From assembly GCA_963666055.2 (NCBI GenBank), contig CAXWPH010000006.1, positions 320,001 to 384,000 of the forward strand: DNA of 64,000 nucleotides. The letters run 5' to 3'. Numbering within the stretch: the first letter of the stretch is position 1; every line of letters begins with the position of its first letter. Positions 1 through 64,000 of the stretch are shown here, one piece after another. This DNA comes from Acidobacteriota bacterium. GTDB lineage: Bacteria; Acidobacteriota; UBA890; WLXD01. Made by a program: the position numbers and the translations under genes. A model generated the notes under the pieces. The model saw nothing but the letters and a program-made list of their open reading frames with translations, did no database searches and had not been told where the DNA came from.

Positions 1-1156
1 CAACGCTGCGCGCGTGCTCGCCAAGAGTGGGGCCACCGTCTCCGTCCTCGAGCGGGAGACCATAGGGTGGGGAGCGAGCTCTCGTAACGGCGGCCTGGCG
101 ACTCCTGGCATCAAGCGCCCGATCAAATCCATCCTCACTAGGTACGGCGAGGCTCTAGGCCGGACGTTTTGGCAGGCATCGCTGGATGCCATCGACCTCG
201 TGGAAGAAATTGTCACGACTGAAGGCATCGACTGCGGTTGGCAGCGTCACGGCCATGTTTACCTCGCCTGCAAACGAGCGCACTTTGCCGCCATGCAGAA
301 AAGCGTTGCGTGGTACCGGAACACGCTCGGACACGAGGTCACGGTGGTTTCTCCCTCCGACCTCTACACCGAGATCGGAAGCCGCGTCTTCCACGGCGGT
401 TTGACCGATGCTTTCAGTGGAGGGCTCCAGCCCGCGAAATACGTCTACGGCCTGGCGAAGGCGGCCGCACATCATGGCGCCCATCTTCATGAAAAGGCGG
501 ACGTGCAGCGCATTACACGTCGAGGCAAAGGCTTCGAGCTCCAAACGCGCCTCGGTGTGCTCGAAGCGCAGGACGTGCTCATCGCCACCAACGGCTACAC
601 GGATCGGCTCGTGCCGGCTCTCAAGCCGAGAGTCTTTCCAGTCGGGAGCTACATCATCGTCACCGAGCCTTTGCCACGGGAACTGCAAGAGGAGCTGAGC
701 CCCAAGGGCCGCATGTTCTACGACTCCAAGAACTTCCTCAACTACTTCCGCCTGACACCGGACGGGCGCATGCTTTGGGGTGGCCGTAACGACCTCAGCA
801 CGGATCTCGACTTGCAGCGAAGTGCGGACGCTCTGAAGGCGCAATTGCTTTACACGTTCCCGCAGCTCGAGGGCGTTGCTTTGACCCACAGCTGGACGGG
901 TAGGCTCGGCATCACCTTCGATCTCATGCCGCATATCGGCCGCGTCAATGGTGTGCACTATGCCTTCGGCTACAGCGGACACGGCCTAACGATCGCGACC
1001 TATCTCGGTACGGAAGTGGGCAAGTTGCTCACGGCAGAAATATCGACGAGTCCTTTCGCGGAAATTCCCCACGAGACGAAGTTCTTCTATCGTGACGAGC
1101 CCTGGTTCATCCCGCTCGCGGCGCGCTACTACCGTCTGCTCGACTGGGTCAGCTAG
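1..1156 (+). CDS. FAD-dependent oxidoreductase, DAO/PuuB (gamma-glutamylputrescine oxidase)-like; 5' end outside window
   Basis: VLERETIGWGASSRNGG FAD motif, ATNGYT, GYSGHG C-terminal motif; the GxGxxG start lies before base 1. Confidence 0.85.
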   Translation, partial: NAARVLAKSGATVSVLERETIGWGASSRNGGLATPGIKRPIKSILTRYGEALGRTFWQASLDAIDLVEEIVTTEGIDCGWQRHGHVYLACKRAHFAAMQKSVAWYRNTLGHEVTVVSPSDLYTEIGSRVFHGGLTDAFSGGLQPAKYVYGLAKAAAHHGAHLHEKADVQRITRRGKGFELQTRLGVLEAQDVLIATNGYTDRLVPALKPRVFPVGSYIIVTEPLPRELQEELSPKGRMFYDSKNFLNYFRLTPDGRMLWGGRNDLSTDLDLQRSADALKAQLLYTFPQLEGVALTHSWTGRLGITFDLMPHIGRVNGVHYAFGYSGHGLTIATYLGTEVGKLLTAEISTSPFAEIPHETKFFYRDEPWFIPLAARYYRLLDWVS

Positions 1157-1190
1157 ATTCTCGAAACATGCTCCTCGTCTGTATGGGGAC

Positions 1191-1276
1191 CTAGCAGGCC
1201 GTGGTGAAAGTGTGGTGGGTCTGGCGACAAGGTCTTGCGAAGTGGAGGCAAGGAGAGAGGAGGAGGCGATGGTTAC
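1191..1276. mobile_element. Truncated MITE end (CTAG + 30-bp TIR CAGGCCGTGGTGAAAGTGTGGTGGGTCTGG)
   Basis: TIR identical to 37312-37341; the following sequence matches the reverse complement of about 47590-47668. Confidence 0.8.
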
Positions 1277-1306
1277 CGACGGGCAGCTGCCGCCCCTCCG
1301 TAACCG

Positions 1307-1636
1307 TTAGAGATCTTCCCAACAGACGAAGATCTCGTCTTTGACCTTTGAATAGACTGCCTTGTGAACCGATTCGCCCGGCTCCCTGCGGGGAAGAATG
1401 TGCTCTACAGCCCGGTCACACTGGGCGCGGTCTCGAAACGACATGATGAAAAAGTACTCGTGATCGCGTTCCCGATCAGTGTCCATGATCGGGTGTCTCT
1501 GCCGACGCCCGATAGGACCAGTGCGGTACACAAGTTCGAGCTCCTCGAGATAAGTCGTAAGGTCGGCAAGTGACTGGCGAAACTCGTCGATAGAAACCGC
1601 TGGCTTGAGATTGAAGCAGGTCAGCATATGAAACAT
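1307..1636 (-). CDS. Small hypothetical protein, Dabb/ferredoxin-like (DUF6614-like)
   Basis: 109-aa ORF with GAGGAGG RBS; FNLKP...EYFFIMSFRDRAQCDRA pattern. Confidence 0.6.
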   Translation of the reverse strand: MFHMLTCFNLKPAVSIDEFRQSLADLTTYLEELELVYRTGPIGRRQRHPIMDTDRERDHEYFFIMSFRDRAQCDRAVEHILPRREPGESVHKAVYSKVKDEIFVCWEDL

Positions 1637-1679
1637 CTGGCGCCCCCACCCTCCTCAGCTCTATGCGGCATGGGCTGCG

Positions 1680-1779
1680 AACCGTCGAGGGTCGTAGCGG
1701 CCTCGGTACACCTGACCCATCCCCCCACACCGAGGCGGTCGAGGATCTCGTAGTGGCCAAGCCGTGTGCCGGGTTCCAT
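1680..1779 (-). pseudogene. Ser/Thr protein kinase N-terminal fragment
   Basis: MEPGTRLGHYEILDRLGVGG / MGQVYR (frameshifted Gly-rich loop), then homology is lost. Confidence 0.75.
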
Positions 1780-1874
1780 GGCGCTCCCGAGGCAGGGTGG
1801 GTGAGCGCCTGAAGCGTACCGCCAGAGCGTGCGGAATCCAACGGGTGGGGCCATCGTGCTGCCGTCGAGGACCT

Positions 1875-2064
1875 TTCTACGACCGGCGCCGGCCCCACTC
1901 ATCGCTCAACGACCGGACGCCCGCAGAGGCGTACACTGAGGACGGAGCTGACAGGAGCCCGGGGCTACGCCCCGTCTGCTGTCAGCCCCAGGCAGCTTGA
2001 ATCGTGAACCCGGATTCCACCTTAGCTGTGACCAAAACCTGTCCGAAGGATGGGGTCCACCTCT
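1875..2064 (+). mobile_element. IS3-family right-end fragment, related to IS at 31257-32442
   Basis: FYDRRRPHSSLNDRTPAEAY...QPQAA and terminal GGGGTCCACCTCT closely match the reverse complement of 31257-31447. Confidence 0.85.
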
Positions 2065-2123
2065 AGCAGGCCGTGGTGGAAGTGTGGCGGGCCTGGTGGA
2101 GTTACCTCACTTCGGTGGACACC
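2063..2123. mobile_element. Isolated MITE TIR (2067-2096) directly abutting a probable IS3-type end (TGGAGTTACCTCACTTCGGTGGACACC)
   Basis: TIR identical to 47122-47151; TG...GGACAC pattern is typical of IS3 inverted repeats. Confidence 0.6.
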
Positions 2124-2432
2124 TAAGCGCTTGGAGTTTGGTTGCTCGTAGTAGTAGAGAGGTGGGAACTTGTGGGAGCCGCGCAGCGGCTTCCAAGCGG
2201 CGGTGTGGATCGCGAAGCGATGTGCACGGACGCGGGCCAGATCTTGCTAAAGGTCAGCCTGGCCGACGGCTACGAAGCGCTCTGTAGGACGGACCCGCGC
2301 GGCTAGGCGAGCGGGCGCTCAAACCACCGGCGAAACCTCTCCGCGTGGTCACTCTGCGTCTCTCGCAAGACAGCACGAGGGACGGCTACAACCGAGAAGT
2401 CTCATAACATATTGATGTTACGAGGTTTACAA

Positions 2433-2481
2433 AGAGCCGGCGCGCGGATTCGAACCGCGAACCTGCTGATTACGAATCAGT
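2433..2481 (-). tRNA. 3' half of tRNA-Thr(CGT), an att-site duplication rather than a functional tRNA
   Basis: Reverse complement ACTGA-TTCGTAA-TCAGC-AGGTT-CGCGG-TTCGAAT-CCGCG-CGCCGGCT; no D-arm or 5' acceptor strand upstream; adjacent to integrase. Confidence 0.85.
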
Positions 2482-2486
2482 AAACG

Positions 2487-2628
2487 CTGCCACTTCCTGA
2501 CTCAACGCGCCCCTGCATTACCCGCATAACGTCCTACTATGATTGGGATTTATGGGGTATACTTGCGTCATAGGGAGTCAGGCAGTGGCAAGCAGGTTGG
2601 AGCCCTATACGGAGCCCGACTGGAGCTG
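2487..2628. repeat. att-arm region: 16-bp inverted repeat and three GGAGC(CC) direct repeats
   Basis: TGCCACTTCCTGACTC vs GAGTCAGGCAGTGGCA (1 mismatch); GGAGCCC at 2599 and 2611, GGAGCT at 2622. Confidence 0.6.
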
Positions 2629-2648
2629 CTGACAGGGAGGGGTGACCG

Positions 2649-3896
2649 GTGCCGAAGGTGAAACTCACCGTTCAGGGAGTCAAGGCCCTGCCGATCCCAG
2701 ACGAGGGCCGCGTGAACTACTTCGACGAGGTGGAGCCGGGCCTAGTTCTGCGCGTCGCGTCGTCGGGGACCAAAAGCTACTCCGTTATGTGGCGAAAGGG
2801 CGGCAAGCGGCCGCGCGTGACGCTGGGCATTACGGACGACTCCCCGAAGCGAGGACCGAATGCCAATACCCCTCGGCTCAGCCTCGCAGAGGCGCGGGAA
2901 GAAGCGAAGCGCCTTCTCGGAAACGTCCGACTCGGGAAGGACCCGGCGGAGGCAAAGCGAGAGCGCGCAGAGGCAATCACCTTCGCCAAGCTGGCGCGCG
3001 AGTACGTGGCGCGCTGGGCCTACCGCCGCAAGTCTCCCAAGGGTGCACGCGAAGACGAGCTGCGCATCGACCGAGTACTCATTCCGCGCTGGGGTCATTT
3101 CAAGGCGGCCGACATCCGCAAGCGCGACGTGGTGGAGCTGCTCGATGAGTACGCAGACGCCGGAAAAGTGTACGCCCGCAATCGCATGCAGTCGCTCGTC
3201 TCGAAGGTCTACAACTTCGGCATCAGGCGCGATGCCGTCCAAACCAATCCGGCTCAGGGCATCGACCGCGAGCCCGAGGAACCGCGGAAGCGCGTGCTCA
3301 CCGACTACGAGCTCAAAGTGCTATTGCCGCTATTCGAGGAGGAAGGCCTCGCCGGTCTTGGGTTCCGTTTCCTGCTGCTGACCGGCCAACGGCCGTCCGA
3401 GGTGTTCGGTATGCGGTGGTCCGAGGTGGACCGCGACACGTGGCTACTGCCGAAGGCGAGGACGAAGAACAAGCGCAGCAAGTATGCGCCCGACTTCCAC
3501 ACGGTCCCGCTGTCTCAACAGGCGTTCGAGGTGCTGCGCGAGCTGAAGGCACACCGAGACGATTCCGGCTTTGTCTTCCCCTCGGCGACCCGCAAGGACA
3601 TGCCCTTTACGAATTACTCGAAGGCGTATCGGCGCGTGAAGAAAGAAGCAAAGCTGGGGGAGAATTGGCGAGTGTACGACTTCAAGAGCACGATGCTCAC
3701 CGGCCTCGAGCGGCTCGGTGCGCCGGGGCCTGTTGTCTCGGCAGTGGCGGGGCACCTTCCGACGAACGTGACGCGGCAACACTACGCCTTTCACGACTTC
3801 GCCAACGAGAAGCGCGATGCGCTTAGCCGCTGGGGCGCGCACGTCGAGAAGCTCGACCCGGCGACGGTTGGCGAAGTCGTTGAGCTGCGACGGTAA
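2649..3896 (+). CDS. int: Tyrosine integrase with N-terminal arm-binding domain (P4/IntA-like)
   Basis: PGLVLRVASSGTKSY arm domain; LLTGQRPSEV, RTKNK, YDFKST (atypical HxxR), AGH, RQHY; GGAGG RBS. Confidence 0.93.
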   Translation: MPKVKLTVQGVKALPIPDEGRVNYFDEVEPGLVLRVASSGTKSYSVMWRKGGKRPRVTLGITDDSPKRGPNANTPRLSLAEAREEAKRLLGNVRLGKDPAEAKRERAEAITFAKLAREYVARWAYRRKSPKGAREDELRIDRVLIPRWGHFKAADIRKRDVVELLDEYADAGKVYARNRMQSLVSKVYNFGIRRDAVQTNPAQGIDREPEEPRKRVLTDYELKVLLPLFEEEGLAGLGFRFLLLTGQRPSEVFGMRWSEVDRDTWLLPKARTKNKRSKYAPDFHTVPLSQQAFEVLRELKAHRDDSGFVFPSATRKDMPFTNYSKAYRRVKKEAKLGENWRVYDFKSTMLTGLERLGAPGPVVSAVAGHLPTNVTRQHYAFHDFANEKRDALSRWGAHVEKLDPATVGEVVELRR

Positions 3897-3905
3897 GCGG
3901 CGACC

Positions 3906-4538
3906 ATGCGCCGCTGCGACGTCGCCAAAGTGGGGCGCTTGCGCGCGCAGGATATAGACGCAAACGAGGCGCCGCCTCCCGATGCGGAAGAAAAGCTGGA
4001 CACCTTGCGCTACCTCCGTGAATTGGACGAACGAGTACGCAGGACCGGCCTCGCCGACGACGTTGCGCTAGCTCCGAGAGATGCCGCAATCATCGATGAG
4101 GCTCTGAGTCGCGGCACCGCCAACAACTACGCTCGAATAGCACGCGGTGTCGGCGTGCATCGCTCCACGGTGATGCGGCGCGTTGAGAAGATGCTCGAAG
4201 CGGCGCCCTACCTCCAGCGCTTCTGGAAGGTGCTGCTCGGAGAAGCACCGCCGCTCAACCGCTCCTTCGATACGAGCAAGGACCCACGGTTGAGGCAATT
4301 GGCGAAGGCTCGCAACGCCGCCATGAACATCCTTCACCCGCGGCCGGTCGTCGAGCGCGGCAATGGGCAGATGAGCATCAGTTTCCCGTCATTTGCGGCG
4401 CTTTGGTCGTACGCCGAGTCCGGCCTTCCAGGGCCGAAACGGTGCCCTGTGTGCGGGCGTTTCGTCCGGGCGCGCGCGACCTACTGCGACCCGACTTGCC
4501 GCAAACGCGCCGAGCGGATCAGGAAGCGGCCGAAGTAG
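3906..4538 (+). CDS. HTH protein with C-terminal Cys4 zinc finger (CGNR-like)
   Basis: YARIARGVGVHRSTVMRRV helix-turn-helix; CPVC...YCDPTCRKR. Confidence 0.6.
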   Translation: MRRCDVAKVGRLRAQDIDANEAPPPDAEEKLDTLRYLRELDERVRRTGLADDVALAPRDAAIIDEALSRGTANNYARIARGVGVHRSTVMRRVEKMLEAAPYLQRFWKVLLGEAPPLNRSFDTSKDPRLRQLAKARNAAMNILHPRPVVERGNGQMSISFPSFAALWSYAESGLPGPKRCPVCGRFVRARATYCDPTCRKRAERIRKRPK

Positions 4539-4698
4539 TACGGGCCTGCTCACAACTTCCCGCTGAATCCCGCATTGAGTGGGGATCTCGCCGCGTCCGT
4601 CGGGGCGCCCATGTCACGGTTTCGTCGTTGGCGTGCAACGCCTCCGCATACGTGAGGACCACGGACGGCCCACGGTGCCCCACGACAGGAGGACGAAC

Positions 4699-4935
4699 AT
4701 GCCGGAGCAAGAGGTGCACCCGCTGCGACTCGCATTCACCGAGAGGGACTTGGATGCAGCGGGCATCCTGAGTCGGAAGACGCGCTATCGCATGCGCCGC
4801 CAGCGGACCTTTCCTGAGCCGGTGGTCGCTGGCGGGCGCCGGTTGTATAGGGCCTCAGATATCCATGCGTGGCTGCAAGATCCCGAACGGTGGGTGCGAG
4901 AGCACAGTAGTGGCGATGGCTGCGATGGAAGCTGA
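4699..4935 (+). CDS. AlpA-family / excisionase-like DNA-binding protein
   Basis: AGGAGG RBS then ATG 4699; LSRKTRYRMRRQRTFPEPVVAGGRRLYRASDIHAWL. Confidence 0.8.
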   Translation: MPEQEVHPLRLAFTERDLDAAGILSRKTRYRMRRQRTFPEPVVAGGRRLYRASDIHAWLQDPERWVREHSSGDGCDGS

Positions 4936-6593
4936 CGCAGCCGTGGCGGAGCGTTCTGCGCCCCATGATCTCCAAGCCGAACGAGCGATTCTCGGCGCGG
5001 TGATGTTGGAGCCGAACTCGATCGCCGCGGTCGCGCGTGCGGTCACCACCGACCACTTCTTCTCCGATCCTCCATCGGCACATCTACGAAGCGATGATTG
5101 GCCTTTATCGTCGCGGCAGTGCAATCGATCCGTCGACCCTACGCAGCGAACTCGCCGACCGAGACGCTCTTGGGCTCGCTGGCGGCGCCGCGTATATCTC
5201 GAGCTTGATCGACGGCTTGCCGTCGGTGGTGAACGTCCAGCACTACGCAGACATCATCAAGGGCAAGGCACGTCTTCGAGCCATTGCCGAGAGCGCCAAC
5301 GCGATCGTCACCTCCACGATGAACGGCGCCAAGGACCTCGACGAGCGTCTGGTTCATCTAGCCGTCAGCGCCAAGGCCAAGACGGAACGCCCCGCCGACT
5401 TCGAGCGTCTCGAGGAGGGCCGCTACCGGTTGACCGAGCCATGCTTCGGCATCGAACTCGAGGTCGACCACCTCAGACGAGAGCGCGGGCAGCTGCATGG
5501 GGAGTTAACCGTCTGGTGCTCGCTACCGGGCGCGAGGACGACTGACGGACTCCTCTCGAGCGGCTCGTTCAATCTGAGCAGCCAGCAGGTCCGCGGCTCT
5601 CAAGGCAAGTACCTCGCGTCTCGGGCCCGGACGGGGAACGAACTCGACTGGACCGGGCTGCTCGAGGAGTTTTGTCATCAGGTCCTGACGAGCGAGCGTG
5701 TTGGCGAACCAGCGGTGTTGCTACGCGATCTGCCGAGGCCGTTACCCGAAGAGGACTTCGAGGTCGGCGGGTTGCGGCTCCTGGCCCATCACCCTGTCGT
5801 CCTCTTCGGGGACGGCGGCTCGGCAAAGTCGTACATTGCTCTGCACGTCGCCGGTGTTCTGGCGCAGCGTGGGCTCCGAGTAGGGCTGTTCGATTGGGAG
5901 TTGTGCGGAGAGGATCACCGCGACCGGCTAGAACGCCTCTTCGGCGCCGACATGCCGGACGTTCGCTATCTCCGCTGCTCCCAGCCCTTGTGCCATATGG
6001 TGGACGCGGTTCGCCGGATGGTCGTCGATCACGAACTCGACTACATCATCCTCGATAGCTTGGCTTTCGCTTGTGACGGCCCGCCGGAGGCCGCGGAGGT
6101 CGCCGGCCGGTACTTCCAGGCGCTACGCAAGCTCGCGTCCATCGGGTCGCTGCACATCGCCCACATCTCGAAGGCAGAAGGTGCCGATCGGAAGCCGTTC
6201 GGTTCGGCCTTCTGGCACAACGGCGCCCGGTCGACTTGGTTCGCGAAGCGGGCCGATAGCGGCCCCGACGCGAGTCGCATCATGGTGTGGCTCTACAACC
6301 GCAAGGCCAACCTCGGGGCTCTACGCCCGCCTGTGGGCTTCGAGATCGCCTTCGGGCAGGAGCGCACGACGGTCCGCCCGGTCGACGTCGCAACCGTGCC
6401 AGACCTGTCCGGACAACTGTCCGTCCGCCAACGCATGGCGCACCTGTTACGGAGCGGCGGAATGAACGCGGATGAGCTCGCGACAGAACTCGACGCCAAG
6501 CTCGAGACGGTGAAGCGGACGGCCCGTAGATACCCGCGGCAGTTCACGATTCTGGATGGCGGTCGCCTTGGCCTTCTGGAGAAAACAGCATGA
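4925..6593 (+). CDS. Replication protein: DnaB N-terminal domain + AAA_25/RepA-like ATPase + C-terminal HTH; frameshift at about 5068
   Basis: PHDLQAERAILGAVML and HRHIYEAM...AGGAAYISSL (DnaB-N, split across two frames); GDGGSAKS Walker A, IILDS Walker B, HIAHISK. Confidence 0.8.
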
Positions 6594-6594
6594 G

Positions 6595-6692
6595 CGGACA
6601 AAGTGTCCGGACACTCCGGACAGACTGTCCTCGGGGAAGCGGACGGACACTCCCTCCCTTTAGGGAGGATGTCCTGTCCGGTCCTTGTCCGC
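6595..6692. repeat. Putative replication origin: clustered GGACA/TGTCC repeats around a palindrome
   Basis: Multiple (C)GGACA and TGTCC(G) copies; CCTCCC-TTTA-GGGAGG at 6653-6668; immediately after rep stop. Confidence 0.6.
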
Positions 6693-6957
6693 CGGGGAAT
6701 CAGAAAAGAAGAAAAAAGGCCGGAGGGGGGACGCCGGCAGCGAGACATCGCTCGAGATCACAGCTGGTGAAGGGCTCGACTACGCCGTTCCAGTCCATGA
6801 AAGGAGGCGCCCGGCTCTGCTCACTGGCGAGTTCTCTCGAACGGGGTTCGGGTGGGGCAGAGGGCAGACTTGCTGATCATGTATCAGTATGGCGAGGATA
6901 AACTCATGTATTTAAAGAGGTTAGAAGGGGTGGGCTCCATGCGGGCTCCGCAATGAG

Positions 6958-7458
6958 ATGGTGCTAGAAACCACACCCAAGCCGTCTCGAGAACAACACG
7001 AGAATGGCCCCGAAGACGGGGCCCGCGAAGCGCTCGACAGCCTTGCTGCCCGGCCGGATCGGGACCCGGCAACGGGGTGCTTCGTCAAGGGCAACACTGC
7101 GGCCGGCCGGACGCTGGCGCGCTCGGATGCGTTCTGGCAGGCGGTGGGCGCCGCGAAGCGCGAGCTGGCAGAGCGCGTGTGCTCTGACCTCGCCGTTAAT
7201 GGGGACGGCGCCGTGACGCTTGAAGGCCTCATTGACGGCTACGCAGAGACGCGCCTCCTTCGACACGCAATGTTCGTCCGGCTGGCGGAGCAGGGCGGAC
7301 CCGTTACAGGCAAGGGCAAGGCGCGAGCTCTGTTCTCGTCGTATCTGCAAGCACTCGACCGAGAGACGCGGCTGGCGCAGACGCTCGGCCTCGAGCGCAA
7401 AGCGAAGGCGGTCTCGCTGGCCGATGCGATCATTGATCGCCAAAAGGCGGGAGCGTAG
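6958..7458 (+). CDS. Putative terminase small subunit
   Basis: RDPATGCFVKGNTAA (G-x-F-x-K-G-N motif seen in TerS/DUF5681-like proteins); helical C-terminus LAQTLGLERKAK; overlaps terL. Confidence 0.55.
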   Translation: MVLETTPKPSREQHENGPEDGAREALDSLAARPDRDPATGCFVKGNTAAGRTLARSDAFWQAVGAAKRELAERVCSDLAVNGDGAVTLEGLIDGYAETRLLRHAMFVRLAEQGGPVTGKGKARALFSSYLQALDRETRLAQTLGLERKAKAVSLADAIIDRQKAGA

Positions 7459-8863
7459 GCGGACGAGCGGAGCACGAAAGTACACGCCGCGTGAGTTCCG
7501 ATGTTTGTGGCCCGAGTTCGAGGCTGACTCATGGAGGCCGTGGGGCTCGGTGGAAGACGCCATGTTCGGCGTCGAACCAGAGGACGCCGAACTCGTGCGG
7601 CGCATCACGGGCCGCGTGCGGGTGCCGTCCGACCCCGTCAAGGAGTTCTGGGCAATCGTCGGCCGCGGTGGGGGCAAGTCACGCTTCTGCGGTCGGCTTG
7701 CTGTCTACTTCGCCTGCGGACGCGCTTACAGGCGTGTTCCTGGCGAGCGAATCTTCGTCGCCATCTTCGCGCCCGATAGAAAGCAGGCCGCCGTCACGTT
7801 CCGGTACGTGCTCGGGCTGCTGAGGGCGGTGCCGGCGATCGAGCGGATGATCGTCCGTGCCCTGCGGGAGAGTATCGAACTCGACAACGGCGTCACGATC
7901 GAAGTCATTACCGCCAGCAAGGCGGCGCCGCGCGGCCGCTCCTATGCATTGGCAATCGTCGAAGAGGCAGCGTTCTTGCCCGCTGACGACGCTACCGACC
8001 CAGACAAGGAGCTGCTGCGTGCGCTGCGGCCGGCTCTCGCTCGCGTGCCGGGGTCGATGCTTGCGGTTGTATCGAGCCCCTACGCGCGCCGGGGCGAGCT
8101 GTGGCGAACCTGGATGGAGCACTTCGGCAAGGACGACTCCGATTCCGTGCTCGTTGTGCAGGCCGACACGTTGACGCTGAATCCGGCTTTTGACGAGCGG
8201 GAGATCGAGCGCGCATACACCGAAGACCCCGTTGCCGCTTCTGCGGAGTACGGTGCCCAGTTTCGAACGAACGTCTCAGGCTTCATCTCGCGTGAGGCTA
8301 TCGAGGGCTGCACGGTGCTCGATCGTCACGAGTTGCCGCCCGTGCCCGGCGTGTCATACAGCGGCTTCGTCGACTTCGCCGGTGGCTCTGGGCAGGATTC
8401 GGCGACGCTGGCCATTGCGCACCGGGAGACACGAGACGGGCAAAGCGTTGTGGTGCTGGACCTGGTGCGGGAAGTCCGGCCGCCGTTTTCGCCAGAGCAA
8501 GTCTGCCGCGACTTCGCCGACGATCTAAAGCGCTACCGGCTCAGCCGTGCGACGGCGGATCGCTACGCCGCGGACTTCGCCACCGAGGCCATGCGACGAC
8601 AGGAGGTCGACCTCAGGCCGGCGGGCAAGCCAAAATCGGACCTGTACAGGGAGCTCTTGCCTGCGCTCAACAGCGGCAGCATCGAGCTGTTAGATCTACC
8701 GCGCCTGGCAGCCCAGCTCGGCGGCTTGGAGCGCCGTGTGGCCCGTGGTGGCCGCGACAGCATTGACCATGCACCGGGTGGCCATGACGACGTCGCCAAT
8801 GCCGTGGCCGGGGCGCTGGTAGCGGTGGCGAGGGAACGTCGACCACGCTGGGGCTTTGCCTGA
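7424..8863 (+). CDS. Terminase large subunit
   Basis: GRGGGKS Walker A, IVEEAAF Walker B, VSSP coupling motif, FVDFAGG and HDDVANA RNase H-like nuclease acids; start uncertain. Confidence 0.85.
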   Translation: MRSLIAKRRERRRTSGARKYTPREFRCLWPEFEADSWRPWGSVEDAMFGVEPEDAELVRRITGRVRVPSDPVKEFWAIVGRGGGKSRFCGRLAVYFACGRAYRRVPGERIFVAIFAPDRKQAAVTFRYVLGLLRAVPAIERMIVRALRESIELDNGVTIEVITASKAAPRGRSYALAIVEEAAFLPADDATDPDKELLRALRPALARVPGSMLAVVSSPYARRGELWRTWMEHFGKDDSDSVLVVQADTLTLNPAFDEREIERAYTEDPVAASAEYGAQFRTNVSGFISREAIEGCTVLDRHELPPVPGVSYSGFVDFAGGSGQDSATLAIAHRETRDGQSVVVLDLVREVRPPFSPEQVCRDFADDLKRYRLSRATADRYAADFATEAMRRQEVDLRPAGKPKSDLYRELLPALNSGSIELLDLPRLAAQLGGLERRVARGGRDSIDHAPGGHDDVANAVAGALVAVARERRPRWGFA

Positions 8864-8990
8864 GCGCAGAGGAGGAAGAAAGTCGTTCACGTCGCCAGCT
8901 GCGCTCGTCTTGTTGACATTGCCGGCTTGGAACCGGACACGGAGGTCCAGCCCCCTCCGGGGCCGCCGGGTTGGCGTGAACAGGTTCAAT

Positions 8991-9046
8991 TAGGTTCAGG
9001 ACCTAGTGGGTGCAAGCCCGTGGGGGTTCAAGTCCCTCCTTGGGCA
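8991..9046 (+). tRNA. 3' half of tRNA-Leu(CAG), att-site copy 1
   Basis: TAGG-TTCAGGA-CCTAG anticodon arm, long variable arm GGGTGCAAGCCC, GGGGG-TTCAAGT-CCCTC T-arm; 5' half absent. Confidence 0.85.
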
Positions 9047-9302
9047 CTACCCTTAAGCTACTCTGTACAAAGGAGATCCGTCCTACAAAAGGCCGGATCT
9101 CGACACTCACGTTCCAAGCTGAACGTTCAGCGATCTAACATCCATCTAACATTTCGTCGCTGGTCCGGTGTCAACAGGGCTGAGCCTGGTGCGATTCTCC
9201 GAGGTAATCCTCTTTCGTCGACGGTTCCTCCCGCCTTCTTTCTGGCCGCGGGTTGCTCCCAGAGGATTTCGCTTCAGGACGCGTTACCCTTCGCGCATTC
9301 GC

Positions 9303-10802
9303 CTACCTCACCGTGGAGCGGACCGACTTGCTGGCCGCCTGCAGATCGCCGTCCGTCGGCGTCACGGTGCACTCTAGGCGGTCGCCCTTGGTGAACAGGT
9401 CGGTGGCGAGGGCGTCGGAGTGCGCTGCGATGGTGACGTCGCGTACGACCCTGCCGTCTACTTTCCATACGTACTGGTACGAGACGACGTCGTAGTCGGG
9501 GTCGTCGGTCACCAGCGGGTACTTGATCTCGCACAACGGCACTCTGCGGGCCTTCGGCTTGTTGCGAAACCTGACCCTCTTGAGCGCCACCGGCGCCCGG
9601 TTCAGGTCAGCATCTCGCTTGGTCATGACCTCGTAGGGCATCGTGGCGAGCTTCTTGCCGTTGACGTGCAGCTCGAGTTTCCAGGTGCCGGTGAAGACGC
9701 GCATGCCGTTGACGATCCAGCGCTGCCTCCACCAGCTTTGGTGGGAAAACTCGATGTTGCCGAGCTTACGCGCGCCAGTGTCCAACGCGACGGAGTTATT
9801 GGGCCGCCGGAACACCACCCGCTGGGTACTGTTGGCCGGTAGGTTCTGCAGCAGGAACCAGATGTAGAGCCATTCATCGTCGGTCTGAAACTGGCCCGAC
9901 GAGGGCAATTGCTCGGGCGGTAGCTTGTCCTCGGCCAGCGTGCGGAGCTCTTCGTGGGTGATCCCGGCGTCGAACAGGTAGGTGTTGCGCTTGAACTTGA
10001 GCTGCTTGACGAAGCCGCTGGCGCCCGGGTTGCAGCGGCCTGCGAACGGCTCGGTAGCAACCCGATTCACCCAGGTCTCGAAATGCAGGTGCGGTCCGGA
10101 ACTGTAGCCGCTCGAGGCCGTCATGCCGATGCTCTGCCCGGCTACGACGTCATCACCCATCTTGACCGCGACGCTGCCTTTGCGCATGTGCCAGTACAGC
10201 GACAGCTGACCGCCGCCGTGGCTGATGATGACGTAGTTGGCGGGCTTGTACGTCAGCGTCGTCGAGCGGTCGGAATTACCGTCCTGAGCAGCGACCACGC
10301 GTCCGTCCAGCGCCGCGTAGATCGGCACCCCGATGTCCTGGAACGCGAAGCTCCGCACGTCAGAGTCGTGTCCCTGGTGCCCATCATAGGTGTAGTCGGT
10401 GCAATTCCAATCCAAGATGGCGGCATCTCCTTGAGTCGGGTCCAGGTCGACGAAGCCAGAAAAGAACAGGTCGCCTTCGTGCACCCCGGCCTGCGGGTAA
10501 AAGGGGTAGCGGGTCGAGATGTCAGTTTTGGTTGCCGGCGGCAACCCGTAGGTGCGCTCGTACGCGTCGAGCGCAGCGTGGACCCTCGCGTACTCGGCCG
10601 CGGTGATGTCGGAGCCAAGCGTGGCACGCTGTTCGGGCGACAGCTCCGACGTGAACCCCTGCCATCGTCCCTGACCGTTCGGAGCGATCAGCTCACCGGT
10701 TCCGATCAGGCGGTGGCGGCCAGCGTGCTGTCCGGTGGCGTTACCCGATGGCGACACGAGCGCTAACGATACGACGACCAGGCAGATCCCGAGTCTTGTC
10801 AT
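9303..10802 (-). CDS. Secreted M23-family metallopeptidase with C-terminal beta-rich domains
   Basis: Signal peptide; HQGHD, YWHM, SSGPHLHFE motifs. Confidence 0.85.
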   Translation of the reverse strand: MTRLGICLVVVSLALVSPSGNATGQHAGRHRLIGTGELIAPNGQGRWQGFTSELSPEQRATLGSDITAAEYARVHAALDAYERTYGLPPATKTDISTRYPFYPQAGVHEGDLFFSGFVDLDPTQGDAAILDWNCTDYTYDGHQGHDSDVRSFAFQDIGVPIYAALDGRVVAAQDGNSDRSTTLTYKPANYVIISHGGGQLSLYWHMRKGSVAVKMGDDVVAGQSIGMTASSGYSSGPHLHFETWVNRVATEPFAGRCNPGASGFVKQLKFKRNTYLFDAGITHEELRTLAEDKLPPEQLPSSGQFQTDDEWLYIWFLLQNLPANSTQRVVFRRPNNSVALDTGARKLGNIEFSHQSWWRQRWIVNGMRVFTGTWKLELHVNGKKLATMPYEVMTKRDADLNRAPVALKRVRFRNKPKARRVPLCEIKYPLVTDDPDYDVVSYQYVWKVDGRVVRDVTIAAHSDALATDLFTKGDRLECTVTPTDGDLQAASKSVRSTVR

Positions 10803-10830
10803 GGTTGCAGAGTTATAGCGCCGGACCCGA

Positions 10831-12093
10831 TGACGTGCTCCCCGAAACCTGAGCCAGTGCGAGTGTGAGTTCTCCGGGCTAGATTAGGGCCGGGAGGGCT
10901 ACATGAGGAAGAGGCGGTACAGCGAAGAGCAGATCATCAAGATCCTGCGCCAGGTGGAGGCCGGCGAGGCGGTCAAGGACGTGTGCCGGGAGCATGGCTT
11001 CAGCGAGGGCACTTACTATCGGTGGAAGGCGAAGTACGGGGGGCTGGATATCAGTGAGGCGCGCCGGCTCAAGGAGCTGGAGCGTGACAAACCGGCGGCT
11101 CAAGAATGCCGTGGCGGATCTGACGCTGGACAACCAGGCGCGCAAGGAAGTTGTGTCGCGAAAATGGTGACGCCCGCGATGCGGCGGCAAGCAGCGGCAT
11201 GGCTGCAGCAGCGCTTGGGGCTGAGCGAGCGCCGGGCGTGCCGGATCGTGGGTGTGAACCGATCGACGTGCCGGTATCGAGCTCGACGGCAACAAGCCGG
11301 ACCGTTGCTCGAGCGGATGCGTGAGCTGGCGGCCGAGAGGCCACGGTTCGGCTATCGCCGACTGCACGTGATGGTGCGACGCGAAGGCTGGCAGGTGAAC
11401 CACAAGCGCTTGTACCGGCTGTATCAACGAGAAGGGCTGGCTGTGCGGCGCCGCAAGCGTAAGCGCGTGGCATCGATGCAGCGGGTGCCGATGATCACGC
11501 CACAGGCAGCCAACGACCGGTGGTCGATGGACTTCATGAGCGACTCGCTGGCCACCGGCAGGTCGTTCCGAACGCTCAACGTGCTGGATGAGTACAGTCG
11601 CGAGTGCCTGGCGATCGAGGTCGACACGTCGTTGACGGGCGCCCGCGTCGCGCGGGTGTTGGGCCGGGTCGTCGAGCAACGCGGTAAACCCAAGGAGATC
11701 CTGATCGACAACGGCCCCGAGTTCACGAGCCGGGCGTTGGACGCGTGGGCCTACGAGATGGGCGTAGAGCTACGCTTCATCCGGCCTGGCAAGCCGGTGG
11801 ACAACGCCTTCATCGAGAGCTTCAATGGCTCGTTCCGAGACGAGTGCCTCAACCAGCACTGGTTCACGGATCTCGAGGACGCCCGGTGCAAGGTCCAGTA
11901 CTGGCGTCGAGACTACAACTACGTCAGGCCGCACAGCTCACTGGGCGACCTGACTCCACACGAGTTCGCCGCGGCAGCGCAACTCCAGCAGCCTCCGGCT
12001 GCTTCCGTTGCCCCGCCGTTGGCGAACCGATAACACCCCTATGTTCGGTCCGAGACTCTCACTTCCAGTGGACCAGAAAAGGGGGGCAGGTCA
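10831..12093 (+). mobile_element. IS3-family (IS407-group) element; transposase 10903-12033
   Basis: TGACGTGCTCCCC / GGGGGCAGGTCA ends; RYSEEQII orfA; WSMDF, DNGPEF, IESFNG DDE core; orfA appears frameshifted near 11090. Confidence 0.92.
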
Positions 12094-12550
12094 TGGCCTC
12101 GCCCCGTCGGCATTCGAGATGATCTTGCGGCCCCGAGGATGGCTCGCACCGCTTCTTCTTCCAGGACATAGGAACAGCACCAAGCCCGCATAATGGGCCG
12201 GACTCTACTTTGGGAAAGCGCCGCACTTGCCGGAACGGTCAGCGAGATCGATGATGTCCGTGCTTCCCGATTGGCGGTGCGGTGTTCTAGTAGGTGAAGT
12301 CACCGACGGTATGGTGGGGTCGCAAGTTCAGCACAACGTGCTGGTCACAGGACAGCTCGCCGAGTTCGGCCTGTCCGAGAAGGACGTGGCCGACCACTGA
12401 GAAGACCAGGAAGGACGCAGCCTGATCATGCTGCTTCCTCATCCACAACTCTCGCCAATATCTCGAAGCGCACTAGGCAGCCACGATTCCGCAGAGGGCT
12501 CCCGCTCAGGGTAGACTCAGGAATCCGCATTAGGTGACGGTGGGCATCCG

Positions 12551-12693
12551 ATGACGACGCTGGTACAACCGCGATTTAAGGGCAAGACTCCAGCTCAGGG
12601 GCAGAAGCTCAGGGGCGGTTACTACACTCCGCCCCCGCTCGCCGAGTACCTGGCCCGTTGGGCAATCCGCGGGCCCCGTGAGCGAGTCTTGGA
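12551..12693 (+). pseudogene. N6-adenine DNA methyltransferase N-terminal fragment
   Basis: QKLRGGYYTPPPLAEYLARWAI...RVLE, truncated at SAM-binding motif I. Confidence 0.75.
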
Positions 12694-12699
12694 GGCCTG

Positions 12700-13260
12700 G
12701 GAGGCGGCGGCATCGACGAGCAGCTCGGCATCGACGATCTCAAGATCCAGCTCACCTCGAACCTGACCGCCGATTTGACCTACAACACCGACTTCGCCCA
12801 GGTCGAGCTCGACGAGCAACGCGTCAACCTGACACGCTTCGACCTGTTTTTCCCCGAGAAACGCGACTTCTTCCTGGAGGGGGCCAACAACTTCAGCTTC
12901 GGGCAGCAGTCCGGCGTCTTCGATGGGCCGGTGCTTCAATTGTTCCACTCGCGCAACATCGGGCTGTCGGAGTTCGGCGAGCCACTACCGATCGACTTCG
13001 GCGTCAAGATGACCGGCAAGGTGGGCAGCGGCAACATCGGGTTGCTGAACGTGCAGACGGGCGACTCCGATCTCGGCGAGGGGCGCAACTACACGGCCCT
13101 GCGCTGGCGACAGGATGTCCTCGAGCGATCGTCCGTCGGCGCGCTGGTGACCAACGTCGAAGGACCCGACGGGCACACGAAGACGGTGATCGGTGCCGAC
13201 GCCAGCTTCACGTTCCTCGATCACCTCAACATCTCGGCTTTCGGTGCCCGGGCTCGTTCC
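12700..13260 (+). pseudogene. Internal fragment of DUF5916-like (CBM9-associated) outer-membrane protein
   Basis: TYNTDFAQVELDEQRVNLTRFDLFFPEKRDFFLEG signature; no start or end. Confidence 0.8.
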
Positions 13261-13649
13261 GGAGGATGTCGGCACGCCACCGCTGGTAGCGCTTCGTCGA
13301 GCGCATGCGCCGGATGACTTCGGGGTCCATCGGAGATTCGCGTTGGATTCTCATTTGAGTAGACATTTTATGCCTGCCAAATCGTTTTGCTTACAAACGC
13401 GACGGCTGGCGCGGTCTACACCTGAGCGCGGTCATTCACTTGATGCCCCCCCGTAAGATGTTGAGCCCGTGGTATTTATCGCGATCGAGTGGTGTGCCGC
13501 GTGAGCATGGGCCCGAGAGCGACGAAACGCACGAGAGCGCACGAGCTCGCGCGTCCGGTGGTGGTGGTGGGCCCGGTGGTACAGGCCCGACGGAGAGCTC
13601 ACCGCGGCTTAGGGCACGCTACTTGGCGGCGAGCGAGTGCTGACTCATG

Positions 13650-13722
13650 CCGGTGTCGTGACCAGTACGGCCAGTCGGTGTCCCATCCGAGATCATACAG
13701 CAGGAGCCAGTCATGCAGGTAC
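13650..13722 (-). pseudogene. LysR substrate-binding-domain fragment
   Basis: LHDWLLLYDLGWDTDWPYW nearly identical to LHDWPLLYDLGWDDDWPYW at about 20360-20415. Confidence 0.7.
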
Positions 13723-14270
13723 GCCGCGAAGAAACTCATGCTCACGGACCCGCCCAGGTCGAACCCGATGGCCACAGGCCCGGTCTTTTCGGGAGATCTC
13801 GACGCTCGTACACGCATGCGTTCCAGTCGTCGAGGCTCACGATCTTCTCGCGATCGCCGAGCACCGGGGTGCCGCGGTTGAGCCGGTACGTCCGCCAGCA
13901 GTCGAGGTCCGGACCACCGATTCGCGCGAGGTTTTTCTCGCGTTCAATGACCTTGGCCAGCGTCGGCTGCGCCTCCGCGCCGGGTTCGCCTTCCGTATCG
14001 ACCTCTGGGTGATAGTCCGAGCTCCCGTCGGCCGCGGCGTGCATCTGGTTGTAGATCCCGCACCCGCCGCGCAGTATGCGCGAGAATCAGTGGTGCGAGT
14101 CGTCGGGGCAGGTACCGATCGCCATGAACTTGCTCACGGCATGCTTGCCGAGCGCGGTGACCAGCGCGGCGTGCATGCGCTAGCCGCGTTGACGCCACTG
14201 TGGCGGCTCGTCGGTGATCACCAGGACCGGCGCCAGGCCGTGCGCTCGACGGGGGTCCGAGCCGATGGCT
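13720..14270 (-). pseudogene. Second terminase large subunit, internal fragment
   Basis: SDPRRAHGLAPVLVITDEPPQW (Walker B), ALGK, GFDLGGSVSMS (nuclease Asp); two internal stops and a frameshift. Confidence 0.65.
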
Positions 14271-14304
14271 CGCTATCATGGCGCCCGTCTCCCGGTCCTC
14301 GATG

Positions 14305-14595
14305 CGGCAATCGTGCGCTACTACGCTGGATGCGCGGCTTTGGCGATGTATGCCAGGTCGGTGTCGAGGGAACTGGCAGCTATGGTGCTGGCGTGACTCG
14401 GCATCTGTCAGAGGTAGGGATCGAAGTCTTCGAGGTCGCCCGGCCTGATCGCTCTGCTCTGTCGCAGCAGGGGCAAGAGCGATACCTCCGAGGCGGAGGC
14501 AGCCGCGCGAGCTGTTGTGGAAGGCAGACGAACCAGCACACCGAAGAGCAAAGCGGGCAAGGTCGAGTCTCTTCGAGTGCTGCGGCTCACCAGGC
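14305..14595 (+). pseudogene. IS110-family transposase fragment
   Basis: VGVEGTGSYGAGVTRHL, EVARPDR, GKSD..EAEAAARA. Confidence 0.8.
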
Positions 14596-14677
14596 CCATC
14601 CCACACCACCGATCGTCCAGATCGGTAGCGGGCAAGGTGATCCCCGAGCCCGACTGGTGAGTCGGACCATGCCATCA

Positions 14678-16037
14678 CTATCTGATGCTGACCGACAGCT
14701 CAAACACCACGCGCCGACCAATGATGTCGCCATAGATGTGCTGCAGCACGCCGACGTCGGTGAGGTTCGTAGCGCGCACTGAAGCCTCTGCCGTGCCGTC
14801 GAGGAACATGTAGCCGAGCGCCGTGTCGAGCGTCGTGTAGGACTCGGTAGTGCCCCAGAAGCGGGAGTCTAGGACATCCGTCCAGTAAGCCTCGCCGACG
14901 TGATTGACGGAAGCGCCGTAGTACAGATTGCCGCTCCAGCCGTTGTACGAGACGTTGAAGCGGTGCTCTGGCGAGATCCCGATGTCCTGCTCAGGGATGC
15001 CCTTGACCTCGCGCTCGGCCTGATACGAGTAGTTGGCCATCACCGTATTGCGCGCCATCGGAAGGTATCGCAAGCTGACCTCGAAACCCTTATTCACGAT
15101 CTCGCCGATGTTGCGGTAGGTGAACAGCGCCGGCAACGCCACGGGACCGAAGGGCGGCAACAGGAACGTCGGCAGCGACCAGTCTGGAGGTGGGTTGAAG
15201 GCCGTATACGTCTCGCTGGTGTAGAAGTCGATGCTGTCCTTGGTCTCGGTGCGGTAGGCAGCGATGTCCCAGGAGAACTTGCCGTTCGCCACCGAGCCGC
15301 GGTAGCCGATCTCGAACTGATCCAGCCGCTCCTCGACCAGTTCGGGATTCCCCACGGCAGTGGTCGGAAAGACGATCTGCCCGATCGGTGGGCCCACGTT
15401 GACGGCGTTGAAGATCTCCACCTCGAGGTAGCTATTGACCAGCGAGGGAACTCGGAAGGCACGACCGAAGCCGGCGCGGATCACGTGATTTGATGATCCG
15501 GCCGGGTGAAACAGAATCGCCCCGCGCGGCGAAGTCACCGCGCCGTCGATGACATCAAAATAGTCGCCTCGAACTCCGGCGTTGATCGTCACGTAGTCAT
15601 TGATATCGAGATCGAAGGTGGCGAAGCTCCCTCCCTCGGTACGATTGTCCTCCCCTGGGGCAATCGACAGGTCGAAGCTCAGCTTGCGATAGTTTCCACC
15701 GTAGGTGACTGCATGCGGCCCGAGAAGCGACGTGTTCGTAGCCGAAAAATCGTAGGTCTGGGTCCTGAAATTGAACGGCAGTCCGTTCAGTATGTTGACG
15801 GAATCGCCGTTGTTGAAGTTGGCGTATAGGCGGAGATTCCAGCGCCGCCAGTTGTAGTCTGCGCGGGCGTACCAGAACGTCGTGCCATCGTTGATCGAGA
15901 ACGGTCCGATGCCCGGTGTGGATCGTGCCGCCGGTGCTGGCGATGCCGGTGGCGAACGACAGGTAGGACCCGGATCCGGTGTCGACATCGACACGGGAGT
16001 CGAACTTCGGTTGGCGGGAGCCCTGATTCGGAAACGA
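14678..16037 (-). pseudogene. TonB-dependent receptor, beta-barrel portion (5' truncated, frameshift about 15915)
   Basis: SPRGAILF, GRAFRVPS, GNPELVEE, ATNLTD, C-terminal strand. Confidence 0.8.
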
Positions 16038-16345
16038 ACTTCTTCGGGTTCGTCGCCTGGGACCTGTTGCCGCTGGATTTCTCCGAGATCGAGCAGATCG
16101 AGGTGATTCGTGGTCCGGGATCGGCGGTCTGGGGAGCCAACGCTCTTAGCGGCGTAGTGAACATCATCACCAAGTCCCCGAGGCAGTACGGCAACGCATT
16201 CCGGGTGCGCATGGGTGGCGGTGAGCGCGGCACTGGATTCGCCTCGATCACCTATTCGGGCATACGCAGCAAAACATCATTTCGGGTGACCGGGGCCTAT
16301 TCAACGCAGGATCCATGGGACCGACCGGGCCCGTTGCCCAACGGC
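16038..16345 (+). pseudogene. Inverted plug-domain fragment, probably of the same TonB-dependent receptor
   Basis: FFGFVAWDLLPLDFSEIEQIEVIRGPGSAVWGANALSGVVNIITK. Confidence 0.8.
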
Positions 16346-16791
16346 ATCTCACGGGATAATCCTCGTGCACCTGAGAGCATGGCGCACGGTCCTGAGCGCA
16401 CAGAATCCGCTGAATTCGCGCCTCAATGTAGGCTTATTTGCTTTGCTGAGCAGATTTTTTAGTGAGGTGGCCGCGGCGTCCCCGACTTTCCCCGTTTTTT
16501 AGTGTCCCGACTATCCCACGGTTCCGACGTGCACATAGCACGCCTTCCGGCACGTCGCACCATTCGCTTTACACGGCAACCCGTCCGCGCCGCGATCGGG
16601 ACGCGGAATCGCGATTTCACTGCCGCACCTTCGCCTTGACGGGCACGCTCTTTAAATCGGCACAGCATGTGTACGGTGATTGACTCGGACTCGGCAACTC
16701 CCCTTGCTCCACGTCGACGAGGCGGGTTCTGACCGCGTGCCGCGGCCGACCGGAGGATAGGTCTGGCCCTCCAAACCTGTCCGGAAGCAGC

Positions 16792-19611
16792 TTAGCCACC
16801 CCAGCTGTAGTTGAGGCGGCCATAGTAGTATCCGCCACTCAAGCCCCACGGTGTGAACTGGCTATACGGCAGGCCGAAAATATCGGCGAACAGGTCCATC
16901 CGCTGCGAGAAGGTATCGAAGACGTTCTGGCCACCGATGGCCAACGTCACGCCGCGGGTGATCGGCATGCTCGCCTCGAGATCGAAAATGTAGCGACCGT
17001 CCAAAATCGGCGCGTCGGCGCCGCGCACGAACCGCGCGTCGAAGTGATCGACCCAGGCGCCATAGTATTGCAGGCGGCCCATCAGACCCACCTTCCCCAC
17101 CCGCTGTTTGACAGCAACGTTCCAGCGGAGCTTCGGCACCCCGCGTTCTAGGCCGAGCACGTCACCGGGGGTGAGCAAGTCCGACTCTTCCGTCAGTGCC
17201 GTGTGTGTATAGTTCAGCGCGACGCTGATCACCGTGTTGCCGCGGAACGCGCGGGGTGTGTAGGTCGACACGAGGTCCACTCCCTGCGTCTGGCTCGAGA
17301 AGTCGTTGATGAAGAACCGGAAGAACTTCAAGGTGCCCGCCGACGCGATCCCTTCCTCCAGAAGGATCGCGCGCTCATCGTCGGCAAGGGTGAACGTCTG
17401 CGACAAGGCCAGGCGGTTGTCGACGGTCACGCGGAAGTAATCGACAGTCAGCGTGAACGGGCCAGTGTCGACTGCCAGCCCGGCGGTCAGGTTCAGTGAG
17501 GTCTCTGGTTCGAGTGGCTGGCCGCCCCGCAGCTGCGCTGCCCGGAACGTGGATGGCACGTTGGCGCTGTCGACCAGCTGCAGCGTTTCCGGATCGATGG
17601 TCGTCTGCACGTTAAGCGTGTTCTGCTGGCCGGGCGTCGGCGCACGGAACCCGGTGCTGATGCCGCCGCGAATTGAAACCGCGTCGCTCAGCCCATAGCG
17701 GGCCGACAACTTGCCGTTCGTCGTAGCGCCGAAGATGTCGAAGTGCTCGAATCGGAGGGCGCCGCCGACCGTCCACCGCTCGCCCCGCACTTCGAGGTCA
17801 CCGTAAACCGCGAAGTTGCTGCGACGCCAAGCCCCGGCCGTGTAGTCGGGAAAGCCAGGAAAACCGTTCGAGCCAGAGACGAAGCCTTGCGCCGCGTACG
17901 GTCCGACCTCCCACGACGGACGGCCGCCAGCGCCGATCGTGAAGCGCTCGTTGCGCCACTCCGCGCCGGCCGCGATGTTGACCCGCTCCGTGACAGGATA
18001 GGAAACATCAAAATTGAGATTTATGTCCTCCTGCCGATAAAGACCGGGATCAAACTCGCGTGGTGTGTCCGGGCCGAGTGAAGCGTTCACAGTGTTCCGG
18101 AAGAAGAAATCCGACTCGTGCACGCCGTAGCTGGCGCTGGCATCCCAGGTCAGGCCGCTCTCCGCGGTCCGCCGCAGGCCGGCCACCACCGACATGTCGT
18201 GCACTACTCCGCCGAACTGCGGTGTGAAGCCCCCTGGGGCGATCTCCTGGAACGAGAAGCACTGCGGATCGGCGAACACCTGTGCCAGGGCCACCGGATC
18301 CGGCACGTTGTCAGTAATGCGCACCGTGGGACAGTTTGCGGATCCGTCGACGATGCCGTCCTGCGCGTCCAGTACGTCGCCAATCAGCAGCGTCTCGCCG
18401 TCGTCGAGGCTATAGACGTTGACCCGGTTGTTGGGATTCCGGAAATAGAATCCTTCCGTCACCTTCTTCCGGGCGTAGTTGGCGTGGCCGTAGAACGTCA
18501 ACCCGTTGGAGAACGGGTGGCCGAAGTTGCCGAACAACTTCAGGTCGTCCTCGACCGTCGGGTTGCCCCAGATCTGGGCGGGCTCAGCGACGGCCGTGTT
18601 GCCGGCCGCAACCAGCGCCGCCGCGTCGGCGCGCTGTACGCTGCGGTTCGTCGGGTCGGCGTTACCGTACTCGAAGCTGAGGTTGACGAATCCCGTGTCG
18701 CCAAGCGGCCGCCCAACGTTGCCCGCGATGCTGTACGCATCGCCGTCGCCCGCCCGATAGGTGCCAGTGTGCAACGCGAGGCTGCCCGCCCCCCGGGCAT
18801 CCTTGAGCAGGAAGTTCACCACGCCCGCGATAGCGTCCGAGCCGTACTGCGCCGTCGCGCCGTCGCGCAGCACCTCCACCTGCCGCATGGCGATCGACGG
18901 AAACGTCGAGATGTCCGGCCCCTGCGACCCATCCGTCACACCAGCAAACCAGGCGATAACCGACGAGCGGTGACGACGCTTGCCGTTGACTAGCACCAGC
19001 GTATGGTCGTGCGCGAGATTGCGCAGACTAACCGGCCTTACGAGCGTTGCTGCGTCGCTGATCGGGTGCGTGGCGACGTTGAACGAAGGAACCAGCGTCC
19101 GCAGCTGATAATCGAGCGTCGTCGAGCCCTGGTTGACGATATCTTGGGACGGGATGACGTCAATCGGGACCGACGATTCAGTTACCGACCGCGGCTGAGC
19201 GCGGCTCCCCACGACCACGACGTACTCCTCAATCTCGACCGCCATTTGGACATCGAGAATGGTCGCGGCACCAGCCCCGACCTCCACCCCGGCACGCATG
19301 ACCTCCCGGAACCCGGGCCGCGTGAACGTCACGTCGTAGGCACCAGGCTCAAGTTCACTCAGCGTGAACATTCCAGTACTGTCGGTTGAGGCGGCTTGAA
19401 CCGGACCAGCAACCCCCGCGGGTCGCGCCTCCACGGCGACGCCGAGCAGCGCGCGGCCCGTCGTGTCGGTGACTGTGCCCGACAGCTCAGGGGCCTGCAT
19501 GCTCGCGGCGCCTGATGCCGGTGTCAGGACGACGAGCACTGCCGCCGTCACAAGAAGCCGCCTCGGCGAATGCCATGCTGTACTGTCCATATACGCGTGC
19601 CTCTCTGTCAT
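16792..19611 (-). CDS. TonB-dependent receptor with N-terminal carboxypeptidase-regulatory-like domain
   Basis: 939 aa; LVLVNGKRRH, EVLRDGATAQYGSDAIAGVVNF plug; STGFRAPT; terminal YSW. Confidence 0.93.
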   Translation of the reverse strand: MTERHAYMDSTAWHSPRRLLVTAAVLVVLTPASGAASMQAPELSGTVTDTTGRALLGVAVEARPAGVAGPVQAASTDSTGMFTLSELEPGAYDVTFTRPGFREVMRAGVEVGAGAATILDVQMAVEIEEYVVVVGSRAQPRSVTESSVPIDVIPSQDIVNQGSTTLDYQLRTLVPSFNVATHPISDAATLVRPVSLRNLAHDHTLVLVNGKRRHRSSVIAWFAGVTDGSQGPDISTFPSIAMRQVEVLRDGATAQYGSDAIAGVVNFLLKDARGAGSLALHTGTYRAGDGDAYSIAGNVGRPLGDTGFVNLSFEYGNADPTNRSVQRADAAALVAAGNTAVAEPAQIWGNPTVEDDLKLFGNFGHPFSNGLTFYGHANYARKKVTEGFYFRNPNNRVNVYSLDDGETLLIGDVLDAQDGIVDGSANCPTVRITDNVPDPVALAQVFADPQCFSFQEIAPGGFTPQFGGVVHDMSVVAGLRRTAESGLTWDASASYGVHESDFFFRNTVNASLGPDTPREFDPGLYRQEDINLNFDVSYPVTERVNIAAGAEWRNERFTIGAGGRPSWEVGPYAAQGFVSGSNGFPGFPDYTAGAWRRSNFAVYGDLEVRGERWTVGGALRFEHFDIFGATTNGKLSARYGLSDAVSIRGGISTGFRAPTPGQQNTLNVQTTIDPETLQLVDSANVPSTFRAAQLRGGQPLEPETSLNLTAGLAVDTGPFTLTVDYFRVTVDNRLALSQTFTLADDERAILLEEGIASAGTLKFFRFFINDFSSQTQGVDLVSTYTPRAFRGNTVISVALNYTHTALTEESDLLTPGDVLGLERGVPKLRWNVAVKQRVGKVGLMGRLQYYGAWVDHFDARFVRGADAPILDGRYIFDLEASMPITRGVTLAIGGQNVFDTFSQRMDLFADIFGLPYSQFTPWGLSGGYYYGRLNYSWGG

Positions 19612-19865
19612 CGCAACAATTCTCCCTGTAGGCAGGCTGCCCTACTTCGTGCCTCCGCAGCTGTGCGGCTGGCCGAAGAACGTCGTCCCCCGCCCATTTC
19701 AGAAGCGAGAGCGATAATCAAGCTCTCGCGTCCCGTGTCGCTCGGCGGCGCAGCACGGTTCCTCATGCCCTGGTGCGCCGCGTGCCACGCCTGCGCGCGG
19801 CGTTCCGCCTCGCGCAAGTCTGTCGGCGTCATCCGCACGGCGACGGCGGCGCGACGCCGTCACGA

Positions 19866-20110
19866 TTAGCTCACGCTCCGCGCCGGTTGACCGAGAGGCG
19901 GCGATGGTCAACCACATGTGGGCCTCGACGGCATCCGGTGGCACGCCGAGGCCCTGGCCGTACATGCCCCCGAGGTTGTACTGCGCGCGCGTGTGGCCCT
20001 GCTCGGCGGCGCGGCGGTACCAAGCGACCGCCTCGGCGTCGCCCGCCTCGGCGCTGGCGCGGAGGTCTGCGAGGGCTTGTGCGGCTGGCCTGTGTTCATT
20101 CTGTGTCTGA
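19866..20110 (-). pseudogene. Sel1-repeat protein, partially deleted
   Basis: AEAVAWYRRAAEQGHTRAQYNLGGMYGQGLGVPPDAVEAHMWL. Confidence 0.75.
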
Positions 20111-20199
20111 ACACAGGCCGAACTGCACACCGCGAGGGTGAGAGTGTGGCGACCACGAGGGCGCTGCACACAAGGTGGCGACTCATTACGTCTACTCCA

Positions 20200-20564
20200 A
20201 GGCGCTGGTGCGCGCCCCGTTCCATCTCCCGCGCGATCACCGCCGAGCGTCCGATAGCCGTCCCCATGCCCTCCGTTGCGGCGTCGACCACCATGCTGTA
20301 GAGGCGGAAGCCCGACGCCCGCGAGAGGTCCGGCGACGGCTGGCCCTGGCGCGCGAACCAGTACGGCCAGTCATCGTCCCATCCGAGATCATACAGCAGG
20401 GGCCAGTCATGCAGGTCGACCGGGCCGCCGGGCCTTCCGTCCTTGATGCGGTGCGCAACGGCCGAGGATGTGACGTGGAGCTCCTCAGCCGCCTTGGCGA
20501 AGCTCTCGCGGCGGGCCGCGGCTTCGAAGAAGCGCAGACATTCAAGCGGCGGAAGGGGCTGCAT
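20200..20564 (-). pseudogene. GcvA-like LysR regulator with large internal deletion
   Basis: LPPLECLRFFEAAARRESFAKAAEELHVTSSAVAHRIK joined directly (about 20441) to the C-terminal part (AATEGMGTAI). Confidence 0.85.
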
Positions 20565-20625
20565 GGTCCCCAATCTGCGAACAGGAACAGTTGCCTATTT
20601 GATCGCCTACTAGGATAAGCGTGTC

Positions 20626-20934
20626 TCACACGAGTTGTGGAATGGTAATTATTTGGGCTAAGGGACATTTTAAATTGGGCAAATGCGCGACCCTTGCCGC
20701 GCGGTGCTTGCGCTCGTGGCAGTCCCGGCACAACGGCTGGATGTTGGTGCGGTCCCAGAAGCGCTCCGGCGCCAGGTGCACAGGCTCGATGTGGTCGATG
20801 TGCTCGGCGGCGACCGTGATGCCCGCTTCGGCGCAGGGACGGCACAGCGGCTCGCTCCGGAGGATCCCGGCGCGCCACCGGCGATACCGCTGGTTCCAGC
20901 GCGCGCGGCGGAGGCTTTCTGGCTCGATCGGCAC
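20626..20934 (-). CDS. Phage-type HNH endonuclease (HK97 gp74-like)
   Basis: EPLCRPC...IDHIEP...NIQPLCRDCHERKH. Confidence 0.85.
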   Translation of the reverse strand: MPIEPESLRRARWNQRYRRWRAGILRSEPLCRPCAEAGITVAAEHIDHIEPVHLAPERFWDRTNIQPLCRDCHERKHRAARVAHLPNLKCPLAQIITIPQLV

Positions 20935-21295
20935 GTGTCGGATCGCTGTGGGAATCGTGTGGGAAATTTCGCGCAGATTCGTTTGTTTACAAATGTACCG
21001 GGGCGCGAGGCGGCCCTGACTTTCGATGCCCCCCTTTGGACAACAATACTCAGGTATGCGCAGACTGCGCGGTGCATGCTCGCAGGAGGCCCCGGAGGCG
21101 ACCGTGGACGGCCTTGGCCTGCATCAGTACGTACGCGACGGCCATGCCCTGCAGGGCGGTCGCAACACCGTCAAGCACTGAATTGACCCATGCACCGACG
21201 ACTGGGATGACGTCCAGACTGTCGGAAAAGACGGGCAGTGCCACAGCCACCACATAGACCCCGATCCGTTGGGTGAGATCAGCACTCGCGTCCTC

Positions 21296-22555
21296 TGACC
21301 TGACCCCCGAAAACGGGTCCAGATGTAATCACACGATCTGGGACCAGAAAGGGAGGTCAGAATGCCGGTCAAGAGGCACAGCGCCGAGCAGATCGTGCGC
21401 AAGCTCCGGGAGGGTTAAGTGGAGCTGGCGCGAGGCGCGACGGTCAAGGATGCCTGTCGCAAGCTAGCGATCACCGAGCACACCTACTACCGGTGGCGGC
21501 GCGAGTACGGCGGGCTGAAGCTGAACCAGGCGCGGAAGCTCAAACAGCTCGATAAGGACAACTCCCGGCTCAAGAAGCTGGTGGCGGACAAGGAGCTCGA
21601 CCTGGCGATCCTCAAGGAGGTCGCGGAGGGAAACTTCTGAGCCCAGCACGTCGGCGCGAGGCGGTAGCTCACGTACGACGGCAGCTGGGCGTAACCGAAA
21701 GACGATCCTGCCGGGTGCTCAGGCAGCCCAGGACGACACCGCGATACGTGCCGAGGCCGGCGGACGACGAGCAACTGGTGAGGGACAGGATCGTGGAGTT
21801 AGCTCGGGAGTATGGACGTTATGGGTACCGGAGGGTGACGGCGTTGATGCGCATGGAGGGCGGGCTCGTGAACCACAAACGAGTGCAGCGGATCTGGCGT
21901 AGCGAAGGCCTGAAAGTGCCGAAGAGGCAGCCCAAACGAGCCCGGCTCTGGTTCAACGATGGCTCGTGTATCCGGCTGCGACCGGAGCGCAAGAACCACG
22001 TGTGGGCGTATGACTTCATCCATGACCGGACGCACGATGGCCGGTCCATGAGGATGTTGACGATCGTGGACGAGTACACCCGCGAGAGCCTGGCGATCGA
22101 CGTGGCGCGCAAGCTCAACTCCGAGCAAGTGCTCGAGCGGCTCGGGTGGCTGTTCGTGCACCGGGCAATACCCGATCACATCAGGTCGGATAACGGACCT
22201 GAGTTCACTGCCGCGGCCGTTCGCGACTGGCTGGGCCGACTCGGCGTGGGCACGCTGTTGATCGAGCCGGGCTCGCCGTGGGACAACGGTTACGTGGAGA
22301 GCTTCAAAGGCAAGCTCCGCGACGAACTGCTGGACCGGGAGATCTTCTACACGCTCAAGCAGGCACGGGTTCTGATCGAGAGGTGGCGGCAGCAGTACAA
22401 CCGAGTTCGACCGCACAGCTCGCTGGGCTATCGACCACCGGCCCCTAAGGCGCTGTTGTTGAACCCGGCTCCGCTACGCTCCGCCGGCTTCAACAACCCC
22501 TTGTCGGCACCGTGTTACTGAGATAAGACGTGGTACTAACCGCGGGGTCAGGTCA
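21296..22555 (+). mobile_element. IS3-family (IS407-group) element; orfA has a premature stop
   Basis: 12-bp perfect TIR TGACCTGACCCC; orfA ATG 21362, TAA 21416; GGGAAAC slip site about 21628; orfB WAYDF, SDNGPEF, VESFKG. Confidence 0.92.
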
Positions 22556-23438
22556 GCCCGGCAACTGCTGATTAGGCGGTCGGCGATCCGCGTAAGTGTC
22601 ACCGCAGCCATCCTGTACTGCGTCTCCTGCCGCTCCACCCCGAGCACCGCCCCCAGCACCGATGGCACCGAGGTCACGGTGTTCGACATCACCAGGGTGT
22701 CGAGCTTCGTGCTCGACTTCATCGGTGGGACGGTGCAGAACACGTCGAGAAGGACGATTAACCCTCTTTCGAAAGTTCGGGCGAAAGTCTACGCGCAGCA
22801 GGCGTGCTGCTTGCTGAGGATGCTGATAGCTACGGTCCAGTCCCCGACAGAGGCCAAGCTACTTTCGATATCCGGATTCCCACGAACAACTCGACAGGGG
22901 CAAGCTACTACACCCTAGAGGTCACGAACTACGTGGCCGGGCGGCACGCGACTCTCTCGTGTTCCGGGTGTGGGCGGCGCGACTGGTGACGTTCCTCGGT
23001 GCAAACTACGAACCAGGAGGCTAATGCTCGACTCGCCCCTCCGGCCCTCCTGCTCCGGCAGTGGGCAGGATTTGCACCAGGTCGATTACACGGCCTTGCG
23101 CAACGGTCAAGCCGTCCAGCGGTGGGGCGGCATGGGCCTTGTGGCCCTGCTCACCCAGGAGACTTTCGGGACTCCGGGCTTCACCGACGACGACGCCTGA
23201 GCCTGGAAGCACATCGAGTTCGGGACGGGCGCGGTCGAGGCCTACCGTAGCGTCACGGATCCGTTCGAGTTGCGCAGCAAGCACGAGGCGAGGGCTTTCG
23301 GTGTCTTCGCGAGCGCGCCGTGGACCGGGCAGCCGCAGCGCTTTCTAGGGAGCGTCCCGCGAGTGCGGAGGCCGGCTCCGATAGAGGAAGCGCCCGCGAT
23401 GGTCCCGGGCTGGCCCTCGAAGGGCATTCCGCGACCGG

Positions 23439-23810
23439 TTACAGCGTGATCACCTGGTCAGGAGGGTTGCCGGCCAGGCATTCGTACAGGTCGGGAAAGC
23501 AACCGACACGGACTCCCTCGACCGTTCCCAGAGGCTCGCACGTGCCGGGCCAAGTCTCGCCTGCAGCCAGTCCGCGCTCGACAGCGCAGGTGTCGCACAT
23601 CATAAGCAGAATCCCATTCTCCCGCGCGACCCGCGAGAGACGCTCTCCCATTGGATCGCCCTGCCGCAGCAGATACGTGTTGTCGTCGAAGAACATCATC
23701 GCCACGACATCGACGCCGTGGGCATCCTGCTCCAGCTGCGGAAGGATCATCTGCCCGAGCTTGTAGCTGGCTGTGTGGCCTGATGTGGCGAAAACGTAAG
23801 CGATCTTCAT
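23439..23810 (-). CDS. DsrE-related protein (SaoD/DsrE-like)
   Basis: MILPQLEQDAHGVDVVAMMFFDDN, CDTCAVERG, GCFPDLY. Confidence 0.75.
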   Translation of the reverse strand: MKIAYVFATSGHTASYKLGQMILPQLEQDAHGVDVVAMMFFDDNTYLLRQGDPMGERLSRVARENGILLMMCDTCAVERGLAAGETWPGTCEPLGTVEGVRVGCFPDLYECLAGNPPDQVITL

Positions 23811-23959
23811 CGGCGCGAGTTCCTCAGTTGGTCCTCAGAGTGGAGGGGCGTATTCTACAAAGATCAGGTCGAGCGCGGGGACTGACCATCAGGAGTTCAC
23901 CGTGGCGCACCCGGGAAGACACAGTCCTCTGTGACTGGTTGCTGCGCCCCGTCGAGGAC

Positions 23960-24295
23960 GCCGCGACCTATTCAACATCCAGGAAGGTATCGTACAGGCG
24001 CGCTTCCGAGAGGGTACGACCGGCAGGTCCCTTTGCAACCGGACGAGGTCTACGAGCTACGGCTGAGCCTCGGTGCCACGGCCAATTACTTCAGGCCCGG
24101 GCACCGCATTCGCCTGGAGGTCTCAAGCTCCAACTTCCCACGCTTCGCCAGGAACCTGAACACGGGGGGAGCAACTACGAGAGCGACACCTGGCAAGTCG
24201 CTCACATAATCGTCCACCATTCCAGGCCGACGCCGTCCTATCTGGTGTTGCCTGTCATGCCCGAGCGCGGGGCTTCAGCGTGCCACGGCTGCTGA
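23960..24295 (+). pseudogene. CocE/NonD hydrolase C-terminal fragment
   Basis: GHRIRLEVSSSNFPRFARNLNTGG, PSYLVLPV; frameshifted; paralogous to the end of 53754-55532. Confidence 0.8.
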
Positions 24296-24299
24296 CCTC

Positions 24300-24560
24300 C
24301 TAGATCTCGGCACGCGCCGAGACGAGCATCGAGACCGCCACGTAGATCACCACCACGACCACCAGCCAGCGGATGGCGGTGAGCGGTAGCGAGCCGACCA
24401 CGAAGGCGGCGACCAGCACCGCCGGGACGCCACCGAGCAACTAAGCCCAGCGACGGGCGCAGCGCGTAGCTGTTCTTGCGCACGAAGCTCACGCTCGCCA
24501 CCGGCATGAGGAACGCGCAGGAGCCCATCATGATCGGGAAATCGACAGGAAATACGCCTT
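24300..24560 (-). pseudogene. TauE/SafE (TSUP) transporter C-terminal fragment
   Basis: FPIMMGSCAFLMPVAS, then GGVPAVLVAAFVVGSLPLTAIRWLVVVVVIY in a shifted frame. Confidence 0.7.
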
Positions 24561-24599
24561 CGAGATCTCCTCCGGCTCCAAGCTCCAGCTGGCGCGGTA

Positions 24600-25000
24600 C
24601 TCTCCGGCTCCACGTAGTTCTCCAGGAAGTCCTCGCCCACCTCGCGCAGCAAGTACTCGGGGACGTTCTCGTCGTCGAACTCCGCCGCCGTGTGCGCCAG
24701 GCACGGATCGACGGTCTCGCGGACCCGGGCGAGGTCGGGCAGGATGCGGGGCAACCGCTGCCGATCGCGCTCACCGATGGCCGGACAGGTGAGCCGCTTG
24801 GACATCGGGGTACCGTATTCGGTGAGGTACACCATCTCGCCGTTGTCGGTGTACGAGCCGGCGTCGGTGCTTCGGCCGGAGCGCAGAAGCTTGTCCTCCA
24901 GCGGGTCGACCTCCTCCACCAGCTCCCACATCTCGTCATTGAACTCGAACAGGATCGTGGCGCCCGTGTTCACCTTCACCGAGCCCAGCATCTCCTCGCC
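24600..25000 (-). pseudogene. Possible flavin amine-oxidase-like internal fragment
   Basis: VNTGATILFEFNDEMWELVEE...GEDFLENYVEP; protein-like composition, weak motif match. Confidence 0.35.
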
Positions 25001-25091
25001 CATGCGCCACGACGACGCGGTGGCCGGCGGGCGCGTCATCCTGGCCCGTGCCTGTCCGCCACACCGGGACCTGCCGTGATCGTTGTCGCGT

Positions 25092-25885
25092 CTAGGCGAG
25101 ATCTCGCGGAATGACCTCGGCCCAGTCTTTTTCGTATTGCAGTTCGCCGCTGACGCGCAGCTCCAGCCGCGCGTTGATCTCTACCGTCTTCTCGTCGCTC
25201 TCGATGGTCATCCAGGGATCTGCACACGATCTCGCGGCGCTCAGCGTTCGCCGTGGCGCTCCCCTCACACCGGATCGTCGCGCGAGCCGGTTCCCGATCG
25301 TTGACCGTGCACCAGCGCCGCTCCACCATGCCGGACTAATCCGTCTCGCGGAACACCTACCGTCTGCGCCATCTCGTCGCGCGTGATCTCCCAGCGATCC
25401 TTCGGTCCGCCTTCTGAGCTTCCGCCAGACGGCCGCGGCGCCACCTCGGGCGGCTCGTACGGCAGCTCGGGTGTGCCCGCCGGCACCACCGGCAACACCA
25501 CTCTCGAACGGCCACGCCGCATCGACGAACAGCTTGGTGCTCATCCTAGGGCGTCGGCCAAAGGTTCGGGAAGTCGGCGTTGCACACGGCCACCCGGATC
25601 CGGTGCCCCGGTGGAAACACCCACGTGAGCCGGTGGTCCCACCCGCGCAGCACCTCCGGGCGGATGTTGAACCGCGGCCTGGGCCGACCGATGATGGCGC
25701 GCTGTGGCACCGACATGTGCTCGAGCATGCGCGGGATGCTGTCGGTGTATCGTAGTTGGGGCGCAGCGACATGCGCTGCCAGAAGGCGTCGTTGAGCTGG
25801 TGCCGCAGCATGCCGAAGATCCAGGGCTCGTTCTCCATACGGAAGCGCGCCTCCGGCGTGTCCGTGTCGTTGTCGGGTCAGGCCA
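25092..25885 (-). pseudogene. CocE/NonD (S15) hydrolase, deleted and frameshifted C-terminal part
   Basis: HQLNDAFWQRMS, WVFPPGHRIRVAVCNADFPNLWPTP, EKDWAEVIPRDL. Confidence 0.7.
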
Positions 25886-25899
25886 GGATGCAGTTGATC

Positions 25900-26160
25900 G
25901 CGGCGTGTTCTCGAAAACCTCCCAGACGGTCTCGATTCCCAACGCCATGACGAAGCGCCAGGCGCTCGACAGCTTGTTGCCGAGGATCATCCACAGCAGC
26001 GTGTGGAACGCCACCCCGTGGAGCATGTGCGGCACTGTGTACGGATCGGCGAGGTGCTGCGAGTTGCGCATGCTCCAGATGTTGGCTGAGAACAGGTACG
26101 GCTCCCCGCCCTCGCACCAGACGACCCGTGCCATGGCGCCGAGCGCGAGGGCGGTCGACC
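25900..26160 (-). pseudogene. DUF2585/UPF0314 membrane protein N-terminal fragment
   Basis: NSQHLADPYTVPHMLHG, WEVFENTP, then fused to the CocE fragment. Confidence 0.8.
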
Positions 26161-26397
26161 GGGGGGCGGGGTGACGGCGCGGCCCACACACATAGTCGGT
26201 CAGTGGCTGAGGAGCTTGACGAAGCGGTAGCCGACCCGGGGCTCGTTTCCTACTCGGACTTCAGTGCGGCGACGGGTACCTCGCCGGCCAGCAGATGAGC
26301 GGCGGCGGACGCCTCAACCCTGATCTGGGCTTCGAATAGGATGCCTCGGAAAACGTTATCTGTCCTAGCAGTCCGTCGTGGAAAGTGACGGGGTCTG

Positions 26398-27564
26398 CTA
26401 GTGTCCTGAGTCAGAAGTTCGCATACAAAATCGGGCGATGGAATCTAGGATCTGGTCGGCAGTCTTGGTCCAGATGAACGGCTGGGACTGAGCATTGGTG
26501 GAGTCGACAAAGCGTTCGATGGCAAGTTCAAGATCGCGGGTAGAGCGATGCACACCGCGCCGGAGTTGCTTCTCGGTCAGAGCGGCGAACCAGCGTTCGA
26601 TCATGTTGAGCCAGGAGGAATAGGTGGGAGTGAAGTGCAGATGGAAACGTGGGCGCTTCACCAACCATTGATGGATCATCGGGCTCTTGTGGGTGGCGTA
26701 ATTGTCCAAGATCAAGTGCACGTCCAGATCCTCGGGCACGGCCTGGTCGATGCACCGGAGGAACTTCCTGAACTCCACGGCACGATGCCGACGATGGCAC
26801 TGGGCAAGGATCTCTCCTGTCTTTGCATCCAGGGCAGCGAATAGGGACGTGGTGCCGTGCCGGACGTAGTCATGGGTGCGGCGCTCGATCTGGCCGGGAC
26901 GCATGGGCAACAGCGGCTGGCTGCGGTTCAGCGCCTGGATCTGAGACTTCTCGTCGACACACAGGACCACGGCCCTTTCGGGAGGACTCAGGTACAGGCC
27001 GACGATGTCACGGACCTTGTCGATGAACAACGGGTCGTTAGACAGCTTGAAGGTCTCGGACCGATGTGGCTGCAGTGCAAAAGCTCTCCAGATCCGGCTG
27101 ACGGCACTCTGGCTCAGACCGCACCGCTGGGCCATGGAACGAGTGGACCAGTGGGTGGCGGCCTGCGGCTGGCTCTCCAGGGTCAGGGTCAGGACTCGTT
27201 CGACGTCCTGGTCGGTGATGGTGCGCTGGGCCCCAGGACGCGGCGCGTCCAGCAACCCGTCGACACCTTGGTCTTGAAACCGCTTGCGCCACTTGCCGAC
27301 CGTCTGGATGGTGATGCCGAGTTGCTCGGCAGCCGTGGTGTTGGAGGAGCCCTCGGCCACGGTGAGGATGATCCGGGCCCTCAAAGCGAGCGCTTGCGCG
27401 CTCTTGGGTCTGCGAACCCAGCGCTGGAGAATGTCGCGATCCTGGTCGTTGAGATCGACCGGCGCGATAGGGCGGCCTCTGGGCATGAGGTCTCCTGCAG
27501 TGTCGGTAACAGGAAGATGAACCATGCCTTTATTATTAAACGAATTTATAACTCAGGAGACTAG
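26398..27564 (-). mobile_element. IS630-family element, apparently intact; transposase 26398-27486
   Basis: CTAG at both ends; IRs GTGTCCTGAGT / ACTCAGGAGAC; [23 protein letters not shown]. Confidence 0.95.
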
Positions 27565-28739
27565 CGACCGACCTGCCTTTCGGGAATACGTACCGTCAAC
27601 ATGCCGAACGGGTAGTCACCGAGCTCGAGACGGGCGACCTCTCGTTCTTCAGCGAGCGAGATGATCGAGACGTTGTCGTCGTAACGCGCGCTGGCGTAGC
27701 AGTACCCGCTGTCGAGGCTCGCGGTCACCCAGTAGGGCTCGCGACCGATAGGAATCGTGGCCAGAAGATCCAGCCCTTGCACCGAGACGATCCCAACGTA
27801 GTGTCCCACCGTACTAGCTAGGCAAAGCCGCGTCTCATCGGGCGTCAGCGCTAGACCATGGTGAGCGGTGTGAGGCCAGGTCTTCATGTGCTCTACACCG
27901 TCGGGCACCGGTAGATGGATGGTCTTGGCGACGTGATCGGTTTCCAAGTCGAGTACGACGAACCCGTGTAGCTTGGTGAGTTGAATGAACATCGTTTCTT
28001 CATCAGCCGTTACGGCGAACGGGAGCACGCCTTCATCGAACTGAATCGTCCGGATGACCTCGAACGTACTGGCATCGGCGATCGTGATCTGATCACACAG
28101 TATGCAACCGTTATACACACGATTGCCGTCAGGTGACATGTGCATGCCGTGCGGGCCGATGCCGGTATGGATCTTGCCGACGACTGCGCGCTCGACGGTG
28201 TCGATCACGACTGCGTGGCTCTCGCTGATCACCGAGACGAACAGGTAGCGCCCGTCGTGCGACAAAGCCATGTGATCGGCAATGCCACCCACCGGCAGAC
28301 GCCACAGCAGCTCCTCGGTCGCCGTGCTGAACGCCGCGACGTCGCGGACCTCGTCGCGAGCCACGTACAACACCTCGCCCATGCTCGACGCCACCAGGTC
28401 GTAAACCAGCCCGCCCTCTGGTCGCTGGTCGGCCGGAATGTCGGGCAGCGCGTCGAACTTGCCGATCACCTCGAAGCTCGGCACCTGGATGACGGAGATC
28501 GTCCCCTCCATCCGGTTGGCGACATAGAGCACTTCGATGCCGTCGCTACCCTCGACGGCGGCACTATCTGGACGCGGCCCCGATCCCCACAAAAGCAGGG
28601 GCAGGCACGCCAGCAGCGGCCACGGTTTCCGGGAGAAGGGTCTTTGCGGGTATGTGGGTGCCAAGCTCGGTCCCGTGTGCGTGGGGTTGGTCGACAGCTG
28701 CGATGATAGACTACCCGAAATTCTGCCGCGGCACCTCAT
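27561..28739 (-). CDS. YncE/YVTN beta-propeller protein
   Basis: LYVANRMEGTISVI, repeated SPDG/TPDE blades; start uncertain. Confidence 0.8.
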   Translation of the reverse strand: MRCRGRISGSLSSQLSTNPTHTGPSLAPTYPQRPFSRKPWPLLACLPLLLWGSGPRPDSAAVEGSDGIEVLYVANRMEGTISVIQVPSFEVIGKFDALPDIPADQRPEGGLVYDLVASSMGEVLYVARDEVRDVAAFSTATEELLWRLPVGGIADHMALSHDGRYLFVSVISESHAVVIDTVERAVVGKIHTGIGPHGMHMSPDGNRVYNGCILCDQITIADASTFEVIRTIQFDEGVLPFAVTADEETMFIQLTKLHGFVVLDLETDHVAKTIHLPVPDGVEHMKTWPHTAHHGLALTPDETRLCLASTVGHYVGIVSVQGLDLLATIPIGREPYWVTASLDSGYCYASARYDDNVSIISLAEEREVARLELGDYPFGMLTVRIPERQVGR

Positions 28740-29400
28740 TAGTCGCCCGGTGCGCAGAGTTTCTTGGAAAGCTGTACCGCTCTGGGGGCGTCCTTATAGA
28801 GTGACCGGTAGGATGGCCGGGCATTGTTCCCACGCGGGCGGGCTCTTCGCGTCCCTCCGGCTGTTCCCCGGCCCCGGGGGAAAGGTACCGTTCGCTCTCG
28901 CTCGGCGCAATCGTGGCGAGAACATTGTACGGAATGTGCGAACTCTTGCTGTCTGCAGGATCGATCCTAAAGGACCGATCTGTATTCGACAGAAATTCCC
29001 CCCTACCGTGTTTCGGATCGCGTTACAGGTAGCCACAAGGAAGCTTTCCAGAGGCATTGGGGGCTTCGGCCGAATTAGGATAGAAGGGTCGCGCCAGCGC
29101 GGCCTAGCGCTACTGCCGCCGAGACCGCGGTAGGAAACGGAAGACTAATGAAAAGGCCTAAGCAGAAGACACAGCAGCGAGACAGCAGCAGCTAGAGAAA
29201 CCGACAGCAGAGCCGAAAGCAAAGGGTGGGGCCCCAGTCCTTCGCCTGAGGGCTCGGTTAATGGAAGCGCAATCTGCGAAAATCCGTTGCGCTGTTGCCC
29301 CTCACTCGACCGCAAGAGCCGCCGCGAGCATCGGGGTCGTTCCGATCGCAGGATTGCGAGAAGGTTCGAGGTCATAGTTGGCTCAACACAGCGAGGTGAC

Positions 29401-29551
29401 TGACGAGATTCTGCGCAGTATTGCCCGCAAGCTGGTGCAGACCGTGCGCGGCGACGTCACGATCGACTGGACGCTGCGGGAGAACGTACGCGCGCAACCT
29501 CCGCATACTGGTTAAGCGGATCCTGCGCAGGCACGGCTACCCGCCCGACAG
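29401..29551 (+). pseudogene. hsdR: Type I restriction HsdR C-terminal (DUF3387-like) fragment
   Basis: [25 protein letters not shown] / [13 protein letters not shown]; truncated at the IS end. Confidence 0.8.
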
Positions 29552-31163
29552 CGGTGCCTGTCAACGCGGATGAGACGGTGGGTTTCGTAAATTAGTGAGC
29601 ATTCTCCATGCTGGCGGGTTTGTTGATCCAGGCCACGGTGGGCACCGGCGGTGGTTGAGGCACGCTGCTGACGAAGCGCTCGGGCCGCGCGCGGAAGGCC
29701 GCCAGAAGAACTTCGGCGCGCTTGTGCTGGACCGCCTGGGCGAGGCCGTGGTGCATGGTCGCTGGAGTCACCAGGCCGATGCCGGAGTGACGGTGGCAGT
29801 GGTTAAACCAATGGAAGAAGGCGCGGCAGAAGCTGCGAGCCTGCTGGATGGAGTCGAACCGCGCCGGGAACTCCGGCCGGTACTTGAGCGTCCTGAAGTG
29901 AGCCTCCGAGTACGGATTATCCGATGACGTATACGGCCTTGAGTGCGTCTTGGTGACGCCCAGATCAGCGAGCAGGAAGGCAACGGGCTTGGACCTCATC
30001 GAGCTGCCGCGGTCAGCATGCAGGGTGAGTTGGCCAGGCGTGATCCGCTGTTACTCGATGGCCTGGCCGATGAGCTGCTCGGCGAGAGGACCGCTCTCGC
30101 GGTGTTGCACGCTCCACCCGACTACGTAGCGGCTGAACACGTCCAGCACTACGTACAGGTACAAGTAGGTCCACTTGCTGGGCCCCAGCAGTTTCGAGAT
30201 GTCCCAGCTCCACAAGTCGTTGGGCTGTTCAGCCAGCAACTCGGGCTTGTAGTAAGGTGGATGAACGAGCTGGTTGCGTCGCTCCCGGCCCTCGCCCTCG
30301 GCGGCGAGGATTCTGTACATCGTGCGCTCCGAGGCCAGGTAGCGGCCCTCGTCCAACAGCGTCGCCCATACCTGGGCTGGCGCGCAGTCCTGGAACCGCT
30401 CGCTGTGCAGCTCGGCCAGCACCTGCTCGCGCTCCGTGTCCGAGAGTGCCCTGGCAGGCTTCGCTCCAGGACGGCTCACTGTTGGCACGGGTGGCCGACG
30501 TCGTCGATACATCGTTGCTGGCGACACTCCCAGAGACCGGCATGCTGGGCGCGTCCCGATGATGGGCGTGAGCTCCTGGACGGTCTGCTCGATCATTTCT
30601 TGGTACTCCCGTTCGCGCCCCTGGGATCGAGCAGATCCCCCAGAAGCGCGGAGACGTTTCCCTGCACTTGGATCACCCGCCGTGCTTTCTCGAGTTCCGC
30701 CTCGGTGCGCTCGAGGCGGCCGCGCAGGTTGGCGATCTTCGCGTCTCGGGGATCCGTCGCCGGTCGACCTCGCTTCTTGGTGAGCGCCACCAGCGCCCCG
30801 GCGTCACGTTGCTTGCGCCACTCCGACAGATGCGACGAGTACAGCCCTTCGCGGCGCAACAGCGAGCCGACCTCGCCGGCCTTGGTGCATCGATCCGCTT
30901 CGCCCACAACGCGAAGCTTGTACTCGGCGTTGAACTTGCGCCGACGCGGGCGTTCCACCAGTTCCGGATCCGGTATCTTCGAGGCGCGATCGTTGGATCT
31001 GCGTCTCCGGTCGCCTACGCGTCCCTCCGCCGCAGATCCAACGACCTGCTTACCTGTTCCGTTATTCTCCAACTCCAACATCTGTGCCACTCCGAGCCGC
31101 CCCGTGGGTCAGTAATTATCCAACTTCCATCGTCTCACCCCACGTTGGCAGAGAGGGCAGGCA
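29552..31163 (-). mobile_element. IS3-family element (orfA 30593-31090; orfB 29592-30596, frameshifted about 30040)
   Basis: RRKFNAEYKLRV, LLRREGLYSS; WSWDISKL, SDNPYSEAHFRTLKY; IRs TGTCAAC..TGAGAC / GTCTCA..GTTGGCA; exact ends approximate. Confidence 0.88.
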
Positions 31164-31256
31164 GGAACAGGCGTCGCGTACGGTCCAGGAGTTCCTGTCT
31201 GCACAGTGAGCTGCCTTAGTCGTTGGGGTCGGCAACCTGGCTCAAAAGCGGCAGTC

Positions 31257-32442
31257 AGAGGTGGACCCCATCCTTTGGACAGGTTTGGGTCACAGCTAAG
31301 GTGGAATCCGGGTTCATGATTCAGGCTGCCTTGGGCTGACAGGAGACGGGGCGTAGCCCCAGGCTCCTTTCAGCCCCGTCGTCAGTGTACGCCTCCTCGG
31401 GCGTCCGGTCGTCGAGCGACGAGTGCGGTCGGCGCTCGTTGTAGAAGTCCATCCAGCAGCCGATCCCGGCCCGAGCCTCGGAGCCAGTCGCGTACTCTGA
31501 CAGATAGACTTGCTCGTATTTCAGTGATCGCCACAGCCGCTCGATGAAGACGTTGTCCATCCAGCGGCCCTTGCCGTCCATGGAGATCCGAATGCCGGCC
31601 TCCTTGAGCGCGTCGGTGAAGTCGACGCTGGTGAATTGGCTACCCTGATCAGTGTTGAAGATCTCGGGCGCACCGTAGCGCTCGAGAGCCTCTTGCAAGG
31701 CCTCGACGCAGAAGCTCGCATCGAGCGTGTTGGACAGGCGCCAGGACAGCACCTTGCGGCTCGCCCAGTCCATCACCGCAACCAGGTACAGAAAACCTCG
31801 CTGCAGCGGGATGTAGGTCACATCCGCACACCAAACGTGGTTCGGTCGCGTGATCTGCAGATCGCCCAGCAGGTAGGGATAGATCCTGTGCTCCGGGTGC
31901 GGCTGAGACGTCCTGGGCCGCTGGAAGATAGCTTGCAACCGCAGCAGCCGCATCAGGCGCAGGTTCAACGGGTCTCGCCCTTGCCCTCGTAGTAGAACGA
32001 CGAGCGCGCGATCGACACCAAGCAGCACTGTCGCGCGATGCTGACCCGTGCGTGGTCGCGATCAACCATCGCTACTCTCCGGCCGCGGCTCAACGACCGA
32101 AGACCTTGGATAAAAAATCCCGCTCGATGACGAGCTCTCCGAATCTTCGCCCGCAGCTCCTTGATCTCCGCCTCCCGAGAGACCTCATCCCGCTCTTGCT
32201 TGCCCGAGAAGCCGGCCAGTACCTTCTGCCGAGCCTTCTTCTTCCAGTTGGCGATCAGGTTCGGATGCACATCGTAGCGGGCTGCCAGCTCCGCCATCGT
32301 CGCTTCCTACCGAAGCGCCTCCAAAGCGACCTTCGCCTTCAGCTCAGCAGGATAACTTCGTCTCTTCCGTGGCATTCCAGACTCCTTCTCCTTGGTCTGG
32401 ATTCCACCTTAGCAAGCTGTCCGAATTTCGGGGTCCACCTCT
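31257..32442 (-). mobile_element. IS3-family element, degraded
   Basis: TIR AGAGGTGGACCCC; orfA RRSYPAELKAKVALEA with internal stop; orfB WCADVTY, TDQGSQF, IERLWRSLKYE. Confidence 0.9.
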
Positions 32443-32532
32443 GGCTCAGCTCAGCGAGCTTCCGACGTCACTTGACGATGACCGCACGGCATCCGGCGGC
32501 GTAGGCCAAAGTACCTGTCGAGAGCCCGTCTA

Positions 32533-32716
32533 CTAGGCTCCGTAGCGCAGCCTAGCCACTGCACCTCGAGCGGCAAGCTCGCCGCGTGCGTAGCGAGCCG
32601 GCATGGTCGGCGAGAGCCACCCGGCCAGCCTGCATTTCGACCAGGCCAGCACCAGCGGCGGCGAGTGACTGTGCCGAGCCGACCCGCAGCGAGTGCCCGG
32701 ACACTCGACCTTCGAA
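32533..32716 (-). pseudogene. Cre-like tyrosine recombinase C-terminal fragment
   Basis: VSGHSLRVGSAQSLAAAGA...GRW.SPTMPARYAR (frameshifted). Confidence 0.8.
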
Positions 32717-32770
32717 ACAGCGGCACCGCGTTGGGCAGTACAACTGGCAACAGATGCTCGAGTGGAGATG

Positions 32771-33961
32771 CTACCGGCGAGCGGCGGGGAGCTTTTCCGG
32801 CGGTTTGCGGTTCTTCTTGAAGAAACGCCAGACGGTATCGAGCCCGAAGTACACACCGTCGTCGTATACCGGCCAGCGATGGCCACCGTTCCAGGAACAC
32901 GCCACCACCTGACGCCTGCGGGCGCAGTTGGCGCGCTGTGTACAGGCCCACCCCCGAACGCCATCGGCCGGGCTTCTGTAGGCTGTGTCGGTCACATCGC
33001 ATCTCTGTGACTCAGGACCGGCGAAGATCTCCGTCACCTCGGCCACCGGCGTGTACAGATATCCGTCGGAGCTGACCTCACCAGCGCCGGGTACGATCCG
33101 GTCGCGCTTGCCCCACACGCTCATCATCGACATGGGCTCGGACGGCGCACAGTTGAACCCGACGTGTAGCTGTCCGTGCGACGGGGATACGGCAGCGAAG
33201 CGGTCCGCTAGGTCGCATGCCATCCGTTGTACGAACATGCCGCCGTTGCTCAAGCCGGTCGCGTAGATCCGACGCGTATTGATGCAGTAGGCATTCTCGA
33301 TTTCGTCGAGCATGGCAGCGACGAAACCGACATCGTCGACACAATTGCACCAGTTACATCGAGCCGGACCGCATTCATCGGGAAACGGATATTGGAACGA
33401 GTCAGCGGTACAGGTCGGTCCCTCGGGACCCGGGGAACTGGCGCATGCGCCGTCGTTCCACGACGAGATCCGCCGAGATCCACCGACACGGAAGCGCGTC
33501 GATTCCGGGTACACGGCGATGTACCCCTTGGCATCGGCATGCAGGCTCATACCGGTTCCGTGCTCTGCAACCCTGGCGCTGCTGCTGTAGCCGTGAAAGG
33601 CCAGCACGAGGCTGTGGCGCTTGCTAGGCTTGTAGCTCGGCGGCAGATGCACGTTGTACGTGCGTTCGAGGCCATCGTAGGTCAACGTCAGCGTCTCTGT
33701 GGCGCCGGGTTGCGTCGGCGGTGCCTTGCCACAGCCGGCGCTTGCACTCGACCGCAACGTTGCCACGATGGGTTCCGGCTGCCGGGTCAGAAACGTTTCA
33801 CGGAGGCCGGCGATCGTCCCCGGATCGGAGAGCAGGAAGGCGGGTCCGAGGACACCGATCAACACCCCGAGGGCTGGCAACACGATCCGTGGCGTGACTG
33901 TTGGTAGGCTCTTCGGCACGGGTGGACTCCGGGGAGATCGGCAGCTTCGGGTGGAGTTCAC
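32771..33961 (-). CDS. Secreted PHB-depolymerase/LpqC-like alpha/beta-hydrolase (esterase)
   Basis: LAFHGY, DDVGFV, ATGLSNGG nucleophile, GGHRWP; start uncertain. Confidence 0.85.
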   Translation of the reverse strand: MNSTRSCRSPRSPPVPKSLPTVTPRIVLPALGVLIGVLGPAFLLSDPGTIAGLRETFLTRQPEPIVATLRSSASAGCGKAPPTQPGATETLTLTYDGLERTYNVHLPPSYKPSKRHSLVLAFHGYSSSARVAEHGTGMSLHADAKGYIAVYPESTRFRVGGSRRISSWNDGACASSPGPEGPTCTADSFQYPFPDECGPARCNWCNCVDDVGFVAAMLDEIENAYCINTRRIYATGLSNGGMFVQRMACDLADRFAAVSPSHGQLHVGFNCAPSEPMSMMSVWGKRDRIVPGAGEVSSDGYLYTPVAEVTEIFAGPESQRCDVTDTAYRSPADGVRGWACTQRANCARRRQVVACSWNGGHRWPVYDDGVYFGLDTVWRFFKKNRKPPEKLPAARR

Positions 33962-34017
33962 TAGCAGTCTATCGTGCTGCTTTCCAGGTTTGTCAAGCCG
34001 CCGCAGAGCATGAACTC

Positions 34018-34072
34018 AGGTTCAGGACCTAGTGGGTGCAAGCCCGTGAGGGTTCAAGTCCCTCCTTGGGTA
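34018..34072 (+). tRNA. 3' half of tRNA-Leu(CAG), att-site copy 2
   Basis: Direct repeat of 8992-9046 with 2 mismatches; 5' half absent. Confidence 0.85.
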
Positions 34073-34289
34073 CTTCGGTTTAACCTCTTTCAAAATAAGA
34101 AGATACCGATGGGGACGGGGCATTTCGTCTCGGTCCATTTCCGCCGTTTCGACGGCGAAAGTTAACAAATAGTTAACAAAACGGTCGCGAATTCCGTCGT
34201 CGAGACCACCCGCCAACCGTGTCAGCCCGCTGCATCGATCATCGCAATGGCGAGCCGTTCCCGGCGGCAGGAACGAAGCTGGGCGGGGC

Positions 34290-34390
34290 GTCCGCCCAGC
34301 ACGCTGCCGAAGCCATGCGCTGGTATCAGTTGGCCGCCGAGCGGGGCCAGATCGCGGCGCAGGTCATGCTCGGCGGCATGTACGTCAAGT
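34290..34390 (+). pseudogene. Sel1-repeat fragment
   Basis: AEAMRWYQLAAERGQIAAQVMLGGMY. Confidence 0.65.
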
Positions 34391-34855
34391 TGTCCGCCTA
34401 CGGCTACGGACGGATCGTCCTCAAGGACGAGTGTGAGTAGCTCGATACTAACCCTCGATGCCCGCCTCAGGGCAGCTGTGCAACAGGCGGTGGCTTCCGG
34501 GTTATCCGAGTGCTCCTTCCGCGAACTTCAAATCCGTTTCGAGCGCTTTTGAACCACCCTGACGTTTCGGCGTATTCTGCCCTTCTCAGCGGAAATAAAC
34601 GACATACAGCGGTACGATGTTTACGAGGATTGCGAGCAAATAGATCGGCTCAAGGATCGTGACAGGTCGCACTAGCCCTCCCGCTCCGCTGGCCAGCCGC
34701 TCCACGCCCTCCTTAGCGCCTTCAGGCTGGCCGGGCATCACCAAGACAACCGTTGAAAGTAAATTCACAGCAATCTGGCCGGAAGAGCGTGCGAACCGAG
34801 CCCCGGCCAGCCAGCCGGCGAGGTCATCGAGTATGACGAGACCTCCCTCAGAGGC

Positions 34856-35832
34856 GTGACGGTGGCAGATCTTGGAGCGCTGTTCTCCGAGGTCGTCGAG
34901 TCCTGGCCCTCCTATCGGGACAATCGAGCGTCCGGCAAGCCCGCCAAAGTGGACAGTAACCACCGAGCCTACCAGCTCGTGCTCAAGGATATCCCCCATG
35001 CGCTGACGGAACTCCTCGGGGACGCGGCTCCTCGCTTCAAAGTCGAAGGCTCGACCGGAGCCGGCAATGTCACGGCGGCCCCGTGGGTGGCCTCCTTTGA
35101 TCTACGGGTCACCGACAGCGCGACCCACGGGCTTTACCCGGTCTATCTGTTCTCTATTGATCTGCAGCGCCTCTATTTATCCGCAGCGATCGGCGTCACC
35201 GTGTTTCAGCAGCTCTTTGGCAGCTCGACAAGTTGCTACGACCGGCTGCGATGGGCACGTGAATTCGTTGCGAAGGTGGTCGATCTACCGAGCTGGGGAT
35301 TCGACATCGGGCCCCTGGATCTGGCCACTGATCGCCGGCGGCACAAGTTGCACGCGCTCTATGAGCAGGGGTCGATCGCACACCAGAGATACCGTCTTGC
35401 TGACCTGCCAACGTCGGAGAGCCTTGCCGCCGACTTGCGTCGCATGCTGAGGCTTCTACGAGGAGCTGATCTCGAACGATCTGGTCCCCGACCCGGCGAG
35501 GCTCGCTGAAAGCGCCGCGCCCGCGATCGAAGAGGCCCCGACCATCAGCTTCGAGGAGTTCACTCCGTTGCCGCCGGCGGATAAGCGCGGGAGTGGCGAC
35601 AGCACCAAATCGTCCAAGCCACGGCGCAGCCAGCAATCCAAGAAGGTAGGGGATGCTGGCGAGGCACACGTGCTCAGGTACGAGCGAGACCAGCTCGAAC
35701 AAGCCGGTCGCCCCGATCTAGCGAAGCGAGTGCGGCGGCTAGAGGAGATCAACGAGTACCCCGGCTGGGACATCACTTCGTACTATCCCGACGGCCGCGA
35801 GAAGCTCATCGAGGTCAAGGCGACCTCGGGGA
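34856..35832 (+). pseudogene. McrB N-terminal-like (DUF3578) + DUF3883-like PD-(D/E)xK nuclease; frameshift about 35455, 3' truncated
   Basis: EGSTGAGNVTAAPWVASFDLRVTDSATHGLYPVYLF; GDAGEAHVLRYER, GWDITSY, IEVKAT. Confidence 0.8.
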
Positions 35833-35859
35833 GTCTGGAGATCGGAGGCTGCATTCCGA

Positions 35860-36315
35860 TGCCAGCATCGGGGACGATGGTGATCGTAGTTGTTGAGCCA
35901 GCGTTCCAGCGCGCGAGTTCGGCCGGCTGAGGTGCGGTAGCAAACACCTAGGCCAGTGGTCCTTGAGCGTTCTGAGGAACGGCTCCGGCTTGCCATTCGT
36001 TGGCGGCGTGTAAAGCCGGATGTACAGGTGTCGGATCTGGCGCCGCGCACGGAGCGGGTTGAAACGCTGACGTGCTCCGCAAGTTGAAACCACGCATAGT
36101 GAGAGATTGCTGAGACGTTGGCAAGAGTTTGCCTTTCGCCGAGCGGCGTGCAGAGGCAGTGGGGAGCCGACGGAGTCGGCCGTAGTGCTACGTCCGCCGC
36201 GAACACGCTCGGGGGAGCGGTTATAGCCACTCAAGCGGCAGGCGCTTGGTTCGCTGAGCCCGTGTCGATCCCGGAACAACTCGACCGCCGCGTGCCGGGC
36301 CACCATTTTCTTTGC
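35860..36315 (-). pseudogene. Adjacent IS481-like and IS3-like transposase scraps
   Basis: YTPPTNGKPEPFLRTL / WLNNYDHHRP (IS481-like); RHGLSEPSACRL (IS3 orfB start). Confidence 0.65.
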
Positions 36316-36319
36316 AATG

Positions 36320-36612
36320 CTTCCCGTTTGAAGCCCGAACGTGGTCTCGATCCAACTCGCCAGTGGATGGGCTCGGAATAGCTCGTAGTCGCCGGGAAGC
36401 TGGGGCCGGCCTCCCTCAAGCGCCTCCCGGAGCTCGGCCTGGAACTGGGCGTCGGCTGGATCGCGGGCCGGCGTCGCTCGTCGCAGCGTCTCGCCGATCA
36501 CCGCCTCTGGCTTTACCGTGACACCGAAGAGCCGCGTCGCAACGTTCGCCACCTCGGCTCGCTGCTGATCGAGGCTCCCTGGTCCAGCGAGCGTGGCCGA
36601 CGTGCCTACTCG
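36320..36612 (-). pseudogene. Large DEAD/DEAH-box helicase internal fragment (type seen in defence islands)
   Basis: VGTSATL motif III, VATRLFG, VIGETLRRAT, HPLASWIETTFGL. Confidence 0.65.
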
Positions 36613-36703
36613 TCGAGTCCATCGAATGTTGGTTCGATCCGTGTCGCTTAGCAAATGTAAATGCGCCGGCGCGGTTCATACGCACCGCGGCCGCGGCTTC
36701 CTC

Positions 36704-37192
36704 CTATGCTCCGCCGTACGACACGTAGATCTTGCGAACGCCGTCAGGGACCGCGAATGTCCCCGTCCAACCCTTCGGCAGGACGACGCCGTCGCCCGGA
36801 CCATGCGTGCTCACCTCGCCGTCGGCATCGGTGAGGACGATCTCACCTTCGAGCACGTACATTAGCTCGTCGACCTCGTAGGGTTCCGGTATGTTGAGCA
36901 CGCCGGGGGTGGCCTCCCAAACGCCGATGGTGAGGTTGCCGTCGGCGCTTTGGTAGAAGGTGTGGCCGCGAGCGTCGAAGTCGCTGAGCTTCGAGTACGG
37001 ACCGAATTCGCCCAGCCCTTCGCCCGCTAGCTTGCTGCTTTCCAACTCGACCACCGCCATCGCGCGTCCCGCCGCCTCGGCGTACGGGGCCACCGGGCCT
37101 ACGTGGCCGACAATCGCGCCGACCGACAGCATCGCCACACTCCACGCCACCATGCCGAGCGCTCGAATCGAACTGCTCTTGCTGCCGCGCAT
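36704..37192 (-). CDS. Exported cupin (cupin_3/EutQ-like) protein
   Basis: GVWEATPG, DELMYVLEG, GDGVVLPKGWTG, VRKIYV; signal peptide. Confidence 0.85.
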   Translation of the reverse strand: MRGSKSSSIRALGMVAWSVAMLSVGAIVGHVGPVAPYAEAAGRAMAVVELESSKLAGEGLGEFGPYSKLSDFDARGHTFYQSADGNLTIGVWEATPGVLNIPEPYEVDELMYVLEGEIVLTDADGEVSTHGPGDGVVLPKGWTGTFAVPDGVRKIYVSYGGA

Positions 37193-37311
37193 CGCCTACC
37201 CTCCGCTTGTCGAGTGAAACTCATGCAACAGCATCGCGCGCCTGGTGCCGGTTGCGCAACCGGCGCCGTTAGCTCTCCACCACCGAGCCACCTCTCGTGC
37301 CGAGCCCCTAG

Positions 37312-37480
37312 CAGGCCGTGGTGAAAGTGTGGTGGGTCTGGCGACAGGGTTACGGCGATTTGGGGCCATCTGCAGCGTTGGCCTTCTTCGACGATGGCTA
37401 GGGCATCGCCTGTGTCAGGCCGCCTTGTATCCGGCCCCAACTCGCCGTAACCAGACCCACCACACTTTCACCACGGCCTG
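37312..37480. mobile_element. MITE, 169 bp (internally deleted form) with CTAG duplication
   Basis: Perfect 30-bp TIRs; CTAG at 37308-37311 and 37481-37484. Confidence 0.9.
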
Positions 37481-37603
37481 CTAGCGTCGGAACTCGAAAT
37501 CCGCAACGAGTACGAGATGAGCCGACGCCACCAGCAAATCGCCCCCTTTCGGTATCGGCCTCTGCCCTATGGCCCGCAGAAGTATGCGTCCCATGTCAAT
37601 TCC

Positions 37604-38962
37604 TCACAAGGGATCTCCCGCATGAGGTCTCTCGGCGCCGGGATACGCCTTCGGCAGTGCGCCGAAGACGCCTCTGAGGATCCAGACCGTACCGACGATG
37701 ATCAGACTCAACATGATCCATCGGAGGAGGGTCGCGGCGAATCCGATATCCATCACCGGGACGCGGAAGTCGTACTGGATGAGCTCCGCCCCCCGCTCAG
37801 TCATCCAGTGCCAGCCCGTGTGTGCCAGGAAGGCCGACAGCACGATCGTGCCGAGCACCTCGGGAAGCCAACGTCGGAACAGGAAATCGAGCACCGGCAC
37901 GGTCAGCGCGAGAACGACGAGCTGACCGAGCTCCACGCCGACGTTGAAGGACAGCAGGGACGTGATGAGGTGGGCGCCGGCGAACTGCAGGGACTCCGAG
38001 AGGGCGAACGAGAATCCGAAACCGTGGATGAGCCCGAACCCGAACGCGATCATCCATCTGCGCTGCAGCTTCGCCCCGATGATGTTCTCGAAGGCCATGA
38101 ATACGATCGACAGCGCGATCAGCGTCTCGATGAGCGGGGGAAACCAGAGCGCGTTGGGAGCAAGACCGAGCGCCGACGCGATCAGCGTGATCGAGTGGGC
38201 GATCGTGAAGGAAGTCGCGATCGGAACGAGCGCCCAGAATCTCCGGAACGGCACGACCAAGCAGAACAGAAACAGCAGGTGATCGATGCCGTCGAGAATG
38301 TGCTCGAATCCCAGGACGATGAAGCGCCAGGCGGCCTGGTGCCACCGTGGGTCGAGCCTGAAGAGCCCCATGTTGCCGGTGTACTGGAAGGCGCGCTCTG
38401 GGCCACCGGCCGGCAGGAACCGAAGGACCGTCAGCGTGCTGAGCCCCAGGTGCGCCCAGCGGGCGTCGATGGTGAACTCGGAATCCTCCGAGGAGATGGG
38501 CCACTCCATGAGCACGTCGAGCATCGCCTGCTGCAACGGAAGATCCGTGCCGACCGGAAGAACGGGCGACTGTACATTGGCGAGGGCCGACTCGTAGCTC
38601 TGGAAGGCCCGATCCCCTGGAATGGCGATACGAACGTCGGTCACCTCCGGCAGACCCAGCGAGGTGCCCGCCTCGAACATCTCGACGTAGTTGCCGATCC
38701 ACTGGACGGCGGCTTCACGGCTGAGCTCGGCCGCCTCGGGTAGCTCCAGGTATCCGGGATCCCGCACAGGAAAGTTGTAGTCCCTCATCGACAGTAGAGG
38801 CACTCGAACCAGGGCTCGGATCGTGCCCCCCTCGGGAGCAACGAAAGCCTGGACCGTCACGTCGGCGGGGATCTCGTGCGCCTCCCCCGACCAGGTCGGC
38901 AGAAGCAGAACTAGCGCGACGACGAGCACGGCCGAGCGGCGGAGGCGCGCTTGGTCGGACAT
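37604..38962 (-). CDS. HupE/UreJ-family membrane protein with N-terminal periplasmic domain
   Basis: GFEHILDGIDHLLF, FTIAHSITL, FGLIHGFGF, FNVGVELGQ. Confidence 0.9.
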   Translation of the reverse strand: MSDQARLRRSAVLVVALVLLLPTWSGEAHEIPADVTVQAFVAPEGGTIRALVRVPLLSMRDYNFPVRDPGYLELPEAAELSREAAVQWIGNYVEMFEAGTSLGLPEVTDVRIAIPGDRAFQSYESALANVQSPVLPVGTDLPLQQAMLDVLMEWPISSEDSEFTIDARWAHLGLSTLTVLRFLPAGGPERAFQYTGNMGLFRLDPRWHQAAWRFIVLGFEHILDGIDHLLFLFCLVVPFRRFWALVPIATSFTIAHSITLIASALGLAPNALWFPPLIETLIALSIVFMAFENIIGAKLQRRWMIAFGFGLIHGFGFSFALSESLQFAGAHLITSLLSFNVGVELGQLVVLALTVPVLDFLFRRWLPEVLGTIVLSAFLAHTGWHWMTERGAELIQYDFRVPVMDIGFAATLLRWIMLSLIIVGTVWILRGVFGALPKAYPGAERPHAGDPL

Positions 38963-39098
38963 GGCCGGAAAGCTACCGCAGCCCGGGTGGAGAGGGCTAC
39001 CTCATCGGGTGACCGTTCGACGATTGTCGGATCGGCCCTCACAGTGTAGATTCCGGGCAAATTGAGCCTGCCCTTCTCTGCCAGGGAGATGGATTTCG

Positions 39099-40304
39099 AT
39101 GCAGAAGCGCAACCTGACCTACGGTCTGGCTTTGATCGCACTGATCACGGCCGTCGCCTTCGCCGCGGACGCCATGGACAACGTGGCCGCGGCCCAAACC
39201 GACGAGGTGCCGCTGTTCCAGGTAGACCCCTTCTGGCCCAAGCCGTTGCCGCACCACTGGCTGATGGGTGCCACCATCGGTGTGGCCGTCGATGCCAACG
39301 ACGGCATCTGGCTCGTGCATCGCAACACATCGGACCAGTTCGCCGCCAACACCGAAATCGGCATGGCGCAGTACCCGCCGGTCGCCTCGTGCTGTCGGCC
39401 CGCGCCCCCCGTTCTCCACTTCGACCAGGACGGCAACCTGCTCCACGCCTGGGGCGGACCGGGTACCGAGAGGGGTGACTACTCCTGGCCGGCGTCGAAC
39501 CACGGAATCACCGTGGACGACCTCGGGAACGTCTGGATCGGCGGCAACGGCGGCGAGGACCGGCACATCATCAAGCTCACCACCGACGGACAGTTCCTGG
39601 CTCAGTTCGGCATGCCGGGCGTGCCGCTCGACAGCAACAGCGAAACCAACTTCGGACAGGTCGCGAAGGTCTCGTTCGACCGAGAGAACAACGAGATCTA
39701 CGTGGCGGACGGCTACGGCAATCACCGCGTCGCGGTCCTGGACGCCACCAGCGGTGCCATGAAGCGCTACTGGGGTGCCTACGGAAACCGGCCGACCGAC
39801 GAGGCGCCGCCGGCTTATCAGCCCGGCGAGACCCCGCCGCAGAACTTCCGCACCCCGGTGCACTGCGCCGACCGGGCCAACGACGGGATGGTCTACGTCT
39901 GCGATCGTCCGTCGAACCGGATCTCGGTCTTTACCAGCGGGGGCGAGTTCATAAAGGAGGCGATCATCGCGCCCGCTACGCGGTCGCAGGGCTCGACGTG
40001 GGACGTCGCCTTCTCTCCGGACCCCGAGCAGCAATTCATGTACCTGGCCGACGGCCAGAACATGAAGGTCTATGTCATGGATCGTGAGTCGCTCGAAGTT
40101 CTCTACAGCTTCGGCGACGGAGGCCGCCAGCCCGGCCTCTTCTTCGCGGTGCACTCGATCGCCACGGACTCGGCTGGCAACATCTACACGACTGAGACAT
40201 ACGAGGGCACGCGGATCCAGAAGTTCACATATATGGGCATGGGCCCGAATCCTGGCGGTGATACGGGCGCCGCGTGGCCGGCCGACAGGCGTCGCAGCGA
40301 CTGA
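39099..40304 (+). CDS. Secreted NHL-repeat beta-propeller (PAL-like) protein
   Basis: VDPFWPKPLP, HGITVD, YVADGYGNHRV, HSIATDSAGNIY. Confidence 0.85.
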   Translation: MQKRNLTYGLALIALITAVAFAADAMDNVAAAQTDEVPLFQVDPFWPKPLPHHWLMGATIGVAVDANDGIWLVHRNTSDQFAANTEIGMAQYPPVASCCRPAPPVLHFDQDGNLLHAWGGPGTERGDYSWPASNHGITVDDLGNVWIGGNGGEDRHIIKLTTDGQFLAQFGMPGVPLDSNSETNFGQVAKVSFDRENNEIYVADGYGNHRVAVLDATSGAMKRYWGAYGNRPTDEAPPAYQPGETPPQNFRTPVHCADRANDGMVYVCDRPSNRISVFTSGGEFIKEAIIAPATRSQGSTWDVAFSPDPEQQFMYLADGQNMKVYVMDRESLEVLYSFGDGGRQPGLFFAVHSIATDSAGNIYTTETYEGTRIQKFTYMGMGPNPGGDTGAAWPADRRRSD

Positions 40305-40443
40305 TCGACCAGCCACAGCGGCTGTAGGGCTCGACGGCCTCACCTTTCGGGGTGGCTTCATAGGTCGGTGAATCGCGCCGGTCAGCCAGTCTGCATCGCC
40401 GTGTTGACGGATACAATCCACGGCTTGAACCGTCAGGAGCGCC

Positions 40444-40820
40444 ATGGACCCCGGCACCAGACTCGGACCCCACGAGCTCCTCGCCCCGCTTGGCGCGCGC
40501 GGCATGGGCGAGGTATATCTGGCCGAGGACACTCGGCTGCGCCGCAAGGTGGCGCTGAAGCTGCTGCCGGTGGAATACGCGTCGGAAGATGGGAATCTCT
40601 GGCGTGTCGCGTACAGCGAAGACGCCGGCTTCGCCGCCCGCCCGAGCGCATTCTCGAACAGACTGTGCCGAAGCGTGGCGGCAGCAGTCCCTTTGACGTG
40701 GGGTCGAACGGCCGCGTGCTGTTGCCCGACATTCGGCTCGAGGCCGGCCGCCCGCGCAGGCTAATCCACGTGATACTCCACTGGGATCAGGAAGTGCTCA
40801 ATCTCGGCTCTGCGAACCGC
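40444..40820 (+). pseudogene. Collapsed Ser/Thr kinase-TolB/PD40 protein (only N- and C-termini remain)
   Basis: LAPLGARGMGEVYLAEDTRLRRKVALKLLP joined to FDVGSNGRVLL...IHVILHW. Confidence 0.75.
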
Positions 40821-40895
40821 TCGGGCGGCTCGGGATCACGCCCCCGCCCGGCCGGTTCTGCGCCCCCCGGGGGATAGCAACGGAGGACGACCAGC

Positions 40896-41906
40896 ATGAA
40901 TCAACCGCCATTACCCGATCAGATCATGCAGGTCGGCCTCGGGTTCTGGGGCTCCAAGACGCTGCTCAGCGCAATCGAGATGGAGCTGTTCACCGAACTG
41001 GCTCGCCAGCCCGCTGATCTGGAGGGTATCGAAAGCAGTCTGGGGCTCCACCCGCGATCCTCGCGCGACTTCCTGGACGCGCTTGTGGCGCTGGGGTTCC
41101 TGCATCGCAGCGACGGCGGCTACCACAACACCCCAGAGACCGACTTGTTTCTCGACAAGGCCAAGCCCTCGTACATCGGCGGCATGCTCGAGATGGCGAA
41201 CCAGCGTCTGTATCGGTTCTGGGGTGATCTCTCTGAAGCCTTGCGCACGGGAGAGCCACAGAACGAGGTGAAGCACGGCGGGAATCTGTTCGCGGAGCTC
41301 TACGCCGACCCCGCCGCTCTCGAGGGGTTCCTCGCCGCAATGACCGGCATCAGCCATGCGGCGAACCTGGCGATCGCTGAGAAGCTCGGCTGGGGCGACT
41401 ATGCGACGTTCGCCGACGTGGGCACCGCACAGGGCGATCTTGCTGCCCAGGTCGCGTTGGCGCACCCGCACCTGTCCGGAATCGGATTCGACCTACCTGC
41501 CGTGGCCCCGGTGTTCGAGCGGTACGTCAGCGGCCTCGGCCTGTCCGAACGATTGAAGTTCACGTCGGGCGATTTCTTCGAGGACGATCTTCCCCGGGCC
41601 GACGTCATCCTGATGGGCCACATCCTCCACGACTGGGATCTGGAGCAGAAGAAGCTGCTGGTCTACAAGGCTTTCGAGGCGGTCCCCGATGGCGGCGCCC
41701 TGGTGGTCTATGAATCCATTATCGACGACGACCGGTCGCAGAATGCATTCGGGCTTCTCATGAGCCTGAACATGCTCATCGAGACCACCGGCGGCTTCGA
41801 CTACACTGGCGCGGATTGCGCCCAGTGGATGACCGAAGCCGGCTTCCGCGAGATCCGAGTCGAGCATCTCGTCGGTCCGGATTCTATGGTGGTGGGCGTG
41901 AAGTAG
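40896..41906 (+). CDS. SAM-dependent O-methyltransferase (ASMT/CrtF-like, with dimerisation domain)
   Basis: [23 protein letters not shown]; GGAGG RBS. Confidence 0.9.
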
Positions 41907-42264
41907 GTCCGCTCGACGATTCGGAGCCGGCAACCCAGCCCCTCCGCCGCACACCCGGTGCGAAATGACCGTCACGGCCTCTCTCAACGTTCCCAACGGG
42001 ATATCTGTCGCCCGGCTGTTGATCGCCCCGTTCCTGTGGGTCTCGGGGTTGCTGGCGCTACCGCCGCGCTGTTCGTCTTCATCGTTCATGCGCTGTTGGC
42101 CTCGCCGAGCCCGGGGTTACTGTGGCTTACCGCCGGGTTGCTCGTCCCGAGCTTCGCGGAGATCGTGCGCCTGGTGACGCCGGATCCGTCGTTCGACTCC
42201 GACCAGCCGACGATCTTGACGCGTCGGTCCTGAAGCTCCAGGCGCCTGGAGTAACGCTGCGAGA

Positions 42265-43833
42265 CTAGCCAGAGTGCGGCAACGGCCTGCCGAACACAGT
42301 GAACTCGAGCACCCCAGGTCGAAGATCTGCTGGCCAGCCGGTGATCGTCAGCCTGACGTAGCGGCACTCCACCGGGGTGATCTCGTCGAACTCGACGGCG
42401 TTGTCGCGGTCGTTGACGGTCTTGTCGACAACGATGGTGTACGTGTCGCCGTCCAGCGACACCTCGATCTTGTAGTGGCGGATCCTGGAGCCGTCGCCGC
42501 GGTTGTTGGGGCTGGACTCATCCTCCACATCGCCTTCGGGGAGCGCGAACAGGATCCGCGCGGAGTCGACGACGTAGTCCTGTGACCAGCCTGCCGCGAG
42601 ATCAAGCTCCATCCAGGGTTCGGTGTCGTCCTTGGCAGGCGCCCACCAGGTTCTGGCGTTGTTATCGAAAGCGTAGGGGGCGTTGCGGCCCGGGGCCTCG
42701 CTGCTGACCACGTAGTTCTTGTCCTGCGACAAGGGCAGCGAACCGCTGTCGTTGCCCTCCCAGGGCCTGTCCCTGACTCCCGGCGCCCACTGTGGAGTCT
42801 CGGATGGGCCGTTGATGAACATGTTGCCCTGCTCGTCGAAGCCGACGGGATCCATGCCGATACGGCGCTCGAACATACGGTTCCAGTTCCGATACAGCAG
42901 CGTGTAGATCGCCCACAGGCTCCCGTCGGGGCCCTCGACGACGCTGTGGTGACCGGAGCCGTTGATCAGCCCGCCGTGATGAACGAGGATCGGGCTGCCC
43001 TCGTAGTAGCTGTACGGACCGAGTGGCTTATCGCTCGTGTATACGCCCACGCCGTAGGTAATCCAGTCGGTTCCCGGGGCGGCGTACTGCAGGTAGTAGG
43101 TGCCGTTGTGCTTGGTCATCCACGGCCCTTCGATCCAGCTCTCGGCGCTCATCTCGTTGCGGCTACCGTAGCGCTCCCACACATGCGCGGGCTCGAAGCG
43201 GAAGAAGTGCTCGTAGGGGCCCGCGAACCTGCGCAGGTCGGTTCGATCGAGCTCGACGCCGTAAACGCCGTCGGTGCCACCGCCGGCGTAGTAGAGGTAG
43301 ACGCGGTCGTCGTCGTCGACGAATACCGCTGGGTCGAATACGCCCCCGTCCTCGCAGCCGTTACAGAGGTCACGTTCTAGCCGGCGCCCGTCGTGGTCGA
43401 CGAAGTCGCCGAAGAACTCGAAGGGGCCCAATGGGTCGCGGCTGCGAAACAGACCGGAGTCGTTTCCGGTCAGGTACACGTAGCCGTCATAGACAAAGGC
43501 GGTGGGCGCCGAGATACCGCGGCCTTCCGGGATGGATACGCGGCGGTGCTGCCAGCGCACCAGGTCGTCGGATGACCAGACGGCAGCCCCGGAGCGCCCA
43601 CCGGGCGAGACCCCGCCGGTCAGGTACAGGTAGTACTTTCCGCCGAGCTCGATGACCGTCGGATCGGCCAGCCGCCCGGCATTCTCCATCACCAGCGGGT
43701 TGACGTAGCGCAGCCGCTGTTGCGACTGGGCTCTGACGCCACTGTCCGCGTCGCCCGCAATCACCCGGGCAGAAGTCGGTGCGACCGCCCAGAGCGCTGC
43801 CACGATAGCCAGCACTGCTGCTCGACGGTGCAT
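42265..43833 (-). CDS. Glycoside hydrolase family 43 with C-terminal F5/8 type C (CBM32-like) domain
   Basis: LADPTVI, FDPAVFVDDD, IEGPWMTK, SGHHSVV; AFDNNARTWW, RYVRLTIT. Confidence 0.9.
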   Translation of the reverse strand: MHRRAAVLAIVAALWAVAPTSARVIAGDADSGVRAQSQQRLRYVNPLVMENAGRLADPTVIELGGKYYLYLTGGVSPGGRSGAAVWSSDDLVRWQHRRVSIPEGRGISAPTAFVYDGYVYLTGNDSGLFRSRDPLGPFEFFGDFVDHDGRRLERDLCNGCEDGGVFDPAVFVDDDDRVYLYYAGGGTDGVYGVELDRTDLRRFAGPYEHFFRFEPAHVWERYGSRNEMSAESWIEGPWMTKHNGTYYLQYAAPGTDWITYGVGVYTSDKPLGPYSYYEGSPILVHHGGLINGSGHHSVVEGPDGSLWAIYTLLYRNWNRMFERRIGMDPVGFDEQGNMFINGPSETPQWAPGVRDRPWEGNDSGSLPLSQDKNYVVSSEAPGRNAPYAFDNNARTWWAPAKDDTEPWMELDLAAGWSQDYVVDSARILFALPEGDVEDESSPNNRGDGSRIRHYKIEVSLDGDTYTIVVDKTVNDRDNAVEFDEITPVECRYVRLTITGWPADLRPGVLEFTVFGRPLPHSG

Positions 43834-43940
43834 GAGGCCTCTCCCGACTCCAGCGTGGCGAAGCCGTAAGCGCACCACATCCCAGGTCGGATGTGAGGAT
43901 GGAAGCTCAGCCTAGCAGGCCGTGGTGCGGGCGTGGCGGG

Positions 43941-45404
43941 CTAGCGCTGCCGCCCGCGCGGCATGCGCTCGAGCATCGAATCGAGCTCCTCGGCATCGAT
44001 GACACCGTCGCCGTTGGTGTCGGCGCGGTCGAAGAAGCGCTCGCGCATCGGCTCAGGCACCTCGTCGCGGACAATCAGGCCATCCGCGTTGGTATCCCAG
44101 CTCCGAATCCGCTCGCGCATCATGTTGCGGCCAGGTCTGCCCTGCCCGCCGCCTGGCATTCCACCAGGTCCACCCGGTATGCCGCGGCCCCCGCCGAACC
44201 GGCCTCCAGCGCCGCGGCCGAAGGCACGGCCGCCATCGGGATCTGCCACCAGCGAGATCTCGTAGCTTTGCGTCACCGGGATGCACCAGGTGTTGTCGTT
44301 GTCGCAAGCGTAGTAGGTAACGGTGAGCTCGAGAGGCTCTTCGCCCTCACTCGGTGGGTGATCGGCATTGATCTCGACGAGAAACTCGCGTGGGTCGGCG
44401 TCGGCCTCTTGCTCGACCTCGGGGAAGGTCGCCGTCGCTGGATTGAGCTCCACGCCCTCGGGCGACGCGATCGAGTACTCGGGCTGCGGCGCCAGGTTGT
44501 TCCAGTGCACCCGGTAGATCGGATCGAGAACAAAGCCGAGGTAGAGCTGTCCCTTGCCCTCCTCCAGAACGCCCGGGCCGGCCTCGACGCGGAGCTTGGC
44601 GTAGGCCGGAAGATCGTTGACCGAATCGGTCAACTCGATCTCCAGCGGCTGCATGCGCCCCGGGAGCTGGAGCCGCGGCACGACGCCGGTCGCCACCGTG
44701 GGCTCGTAGTAGTCGGGGGCGGGCATGTCGAGGTCGGCAACGGAGGTCGGATCGTCCACCGGTCCGACGAGTCTCTCCAGGTCAGCGCTCAGCGCCGAGG
44801 GATCGCTCCACGCCCGTCGCGCCACGACCTTGCCCTCAGGGTCGATCACCAACTCGGCGTTGGGCACGTCCCCCAGGGCTCGCTTGAGCTCGTTGTCCAT
44901 GTTGTCGGCAATCCAGGTGACCTCGGTGCCGAGTGCTCGCTTGGCTTCGGCGATGTGCATCAGACGCTCCGCCAGCGTTAGCGGCTGCACGTAGCCGTTC
45001 AGCCCGGGGTGGGCGAGCGTTTTGTAGACGTAGAAGAACTCGACGCCTTCAGGACCGTAGTCCCGTAGTAGGGTCTCCACCCGGGAGACCTTGCTCAGGA
45101 AGGGCGGTCACGTGAGGCAGCCGAGGATCACCACCGAGTGGTGACCCTGCAGCAGCTTCTCCAAGGAGACCGGATTGCCGGCATCGTCGTAGACGGTGAT
45201 GTCGGGCATCGACTCGCCGATGCCTGGCGCCACCGCGTCGAACTTCCGGTTCATCATGTCGCGGCCGGAAAAGCCCTGGCCACGGTCGATTCCCTGGAGC
45301 CGCTCGCGGACGCCGCCCTGTGCGATCGCCGGCGGGGCGATGCTCAGAACGATCACCGCAACGAGCAGGCTCGAGAGAGTTTGCCTTGCCAGTCGGATCT
45401 CCAT
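43941..45404 (-). CDS. Probable selenoprotein (487 aa, Sec99): secreted deiodinase/peroxiredoxin-like domain + DsbD-N-like domain + EF-hands
   Basis: ORFs 45108-45404 and 43941-45080 are in frame across one TGA (45108-45110), giving GCLT-U-PPF; YVYKTLAHP; YYACDNDNTWC; DTNADG and DTNGDG EF loops. Confidence 0.85.
45072..45090 (-). promoter_or_regulatory. Candidate bacterial SECIS hairpin
   Basis: GGUCUCC-CGGGU-GGAGACC, a 7-bp perfect stem starting 17 nt after the UGA, with a G-rich loop. Confidence 0.7.
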
Positions 45405-45481
45405 GTCTCACTCATAACGCAATCGAGCCAACCAGGTATAGTCCAGGGCCGTAAAGTTTTGTAAACGTTCGCCCTGCCGAG

Positions 45482-47113
45482 GTGGAATTGAGCGCAACAG
45501 AACAGAGAAACACCCGCGTCGCGACATGGACCGACCTCGAGGACGGCAAGCCGGCGTACGCGCTGGTGGCGGGCGTCGATCTCGTCGTCTTGCGAGCCGG
45601 CACCGACGTATCGGTCTTCTACGGCCGCTGCCTGCATCGCGGCGTGCTGCTTGCCGATGGCCGTGTGGATGGCGATCGACTGGTGTGCGGCGTGCACGGC
45701 TGGAGCTACGATCTCCAGACCGGCGTGACACCACGCGGCAAGGTGCTGCCGCGTTTTGCGGCATGGCTCGACGAGGAAGCGGACGCGGTAATGGTCGACG
45801 CGGCCGAGGTCGAAGCGTGGCGTAGCGGGCACCCGCAACCGTACAAACGCGACGAGTACCTGGGCCTCTACGCCGATCCGACGGGCACTTCGCTCGAGCC
45901 CTACAACCGGCACATTCAGAACCTCGCCGAGCACGGTCTCGAGAAGGTCGGTCACCACGGTCCGGTCTCAGCGATGGGCGTGGCGCTCACCGAGCTGCCA
46001 CGATGGGACGACCTGCAGATCGTCACCGCTCAGCTCGCCCGCAAGCCGCTGCTCGACGAAGCCGAGGTCGGCACCGAGCTGGTCGTCGGGCCGAACGCGG
46101 CCAAGCCCCTGCGACTCGAGATCCCGTTGTTCGTGAGCGACATGAGCTTCGGTGCCATCAGCGCCGAGGCCAAGGTTGCCCTGGCGACCGGTGCCGAGAT
46201 GGCCGGCACCGGAATCTGCTCCGGTGAGGGCGGCATGTTGCCCGAGGAGCAGGAGGCCAACTCGCGCTACTTCTACGAGCTCGCCTCGGCCCGCTTCGGC
46301 TGGGATCTCGACAAGGCCGCACGGTGCCAGGCATTTCACTTCAAGGGCGGGCAAGGTGCCAAGACAGGAACCGGCGGCCATCTGCCCGGACACAAGGTAT
46401 CGGAGCAGATCGCCGAGGTCCGCGGCCTCGAGCCGGGGCAGGCAGCCATCAGTCCGGCAACCTTCCCCGACCTGACCACCCCGGAGGATTTCCGCCAGGT
46501 GGCCGACGAGGTGCGCGAAGCGAGCGGCGGCATCCCCATCGGCTTCAAGATCTCGGCGCAGCATATCGAGGACGACATCGACTTCGCTCTCGAGGTCGGC
46601 ACCGACTACATCATCCTCGACGGCCGCGGCGGCGGCACGGGCGCCGCTCCCGAGCTCTTCAAGAAGAACATCTCGGTGCCGACGATCCCGGCGCTGGCGC
46701 AGGCCCGCCAACACCTCGGGAAGTCGCGCGATGTGACGCTGATCATCACTGGGGGGCTCCGAACCGAGGCTGACTTCGTGAAGGCCCTCGCCCTCGGGGC
46801 CGACGGCGTCGCGCTCGCCAACTCGGCGATTCAAGCGATCGGCTGTCTCGGAATGCGCGCTTGCCACACCAACAACTGTCCGGTCGGGATCGCGACGCAG
46901 CAGGGACACCTGCGGGCCCGCCTGGTGATCGAGGAGTCGGCACGCCGGTTGAACACCTACCTCGCCGCGACGGTGGAGCTGATGCAGGTGATGGCCCGCG
47001 CCTGCGGGCACGCGCATCTGAACCAGCTCGATGCCGACGACCTCACGACGTGGAGCCGCGATATGGCGTCCCTCGCCGGAGTTCGCTACGCCGGAGTAGG
47101 CAACACGCGGTAA
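45482..47113 (+). CDS. Rieske [2Fe-2S] + FMN-binding glutamate-synthase-family protein
   Basis: CLHRG/CGVHGW; MSFGA, SGEGG, GQGAKTGTGGHLPG, GGTGAAP, CLGMRACHTNNCPVGIATQ. Confidence 0.9.
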   Translation: MELSATEQRNTRVATWTDLEDGKPAYALVAGVDLVVLRAGTDVSVFYGRCLHRGVLLADGRVDGDRLVCGVHGWSYDLQTGVTPRGKVLPRFAAWLDEEADAVMVDAAEVEAWRSGHPQPYKRDEYLGLYADPTGTSLEPYNRHIQNLAEHGLEKVGHHGPVSAMGVALTELPRWDDLQIVTAQLARKPLLDEAEVGTELVVGPNAAKPLRLEIPLFVSDMSFGAISAEAKVALATGAEMAGTGICSGEGGMLPEEQEANSRYFYELASARFGWDLDKAARCQAFHFKGGQGAKTGTGGHLPGHKVSEQIAEVRGLEPGQAAISPATFPDLTTPEDFRQVADEVREASGGIPIGFKISAQHIEDDIDFALEVGTDYIILDGRGGGTGAAPELFKKNISVPTIPALAQARQHLGKSRDVTLIITGGLRTEADFVKALALGADGVALANSAIQAIGCLGMRACHTNNCPVGIATQQGHLRARLVIEESARRLNTYLAATVELMQVMARACGHAHLNQLDADDLTTWSRDMASLAGVRYAGVGNTR

Positions 47114-47121
47114 TTCCATAG

Positions 47122-47668
47122 CAGGCCGTGGTGGAAGTGTGGCGGGCCTGGTTACGGCGAGTTGGGGCCAGATGCAAGGCAGCCTGACGCAGGCAATGCC
47201 CTAGCAGGCCGTGGCGAAAGTGTGGTGGGTCTGGTTACGGCGAGTTGGGGCCAGATGCAAGGCGGCCTGACACAGGCGATGCCCTAGCCATCGTCGAGGA
47301 AGGCCAACGCTTGCAGATGGCCCCAAATCGCCATAACCCTTCGGGCGACAGGGGGTTGCGCGCGCATGCTGCGTCGTTCCTCGTCAACGATGGGGCAACC
47401 ATCGCCTCCTCCTTTCTCCTTGCCTCCACTTCGCAAGTCCCTGTCGCCAGACCCACCACACTTTCACCAGGGCCTGCTAACCATCGTCCAGGAGGGCCAA
47501 CGCCGCAGATGGCCCCAAATCGTCGTAACCCTCCGGGCGATAGGGGGTTGCGCGTGTATGCTACGTCGTTCGTCGTCAACGATGGGGTAACCATCGCCTC
47601 CTCCTTTCTCCTTGCCTCCGCCTCGCAAGACCCTGTCGCCAGGCCCGCCACACTTCCACCACGGCCTG
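47122..47668. mobile_element. Nested MITEs: inner copy 47205-47476 inserted at the internal CTAG of the outer copy
   Basis: Two TIR pairs; the outer sequence is interrupted at CTAG 47201 and resumes after CTAA 47477-47480; each copy about 272 bp. Confidence 0.88.
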
Positions 47669-48679
47669 CTAGGCTTTCTGTTCGAAGCCGAGCTCCGGGT
47701 TGAGGCGTCCGCCGCCGCTCATCTCCTTGCCGTCGAGGTAGATGGTGGGCGTCGAGAGCATGATGTCCATGTGGAAGTCGCAAGGCCCGACGGTGCCGCC
47801 GAAGGTCGGGTTCTGATAGCCGAAACCGAAGTCGACGGCCGCCAGCTTGCGCTCGTCCTCGATCATGTGGCCGGAGATGCCGGCCTCGGGGTTGAGGCCG
47901 ATGCTGAAGTGGCAGAGCTCGTAGATCGCCGGCTGGCCGCAGCTCTCCAACCATTGGCGCATCGTGTCGGCCTCTTTGCCACCGTCCACCGATGTCACGA
48001 CACCGCTCTCGAGGGTGAAGCTGTACGGCTCGTCGACGATGCCCTGCACGCTGTCGCTGGCATCGATGACGACAGTGCCGTTGATCGTATCTTCGAGCGC
48101 CGCGATGCTGACCTGGGCACCGGGGAAGAAATCGATCTCGCCGTCTTCGGTCAGGGCGCCGTCGCCGACCTTGCATTTGCGATCGCCGAGGCGGAACTCC
48201 ACGTCGGTTCCCTCGGGCGAGGTGACGTGGCAATGGTCGGCAACGTGCCAGAGATCGACGACACGATCGACGTTACGCAACATGGCGTCGACGTCGACGT
48301 TCAGGAGCCCGCGCATGACGTAGTCCTCGACGCCGGCGATGGCGCAGAACAGCGCCCGGGTACCGTTCGCCCGCGCTTCCAGCATCGGCTTGGAGGCGTC
48401 GATGCCATCGTCGCAGATCGACAGGATGAGCCGGCTGGCGCGAATCGCGTCAGCGAGGATCGGTCCCGGCTTGGTGGCAACGTCCTGGGTTGCCGACACC
48501 GGCTTGACGATGAGCTGAGCATCAGCGCCGGCGCGAATGCCGGCGTCGAGCAGCACTTTCGCCAGCACCTGATCGGCACTGGCGTCGGCTAGAACGAGCA
48601 GCGCGTCGCCGGGCTCCGGCCGGACGAGGCTCTTGATAACGATGTCGCCGAACTCTTCCGAATGCAGGGTGGGGGCCAT
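47669..48679 (-). CDS. Leucyl aminopeptidase-like / M29-related (NicX-like) protein
   Basis: VTSPEGTDV, NGTVVID, CHFSIGLNP, IEDER, HMDIML. Confidence 0.7.
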   Translation of the reverse strand: MAPTLHSEEFGDIVIKSLVRPEPGDALLVLADASADQVLAKVLLDAGIRAGADAQLIVKPVSATQDVATKPGPILADAIRASRLILSICDDGIDASKPMLEARANGTRALFCAIAGVEDYVMRGLLNVDVDAMLRNVDRVVDLWHVADHCHVTSPEGTDVEFRLGDRKCKVGDGALTEDGEIDFFPGAQVSIAALEDTINGTVVIDASDSVQGIVDEPYSFTLESGVVTSVDGGKEADTMRQWLESCGQPAIYELCHFSIGLNPEAGISGHMIEDERKLAAVDFGFGYQNPTFGGTVGPCDFHMDIMLSTPTIYLDGKEMSGGGRLNPELGFEQKA

Positions 48680-48721
48680 CTCGCTCCCTCGTGTCGGTGG
48701 CAGGTGAAACAGGCGGATCGA

Positions 48722-49468
48722 TCAGATTGGTTGGGCTTGCAAGATCTTGGGCTTGCTGAACGCACGCTTGCTCTGCGACAGGCGCAGGCGTGCGAGGCTT
48801 TCGGCCATCATGGCGGAAGCCTGGATCGGCTCGATTACCGGCACGTCGAGCCCTTCGCGCAGCCGCTCGATGACATCCAGCCCACCATAGCCGATTACCG
48901 AATCGGCGCCGTCTTCGGTCACCGCCAGACGGCCTTGCTCGAGCATCTCTGCCGGAAGGGCCGCCCCTCCGGCGGCGAAGTCCAATGATCCGGCGAGCAC
49001 ACTGCGGACCGACGCCAACTTGTCCTGCAGGCCATAGCGGGCGGCAACTTCCTCGTAGCGGCGCGCCCGACTGCCAGTCTGGCGGCCGCTGCTCGATCCC
49101 GGCATCAGGAACGAGAATCTGCGCCCCACCATCGAAGCGTAATGCATCGCCGCCTGCGCCTCGCCAATTACCGGGATATCGAGCGCCTCCTTGGCGGCAA
49201 CTACGCCGGGCTCCCCGAGGCAGCCCATTGCGACGGCGTCGTAGCCCGCCCGCTCGGCGTCGATCGCCGCTTGAACGTGCTGCAGAGCGACCAGCTCCGA
49301 GGTGTACGAGTCGCTGATCGCCTCGACCGGTGCCTCGGGCAGATCGGCCAGCGTGATCTCGACGTCGGGGCTGGCCAGCGGTGCCAGCAGCTCGCGATGG
49401 ATGTCGCCCCACGATTGCAGCCCGTCGCGCACCGGAATGATGGCGTAAATGCGGATCCGGCTATTCAT
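48722..49468 (-). CDS. Asp/Glu/hydantoin racemase-family protein
   Basis: GYDAVAMGCLGEPGVVAAKEALDIPVIG, EDGADSVI, VPVIEP; ATG 49468 with GGAGG. Confidence 0.85.
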   Translation of the reverse strand: MNSRIRIYAIIPVRDGLQSWGDIHRELLAPLASPDVEITLADLPEAPVEAISDSYTSELVALQHVQAAIDAERAGYDAVAMGCLGEPGVVAAKEALDIPVIGEAQAAMHYASMVGRRFSFLMPGSSSGRQTGSRARRYEEVAARYGLQDKLASVRSVLAGSLDFAAGGAALPAEMLEQGRLAVTEDGADSVIGYGGLDVIERLREGLDVPVIEPIQASAMMAESLARLRLSQSKRAFSKPKILQAQPI

Positions 49469-51042
49469 CAGCCTCCCTCCAGCCACATGGGATAGACGTT
49501 CTGCGTCAGCGGGTGTCCCTTCGTCGGGTTGTAGCCGCGCACGTAGTCGCGCTGAGCCGACAAGGCCACCATCGTCACCACCGGGGTGAACGGCATGTCG
49601 TCGCGTAGGATCTCCATCGCCTCCCGGTACATGTCGCACCGCAGCGCCGAGTCCATCTCGCTGACGGCGTCGTCGAGCAGCCGGTCTACCCGCGCGCTTG
49701 AGTAGAAGGCGAAGTTTCGACCGCCGTTACCGGCCTGGCTCGAGTGCGCCAACCGAAACAGGTACTGGTGTGGATCGGGCGAAGGTACGTAGATCCAAAT
49801 CGTGCCCACATCGGTGGCGGTCTCGAGCGACGCGTAGTTGGCAACCTTGGCATCGAACTCGATGTCGAGCGCCTTCAGCGTAATGCCGAGATCGGCCGCG
49901 CCCGCCTGCAGCAGCAGGAAGAAGTCAGTCTCTCCGGTGGTACCTTCGAAAGCCATGCTGAGCTCGAAACCGCCATCGGGATAGCCGGCGGCACTCATCA
50001 ACCGTCGCGCCTCGTCGAGGTCGGTTCGCTCCGGCGGCGTCGCGGGGTCGAAGCAACCGGCGCCATCGGGAAGCGGTCCCCGGGCGATCACCGCGTTGCC
50101 ATGCCTGAGGTGCGCAACGTGGCCGCGGTAGTCGTAAACGAGCGCCAGCGCCCGGCGTACCCGCGGGTCGCGCAGCTCCTCGGTCTGCGTGTTGAAGGCG
50201 AAATAGAGCTGGTTGAGCGTCGGTTCCCGATTGAGCACGACGCCGTCGACGCCCCGCAGCGCCTCGAAGCTGTCAGCGCTCGAAAGGTAGATCCAATCGG
50301 CATCGCCGCTCTCGAGCGCCATGCGCCGTGTGCCCTCTGCCTGGATCATGCGGAAAACGGCGCTGTCGATGTGCTTGCCTGCCCATCCCTTGAAGTAGTC
50401 GGGAAAGCGCTCGATCGTGTAGCTCTGCTGAGCCTCGAACGACACCAATCGGTACGGTCCGCTGCCCGCCTCGTGGTCCTGAAGCCACCTCTGTCCCCAG
50501 TCGCCGTCCTGCTCATGAGCACGCACGAGATTCGCGTTGAGAATGTAGAGGTGGCTGAGCGCCGGCAGGAGCCCCGGGTACGGTGCCGACAGCAGGATCG
50601 CAACGGTGCGCTCGTCGATGATCTCCGCGCCAGCTATGAGCGACATGTAGGCGTACACACCGATCCCCAGCGCCACCATCCGCTCGATCGTGTAGGCAAC
50701 GTCGGCGGCGCCGACCGTAGAACCGTCGTGGAAGCGCACCCCCTCGCGGAGACGGAACGTGTGCCGAAGCCCGTCCGGCGACAGCGTGGCGCTCTCGGCC
50801 AGCTCCATCTCCAGCTCCATGGTCCCCGGCCGGTACTGAATGAGCGAGTTATAGAGGTTGAGCGCCGGGTTGTTGATGCGGCTGTCCTCGGCCCCGATCG
50901 GATCGAGACCCGGCGGAGCCCCCTCGATCAGGGCCACGAAGCGGGAGCGGGATGGGGTCCGCTCGCCGACGCACGCCAACGATGCCGCGAGTAGTACGGT
51001 CGCCAGAACGAAACGGGAGTCGACTCGAGCGCGGCCGCGCAT
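49468..51042 (-). CDS. ABC substrate-binding protein family 5 (DppA/OppA-like), probable lipoprotein
   Basis: LASLAC lipobox-like; FRLREGVRFHDG, GSGPYRL, DPRVRRAL. Confidence 0.9.
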   Translation of the reverse strand: MRGRARVDSRFVLATVLLAASLACVGERTPSRSRFVALIEGAPPGLDPIGAEDSRINNPALNLYNSLIQYRPGTMELEMELAESATLSPDGLRHTFRLREGVRFHDGSTVGAADVAYTIERMVALGIGVYAYMSLIAGAEIIDERTVAILLSAPYPGLLPALSHLYILNANLVRAHEQDGDWGQRWLQDHEAGSGPYRLVSFEAQQSYTIERFPDYFKGWAGKHIDSAVFRMIQAEGTRRMALESGDADWIYLSSADSFEALRGVDGVVLNREPTLNQLYFAFNTQTEELRDPRVRRALALVYDYRGHVAHLRHGNAVIARGPLPDGAGCFDPATPPERTDLDEARRLMSAAGYPDGGFELSMAFEGTTGETDFFLLLQAGAADLGITLKALDIEFDAKVANYASLETATDVGTIWIYVPSPDPHQYLFRLAHSSQAGNGGRNFAFYSSARVDRLLDDAVSEMDSALRCDMYREAMEILRDDMPFTPVVTMVALSAQRDYVRGYNPTKGHPLTQNVYPMWLEGG

Positions 51043-51124
51043 GATCGGCAAGGCCATCCTGCGCGACGAATGGCTATCGAGGCTCGGCGAAGCGGCAAAT
51101 CCGTGTCCGGCGCCCAACATGCTC

Positions 51125-52552
51125 TCAGTGAATCAGCAGGATTCGTTCATTGGGGGGATAAAGATACTCGACCCCCCGGCTGGTCACGATGTGATTGCCC
51201 TCGATGTTGATCGACACGGGGTAGCCGGGACGTTCGGGAAGATTCGTGTGAACCATGTACTCGAAAGAGAACATATGGTTCTCCTGAATCACCAAGTGAT
51301 CTCGGTCTGATCGGAATGGTGCCACCGAAGGCCCCACCGTCACCAGGCTGCCGCTGTTGTTGCCCTGACTGTGGAGGTCGATGGAAAACCCGGACCTGTC
51401 GGTGTCGATCAGTGCCTCCTGCACGAGCTTGTAGTCGTCTTCGCCGATGTCGATAAAGGGTGTGTAGATGTAGTCGGCGGCTTCCAGGGCCTCGACGATG
51501 GCGGCCAAGGTCTCACCCGCCGTTCTACCCACCCTGATCTGGCCGCGGATAATCTCGCGAGCCCCGACGGCTCGATCGAAAGCATGCTGAATGCTCGCCG
51601 GCGCGGCCGTCTCTCCTTCTCGAAGGACATAAGCGTTGCGCTTGTAGTCGGTGGAGAAGTAGTCGAGATACCTGACCCCGGTGTCGTAGCTCAGGAAATC
51701 ACCGCGCTGGATGACGTAGTCGCGGCCACCGGATCGCCTAGGCGTCGATGCGGTCGCCGAATACAAAACGCCGGGCGAGCCCGCGCCCCCGTCGGGACCT
51801 CGCAACAGGCCCCGCTGGTGAAACTGCTCCCGCACCCACGCACCCACCTCTCCCAAGGTGGTCGTGCCCGGCGTTATGACCTCGTTGGACAGCGCCCGCT
51901 CGAGGATTTTCCGGTGTATCTCCAGCGCGTTGGCGTAGGCGACGATCTCGCGTTGGGTCCGGCGCACACGGAAGTCGGTGATCACGTTTTCCGCCGAGAT
52001 GATTCTCGCCGAGTACTCGGGCCCTAGGATTCTCTCGAGCTTGACGTACTGCGAGTGAGATATGCCGTCGGCGATCGCCAGCCAATCGGATGTATTGACC
52101 GCGATCGTCTCCGGGTCCCTCTCGGCGACGAAATCGCGCAGCTCATCGTAGACCGAGAAGTCTTGATCACCGTAGTCATAGCCGGCGATCGCCATACGGA
52201 TCTCCCGTGAGCCGAAGATGTCGAAGAAATCCCGATTCCCTCCGCCGCCGAACAGCGCTCGCTCGATCCGGTCGCCTCCGCGGTCGGTGAACACGAGGTA
52301 GCCCCACGCGTTGCCGAACTGCTGGACCATCGGATCGGGATCGCCCAGGCGGGTGACGTGAATCCACATGTCGACGTTGTTGTCACGCATCGCCCCGGGA
52401 AGGATCAGGTCGAGCTTCTCGGTCCGCATCAGATGGAGGATTTCCGCACTCGCTTTCGCCGTCATCACATCCGACTGCGCGTAGGCGAGCGTTACGGTGA
52501 ACAACGCAGAAATCGAAAGCACGGCTGCCTGCACAGGCATTGTGAACGTCAT
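51125..52552 (-). CDS. M24 (Xaa-Pro aminopeptidase-like) exported protein
   Basis: AMRDNNVDMWI, VIQRGDFLSYDTG, STDYKRNAY, FSFEY, IEGN. Confidence 0.75.
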   Translation of the reverse strand: MTFTMPVQAAVLSISALFTVTLAYAQSDVMTAKASAEILHLMRTEKLDLILPGAMRDNNVDMWIHVTRLGDPDPMVQQFGNAWGYLVFTDRGGDRIERALFGGGGNRDFFDIFGSREIRMAIAGYDYGDQDFSVYDELRDFVAERDPETIAVNTSDWLAIADGISHSQYVKLERILGPEYSARIISAENVITDFRVRRTQREIVAYANALEIHRKILERALSNEVITPGTTTLGEVGAWVREQFHQRGLLRGPDGGAGSPGVLYSATASTPRRSGGRDYVIQRGDFLSYDTGVRYLDYFSTDYKRNAYVLREGETAAPASIQHAFDRAVGAREIIRGQIRVGRTAGETLAAIVEALEAADYIYTPFIDIGEDDYKLVQEALIDTDRSGFSIDLHSQGNNSGSLVTVGPSVAPFRSDRDHLVIQENHMFSFEYMVHTNLPERPGYPVSINIEGNHIVTSRGVEYLYPPNERILLIH

Positions 52553-52594
52553 GACGTTCTCCCTCGGCTATCTACGTGCACCCGCATGTGGGAC

Positions 52595-53485
52595 TCAGCG
52601 TACCGGCGGCGGCTGTGAAACAAGCCACCGATACATGCCACGCACGTTCAATGGGAAGTACTCCTCGTAGCGACCCCAACTCTCGTATTGCGCTAGACGT
52701 ACGGTCGCTGCAGCTTCGTCTTCCGATTTGCCGGCCGCGATCGCTTGTCGCACGACCTCCTGTAACGCGTCGTAGTAGACGATCTGGTCGTCGATCGACT
52801 GCCGATCTCCCGGCGGATCGTGTCCGAACAGCATCGTCTCGTAGCTCAGCTCCTGCACACGCCGCAGGGTATCGAAGAAGTCGGGAAACTCGTGCGCATA
52901 CAGATCCCGATAGGGCGTCGTGCGGTTGGTTACGAAGTCGACGGCAAAGGCGATCTTGTCCTCCCTCAGGAGCGCCACGAGCATGTTGTCCGTGTGGCTC
53001 TTGCCCAAGTAGTAGAGGTCGAGAGTTCGCCCACCGTGGTGGAGCGTCATGCGATCGGTAAAGGTGATCGTCGGGAGCGGTAGAGCAGGGTCTGCCGCCA
53101 CCCGGATCGGCTCGACGGCATTGGCGTGCGCGATGATCGGCACCTCTCCGAAAGCGGCTTGCAAGACCATCGCGCCGGTGGCGTGATCATCATGGCTGTG
53201 GCTGTAGATGATCGCCAGCAGCTTCGCTCCGGGCGCCACCCGCTGGATCTCCCGAGCGTAGACTCCGGCAGCCTCGACCGACAGCGGATCGAACGCGATC
53301 ACACCATCTTGCGTGACGACGAAGAGATTGTAATGCCCTCCGTAGCGGAACTGATAAACACCATCGGCCACCTCAGTGGTCTCCCAATCACCCTGGGGCA
53401 CCGGCAACCCCGAGGCCGTGGTGAGGAGCCCCGAGATCACGGCAAGGGCAAGGGCCAATGCTCCGATCCGGTACGTACATCGCAT
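52595..53485 (-). CDS. Exported MBL-fold metallo-hydrolase
   Basis: YSHSHDDHATG, SHTDN, FGHD; signal peptide from ATG 53485. Confidence 0.85.
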   Translation of the reverse strand: MRCTYRIGALALALAVISGLLTTASGLPVPQGDWETTEVADGVYQFRYGGHYNLFVVTQDGVIAFDPLSVEAAGVYAREIQRVAPGAKLLAIIYSHSHDDHATGAMVLQAAFGEVPIIAHANAVEPIRVAADPALPLPTITFTDRMTLHHGGRTLDLYYLGKSHTDNMLVALLREDKIAFAVDFVTNRTTPYRDLYAHEFPDFFDTLRRVQELSYETMLFGHDPPGDRQSIDDQIVYYDALQEVVRQAIAAGKSEDEAAATVRLAQYESWGRYEEYFPLNVRGMYRWLVSQPPPVR

Positions 53486-53753
53486 GCTCAACTCCTCGGT
53501 CACAGGCTGGAAGGTAATCGGCACGGATTCTAGATGATCTTTCGAACAATCTCCGGAACCCCCCGTTGTCACTCCCCCGGACCAGAGATAGATTCCAACC
53601 TCGCCGCGAAGTCGCGGTGCGAAGCTGACCGCCAAGGGAGGCACATCGTGCGTAGGACGTGCACTTTTCCCGTTCCTCATCGTTGCCGCCGAGTACGAAG
53701 CGCGGTCGCAAGAGTCGTCGGGACCCATCAGCAGGCCGGCGCCGCAAAACGAA

Positions 53754-55532
53754 GTGCGTTTGGAAAAAGCCCGCATGGTCCCAATGCGGGACGGGGTACG
53801 GCTCGCAACCGATCTGTATTTCCCGGAAGTTGCCGACGAGACACTGCCCGTCGTCCTCATCCGCACTCCCTACAACAAGAACGAGTTTCGCGACGACAAA
53901 GACAGCGACGCCTACATGTTCGCGTCACGAGGCTTCGTTGTGGCCGTGCAGGACAGCCGCGGGAAGTTCGAATCCGAGGGGATCTACTCGCCGCCGGCGG
54001 GCAGCGAGGCCGAGGACGGCTACGACGCCGTCGACTGGATTGCCAAACAACCTTGGTCCAATGGTAAGGTCGGGATGCACGGTTGCTCATATCCGGCCGA
54101 GGTGCAGGCCGCCACGGCGCCGCTGAAGCACCCGAACCTGACCACGATGATCCCCCGAAACGGGCCGTTCATCGGTGCCGCGAACGGCCGGTATCGGTAC
54201 TGGTCGGGCTTCAAGGGCGGGGTTCTCGACTTCGCAGCCACCCTGCCGTGGTACTTCAGCAGCGGCAACAAGTATTCCTTCAAGCCACCTCCGGGGCTCT
54301 CAGACGAGGAGATCGCCAAGATCCGCGAGTTCTACCATCCGGAGGCAAGCGCGGCACCGGAGCCGGATTGGGAGGAGCTCGTCTGGACGTTGCCCCTCAT
54401 CGACGTAATGAACAAGGCGGGGGCGCCGCCGAATGATTTCCTCGACCTGGTGACGCGGGATTTTGACGACCCGTGGTGGCACGACACGATGGGCTACTAC
54501 GACGGCACCGAGACCATCGCCGTCCCGGCTCTACACGTGAGCTCCTGGTACGACATCAGCGTCGACGAGACGATCTACGAGTTCAACTACTTCCGCGAGC
54601 GAGCCGTTACGGAGATCGCCGCCGACAATCAGTTTCTGATCATTGCCCCAACGACCCATTGCAGCTATGACCGCGCCATAGAACACACCCTGGTCGGCGA
54701 TCGGGATATCGGCGACGCGCGACTCGACTACTACTCGATCTATATCAAGTGGTTCGAGTACTGGCTCAAGGGAGAACAAACCGGCGTCACGGACATGCCG
54801 AAGGTCCAGTACTACACGATGGGCAGCAACGAGTGGCGCTCCGCCGACAGATGGCCGCTGAGCAAGACCGAATTCACCAAGTACTTCCTGCACAGCGGTG
54901 GCGATGCGAACAGTCGCTACGGCGAAGGGCAGCTTTCCACCATGGCTCCCGGCGACGAGCCCGCGGACATCTTCTTTTACGACCCCGCACATCCGGTGCC
55001 GTCCATGGGTGGTCCACGGGGTACCTCCTGGGGCACATCCTCCGGTGCGATTGATCAAGGTAGCATCGAGGTTCGCAACGACGTGCTGGTCTACACCACA
55101 CCGCCGCTGGAAGAAGGCATCGAGCTGACCGGCCCGATCACCGCCGTGTTCTACGTGTCGTCTTCGGCGAAGGATACGGATTTCACCGCCAAGCTCGTGG
55201 ACGTGTACCCCGATGGCACGGCCTACAACATTCAAGGTGGAATTCTGCGCGCCCGGTATCGCGAAGGATTCACCAAGAAAGTATGGATGGAAGAGGGCGG
55301 CGTGTACCGGATTCAGGTCGACCTGGATGCCACGAGCAACTACTTCGCACCGGGGCACAGGATTCGACTACAGGTGTCGAGCAGTGACTTCCCGGCCTAC
55401 GAGCGCAATCTGAACACCGGCGGCAACAACTACGATGAGACGGAATGGATCATCGCCGAGAATACGATCCATCATTCCCAGCAATACCCCTCTCATCTGG
55501 TCCTCCCGGTGATTCCGAGTCGGGACGACTAG
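53754..55532 (+). CDS. CocE/NonD-family hydrolase
   Basis: PMRDGVRLATD, RTPYNK, QDSRGKFESEG, GCSYP, SWYD, GHRIRLQVSSSDFP; true start probably upstream. Confidence 0.92.
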   Translation: MRLEKARMVPMRDGVRLATDLYFPEVADETLPVVLIRTPYNKNEFRDDKDSDAYMFASRGFVVAVQDSRGKFESEGIYSPPAGSEAEDGYDAVDWIAKQPWSNGKVGMHGCSYPAEVQAATAPLKHPNLTTMIPRNGPFIGAANGRYRYWSGFKGGVLDFAATLPWYFSSGNKYSFKPPPGLSDEEIAKIREFYHPEASAAPEPDWEELVWTLPLIDVMNKAGAPPNDFLDLVTRDFDDPWWHDTMGYYDGTETIAVPALHVSSWYDISVDETIYEFNYFRERAVTEIAADNQFLIIAPTTHCSYDRAIEHTLVGDRDIGDARLDYYSIYIKWFEYWLKGEQTGVTDMPKVQYYTMGSNEWRSADRWPLSKTEFTKYFLHSGGDANSRYGEGQLSTMAPGDEPADIFFYDPAHPVPSMGGPRGTSWGTSSGAIDQGSIEVRNDVLVYTTPPLEEGIELTGPITAVFYVSSSAKDTDFTAKLVDVYPDGTAYNIQGGILRARYREGFTKKVWMEEGGVYRIQVDLDATSNYFAPGHRIRLQVSSSDFPAYERNLNTGGNNYDETEWIIAENTIHHSQQYPSHLVLPVIPSRDD

Positions 55533-55551
55533 TGCCCTGTAGGCACCCGGC

Positions 55552-58347
55552 CTATTGGAACGTCTTGTCGTACCAGAAGTCCTGAAGGATGCGCGACGTC
55601 TGCGTGAGGACCGCTCCACCCGCCTGCAGCTGTACCCGGTATTGTCCGGGCTGAACGCGGTGTAGCACGTACTCTCTTCCCCGCATTCCCGGCCGCCCCT
55701 GCACTCTCGTCCTCAGCGAGAGTCCGGTTCGGCCGACCTCCTCGTCGGGGGCTCCGAAGAACTCGTTGGTGTCGTAATAGTCGTAGAAAGGCTCCGGCTC
55801 ACCGGTTCTCATCTGCTCATCCCAGCGGGCTACCGCTTCCGGCGATTTCTTGGCGCCCCGCCGAGTCATTCCCCACATGACGCTGTTGAGTCCCGCGTTC
55901 CCCGGACCCTCGAGCTCATTGATCAGAATCACCCCGTCGTAGACCGACAGGGTCACGCCCTCCGGAATCCCGTTCTTGAGGTAGTAGTTGAGCATCACGC
56001 CGTGCGGCTCGTTCTCGCCTTCGAAGTTCTGATCGGCGACCGCAGTCTGCCGTGGCATGACCCACTGAACCTTCGTCTCGATCTGGAACAAATGGGCGTC
56101 GCTGTCGATGACCTCTTGGGTCAGCTCCTGAAGCGGCGAGATGTCGGCGATATAGAAGCCGCGCCCGAAGGTGCCAACCACGAGATCGTTCTCGCGCGGA
56201 TGAATGACCAGATCGTGCACCGGAACGGTCGGAAGGTTGTTCTTCAGCTCACTCCAGTGGCGCCCGCCATCGAGCGTCACGTGTACGGTTCGGTCGGTTC
56301 CCACGAAGAGCAGATTCGGGTTCTTGTGATCTTCGCGGATCACGTTGATGCTCTCGTCGGGCAAGTTGCTGGCTATTGATGTCCAGGTGTCGCCGTAATC
56401 GGTCGTCTTGTAGACGAACGGTGCGGAGTCGACCATGTGGCGGCCCGTGAACGTCACGTAGGCGGTGCCCGCAGCGTGGTGCGACGCGATGATTCTCGAC
56501 ACCCAGTATTCGGGGTTGTCGGGAATATTGTCGTTGAGGAGCGTCCAGCTCTCGCCGCTGTCACGGCTCACCTGCACGTTGCCGTCATCGGATCCGGCCC
56601 ACAGCACACCCTGTTCGACCGGTGATTCGTCGATGGTTGTCAACGTGCCGTATTGACTGACCTCACGGCCGCCGAACTTCGACTCGTCGTGCTTGGTGAG
56701 GTCGGGGCTGACTTCCTCCCAGCGCTCGCCGCGGAACGGAGACTTCAGAAGAATGTTGGCCCCGTGGTAGATCACGTCCGGGTTGTGCGGTGAGATCAGC
56801 AGCGGGGCATTCCAGTTGAAGCGGAGGTCGCGGTTACCGCGGTAACGGATCCTACGTCGCACGCCAGTCTTCTGGTCGTTGCGCGAGAGGCCACCGAACT
56901 GTGATTCCGAATAGAGCCAACGGCCGTTCGTCGGGTCGACCAAGTTGTAGAAACCATCGCCGCCCTGCACGTGTTCCCAATCCTCGAAGCGGATGGGGAA
57001 CCTGCCCTTCTTGGCGCTCGGGCCCTTCCAGGAGCCGAAATCCTGCAGGCCGGCATAGACGTTGTAGGGATACTCCATGTCCACGCCGATGGCGTAGATC
57101 TGCGCCATCGATACGTTATCGATATGGAGCCAGTTCGCCCCCGAGTCGAAGCTCATCGCGAAGCCGTAGTCGTATCCCAACAACATATGCTCGCTGTTTT
57201 CCGCATCGATCCAGAGAACGTGATTGTCGCCGCCGTACTCGAAGGCACGCGACCAGCTTCGACCGCCGTCGGTCGATCTGTGGACCATCGACGCCATCAC
57301 GTAGACGGTGTTCTCGTCGATGGGGTCGACGACAATCTGGCCGTAGTAGTTGTTGCGCTCACCGACGGCGGCTTCGGTGGTCTGGCGCCACGAATCCCCG
57401 CCGTCGTCGGTTCGGTAGACGACGTTCCCCACCGGTTCAACAGACGCCGGCTGGCCAGCCTGGACCTCACGCCAACGATCTTCGTAGGAGACTTCGGCGG
57501 AATTGTCGTTCTCGATGACCGCGTAGAGAATCTCCGGATTCCGCCGGTACATCGTCAGACCGATCTTGCCGAGCAATCCGCCGGGAAGACCATTCGATAG
57601 CTTCGTCCATGTGGAACCGCCATCAGTTGTCTTGTGAATGCCGCTGCCGGGGCCGGAGCCCGAAAACCCCCAGGGCCTGCGAATCCGCTGGTAGGTCGCC
57701 GCATAGAGAACGTCGGGGTTGCGCGGGTCCATGACGACGTCGGTAGCGCCGATCGCAATACCGTCGACGACGACTCCAAGAGACTGGGCCCATTTCTGGC
57801 CGCCGTTCGTGCTCTTGTACACGCCGCGCTGTGGACTATCCGCGTAGTACTGGCCCTGCGCCGCGACATAGACAACGTCGGGATTGGTGGGATGAACGAC
57901 CAGTCTTCCGATCTGTCCCGACTCCTGCAGGCCGACGTTCAGCCATGTCGTACCACCGTCGCCCGAACGATAGACGCCGTCGCCGTAGTAGGTGCTGTTT
58001 CTGAGGTTCCCCTCCCCGGTACCGACGTAGACGATGTTGTCGTCGGACGGGGCAACGACAACGTCGCCGATCGACGATGTTTGCTCATCGTCGAATATCG
58101 AATCGAACGTGGTCCCGTTGTTGACCGTCTTCCACAATCCTCCAGGGCCGGCGCCAACGTAGAACACGTACGGATTCTGCTGCGATACAGCGAATGCAAC
58201 CACTCTGCCACCCGGACGCGTCGGGCCGATTTCTCGGTAGTGCACCCAGTCGAGAACATTGCCTGAGCCTGACTGCCCCCGAGCGCCTGAAGCGACCATG
58301 GTGGCCAGCAGCACAAAACTCAGAGCGATCCGCTTGGACGACTTCAT
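55552..58347 (-). CDS. VPS10/BNR-repeat glycosyl-hydrolase-like secreted protein
   Basis: Repeated S/TxDGGxxW Asp-boxes; REIGP, GGDGF, RFNWNAP. Confidence 0.9.
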   Translation of the reverse strand: MKSSKRIALSFVLLATMVASGARGQSGSGNVLDWVHYREIGPTRPGGRVVAFAVSQQNPYVFYVGAGPGGLWKTVNNGTTFDSIFDDEQTSSIGDVVVAPSDDNIVYVGTGEGNLRNSTYYGDGVYRSGDGGTTWLNVGLQESGQIGRLVVHPTNPDVVYVAAQGQYYADSPQRGVYKSTNGGQKWAQSLGVVVDGIAIGATDVVMDPRNPDVLYAATYQRIRRPWGFSGSGPGSGIHKTTDGGSTWTKLSNGLPGGLLGKIGLTMYRRNPEILYAVIENDNSAEVSYEDRWREVQAGQPASVEPVGNVVYRTDDGGDSWRQTTEAAVGERNNYYGQIVVDPIDENTVYVMASMVHRSTDGGRSWSRAFEYGGDNHVLWIDAENSEHMLLGYDYGFAMSFDSGANWLHIDNVSMAQIYAIGVDMEYPYNVYAGLQDFGSWKGPSAKKGRFPIRFEDWEHVQGGDGFYNLVDPTNGRWLYSESQFGGLSRNDQKTGVRRRIRYRGNRDLRFNWNAPLLISPHNPDVIYHGANILLKSPFRGERWEEVSPDLTKHDESKFGGREVSQYGTLTTIDESPVEQGVLWAGSDDGNVQVSRDSGESWTLLNDNIPDNPEYWVSRIIASHHAAGTAYVTFTGRHMVDSAPFVYKTTDYGDTWTSIASNLPDESINVIREDHKNPNLLFVGTDRTVHVTLDGGRHWSELKNNLPTVPVHDLVIHPRENDLVVGTFGRGFYIADISPLQELTQEVIDSDAHLFQIETKVQWVMPRQTAVADQNFEGENEPHGVMLNYYLKNGIPEGVTLSVYDGVILINELEGPGNAGLNSVMWGMTRRGAKKSPEAVARWDEQMRTGEPEPFYDYYDTNEFFGAPDEEVGRTGLSLRTRVQGRPGMRGREYVLHRVQPGQYRVQLQAGGAVLTQTSRILQDFWYDKTFQ

Positions 58348-58429
58348 CACTGCCTCTCCTGAAACCCCGGCGCCCAACGAGCCCGAACACACTTCTCAGC
58401 ATTTTCTGTATGGCTCGGCGAAGAGGAAA

Positions 58430-59161
58430 TCAGCTGTTTGATCGGCTCGCTGTTTGTCGGCGCAGTCTGCCAGCCGGCGCTTCGGGTTGCCAATCCGGTC
58501 CACGTCCTTGAGGAGCGCCTTCACCGCCTGCCCACTGCCTGCGAGTCGATCGCCGGCAGCCGCGCACCTCGAAGATGGCCTCCAGCTCAACCGGCATGTT
58601 CGCCGGCAACGACGCCATGCCGACGGCGCTACGCCCGCCCTTTCCTCTCTCCTCGCCGAACACTTCGACGAGCAGCTCGCTGAAGCCGTTGATTACCTGC
58701 GGCTGCTGACCGAAGTCAGGCGTGCAATTCACCATGCCGAGCACTTTCACCAGCCTCACTACCTCATCGAGGCTGCCCAAGGTGTCGCGCACGGTGCTCA
58801 GCAGGTTGAGCCCGGCGACTCGCGCCGCCGCATATCCCTGTTCCACCGTCATGTCGGCGCCGATCTTTCCCGGCATAGGCGATCCATCGGGATAGCGTGG
58901 CGTATGACCTGCGGTGAACAAGATGTTGCCGGTGCGCACCGCCGGCACGTAGACCGCGACCGGACGTGGCGGCGGTGGCAACTCGATGCCGAGCTCCCGC
59001 AATCTCTGCTCGGGGGTCACACCCTGCGACAACCCGACCGCAGACGCCTCCGATGCCTCGGCGACGGCAGCCTCGCCCGATGTCAGCGCAAGAAGCGCGC
59101 CGCCAGCGGTGGCCAGACACTGGCTGCGCAGGAACCTTCGACGAGTTTCTCGTATCGACAT
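58430..59161 (-). CDS. RidA/YjgF-family protein with Tat-like leader
   Basis: TRRRFL + hydrophobic stretch; YVPAVRTGN, VINGFSEL, RSAVGMASLP, VELEAIFE. Confidence 0.88.
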   Translation of the reverse strand: MSIRETRRRFLRSQCLATAGGALLALTSGEAAVAEASEASAVGLSQGVTPEQRLRELGIELPPPPRPVAVYVPAVRTGNILFTAGHTPRYPDGSPMPGKIGADMTVEQGYAAARVAGLNLLSTVRDTLGSLDEVVRLVKVLGMVNCTPDFGQQPQVINGFSELLVEVFGEERGKGGRSAVGMASLPANMPVELEAIFEVRGCRRSTRRQWAGGEGAPQGRGPDWQPEAPAGRLRRQTASRSNS

Positions 59162-59301
59162 ACGTAAGTGCCTCCCTCTTGGCCCCGCTTGGGGGCAGTG
59201 ATGTCGTCCGTTTTGCCCGGGTGGGCTGAGCCGGCCGCGTGATTGTGCCCAAATCCGCGCCTGCGCGGAACTGGGCACGGCGATTCCTGCTCACGCACGG
59301 A

Positions 59302-59321
59302 CCCCCCCCCCCCCCCCCCCC
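59302..59321. repeat. C20 homopolymer in divergent intergenic region
   Basis: 20 consecutive C. Confidence 0.9.
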
Positions 59322-59453
59322 GGACGGCGCCACAGCGGTTTCCCAGCAATCATCGCGCTTGCACCACAGTCTGGTAGCGGCAGCCCGGGTGCATCGGCTA
59401 CGGTCGATCGGCGCTGCCAGCGCAGCGGCACCTACCAGATCTGGAGGCTCAAG

Positions 59454-60571
59454 ATGAAAGTTGCTCGACTCCTGGCGATCGCTTGCTCGCTGCCATTGCT
59501 CGGCGCCGCCCTCCTGACCCCGCAGGAACCGGTCCGCTGGGACGTCGGCGGCGAAATACTCGACGAGGCGTTCAACAATTCCCAGGTCATGGAGAACGCT
59601 GGCTGGCTGACCGATGTGTTCGGGCCGCGCAACTCCAAGTCGAGCGGCTACCGGGCGGCGGCCGAGTGGTCACGGCAACGGCTCGAGGACTACGGGCTCT
59701 CCAACGCCCGGCTGGAGCCGTTCGAGTTCGGCCGTGGCTGGGAAAACAAGTACTCCTCGTTCCACATGGTCGAGCCGCAGTACATGCCGATCATCGGCTA
59801 TCCGGCAGCCTGGTCGGCGGGCACCAACGGCAAGGTCCGACTGCAAGCCATCCACGTGAACCTCGACGAGATCGAGTCGGCGGCCGACCTGGAGCCGTAC
59901 CGACAAGAGATCGCGGGGAAGGTAGTTCTGATTGAGCCCTTGCGCGACCTCAGCGACCAGTATGGGCCGTCGATCACTCCCTACAGCGAAGCAGAGCTCG
60001 ACGACATGGCCAGGATCCCGATCGGTCCGGCCGAATCGCGCCAACGTCGTCGACGCGGCGACGGGCTATCGCTGGAGCAACGTATCGACCTGGTCTTCGA
60101 GGCGGGCGCTACGGCAGTGGCGCGCACCGACGGAAGCCACGCCTACGGCACGGTCGACGGCGCGGTGAATGGCTACGCAATGGTGCGGCGCATGTGGGAG
60201 ATGACTACGACAAGCTGTCGGCATACTTCAACGTCGACAACGGCGCTGCCCGAATCAAGGGCGTCTCAGTGCTGGGAAGCGAGGCTATCCGGGGGATCTT
60301 CACCGAGTGGATCAAGCCGCTGCACAACCTCGGGATGAGACATCTGTTCCCCACCGGAATGGCACACGAGGCGTATCAAGAAGTCGGACTGCCGGGCTTC
60401 TATTTCCGCCAGGATCGCCGCGACGACCGCCGCTACCACTCCAACATGGACGTCTACGATCGCCTCATCCCCGAAGACCTCATGGCCAATTCGGTGATCC
60501 TGGCAACGTTCGTGTATCACGCCGCCATGCGCGACGAGATGCTGCCGCGGGTCGCTCCGAGACCCTGGTAG
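59454..60571 (+). pseudogene. M28/M20 peptidase with internal deletion and frameshift at about 60195
   Basis: N-terminus LTDVFGPR, FGRGW; C-terminus YFNVDNG, VGLPGF, YHSNMDVYD; central Zn-ligand region missing. Confidence 0.8.
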
Positions 60572-60685
60572 AGCTGCGCGCGCGGCCATCCAGATGCCCG
60601 AGCGACTTGCGTGCCCGCGACGAAATGTCTACATTGCATATAAGTCTGCAAACTAGATATTTCGTTCCGGACGCAGGGGCAACAC

Positions 60686-61024
60686 ATGGGTAGGTCAGGT
60701 TTCGCCGGCGAGTTCGAACAGATGGTCCTGCTGGCGATTCTCCAGGCCGGGGACGAGGCACATGCCCCGGCGATCGCGGCGGAGCTGGAGGGCAAGGCCG
60801 GGCGCCGGGTCTCGCGCGGCGCGCTCTACGCCACCCTCGAGCGGCTCGAGGCCAAGGGTTGGATCCGCTGGCAGATCGGCGCACCAGGGGAAGATCGCGG
60901 CGGCTACCGTAAGCGGGTGTTCGATCTCACCGACGAGGGGATCGCGACGCTACGCGTGGCGCGACGCGCCATGCAGGCGATGGCCCGCGGTCTCGAGGAC
61001 GTCCTGACCGAGTCCACCTCATGA
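60686..61024 (+). CDS. PadR-family transcriptional regulator
   Basis: GEFEQMVLLAIL, SRGALYATLERLEAKG. Confidence 0.92.
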   Translation: MGRSGFAGEFEQMVLLAILQAGDEAHAPAIAAELEGKAGRRVSRGALYATLERLEAKGWIRWQIGAPGEDRGGYRKRVFDLTDEGIATLRVARRAMQAMARGLEDVLTESTS

Positions 61025-63672
61025 GCGGTGCTTTCAAGCCGCCGTTGGTGGCACGCTGCCTGTTGCGCCTACGGGTGGGCAACGAGCTGACCGGCGAAGC
61101 GATCCGCGGCGATCTGTGGCAGGAGTATGCGGAGCGCCGCCGTCGCGAGGGCGCCCTCGCTGCCGCTGCCTGGTACTGGCGCGAGGTCGCCAGCATCGCC
61201 AGCCAGCGTCGCGGCGCCGGGGGTCGGTTGCGCGCCTGGGCGGCCGGGTGGCACGCCGATGCGCGCTACGCGTTCCGCAACCTGCGCCGAGCGCCAGGAT
61301 TCACCCTGCTGGCGATCGGCCTTCTCGCCCTCGGGCTCGGTGCCACGACAAGCATCTTCACGGCCGTCAACGCCATGTTCCTGCGGCCACCGCCGCTCGT
61401 CGAAGACCCCGGACGGCTGCTCAACGTCTACACCTCCGATCACCGTGGGCGTACCTACGGTGTGTCCTCCTACCCGGACTACCTCGCCATTCGGGACGGC
61501 GTCGACGACTTTGCCGGGGCCACTGCGTTCATGCTCGGCTTGGAGACGAAGATCGGAACCGCCGGGTGGACCCGCGCGGTGTTCAGCAGCGCCACCTCGG
61601 CCGACTATCTGGAGCTGCTCGGAGCCACGACCAAACAGGGCCGCTGGTTCGCCCCGGACGAGGTCGGGCCCGATGCGCCAGGCGACGTGATCGTGCTCGG
61701 CTTCAACACCTGGCAGCAAGAGTTCGGCGGCGACGAAGGGATCGTGGGGAGCGAGGTCCGGGTGGATGGGCGGCCGGCTACCATCATCGGCATCGCGCCC
61801 GCTGGGCTGCTGGCGCCGGGGTTCCCGGTGTCCCCGGGTGCCTATGTGCCGCTCGCTGGCCCCGATATGGGACACCGCGGCAGCCGCTCTCTCCTGGTCC
61901 TCGGAAGACTGACCGACGGTGCGACGCTCGCCAGCGCCCAAGCGCAGCTCGACGCCCTGGCGCTCGAAGTTCATGAGCTCGATCCCGGCTATTCCTCCGA
62001 CCGCAACGGTGATCCGCGTAGGTTCAGCGCCCTTTCGGAGTTCGACGCAAGGCTCGACCCCGAGTCACGGACGGGCGCGGCGAGCTTCATGGGCCTCTTG
62101 CTGATCGTCGCCGGGCTCGTGCTAGCCATCGCTTGCTCCAACCTGGCGAACCTGCAGCTGGTTCGTGCCAGTGTCCGCGGCGGCGAGATCGCCGTCCGTC
62201 GGGCGCTTGGCGCCGGCCGGCGGCGTTTGCTGCAAATGCTGCTCGCCGAGAGCTTGCTGTTGGCCCTGGGCGGCGGCCTGGTCGGGCTTCTTCTCACCGT
62301 TGCCACGGCCAGGATCGTGCCGAGCCTGGGGATCATCCCGGGAGGGGTGGTCATCGACCTGGCGGTCGACCTCAGAGTATTGGCCTTCGCGCTGGCCGCA
62401 AGCCTGGTTACGGGCCTGTTGTTCGGCCTGCTTCCGGCGCTACGCGCCGCCCGGCCCGACCTCACGACCGGGTTGCGCGGCGCGGCCGGTCAGATTGCCT
62501 CGGGGCGCAACCGGCTGCGCTCCGGGCTGGTGCTCGTGCAGGTTACCGGCTCGGTCATTCTCCTGGCCATGGCAGGGCTGTTCCTGCGCAGTCTCGAGAG
62601 CGCCGTAGGTATCGATCCGGGCTTCGACCCCCGGGATGTAGCGCTGCTGCGGCTCGACGCGTCCGAGCTCGACATGAGCCGCGAGGAGGGACTCGCGCTG
62701 TTCGATCGGGTAGCCGACCGGCTACGCTCAGCAAGCGCCGTTGAGGACGTCGTCTATGCGTCGCGTGTGCCGCTCAGTGGTAGTTGGGAGCGCCGATCGA
62801 TCGAGATCGACGGATACCAGTCGCCGGACGGGGACAACCCCGCAGTCGCTGTCCACGCGGTGACGCCCGGCTACTTCCGCCTGATGCGCCTGCAGCTGAT
62901 GCGTGGCCGCGGGCTCCGCCACGAGGATGTCGACGGGGCTCCTGACGTGGCCGTCGTCAATCAGGCGTTCGCCGACCGCTACTGGCCGGGACGCGAGGCG
63001 CTCGGCGGGCGCCTGAGCATCGAAGATCGGCAGATCGAGGTAGTAGGGCTCGCCGCCACGACGCTGGCGCGCCAGGTGGTCGAGGACCCGACACCACAGG
63101 TCTGGGTAACGCTAGCCCAGATCTACCGCCCCGCCATGATCTTGCACGCCCGGGCCCGCACGCCCGCCGATGCGACGGTACTGGCGCTGGTCCGATCCGC
63201 CGTTCAAGAGGTGCGGCCGGACCTTCCGATTCTCGAACCGATCTGGATGACCGACCTGACGCGCAACGTCACGCTGCCGCAGCGGGTCGCGTCCACCGTC
63301 CTGGCCATCGCCGGAGCCATGGCCCTGCTGCTGGCTACCGTCGGCCTCTATGGCGTCATCGCCTTCACGGTCCGCCGGCGCACTCGCGAGCTCGGCATCC
63401 GCATGGCGCTCGGCGCCGGGCGGGCCACGCTGGTGCGCACCGTGCTGGCTGACACCGCAGCCATGACCGGCCTCGGCTTGACCATTGGCCTGGCCATCGT
63501 CGTTGCGCTCGGCCAGGTCATGGGCTCCTTCTTGCTCAACACTGACCCGCTCGACCCTCTGGCGCTGGGCGGCGCCGCCGTCGGGCTGGGGCTAGCAGCC
63601 ATGCTGGCCGTGATCGGGCCCGTCCGGCGTGCCACTCGAATCGACCCGGTACGCGCGCTTCGCGCCGAGTGA
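61021..63672 (+). CDS. Duplicated orphan ABC permease (MacB/FtsX, ADOP-like)
   Basis: GDLWQEY prefix, LRRAPGFT, IACSNLANL, EIAVRRALGAGR, RELGIRMALGA, DPVRALRAE; ATGA coupling to padR. Confidence 0.93.
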   Translation: MSGAFKPPLVARCLLRLRVGNELTGEAIRGDLWQEYAERRRREGALAAAAWYWREVASIASQRRGAGGRLRAWAAGWHADARYAFRNLRRAPGFTLLAIGLLALGLGATTSIFTAVNAMFLRPPPLVEDPGRLLNVYTSDHRGRTYGVSSYPDYLAIRDGVDDFAGATAFMLGLETKIGTAGWTRAVFSSATSADYLELLGATTKQGRWFAPDEVGPDAPGDVIVLGFNTWQQEFGGDEGIVGSEVRVDGRPATIIGIAPAGLLAPGFPVSPGAYVPLAGPDMGHRGSRSLLVLGRLTDGATLASAQAQLDALALEVHELDPGYSSDRNGDPRRFSALSEFDARLDPESRTGAASFMGLLLIVAGLVLAIACSNLANLQLVRASVRGGEIAVRRALGAGRRRLLQMLLAESLLLALGGGLVGLLLTVATARIVPSLGIIPGGVVIDLAVDLRVLAFALAASLVTGLLFGLLPALRAARPDLTTGLRGAAGQIASGRNRLRSGLVLVQVTGSVILLAMAGLFLRSLESAVGIDPGFDPRDVALLRLDASELDMSREEGLALFDRVADRLRSASAVEDVVYASRVPLSGSWERRSIEIDGYQSPDGDNPAVAVHAVTPGYFRLMRLQLMRGRGLRHEDVDGAPDVAVVNQAFADRYWPGREALGGRLSIEDRQIEVVGLAATTLARQVVEDPTPQVWVTLAQIYRPAMILHARARTPADATVLALVRSAVQEVRPDLPILEPIWMTDLTRNVTLPQRVASTVLAIAGAMALLLATVGLYGVIAFTVRRRTRELGIRMALGAGRATLVRTVLADTAAMTGLGLTIGLAIVVALGQVMGSFLLNTDPLDPLALGGAAVGLGLAAMLAVIGPVRRATRIDPVRALRAE

Positions 63673-63782
63673 GCTGCGCGCACCAGAGCAGCCGGCCGGT
63701 GCCGACGCGATCGGTGCCGTCGGCTGGGACGTCTGGCGTCACTTACAGACCCAGGAAAGCGTCTCGCTGTTGCTCGATCGCC

Positions 63783-64000
63783 TCAGATCGGGCACACCAA
63801 CTCGCCGAGCTTCTCGGTGAGCTTCATGTTCTCCGAATAGTCGACCGGGCAATCGACGACCACCACGGTCTCGTCGGCGAGTGCCTGTCTGAGAACAGGA
63901 ACGAGCTCGTCCGCGGCCTCCACCCGGTAGCCCTTGGCACCGAAGCTCTCGGCGTACTTGACCAGGTCCGGGTTGTTGAATCCAATGTGGCTCGGGCGGC
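63783..64000 (-). CDS. Acetolactate synthase large subunit-like ThDP enzyme, 3' end
   Basis: [20 protein letters not shown]...[11 protein letters not shown], stop at 63783. Confidence 0.8.

Follow-up and report, generated by a model that had tools for sequence, protein, structure and literature searches.

A damaged, mosaic member of a family of tRNA-integrated, PICI-like islands with terminase genes and without portal or capsid genes in an Acidobacteriota genome

Layout and state of the element

The window, i.e. the whole 64,000-nucleotide stretch that was analysed, contains a mobile element of about 6.6 kb, in which DNA-packaging motor genes are present and virus-shell and portal genes are absent. 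All genes lie on the + strand, in the order integrase, HTH/zinc protein, AlpA-like protein, Rep with DnaB N-terminal and AAA domains, iteron cluster, likely small terminase subunit (TerS) and large terminase subunit (TerL). A sequence-only reading had proposed this order, and it was confirmed with Pfam and PHROG matches, the TerS assignment being likely. The portal, major capsid and tail modules expected of a tailed prophage were not found at the element. Between its two ends, each formed by a tRNA half, there is no capsid or portal ORF and no protease, head-tail adaptor or connector, HNH or capsid-morphogenesis gene, and no ORF separates terL from the tRNA-Leu half.

The tyrosine integrase (2649..3896, + strand, 415 aa) includes an arm-binding domain and matches PF00589 (E 1e-17), PF13356, PF22022 and phrog_1 (E 3e-60). 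Its gene is located at one end of the element, as in PICIs. The closest integrase found (56 %) is that of genome G002, where a tRNA-Thr 3′ half lies just upstream on the minus strand and an intact tRNA-Thr is found 7.9 kb from this half. As the G002 element, 7.9 kb in size, has no terminase, the terminase module is optional. The next gene (3906..4538, + strand) encodes a 210-aa HTH protein with a C-terminal four-cysteine motif (CxxC...CxxxC). Its weak HTH and zinc-ribbon Pfam matches were all below the cut-off, and by its position it is likely a regulator. The 78-aa AlpA/excisionase-like HTH protein (4699..4935, + strand; PF12728 E 3e-5, below the cut-off; phrog_66 E 1e-5) weakly resembles the AlpA/MerR/Stl-type regulator of PICIs.

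Rep (about 4916..6593, + strand) has a DnaB N-terminal domain (PF00772) fused to an AAA_25 helicase-type ATPase (PF13481), and corresponds to the primase-replicase of PICIs, though it is frameshifted in this copy and no primase domain was detected in it. The one-base frameshift is near 5069-5072, with PF00772 matches on either side of the break. The frameshifted sequence was identical in contigs of sequencing runs X4, X5 and X7, and the frame was open in one contig of run X8; unbroken relatives occur elsewhere in the genome (C6:282-284 kb, 46 %) and in genome G005 (60 %). Directly after rep, a motif count revealed an iteron-like cluster (6596..6690) with nine copies of GGACA/TGTCC, in inverted pairs, in 95 nt. 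It is the sole 110-nt stretch with at least nine copies across the 5.7-Mb genome, for a motif picked post hoc, and two relatives have other short repeats at the same spot. The cluster is likely a replication origin. An ORF overlapping it (6590-6901) had no family match and was judged spurious.

The TerS candidate (6958..7458, + strand, 166 aa, P27/HK97-like fold) had no Pfam or PHROG match, and was assigned by ESM Atlas, fold matches and position. The ESM Atlas match (0.93) was to a cluster in which 56 % of the members carry PF05119. Comparison with BFVD returned many TerS rows, every one with E > 0.001, and the match to HK97 TerS (8pop; Z 7.5, rmsd 3.1, 84 aligned) was equalled in score by unrelated helical hairpins. 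A PDB sequence search with the TerS profile gave nothing meaningful. Sequence and modelling make it likely that the ORF encodes a P27-like TerS. The complex predicted for TerS and TerL scored 0.32 (best control 0.00), with a contact agreement between runs of at least 84 % and a partner pLDDT of at least 66. The mark used was attained by 116 of 157 solved pairs and by 2 of 215 mismatched pairs, and at scores up to 0.60 by only 18 of the 157 solved pairs but by both mismatches; the prediction thus gives a slight hint of complex formation.

TerL (7463..8863, + strand, about 466 aa) matches phrog_2 (E 2e-26), and its family profile matches T4 gp17 (E 3e-4). Walker A residues R67, G70 and K71, Walker B residue E167 and nuclease residues D303, D365 and D441-442 are kept across 66 sequences. 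The earlier description of a full TerL holds for the frame, which runs to 8863, and for the conserved ATPase and nuclease residues, but not for the start codon: this is ACG at 7463 in the window copy and ATG in the 88 %-identical paralogue on contig C14. Other in-frame candidates are ATG at 7424 and TTG at 7505. The ancestral start appears to have mutated to ACG. The dN/dS ratio was 0.14-0.17 for terL against two paralogues and 0.18 for terS against the C14 paralogue, values (0.14-0.18) which indicate purifying selection on both genes.

The tRNA halves were located by BLAST against the tRNAs of the same genome; ARAGORN reported none for the window, and Rfam had no matches in 2000-9500. The integrase module has as its attR-type site a tRNA-Thr(CGT) 3′ half (2434..2480, - strand), whose 47 nt are 97.9 % identical to the intact tRNA-Thr(CGT) of contig C12. 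For the terL-end module, this site is a tRNA-Leu(CAG) 3′ half (8991..9047, + strand; 89.5 % to the resident tRNA-Leu(CAG)). The att-like half noted earlier is thus a tRNA-Leu half beginning 128 nt past the terL stop, but it has no matching partner. Both halves point outward, there is no direct repeat between the ends and neither tRNA is intact; the matching att direct repeats present in 25 relatives are absent here. The stretch 8780-9048 has a 95 % copy on C14 and a 99.6-100 % copy, interrupted by an IS, in G005, which belongs to another genus. Since the ends derive from different tRNAs, the element is a mosaic and not a single att-bounded unit.

The window copy is also damaged, with its frameshifted rep, the ACG start of terL and deletion alleles in reads. 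It is a family member in which a tRNA-Thr-type integrase module has been joined to a tRNA-Leu-type terL end. Because of the mosaic ends and the lesions in rep and at the terL start, it probably cannot complete a cycle alone; as a decayed mosaic with mismatched ends it cannot itself demonstrate an intact element, and its damage makes it a poor experimental model. The check for a circular junction suggested by the sequence-only reading gave neither a circular joint nor raised depth over this copy in contigs of four runs. A joint from 4208 to 8791 in read contigs was disregarded, one side being only 20 letters long. Three runs labelled as sponge or marine metagenomes contained only 5-9 % of the words, and therefore no habitat is claimed.

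The family in genomes and viral contigs

Relatives were collected as 80 GTDB genome loci and 60 IMG/VR loci sharing this TerL, the viral sample thus being TerL-selected, and portal labels were rechecked against PHROGs. A portal was found in none of the 80 genome loci and a major capsid in two, with at least 3 kb of downstream sequence in 64 of the 77 loci with a callable terL and with incomplete capsid detection, as just 6 of 29 portal-bearing viral loci yielded a capsid match. The consistent continuation of homologues into portal and capsid genes, named earlier as the observation that would show this copy to be a deleted prophage or cf-PICI, was not seen among the 80 genome loci. The recurrent int-alpA-rep-terS-terL layout without portal or capsid, which had been proposed as a search target, was present in dozens of unrelated genomes.

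A direct repeat encloses int and terL in 25 of the 46 genome loci containing a tRNA; the family integrates site-specifically at tRNA genes, and att direct repeats mark the sites. These 25 complete elements are 8.6-20.0 kb in size (median 13.7 kb). Single structural genes (for tape measure, protease, neck or capsid) are scattered over 13 of them, and none has a full head module, so that the proposed "packaging-motor-only" satellite stands as regards the recurring lack of portal and capsid, but not as a strict description of gene content. In addition to the motor, most members encode an unannotated helical protein of 200-300 aa, and genes for a tape measure, protease, neck or fibre are often present. 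Among the unannotated proteins encoded after terL, the commonest is predicted to be an all-helical bundle (18-row alignment, pLDDT 84), with generic fold matches only (best Z 8.8) and none in BFVD at E <= 0.001; these matches point to no specific role, a scaffold or Sid-like one being no more than a possibility. Holliday-resolvase-like and serine-resolvase genes are frequent neighbours of terS-terL.

Circular or terminally redundant forms of the family exist in assemblies. Terminal repeats, 60 nt and 114 nt long, respectively, occur on two IMG/VR contigs (L088 and L089; 9.4 and 9.8 kb), which carry int, terS, terL, neck and tape-measure genes. The terS-terL module is also found on Komagataeibacter plasmids of about 15 kb. 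Sister modules in G000 and G005, from two genera, are 95-99 % identical, suggesting recent transfer; near relatives contain many broken copies.

The TerS-like family is present in 62 of the 80 genome loci and 30 of the 60 IMG/VR loci, and a search of clusters formed at 50 % identity gave 6,638 relatives at E <= 1e-10. It was never found alongside portal and capsid together, being absent from all six loci having both; three viral loci with it had a portal only and three a capsid only. No match was found in 50,697 phage records. The TerL family is less restricted. While no genome locus combined it with a portal, 29 of the 60 IMG/VR loci did, and in this respect the earlier notion of a terminase without portal is not fully supported. 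In phage-type contigs it partners three portal families (phrog_146, phrog_145 and phrog_12/2662), and the portal-bearing contigs L115, L123 and L126 sit in the window TerL's own clade, among its nearest TerL relatives. Phage-type and capsid-less TerLs are intermixed in the tree, a single phage clade being rejected by the AU test (p 6e-9; 13 vs 27 rows in a quick tree that used no mixture model). No helper was found in the host genome, where portal searches were empty (phrog_146 was positive in no control genome) and the only capsid trace was a single fragment at C10:29.4 kb.

Comparison with known satellites

PICMIs have, by definition, no packaging genes. The window element differs from them in its terS-terL pair, and the terminase-free sister element of G002 fits this feature. 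The element resembles PICIs in the order of its integrase, AlpA-type regulator, primase-replicase and likely small terminase genes, in a size of about 10 kb and in chromosomal integration, as described in the accessible text of de Sousa et al. (2023, PMC10085698). It differs in encoding TerL, for which PICIs rely on the helper, in lacking a capsid-morphogenesis gene and in having a TerS family outside Pfam and PHROGs. In that source's SatelliteFinder model, TerL is listed as specific to cf-PICIs, as between PICIs and cf-PICIs. With cf-PICIs the element shares TerS (likely) and TerL (firm) behind an int-alpA-rep arm (PMC10085698; 10.1101/2022.09.08.507074), but it is without their capsid, portal, protease, head-tail adaptor and HNH genes (PMC10085698). 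According to the same accessible texts, cf-PICIs make heads and acquire tails; the present family would need heads, too.

VEIMEs are likewise small integrative elements encoding no major capsid, and their large terminase subunit is expected from the helper (PMC9618062, accessible part). PICI-like tycheposons use tRNAs as integration sites, and the partial tRNAs that they leave behind are dispersed within islands, a pattern also found in this host (10.1101/2020.12.28.424599, accessible part). As far as these sources go, the two groups differ from the element in carrying TerS or a capsid gene. The EPIPs of Mycolicibacterium resemble many relatives of the element in having TerS and a tape-measure gene, but the portion of the report available lists no TerL, and they have a serine integrase and an actinobacterial host (PMC12822802). 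Similar in gene content is NitKor-E1 of Ca. Nitrosopumilus koreensis AR1, which is integrated and has a tyrosine integrase, with TerS and TerL as its sole tailed-virus genes; this one case, from an archaeon, is classified in the accessible text as cryptic and interpreted as a relic (Krupovic et al. 2019, PMC6563490).

NitKor-E1 was the one printed precedent found. No description of a capsid-less satellite family with TerS and TerL was found in a search of full texts, among them few subscription papers and no supplements; the SatelliteFinder and VEIME tables might contain variants. Such a family is easily overlooked, since the four RefSeq plasmid records found all label TerL a "hypothetical protein" and since TerS, for all its thousands of relatives, has a family in neither Pfam nor PHROGs. 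In the satellite families considered, either the satellite's own TerS redirects the helper TerL or whole heads are built. An element with a full motor but a borrowed head completes this set of combinations, and its helper specificity would be looser.

Proposed role of the terminase and alternatives

We consider it reasonably probable that the window element is a damaged, mosaic member of a widespread family of tRNA-integrated, PICI-like islands that have their own TerL and likely TerS, lack portal and capsid, and act as satellites docking their motor on helper proheads. Upon helper infection the AlpA-like protein would trigger excision, and Rep would copy the excised circle from the iteron cluster. 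The element's TerS would recognise its own DNA, which TerL would cut and pump into proheads built by the helper. With both subunits its own, the helper would need to match at the portal only, and not at the TerS-TerL contact as in classical PICIs. In many relatives, the helper virion might be tuned or subverted by the products of accessory genes (tape-measure, protease, neck or helical). More tentatively, and with our confidence falling just short of even, we suggest a large undescribed class of head-less satellites in Alphaproteobacteria, Gammaproteobacteria, Acidobacteriota and others. With a complete motor of their own, for which a compatible portal suffices, they would load themselves, and perhaps adjoining host DNA as well, into proheads that unrelated helpers build, exist also as plasmids and swap single virion genes with helpers.

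The terminase might instead be kept for interference or DNA processing. It would then poison the helper motor or compete with it, make the infection abortive, or resolve replication concatemers, and transfer of the element would depend on generic transduction or on the helper TerL. Packaging is a known target, as PLE satellites attack phage TerL via Gpi (10.1101/2024.04.22.590561, accessible part), and both the optional nature of the module, judged from G002, and the resolvase genes often beside it agree with such a role. We regard it as unlikely, since the ATPase and nuclease catalytic sets are both invariant in the 66 sequences, which exceeds the needs of a dominant-negative decoy, and since TerS and TerL travel together and the accessory genes are virion-assembly genes. 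That the elements are prophages or capsid-forming satellites which have lost their head genes, terL surviving merely as the first late-operon gene, is in our opinion quite improbable, and for the family this reading is largely refuted. It would explain why lone structural genes follow terL in 13 of the 25 complete elements, why some TerS-family viral loci have only a portal or only a capsid, why the TerLs are intermixed with those of phages and why the window copy is decaying, and NitKor-E1 was interpreted in this way (PMC6563490, accessible part). However, random deletion should often spare the portal, which follows terL, and yet it is absent in 80 of 80 genome loci. The intact att pairs, narrow size range, PICI-type left arm, signs of purifying selection, and plasmid-borne and circular forms also argue against decay, as does the TerS family, found in neither the six loci with a full head module nor the phage records.

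The two different tRNA halves could also reflect a chimera formed when related islands were joined during assembly of a metagenome bin rich in repeats. Duplicated tRNA clusters and 35 orphan tRNA halves occur in the genome, and no single read contig spans the whole element. A chimera nevertheless appears very improbable, as contigs with 0-1 differences, from independent runs of two studies, tile 2461-7409, one contig bridges rep to terS, the terL-to-Leu end is found again on C14 and in G005, and bin contamination is 2.3 %. Even if true, it would leave the family-level result unaffected. Cultured carriers of the family include Sinorhizobium fredii USDA 205 and Komagataeibacter nataicola, with complete elements at locus L047 and as pKNA06, respectively, as well as Rhizobium and Acetobacter, which makes the idea of a satellite with its own motor directly testable.

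Gene content of the element and its relatives

The window corresponds to positions 320001-384000 of host contig C6 (genome G000), and the element at its positions 2434-9047 carries six genes on the + strand: a tyrosine integrase as the first gene, an HTH/four-cysteine protein (210 aa), an AlpA/excisionase-like protein (78 aa), a Rep protein with a DnaB N-terminal domain and an AAA_25 ATPase, a TerS-like protein (166 aa) and the large terminase (TerL; phrog_2, E 2e-26). No capsid or portal gene was found within these limits. The sequence-only reading had listed this gene set with a repeat cluster and without capsid or portal, and both statements were borne out. The cluster, nine copies of GGACA/TGTCC 3' of rep, is the densest of its kind genome-wide for a motif that was picked post hoc. 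Two relatives carry different short repeats in this position, which fits origins specific to each element.

From the 93 relatives detected in GTDB genomes the best 80 were retained, and IMG/VR contributed 60 loci. Genes were called with our own script and clustered, and PHROGs were searched with 256 proteins (one per cluster of + strand genes of at least 95 aa downstream of terL), with 100 of 125 larger upstream or minus-strand genes (the 25 omitted being mostly presumed host flank genes) and with 46 hand-picked proteins, mostly from newer viral loci. HMMs made from the portals and capsids thus found were run against all ORFs. In this comparison of TerL neighbourhoods, which the sequence-only reading had proposed, PHROGs and HMMs found a portal in none of the best 80 of the 93 genome relatives and a major capsid in two (L021 and L069); at least 3 kb of downstream sequence was available in 64 of the 77 loci with a callable terL. 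Relatives of the TerS-like protein occurred in 62 of the same best 80 genome loci and in 30 of the 60 viral loci, and numbered 6,638 cluster representatives at E <= 1e-10.

In 25 of the 46 genome loci with a tRNA, int and terL lie between the copies of a direct repeat, four of these repeats being only 14-17 nt long. The elements so bounded measure 8.6-20.0 kb (median 13.7), and in 22 the repeat stands just before int and an intact tRNA lies past terL on the minus strand, which matches the left end of the window element. Virion genes, one or more per element, were called in 13 of the 25, partly from cluster membership; the types seen are tape measure, head protease, neck, baseplate hub, fibre and capsid. 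None was detected in 11, and L035 was miscalled and left unscored. In nine of these 11 terL is followed by an unannotated protein of some 200-300 aa, so the bare motor seen in the window is a minority form. An all-helical unannotated family of 200-310 aa lies close behind terL at L047:11353-12165 and at 19 other loci, and a fold search with it returned nothing beyond generic bundles.

Several observations point to mobility. Two loci of 9.4 and 9.8 kb (L088 and L089) have int, terS, terL, neck and tape measure without portal or capsid, and their termini are repeated over 60 and 114 nt. As far as assembled sequence can tell, these repeats show a circular or repeated form; encapsidation is not implied. 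Plasmid terS-terL modules were found in Komagataeibacter nataicola and Methylobacterium sp. 4-46 (L168, L169, L170), with TerLs annotated as 'hypothetical protein'. In K. nataicola a primase-resolvase-terS-terL-DUF2213 module is carried by a ParA plasmid of approximately 15 kb, present in two records with the unit about twice in each; the genes listed include DUF2213, VapE primase and ParA and no integrase. Sister elements of the host genome (G000) and of a genome from another genus (G005) have common blocks of 1.3-4.2 kb at 94-97% identity, for which cross-binning is possible.

Large terminase, likely small subunit and portal-bearing relatives

An alignment of 66 TerLs shows little or no variation at the Walker A arginine, glycine and lysine, at the catalytic glutamate of Walker B or at the aspartates of the nuclease. 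The window TerL retains these residues, its Walker B reading EE as in five of the 66. The dN/dS values are 0.14 and 0.17 for terL against two same-genome paralogues and 0.18 for TerS. The 166-aa protein is likely a TerS. Pfam and PHROG searches with it gave no match; in the ESM Atlas it lies at 0.93 beside a cluster with PF05119 on 56% of its members. Its model (pLDDT 81) matched many P27-type TerS models weakly, all at E > 0.001, and HK97 TerS with Z 7.5 and rmsd 3.1 over 84 aligned residues, a result that unrelated hairpins tie. Prediction of the TerS-TerL complex scored 0.32 against 0.00 for the best control, with contact agreement of at least 84% and partner pLDDT of at least 66, and weakly supports pairing: the mark applied was passed by 116 of 157 solved and 2 of 215 mismatched pairs, and its passes at scores up to 0.60 comprise only 18 of the 157 solved pairs, yet both mismatches.

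The picture is complicated by 29 of the 60 IMG/VR loci, in which a portal was present. Capsid detection is incomplete, because only six of these 29 gave a capsid match. All six loci with both genes are without this TerS family. Among loci with the TerS family, three have a portal only, three a capsid only and none both. In the TerL tree, phage-type and capsid-less TerLs are intermixed, the window TerL groups with the portal-bearing L115, L123 and L126 on a 100% branch, and the AU test rejects a single phage clade (p 6e-9, for a 40-row subset hand-chosen from 123 and a quick tree without mixture model). The intermixing and the rejection imply that TerL moved between phage and capsid-less contexts more than once, whichever way the moves went.

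Decay and mosaic ends of the window copy

The window copy is a decayed mosaic. A one-base frameshift interrupts its rep near 5072, where contigs from three sequencing runs (X4, X5, X7) agree with the window and one contig from a fourth (X8) has an open frame. Joints in read contigs show deletion alleles, among them 5735 -> 6805, seen in three runs of two studies with a borderline short side of 30 letters. The terL start is ACG, and ATG in an 88% paralogue. Read contigs showed neither a circular joint nor raised depth for this copy.

The two ends derive from different tRNAs: on the left stands the 3' half of a tRNA-Thr(CGT), on the minus strand, and on the right that of a tRNA-Leu(CAG), on the + strand. 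A Thr half of this kind also precedes the closest integrase found among 26 genomes of the class (G002, 56%), which assigns the left arm to a Thr-type element; there the intact tRNA-Thr lies 7.9 kb off, without a terminase between. This 7.9-kb G002 element in tRNA-Thr(TGT) (L167, contig C9, about 2.599-2.608 Mb) also has the AlpA closest to that of the window. The right end, i.e. the last 84 nt of terL, the spacer and the Leu half, has a 95% copy on host contig C14 and recurs in G005 at 99.6-100%; terL directly followed by an att half is thus a real, shared end. The att-like tRNA half noted earlier behind terL therefore stands as a terminus, that of a Leu-type element, and does not pair with the Thr-type left end. 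The host has two further such elements, on C6 and C14, and recombination among these islands probably gave rise to the mosaic; that the copy is an assembly chimera is very improbable.

Orphan tRNA 3' halves number 35 in the host (Thr-CGT, Leu-CAG, Met and others), often spaced within a few hundred bases. An intact tRNA-Leu(CAG) followed by three same-direction Leu halves marks a tandem array of islands that spans about 113 kb (C6:241083, 286823, 329047, 354073). Behind the Leu half another island begins (window 9050-10802), which carries an M23 peptidase gene at 9303-10802 on the minus strand; Leu halves on C15 and C7 are followed by the same DNA, at 99.9% identity over 1.5 kb and 94% over 0.9 kb, respectively. 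A 34-nt repeat at 1191-1224 and 2063-2096 occurs hundreds of times in the genome, often in inverted pairs with a spacing of about 280 nt, and probably marks the ends of a small non-autonomous transposon. A 3.2-kb module with an AlpA-like gene and an 824-aa primase, 99% identical across two genera (G000:C14:500.4-503.6 kb; L155:11.6-14.7 kb in G005), comes after terL, and the terL 3' end then occurs once more behind it; the module may parasitize the satellite, or it may be a tandem copy with a deletion.

Mode of action and known systems

The family most likely works as a phage satellite. Its elements integrate at tRNA genes; excision and replication would be triggered by a helper, as the PICI-type anatomy suggests, and packaging into helper proheads would proceed through the element's own TerS-TerL. 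In phage-type contigs this TerL is paired with three portal families, which makes broad portal compatibility plausible. Portal searches for a helper phage in the host were empty, and one capsid fragment was found, on C10. TerL occurs in 7 of the 26 genomes of the class and is often broken. That the terminase instead serves interference or DNA processing is rather unlikely, and we consider it somewhat less likely still that the family elements are relics.

As a satellite the window element would work like a PICI, yet it departs from PICIs in having a TerL, in lacking a capsid-morphogenesis gene and in its att sites, which do not match each other in this copy. Since head genes are absent, it falls outside the cf-PICIs as delimited in the available text of PMC10085698. 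VEIMEs, tycheposons and EPIPs have their own TerS, capsid gene or tape measure, and the descriptions available give no TerL. NitKor-E1, with TerS and TerL only, was interpreted as a relic (PMC6563490) and is, in the portions of the literature available, the single printed precedent; a literature search found no description of a family of this kind. Judged by sequence comparison, we regard the feature as real and its novelty at family level as that of a variant of PICI-like satellites, with the mechanism as a proposal. Virus Rctr16k (L092, KX853514.1, 16.7 kb; capsid and portal unannotated) has an integrase, a replication gene, a tail gene and a terminase 28% identical to the window TerL, and may be a similar satellite.
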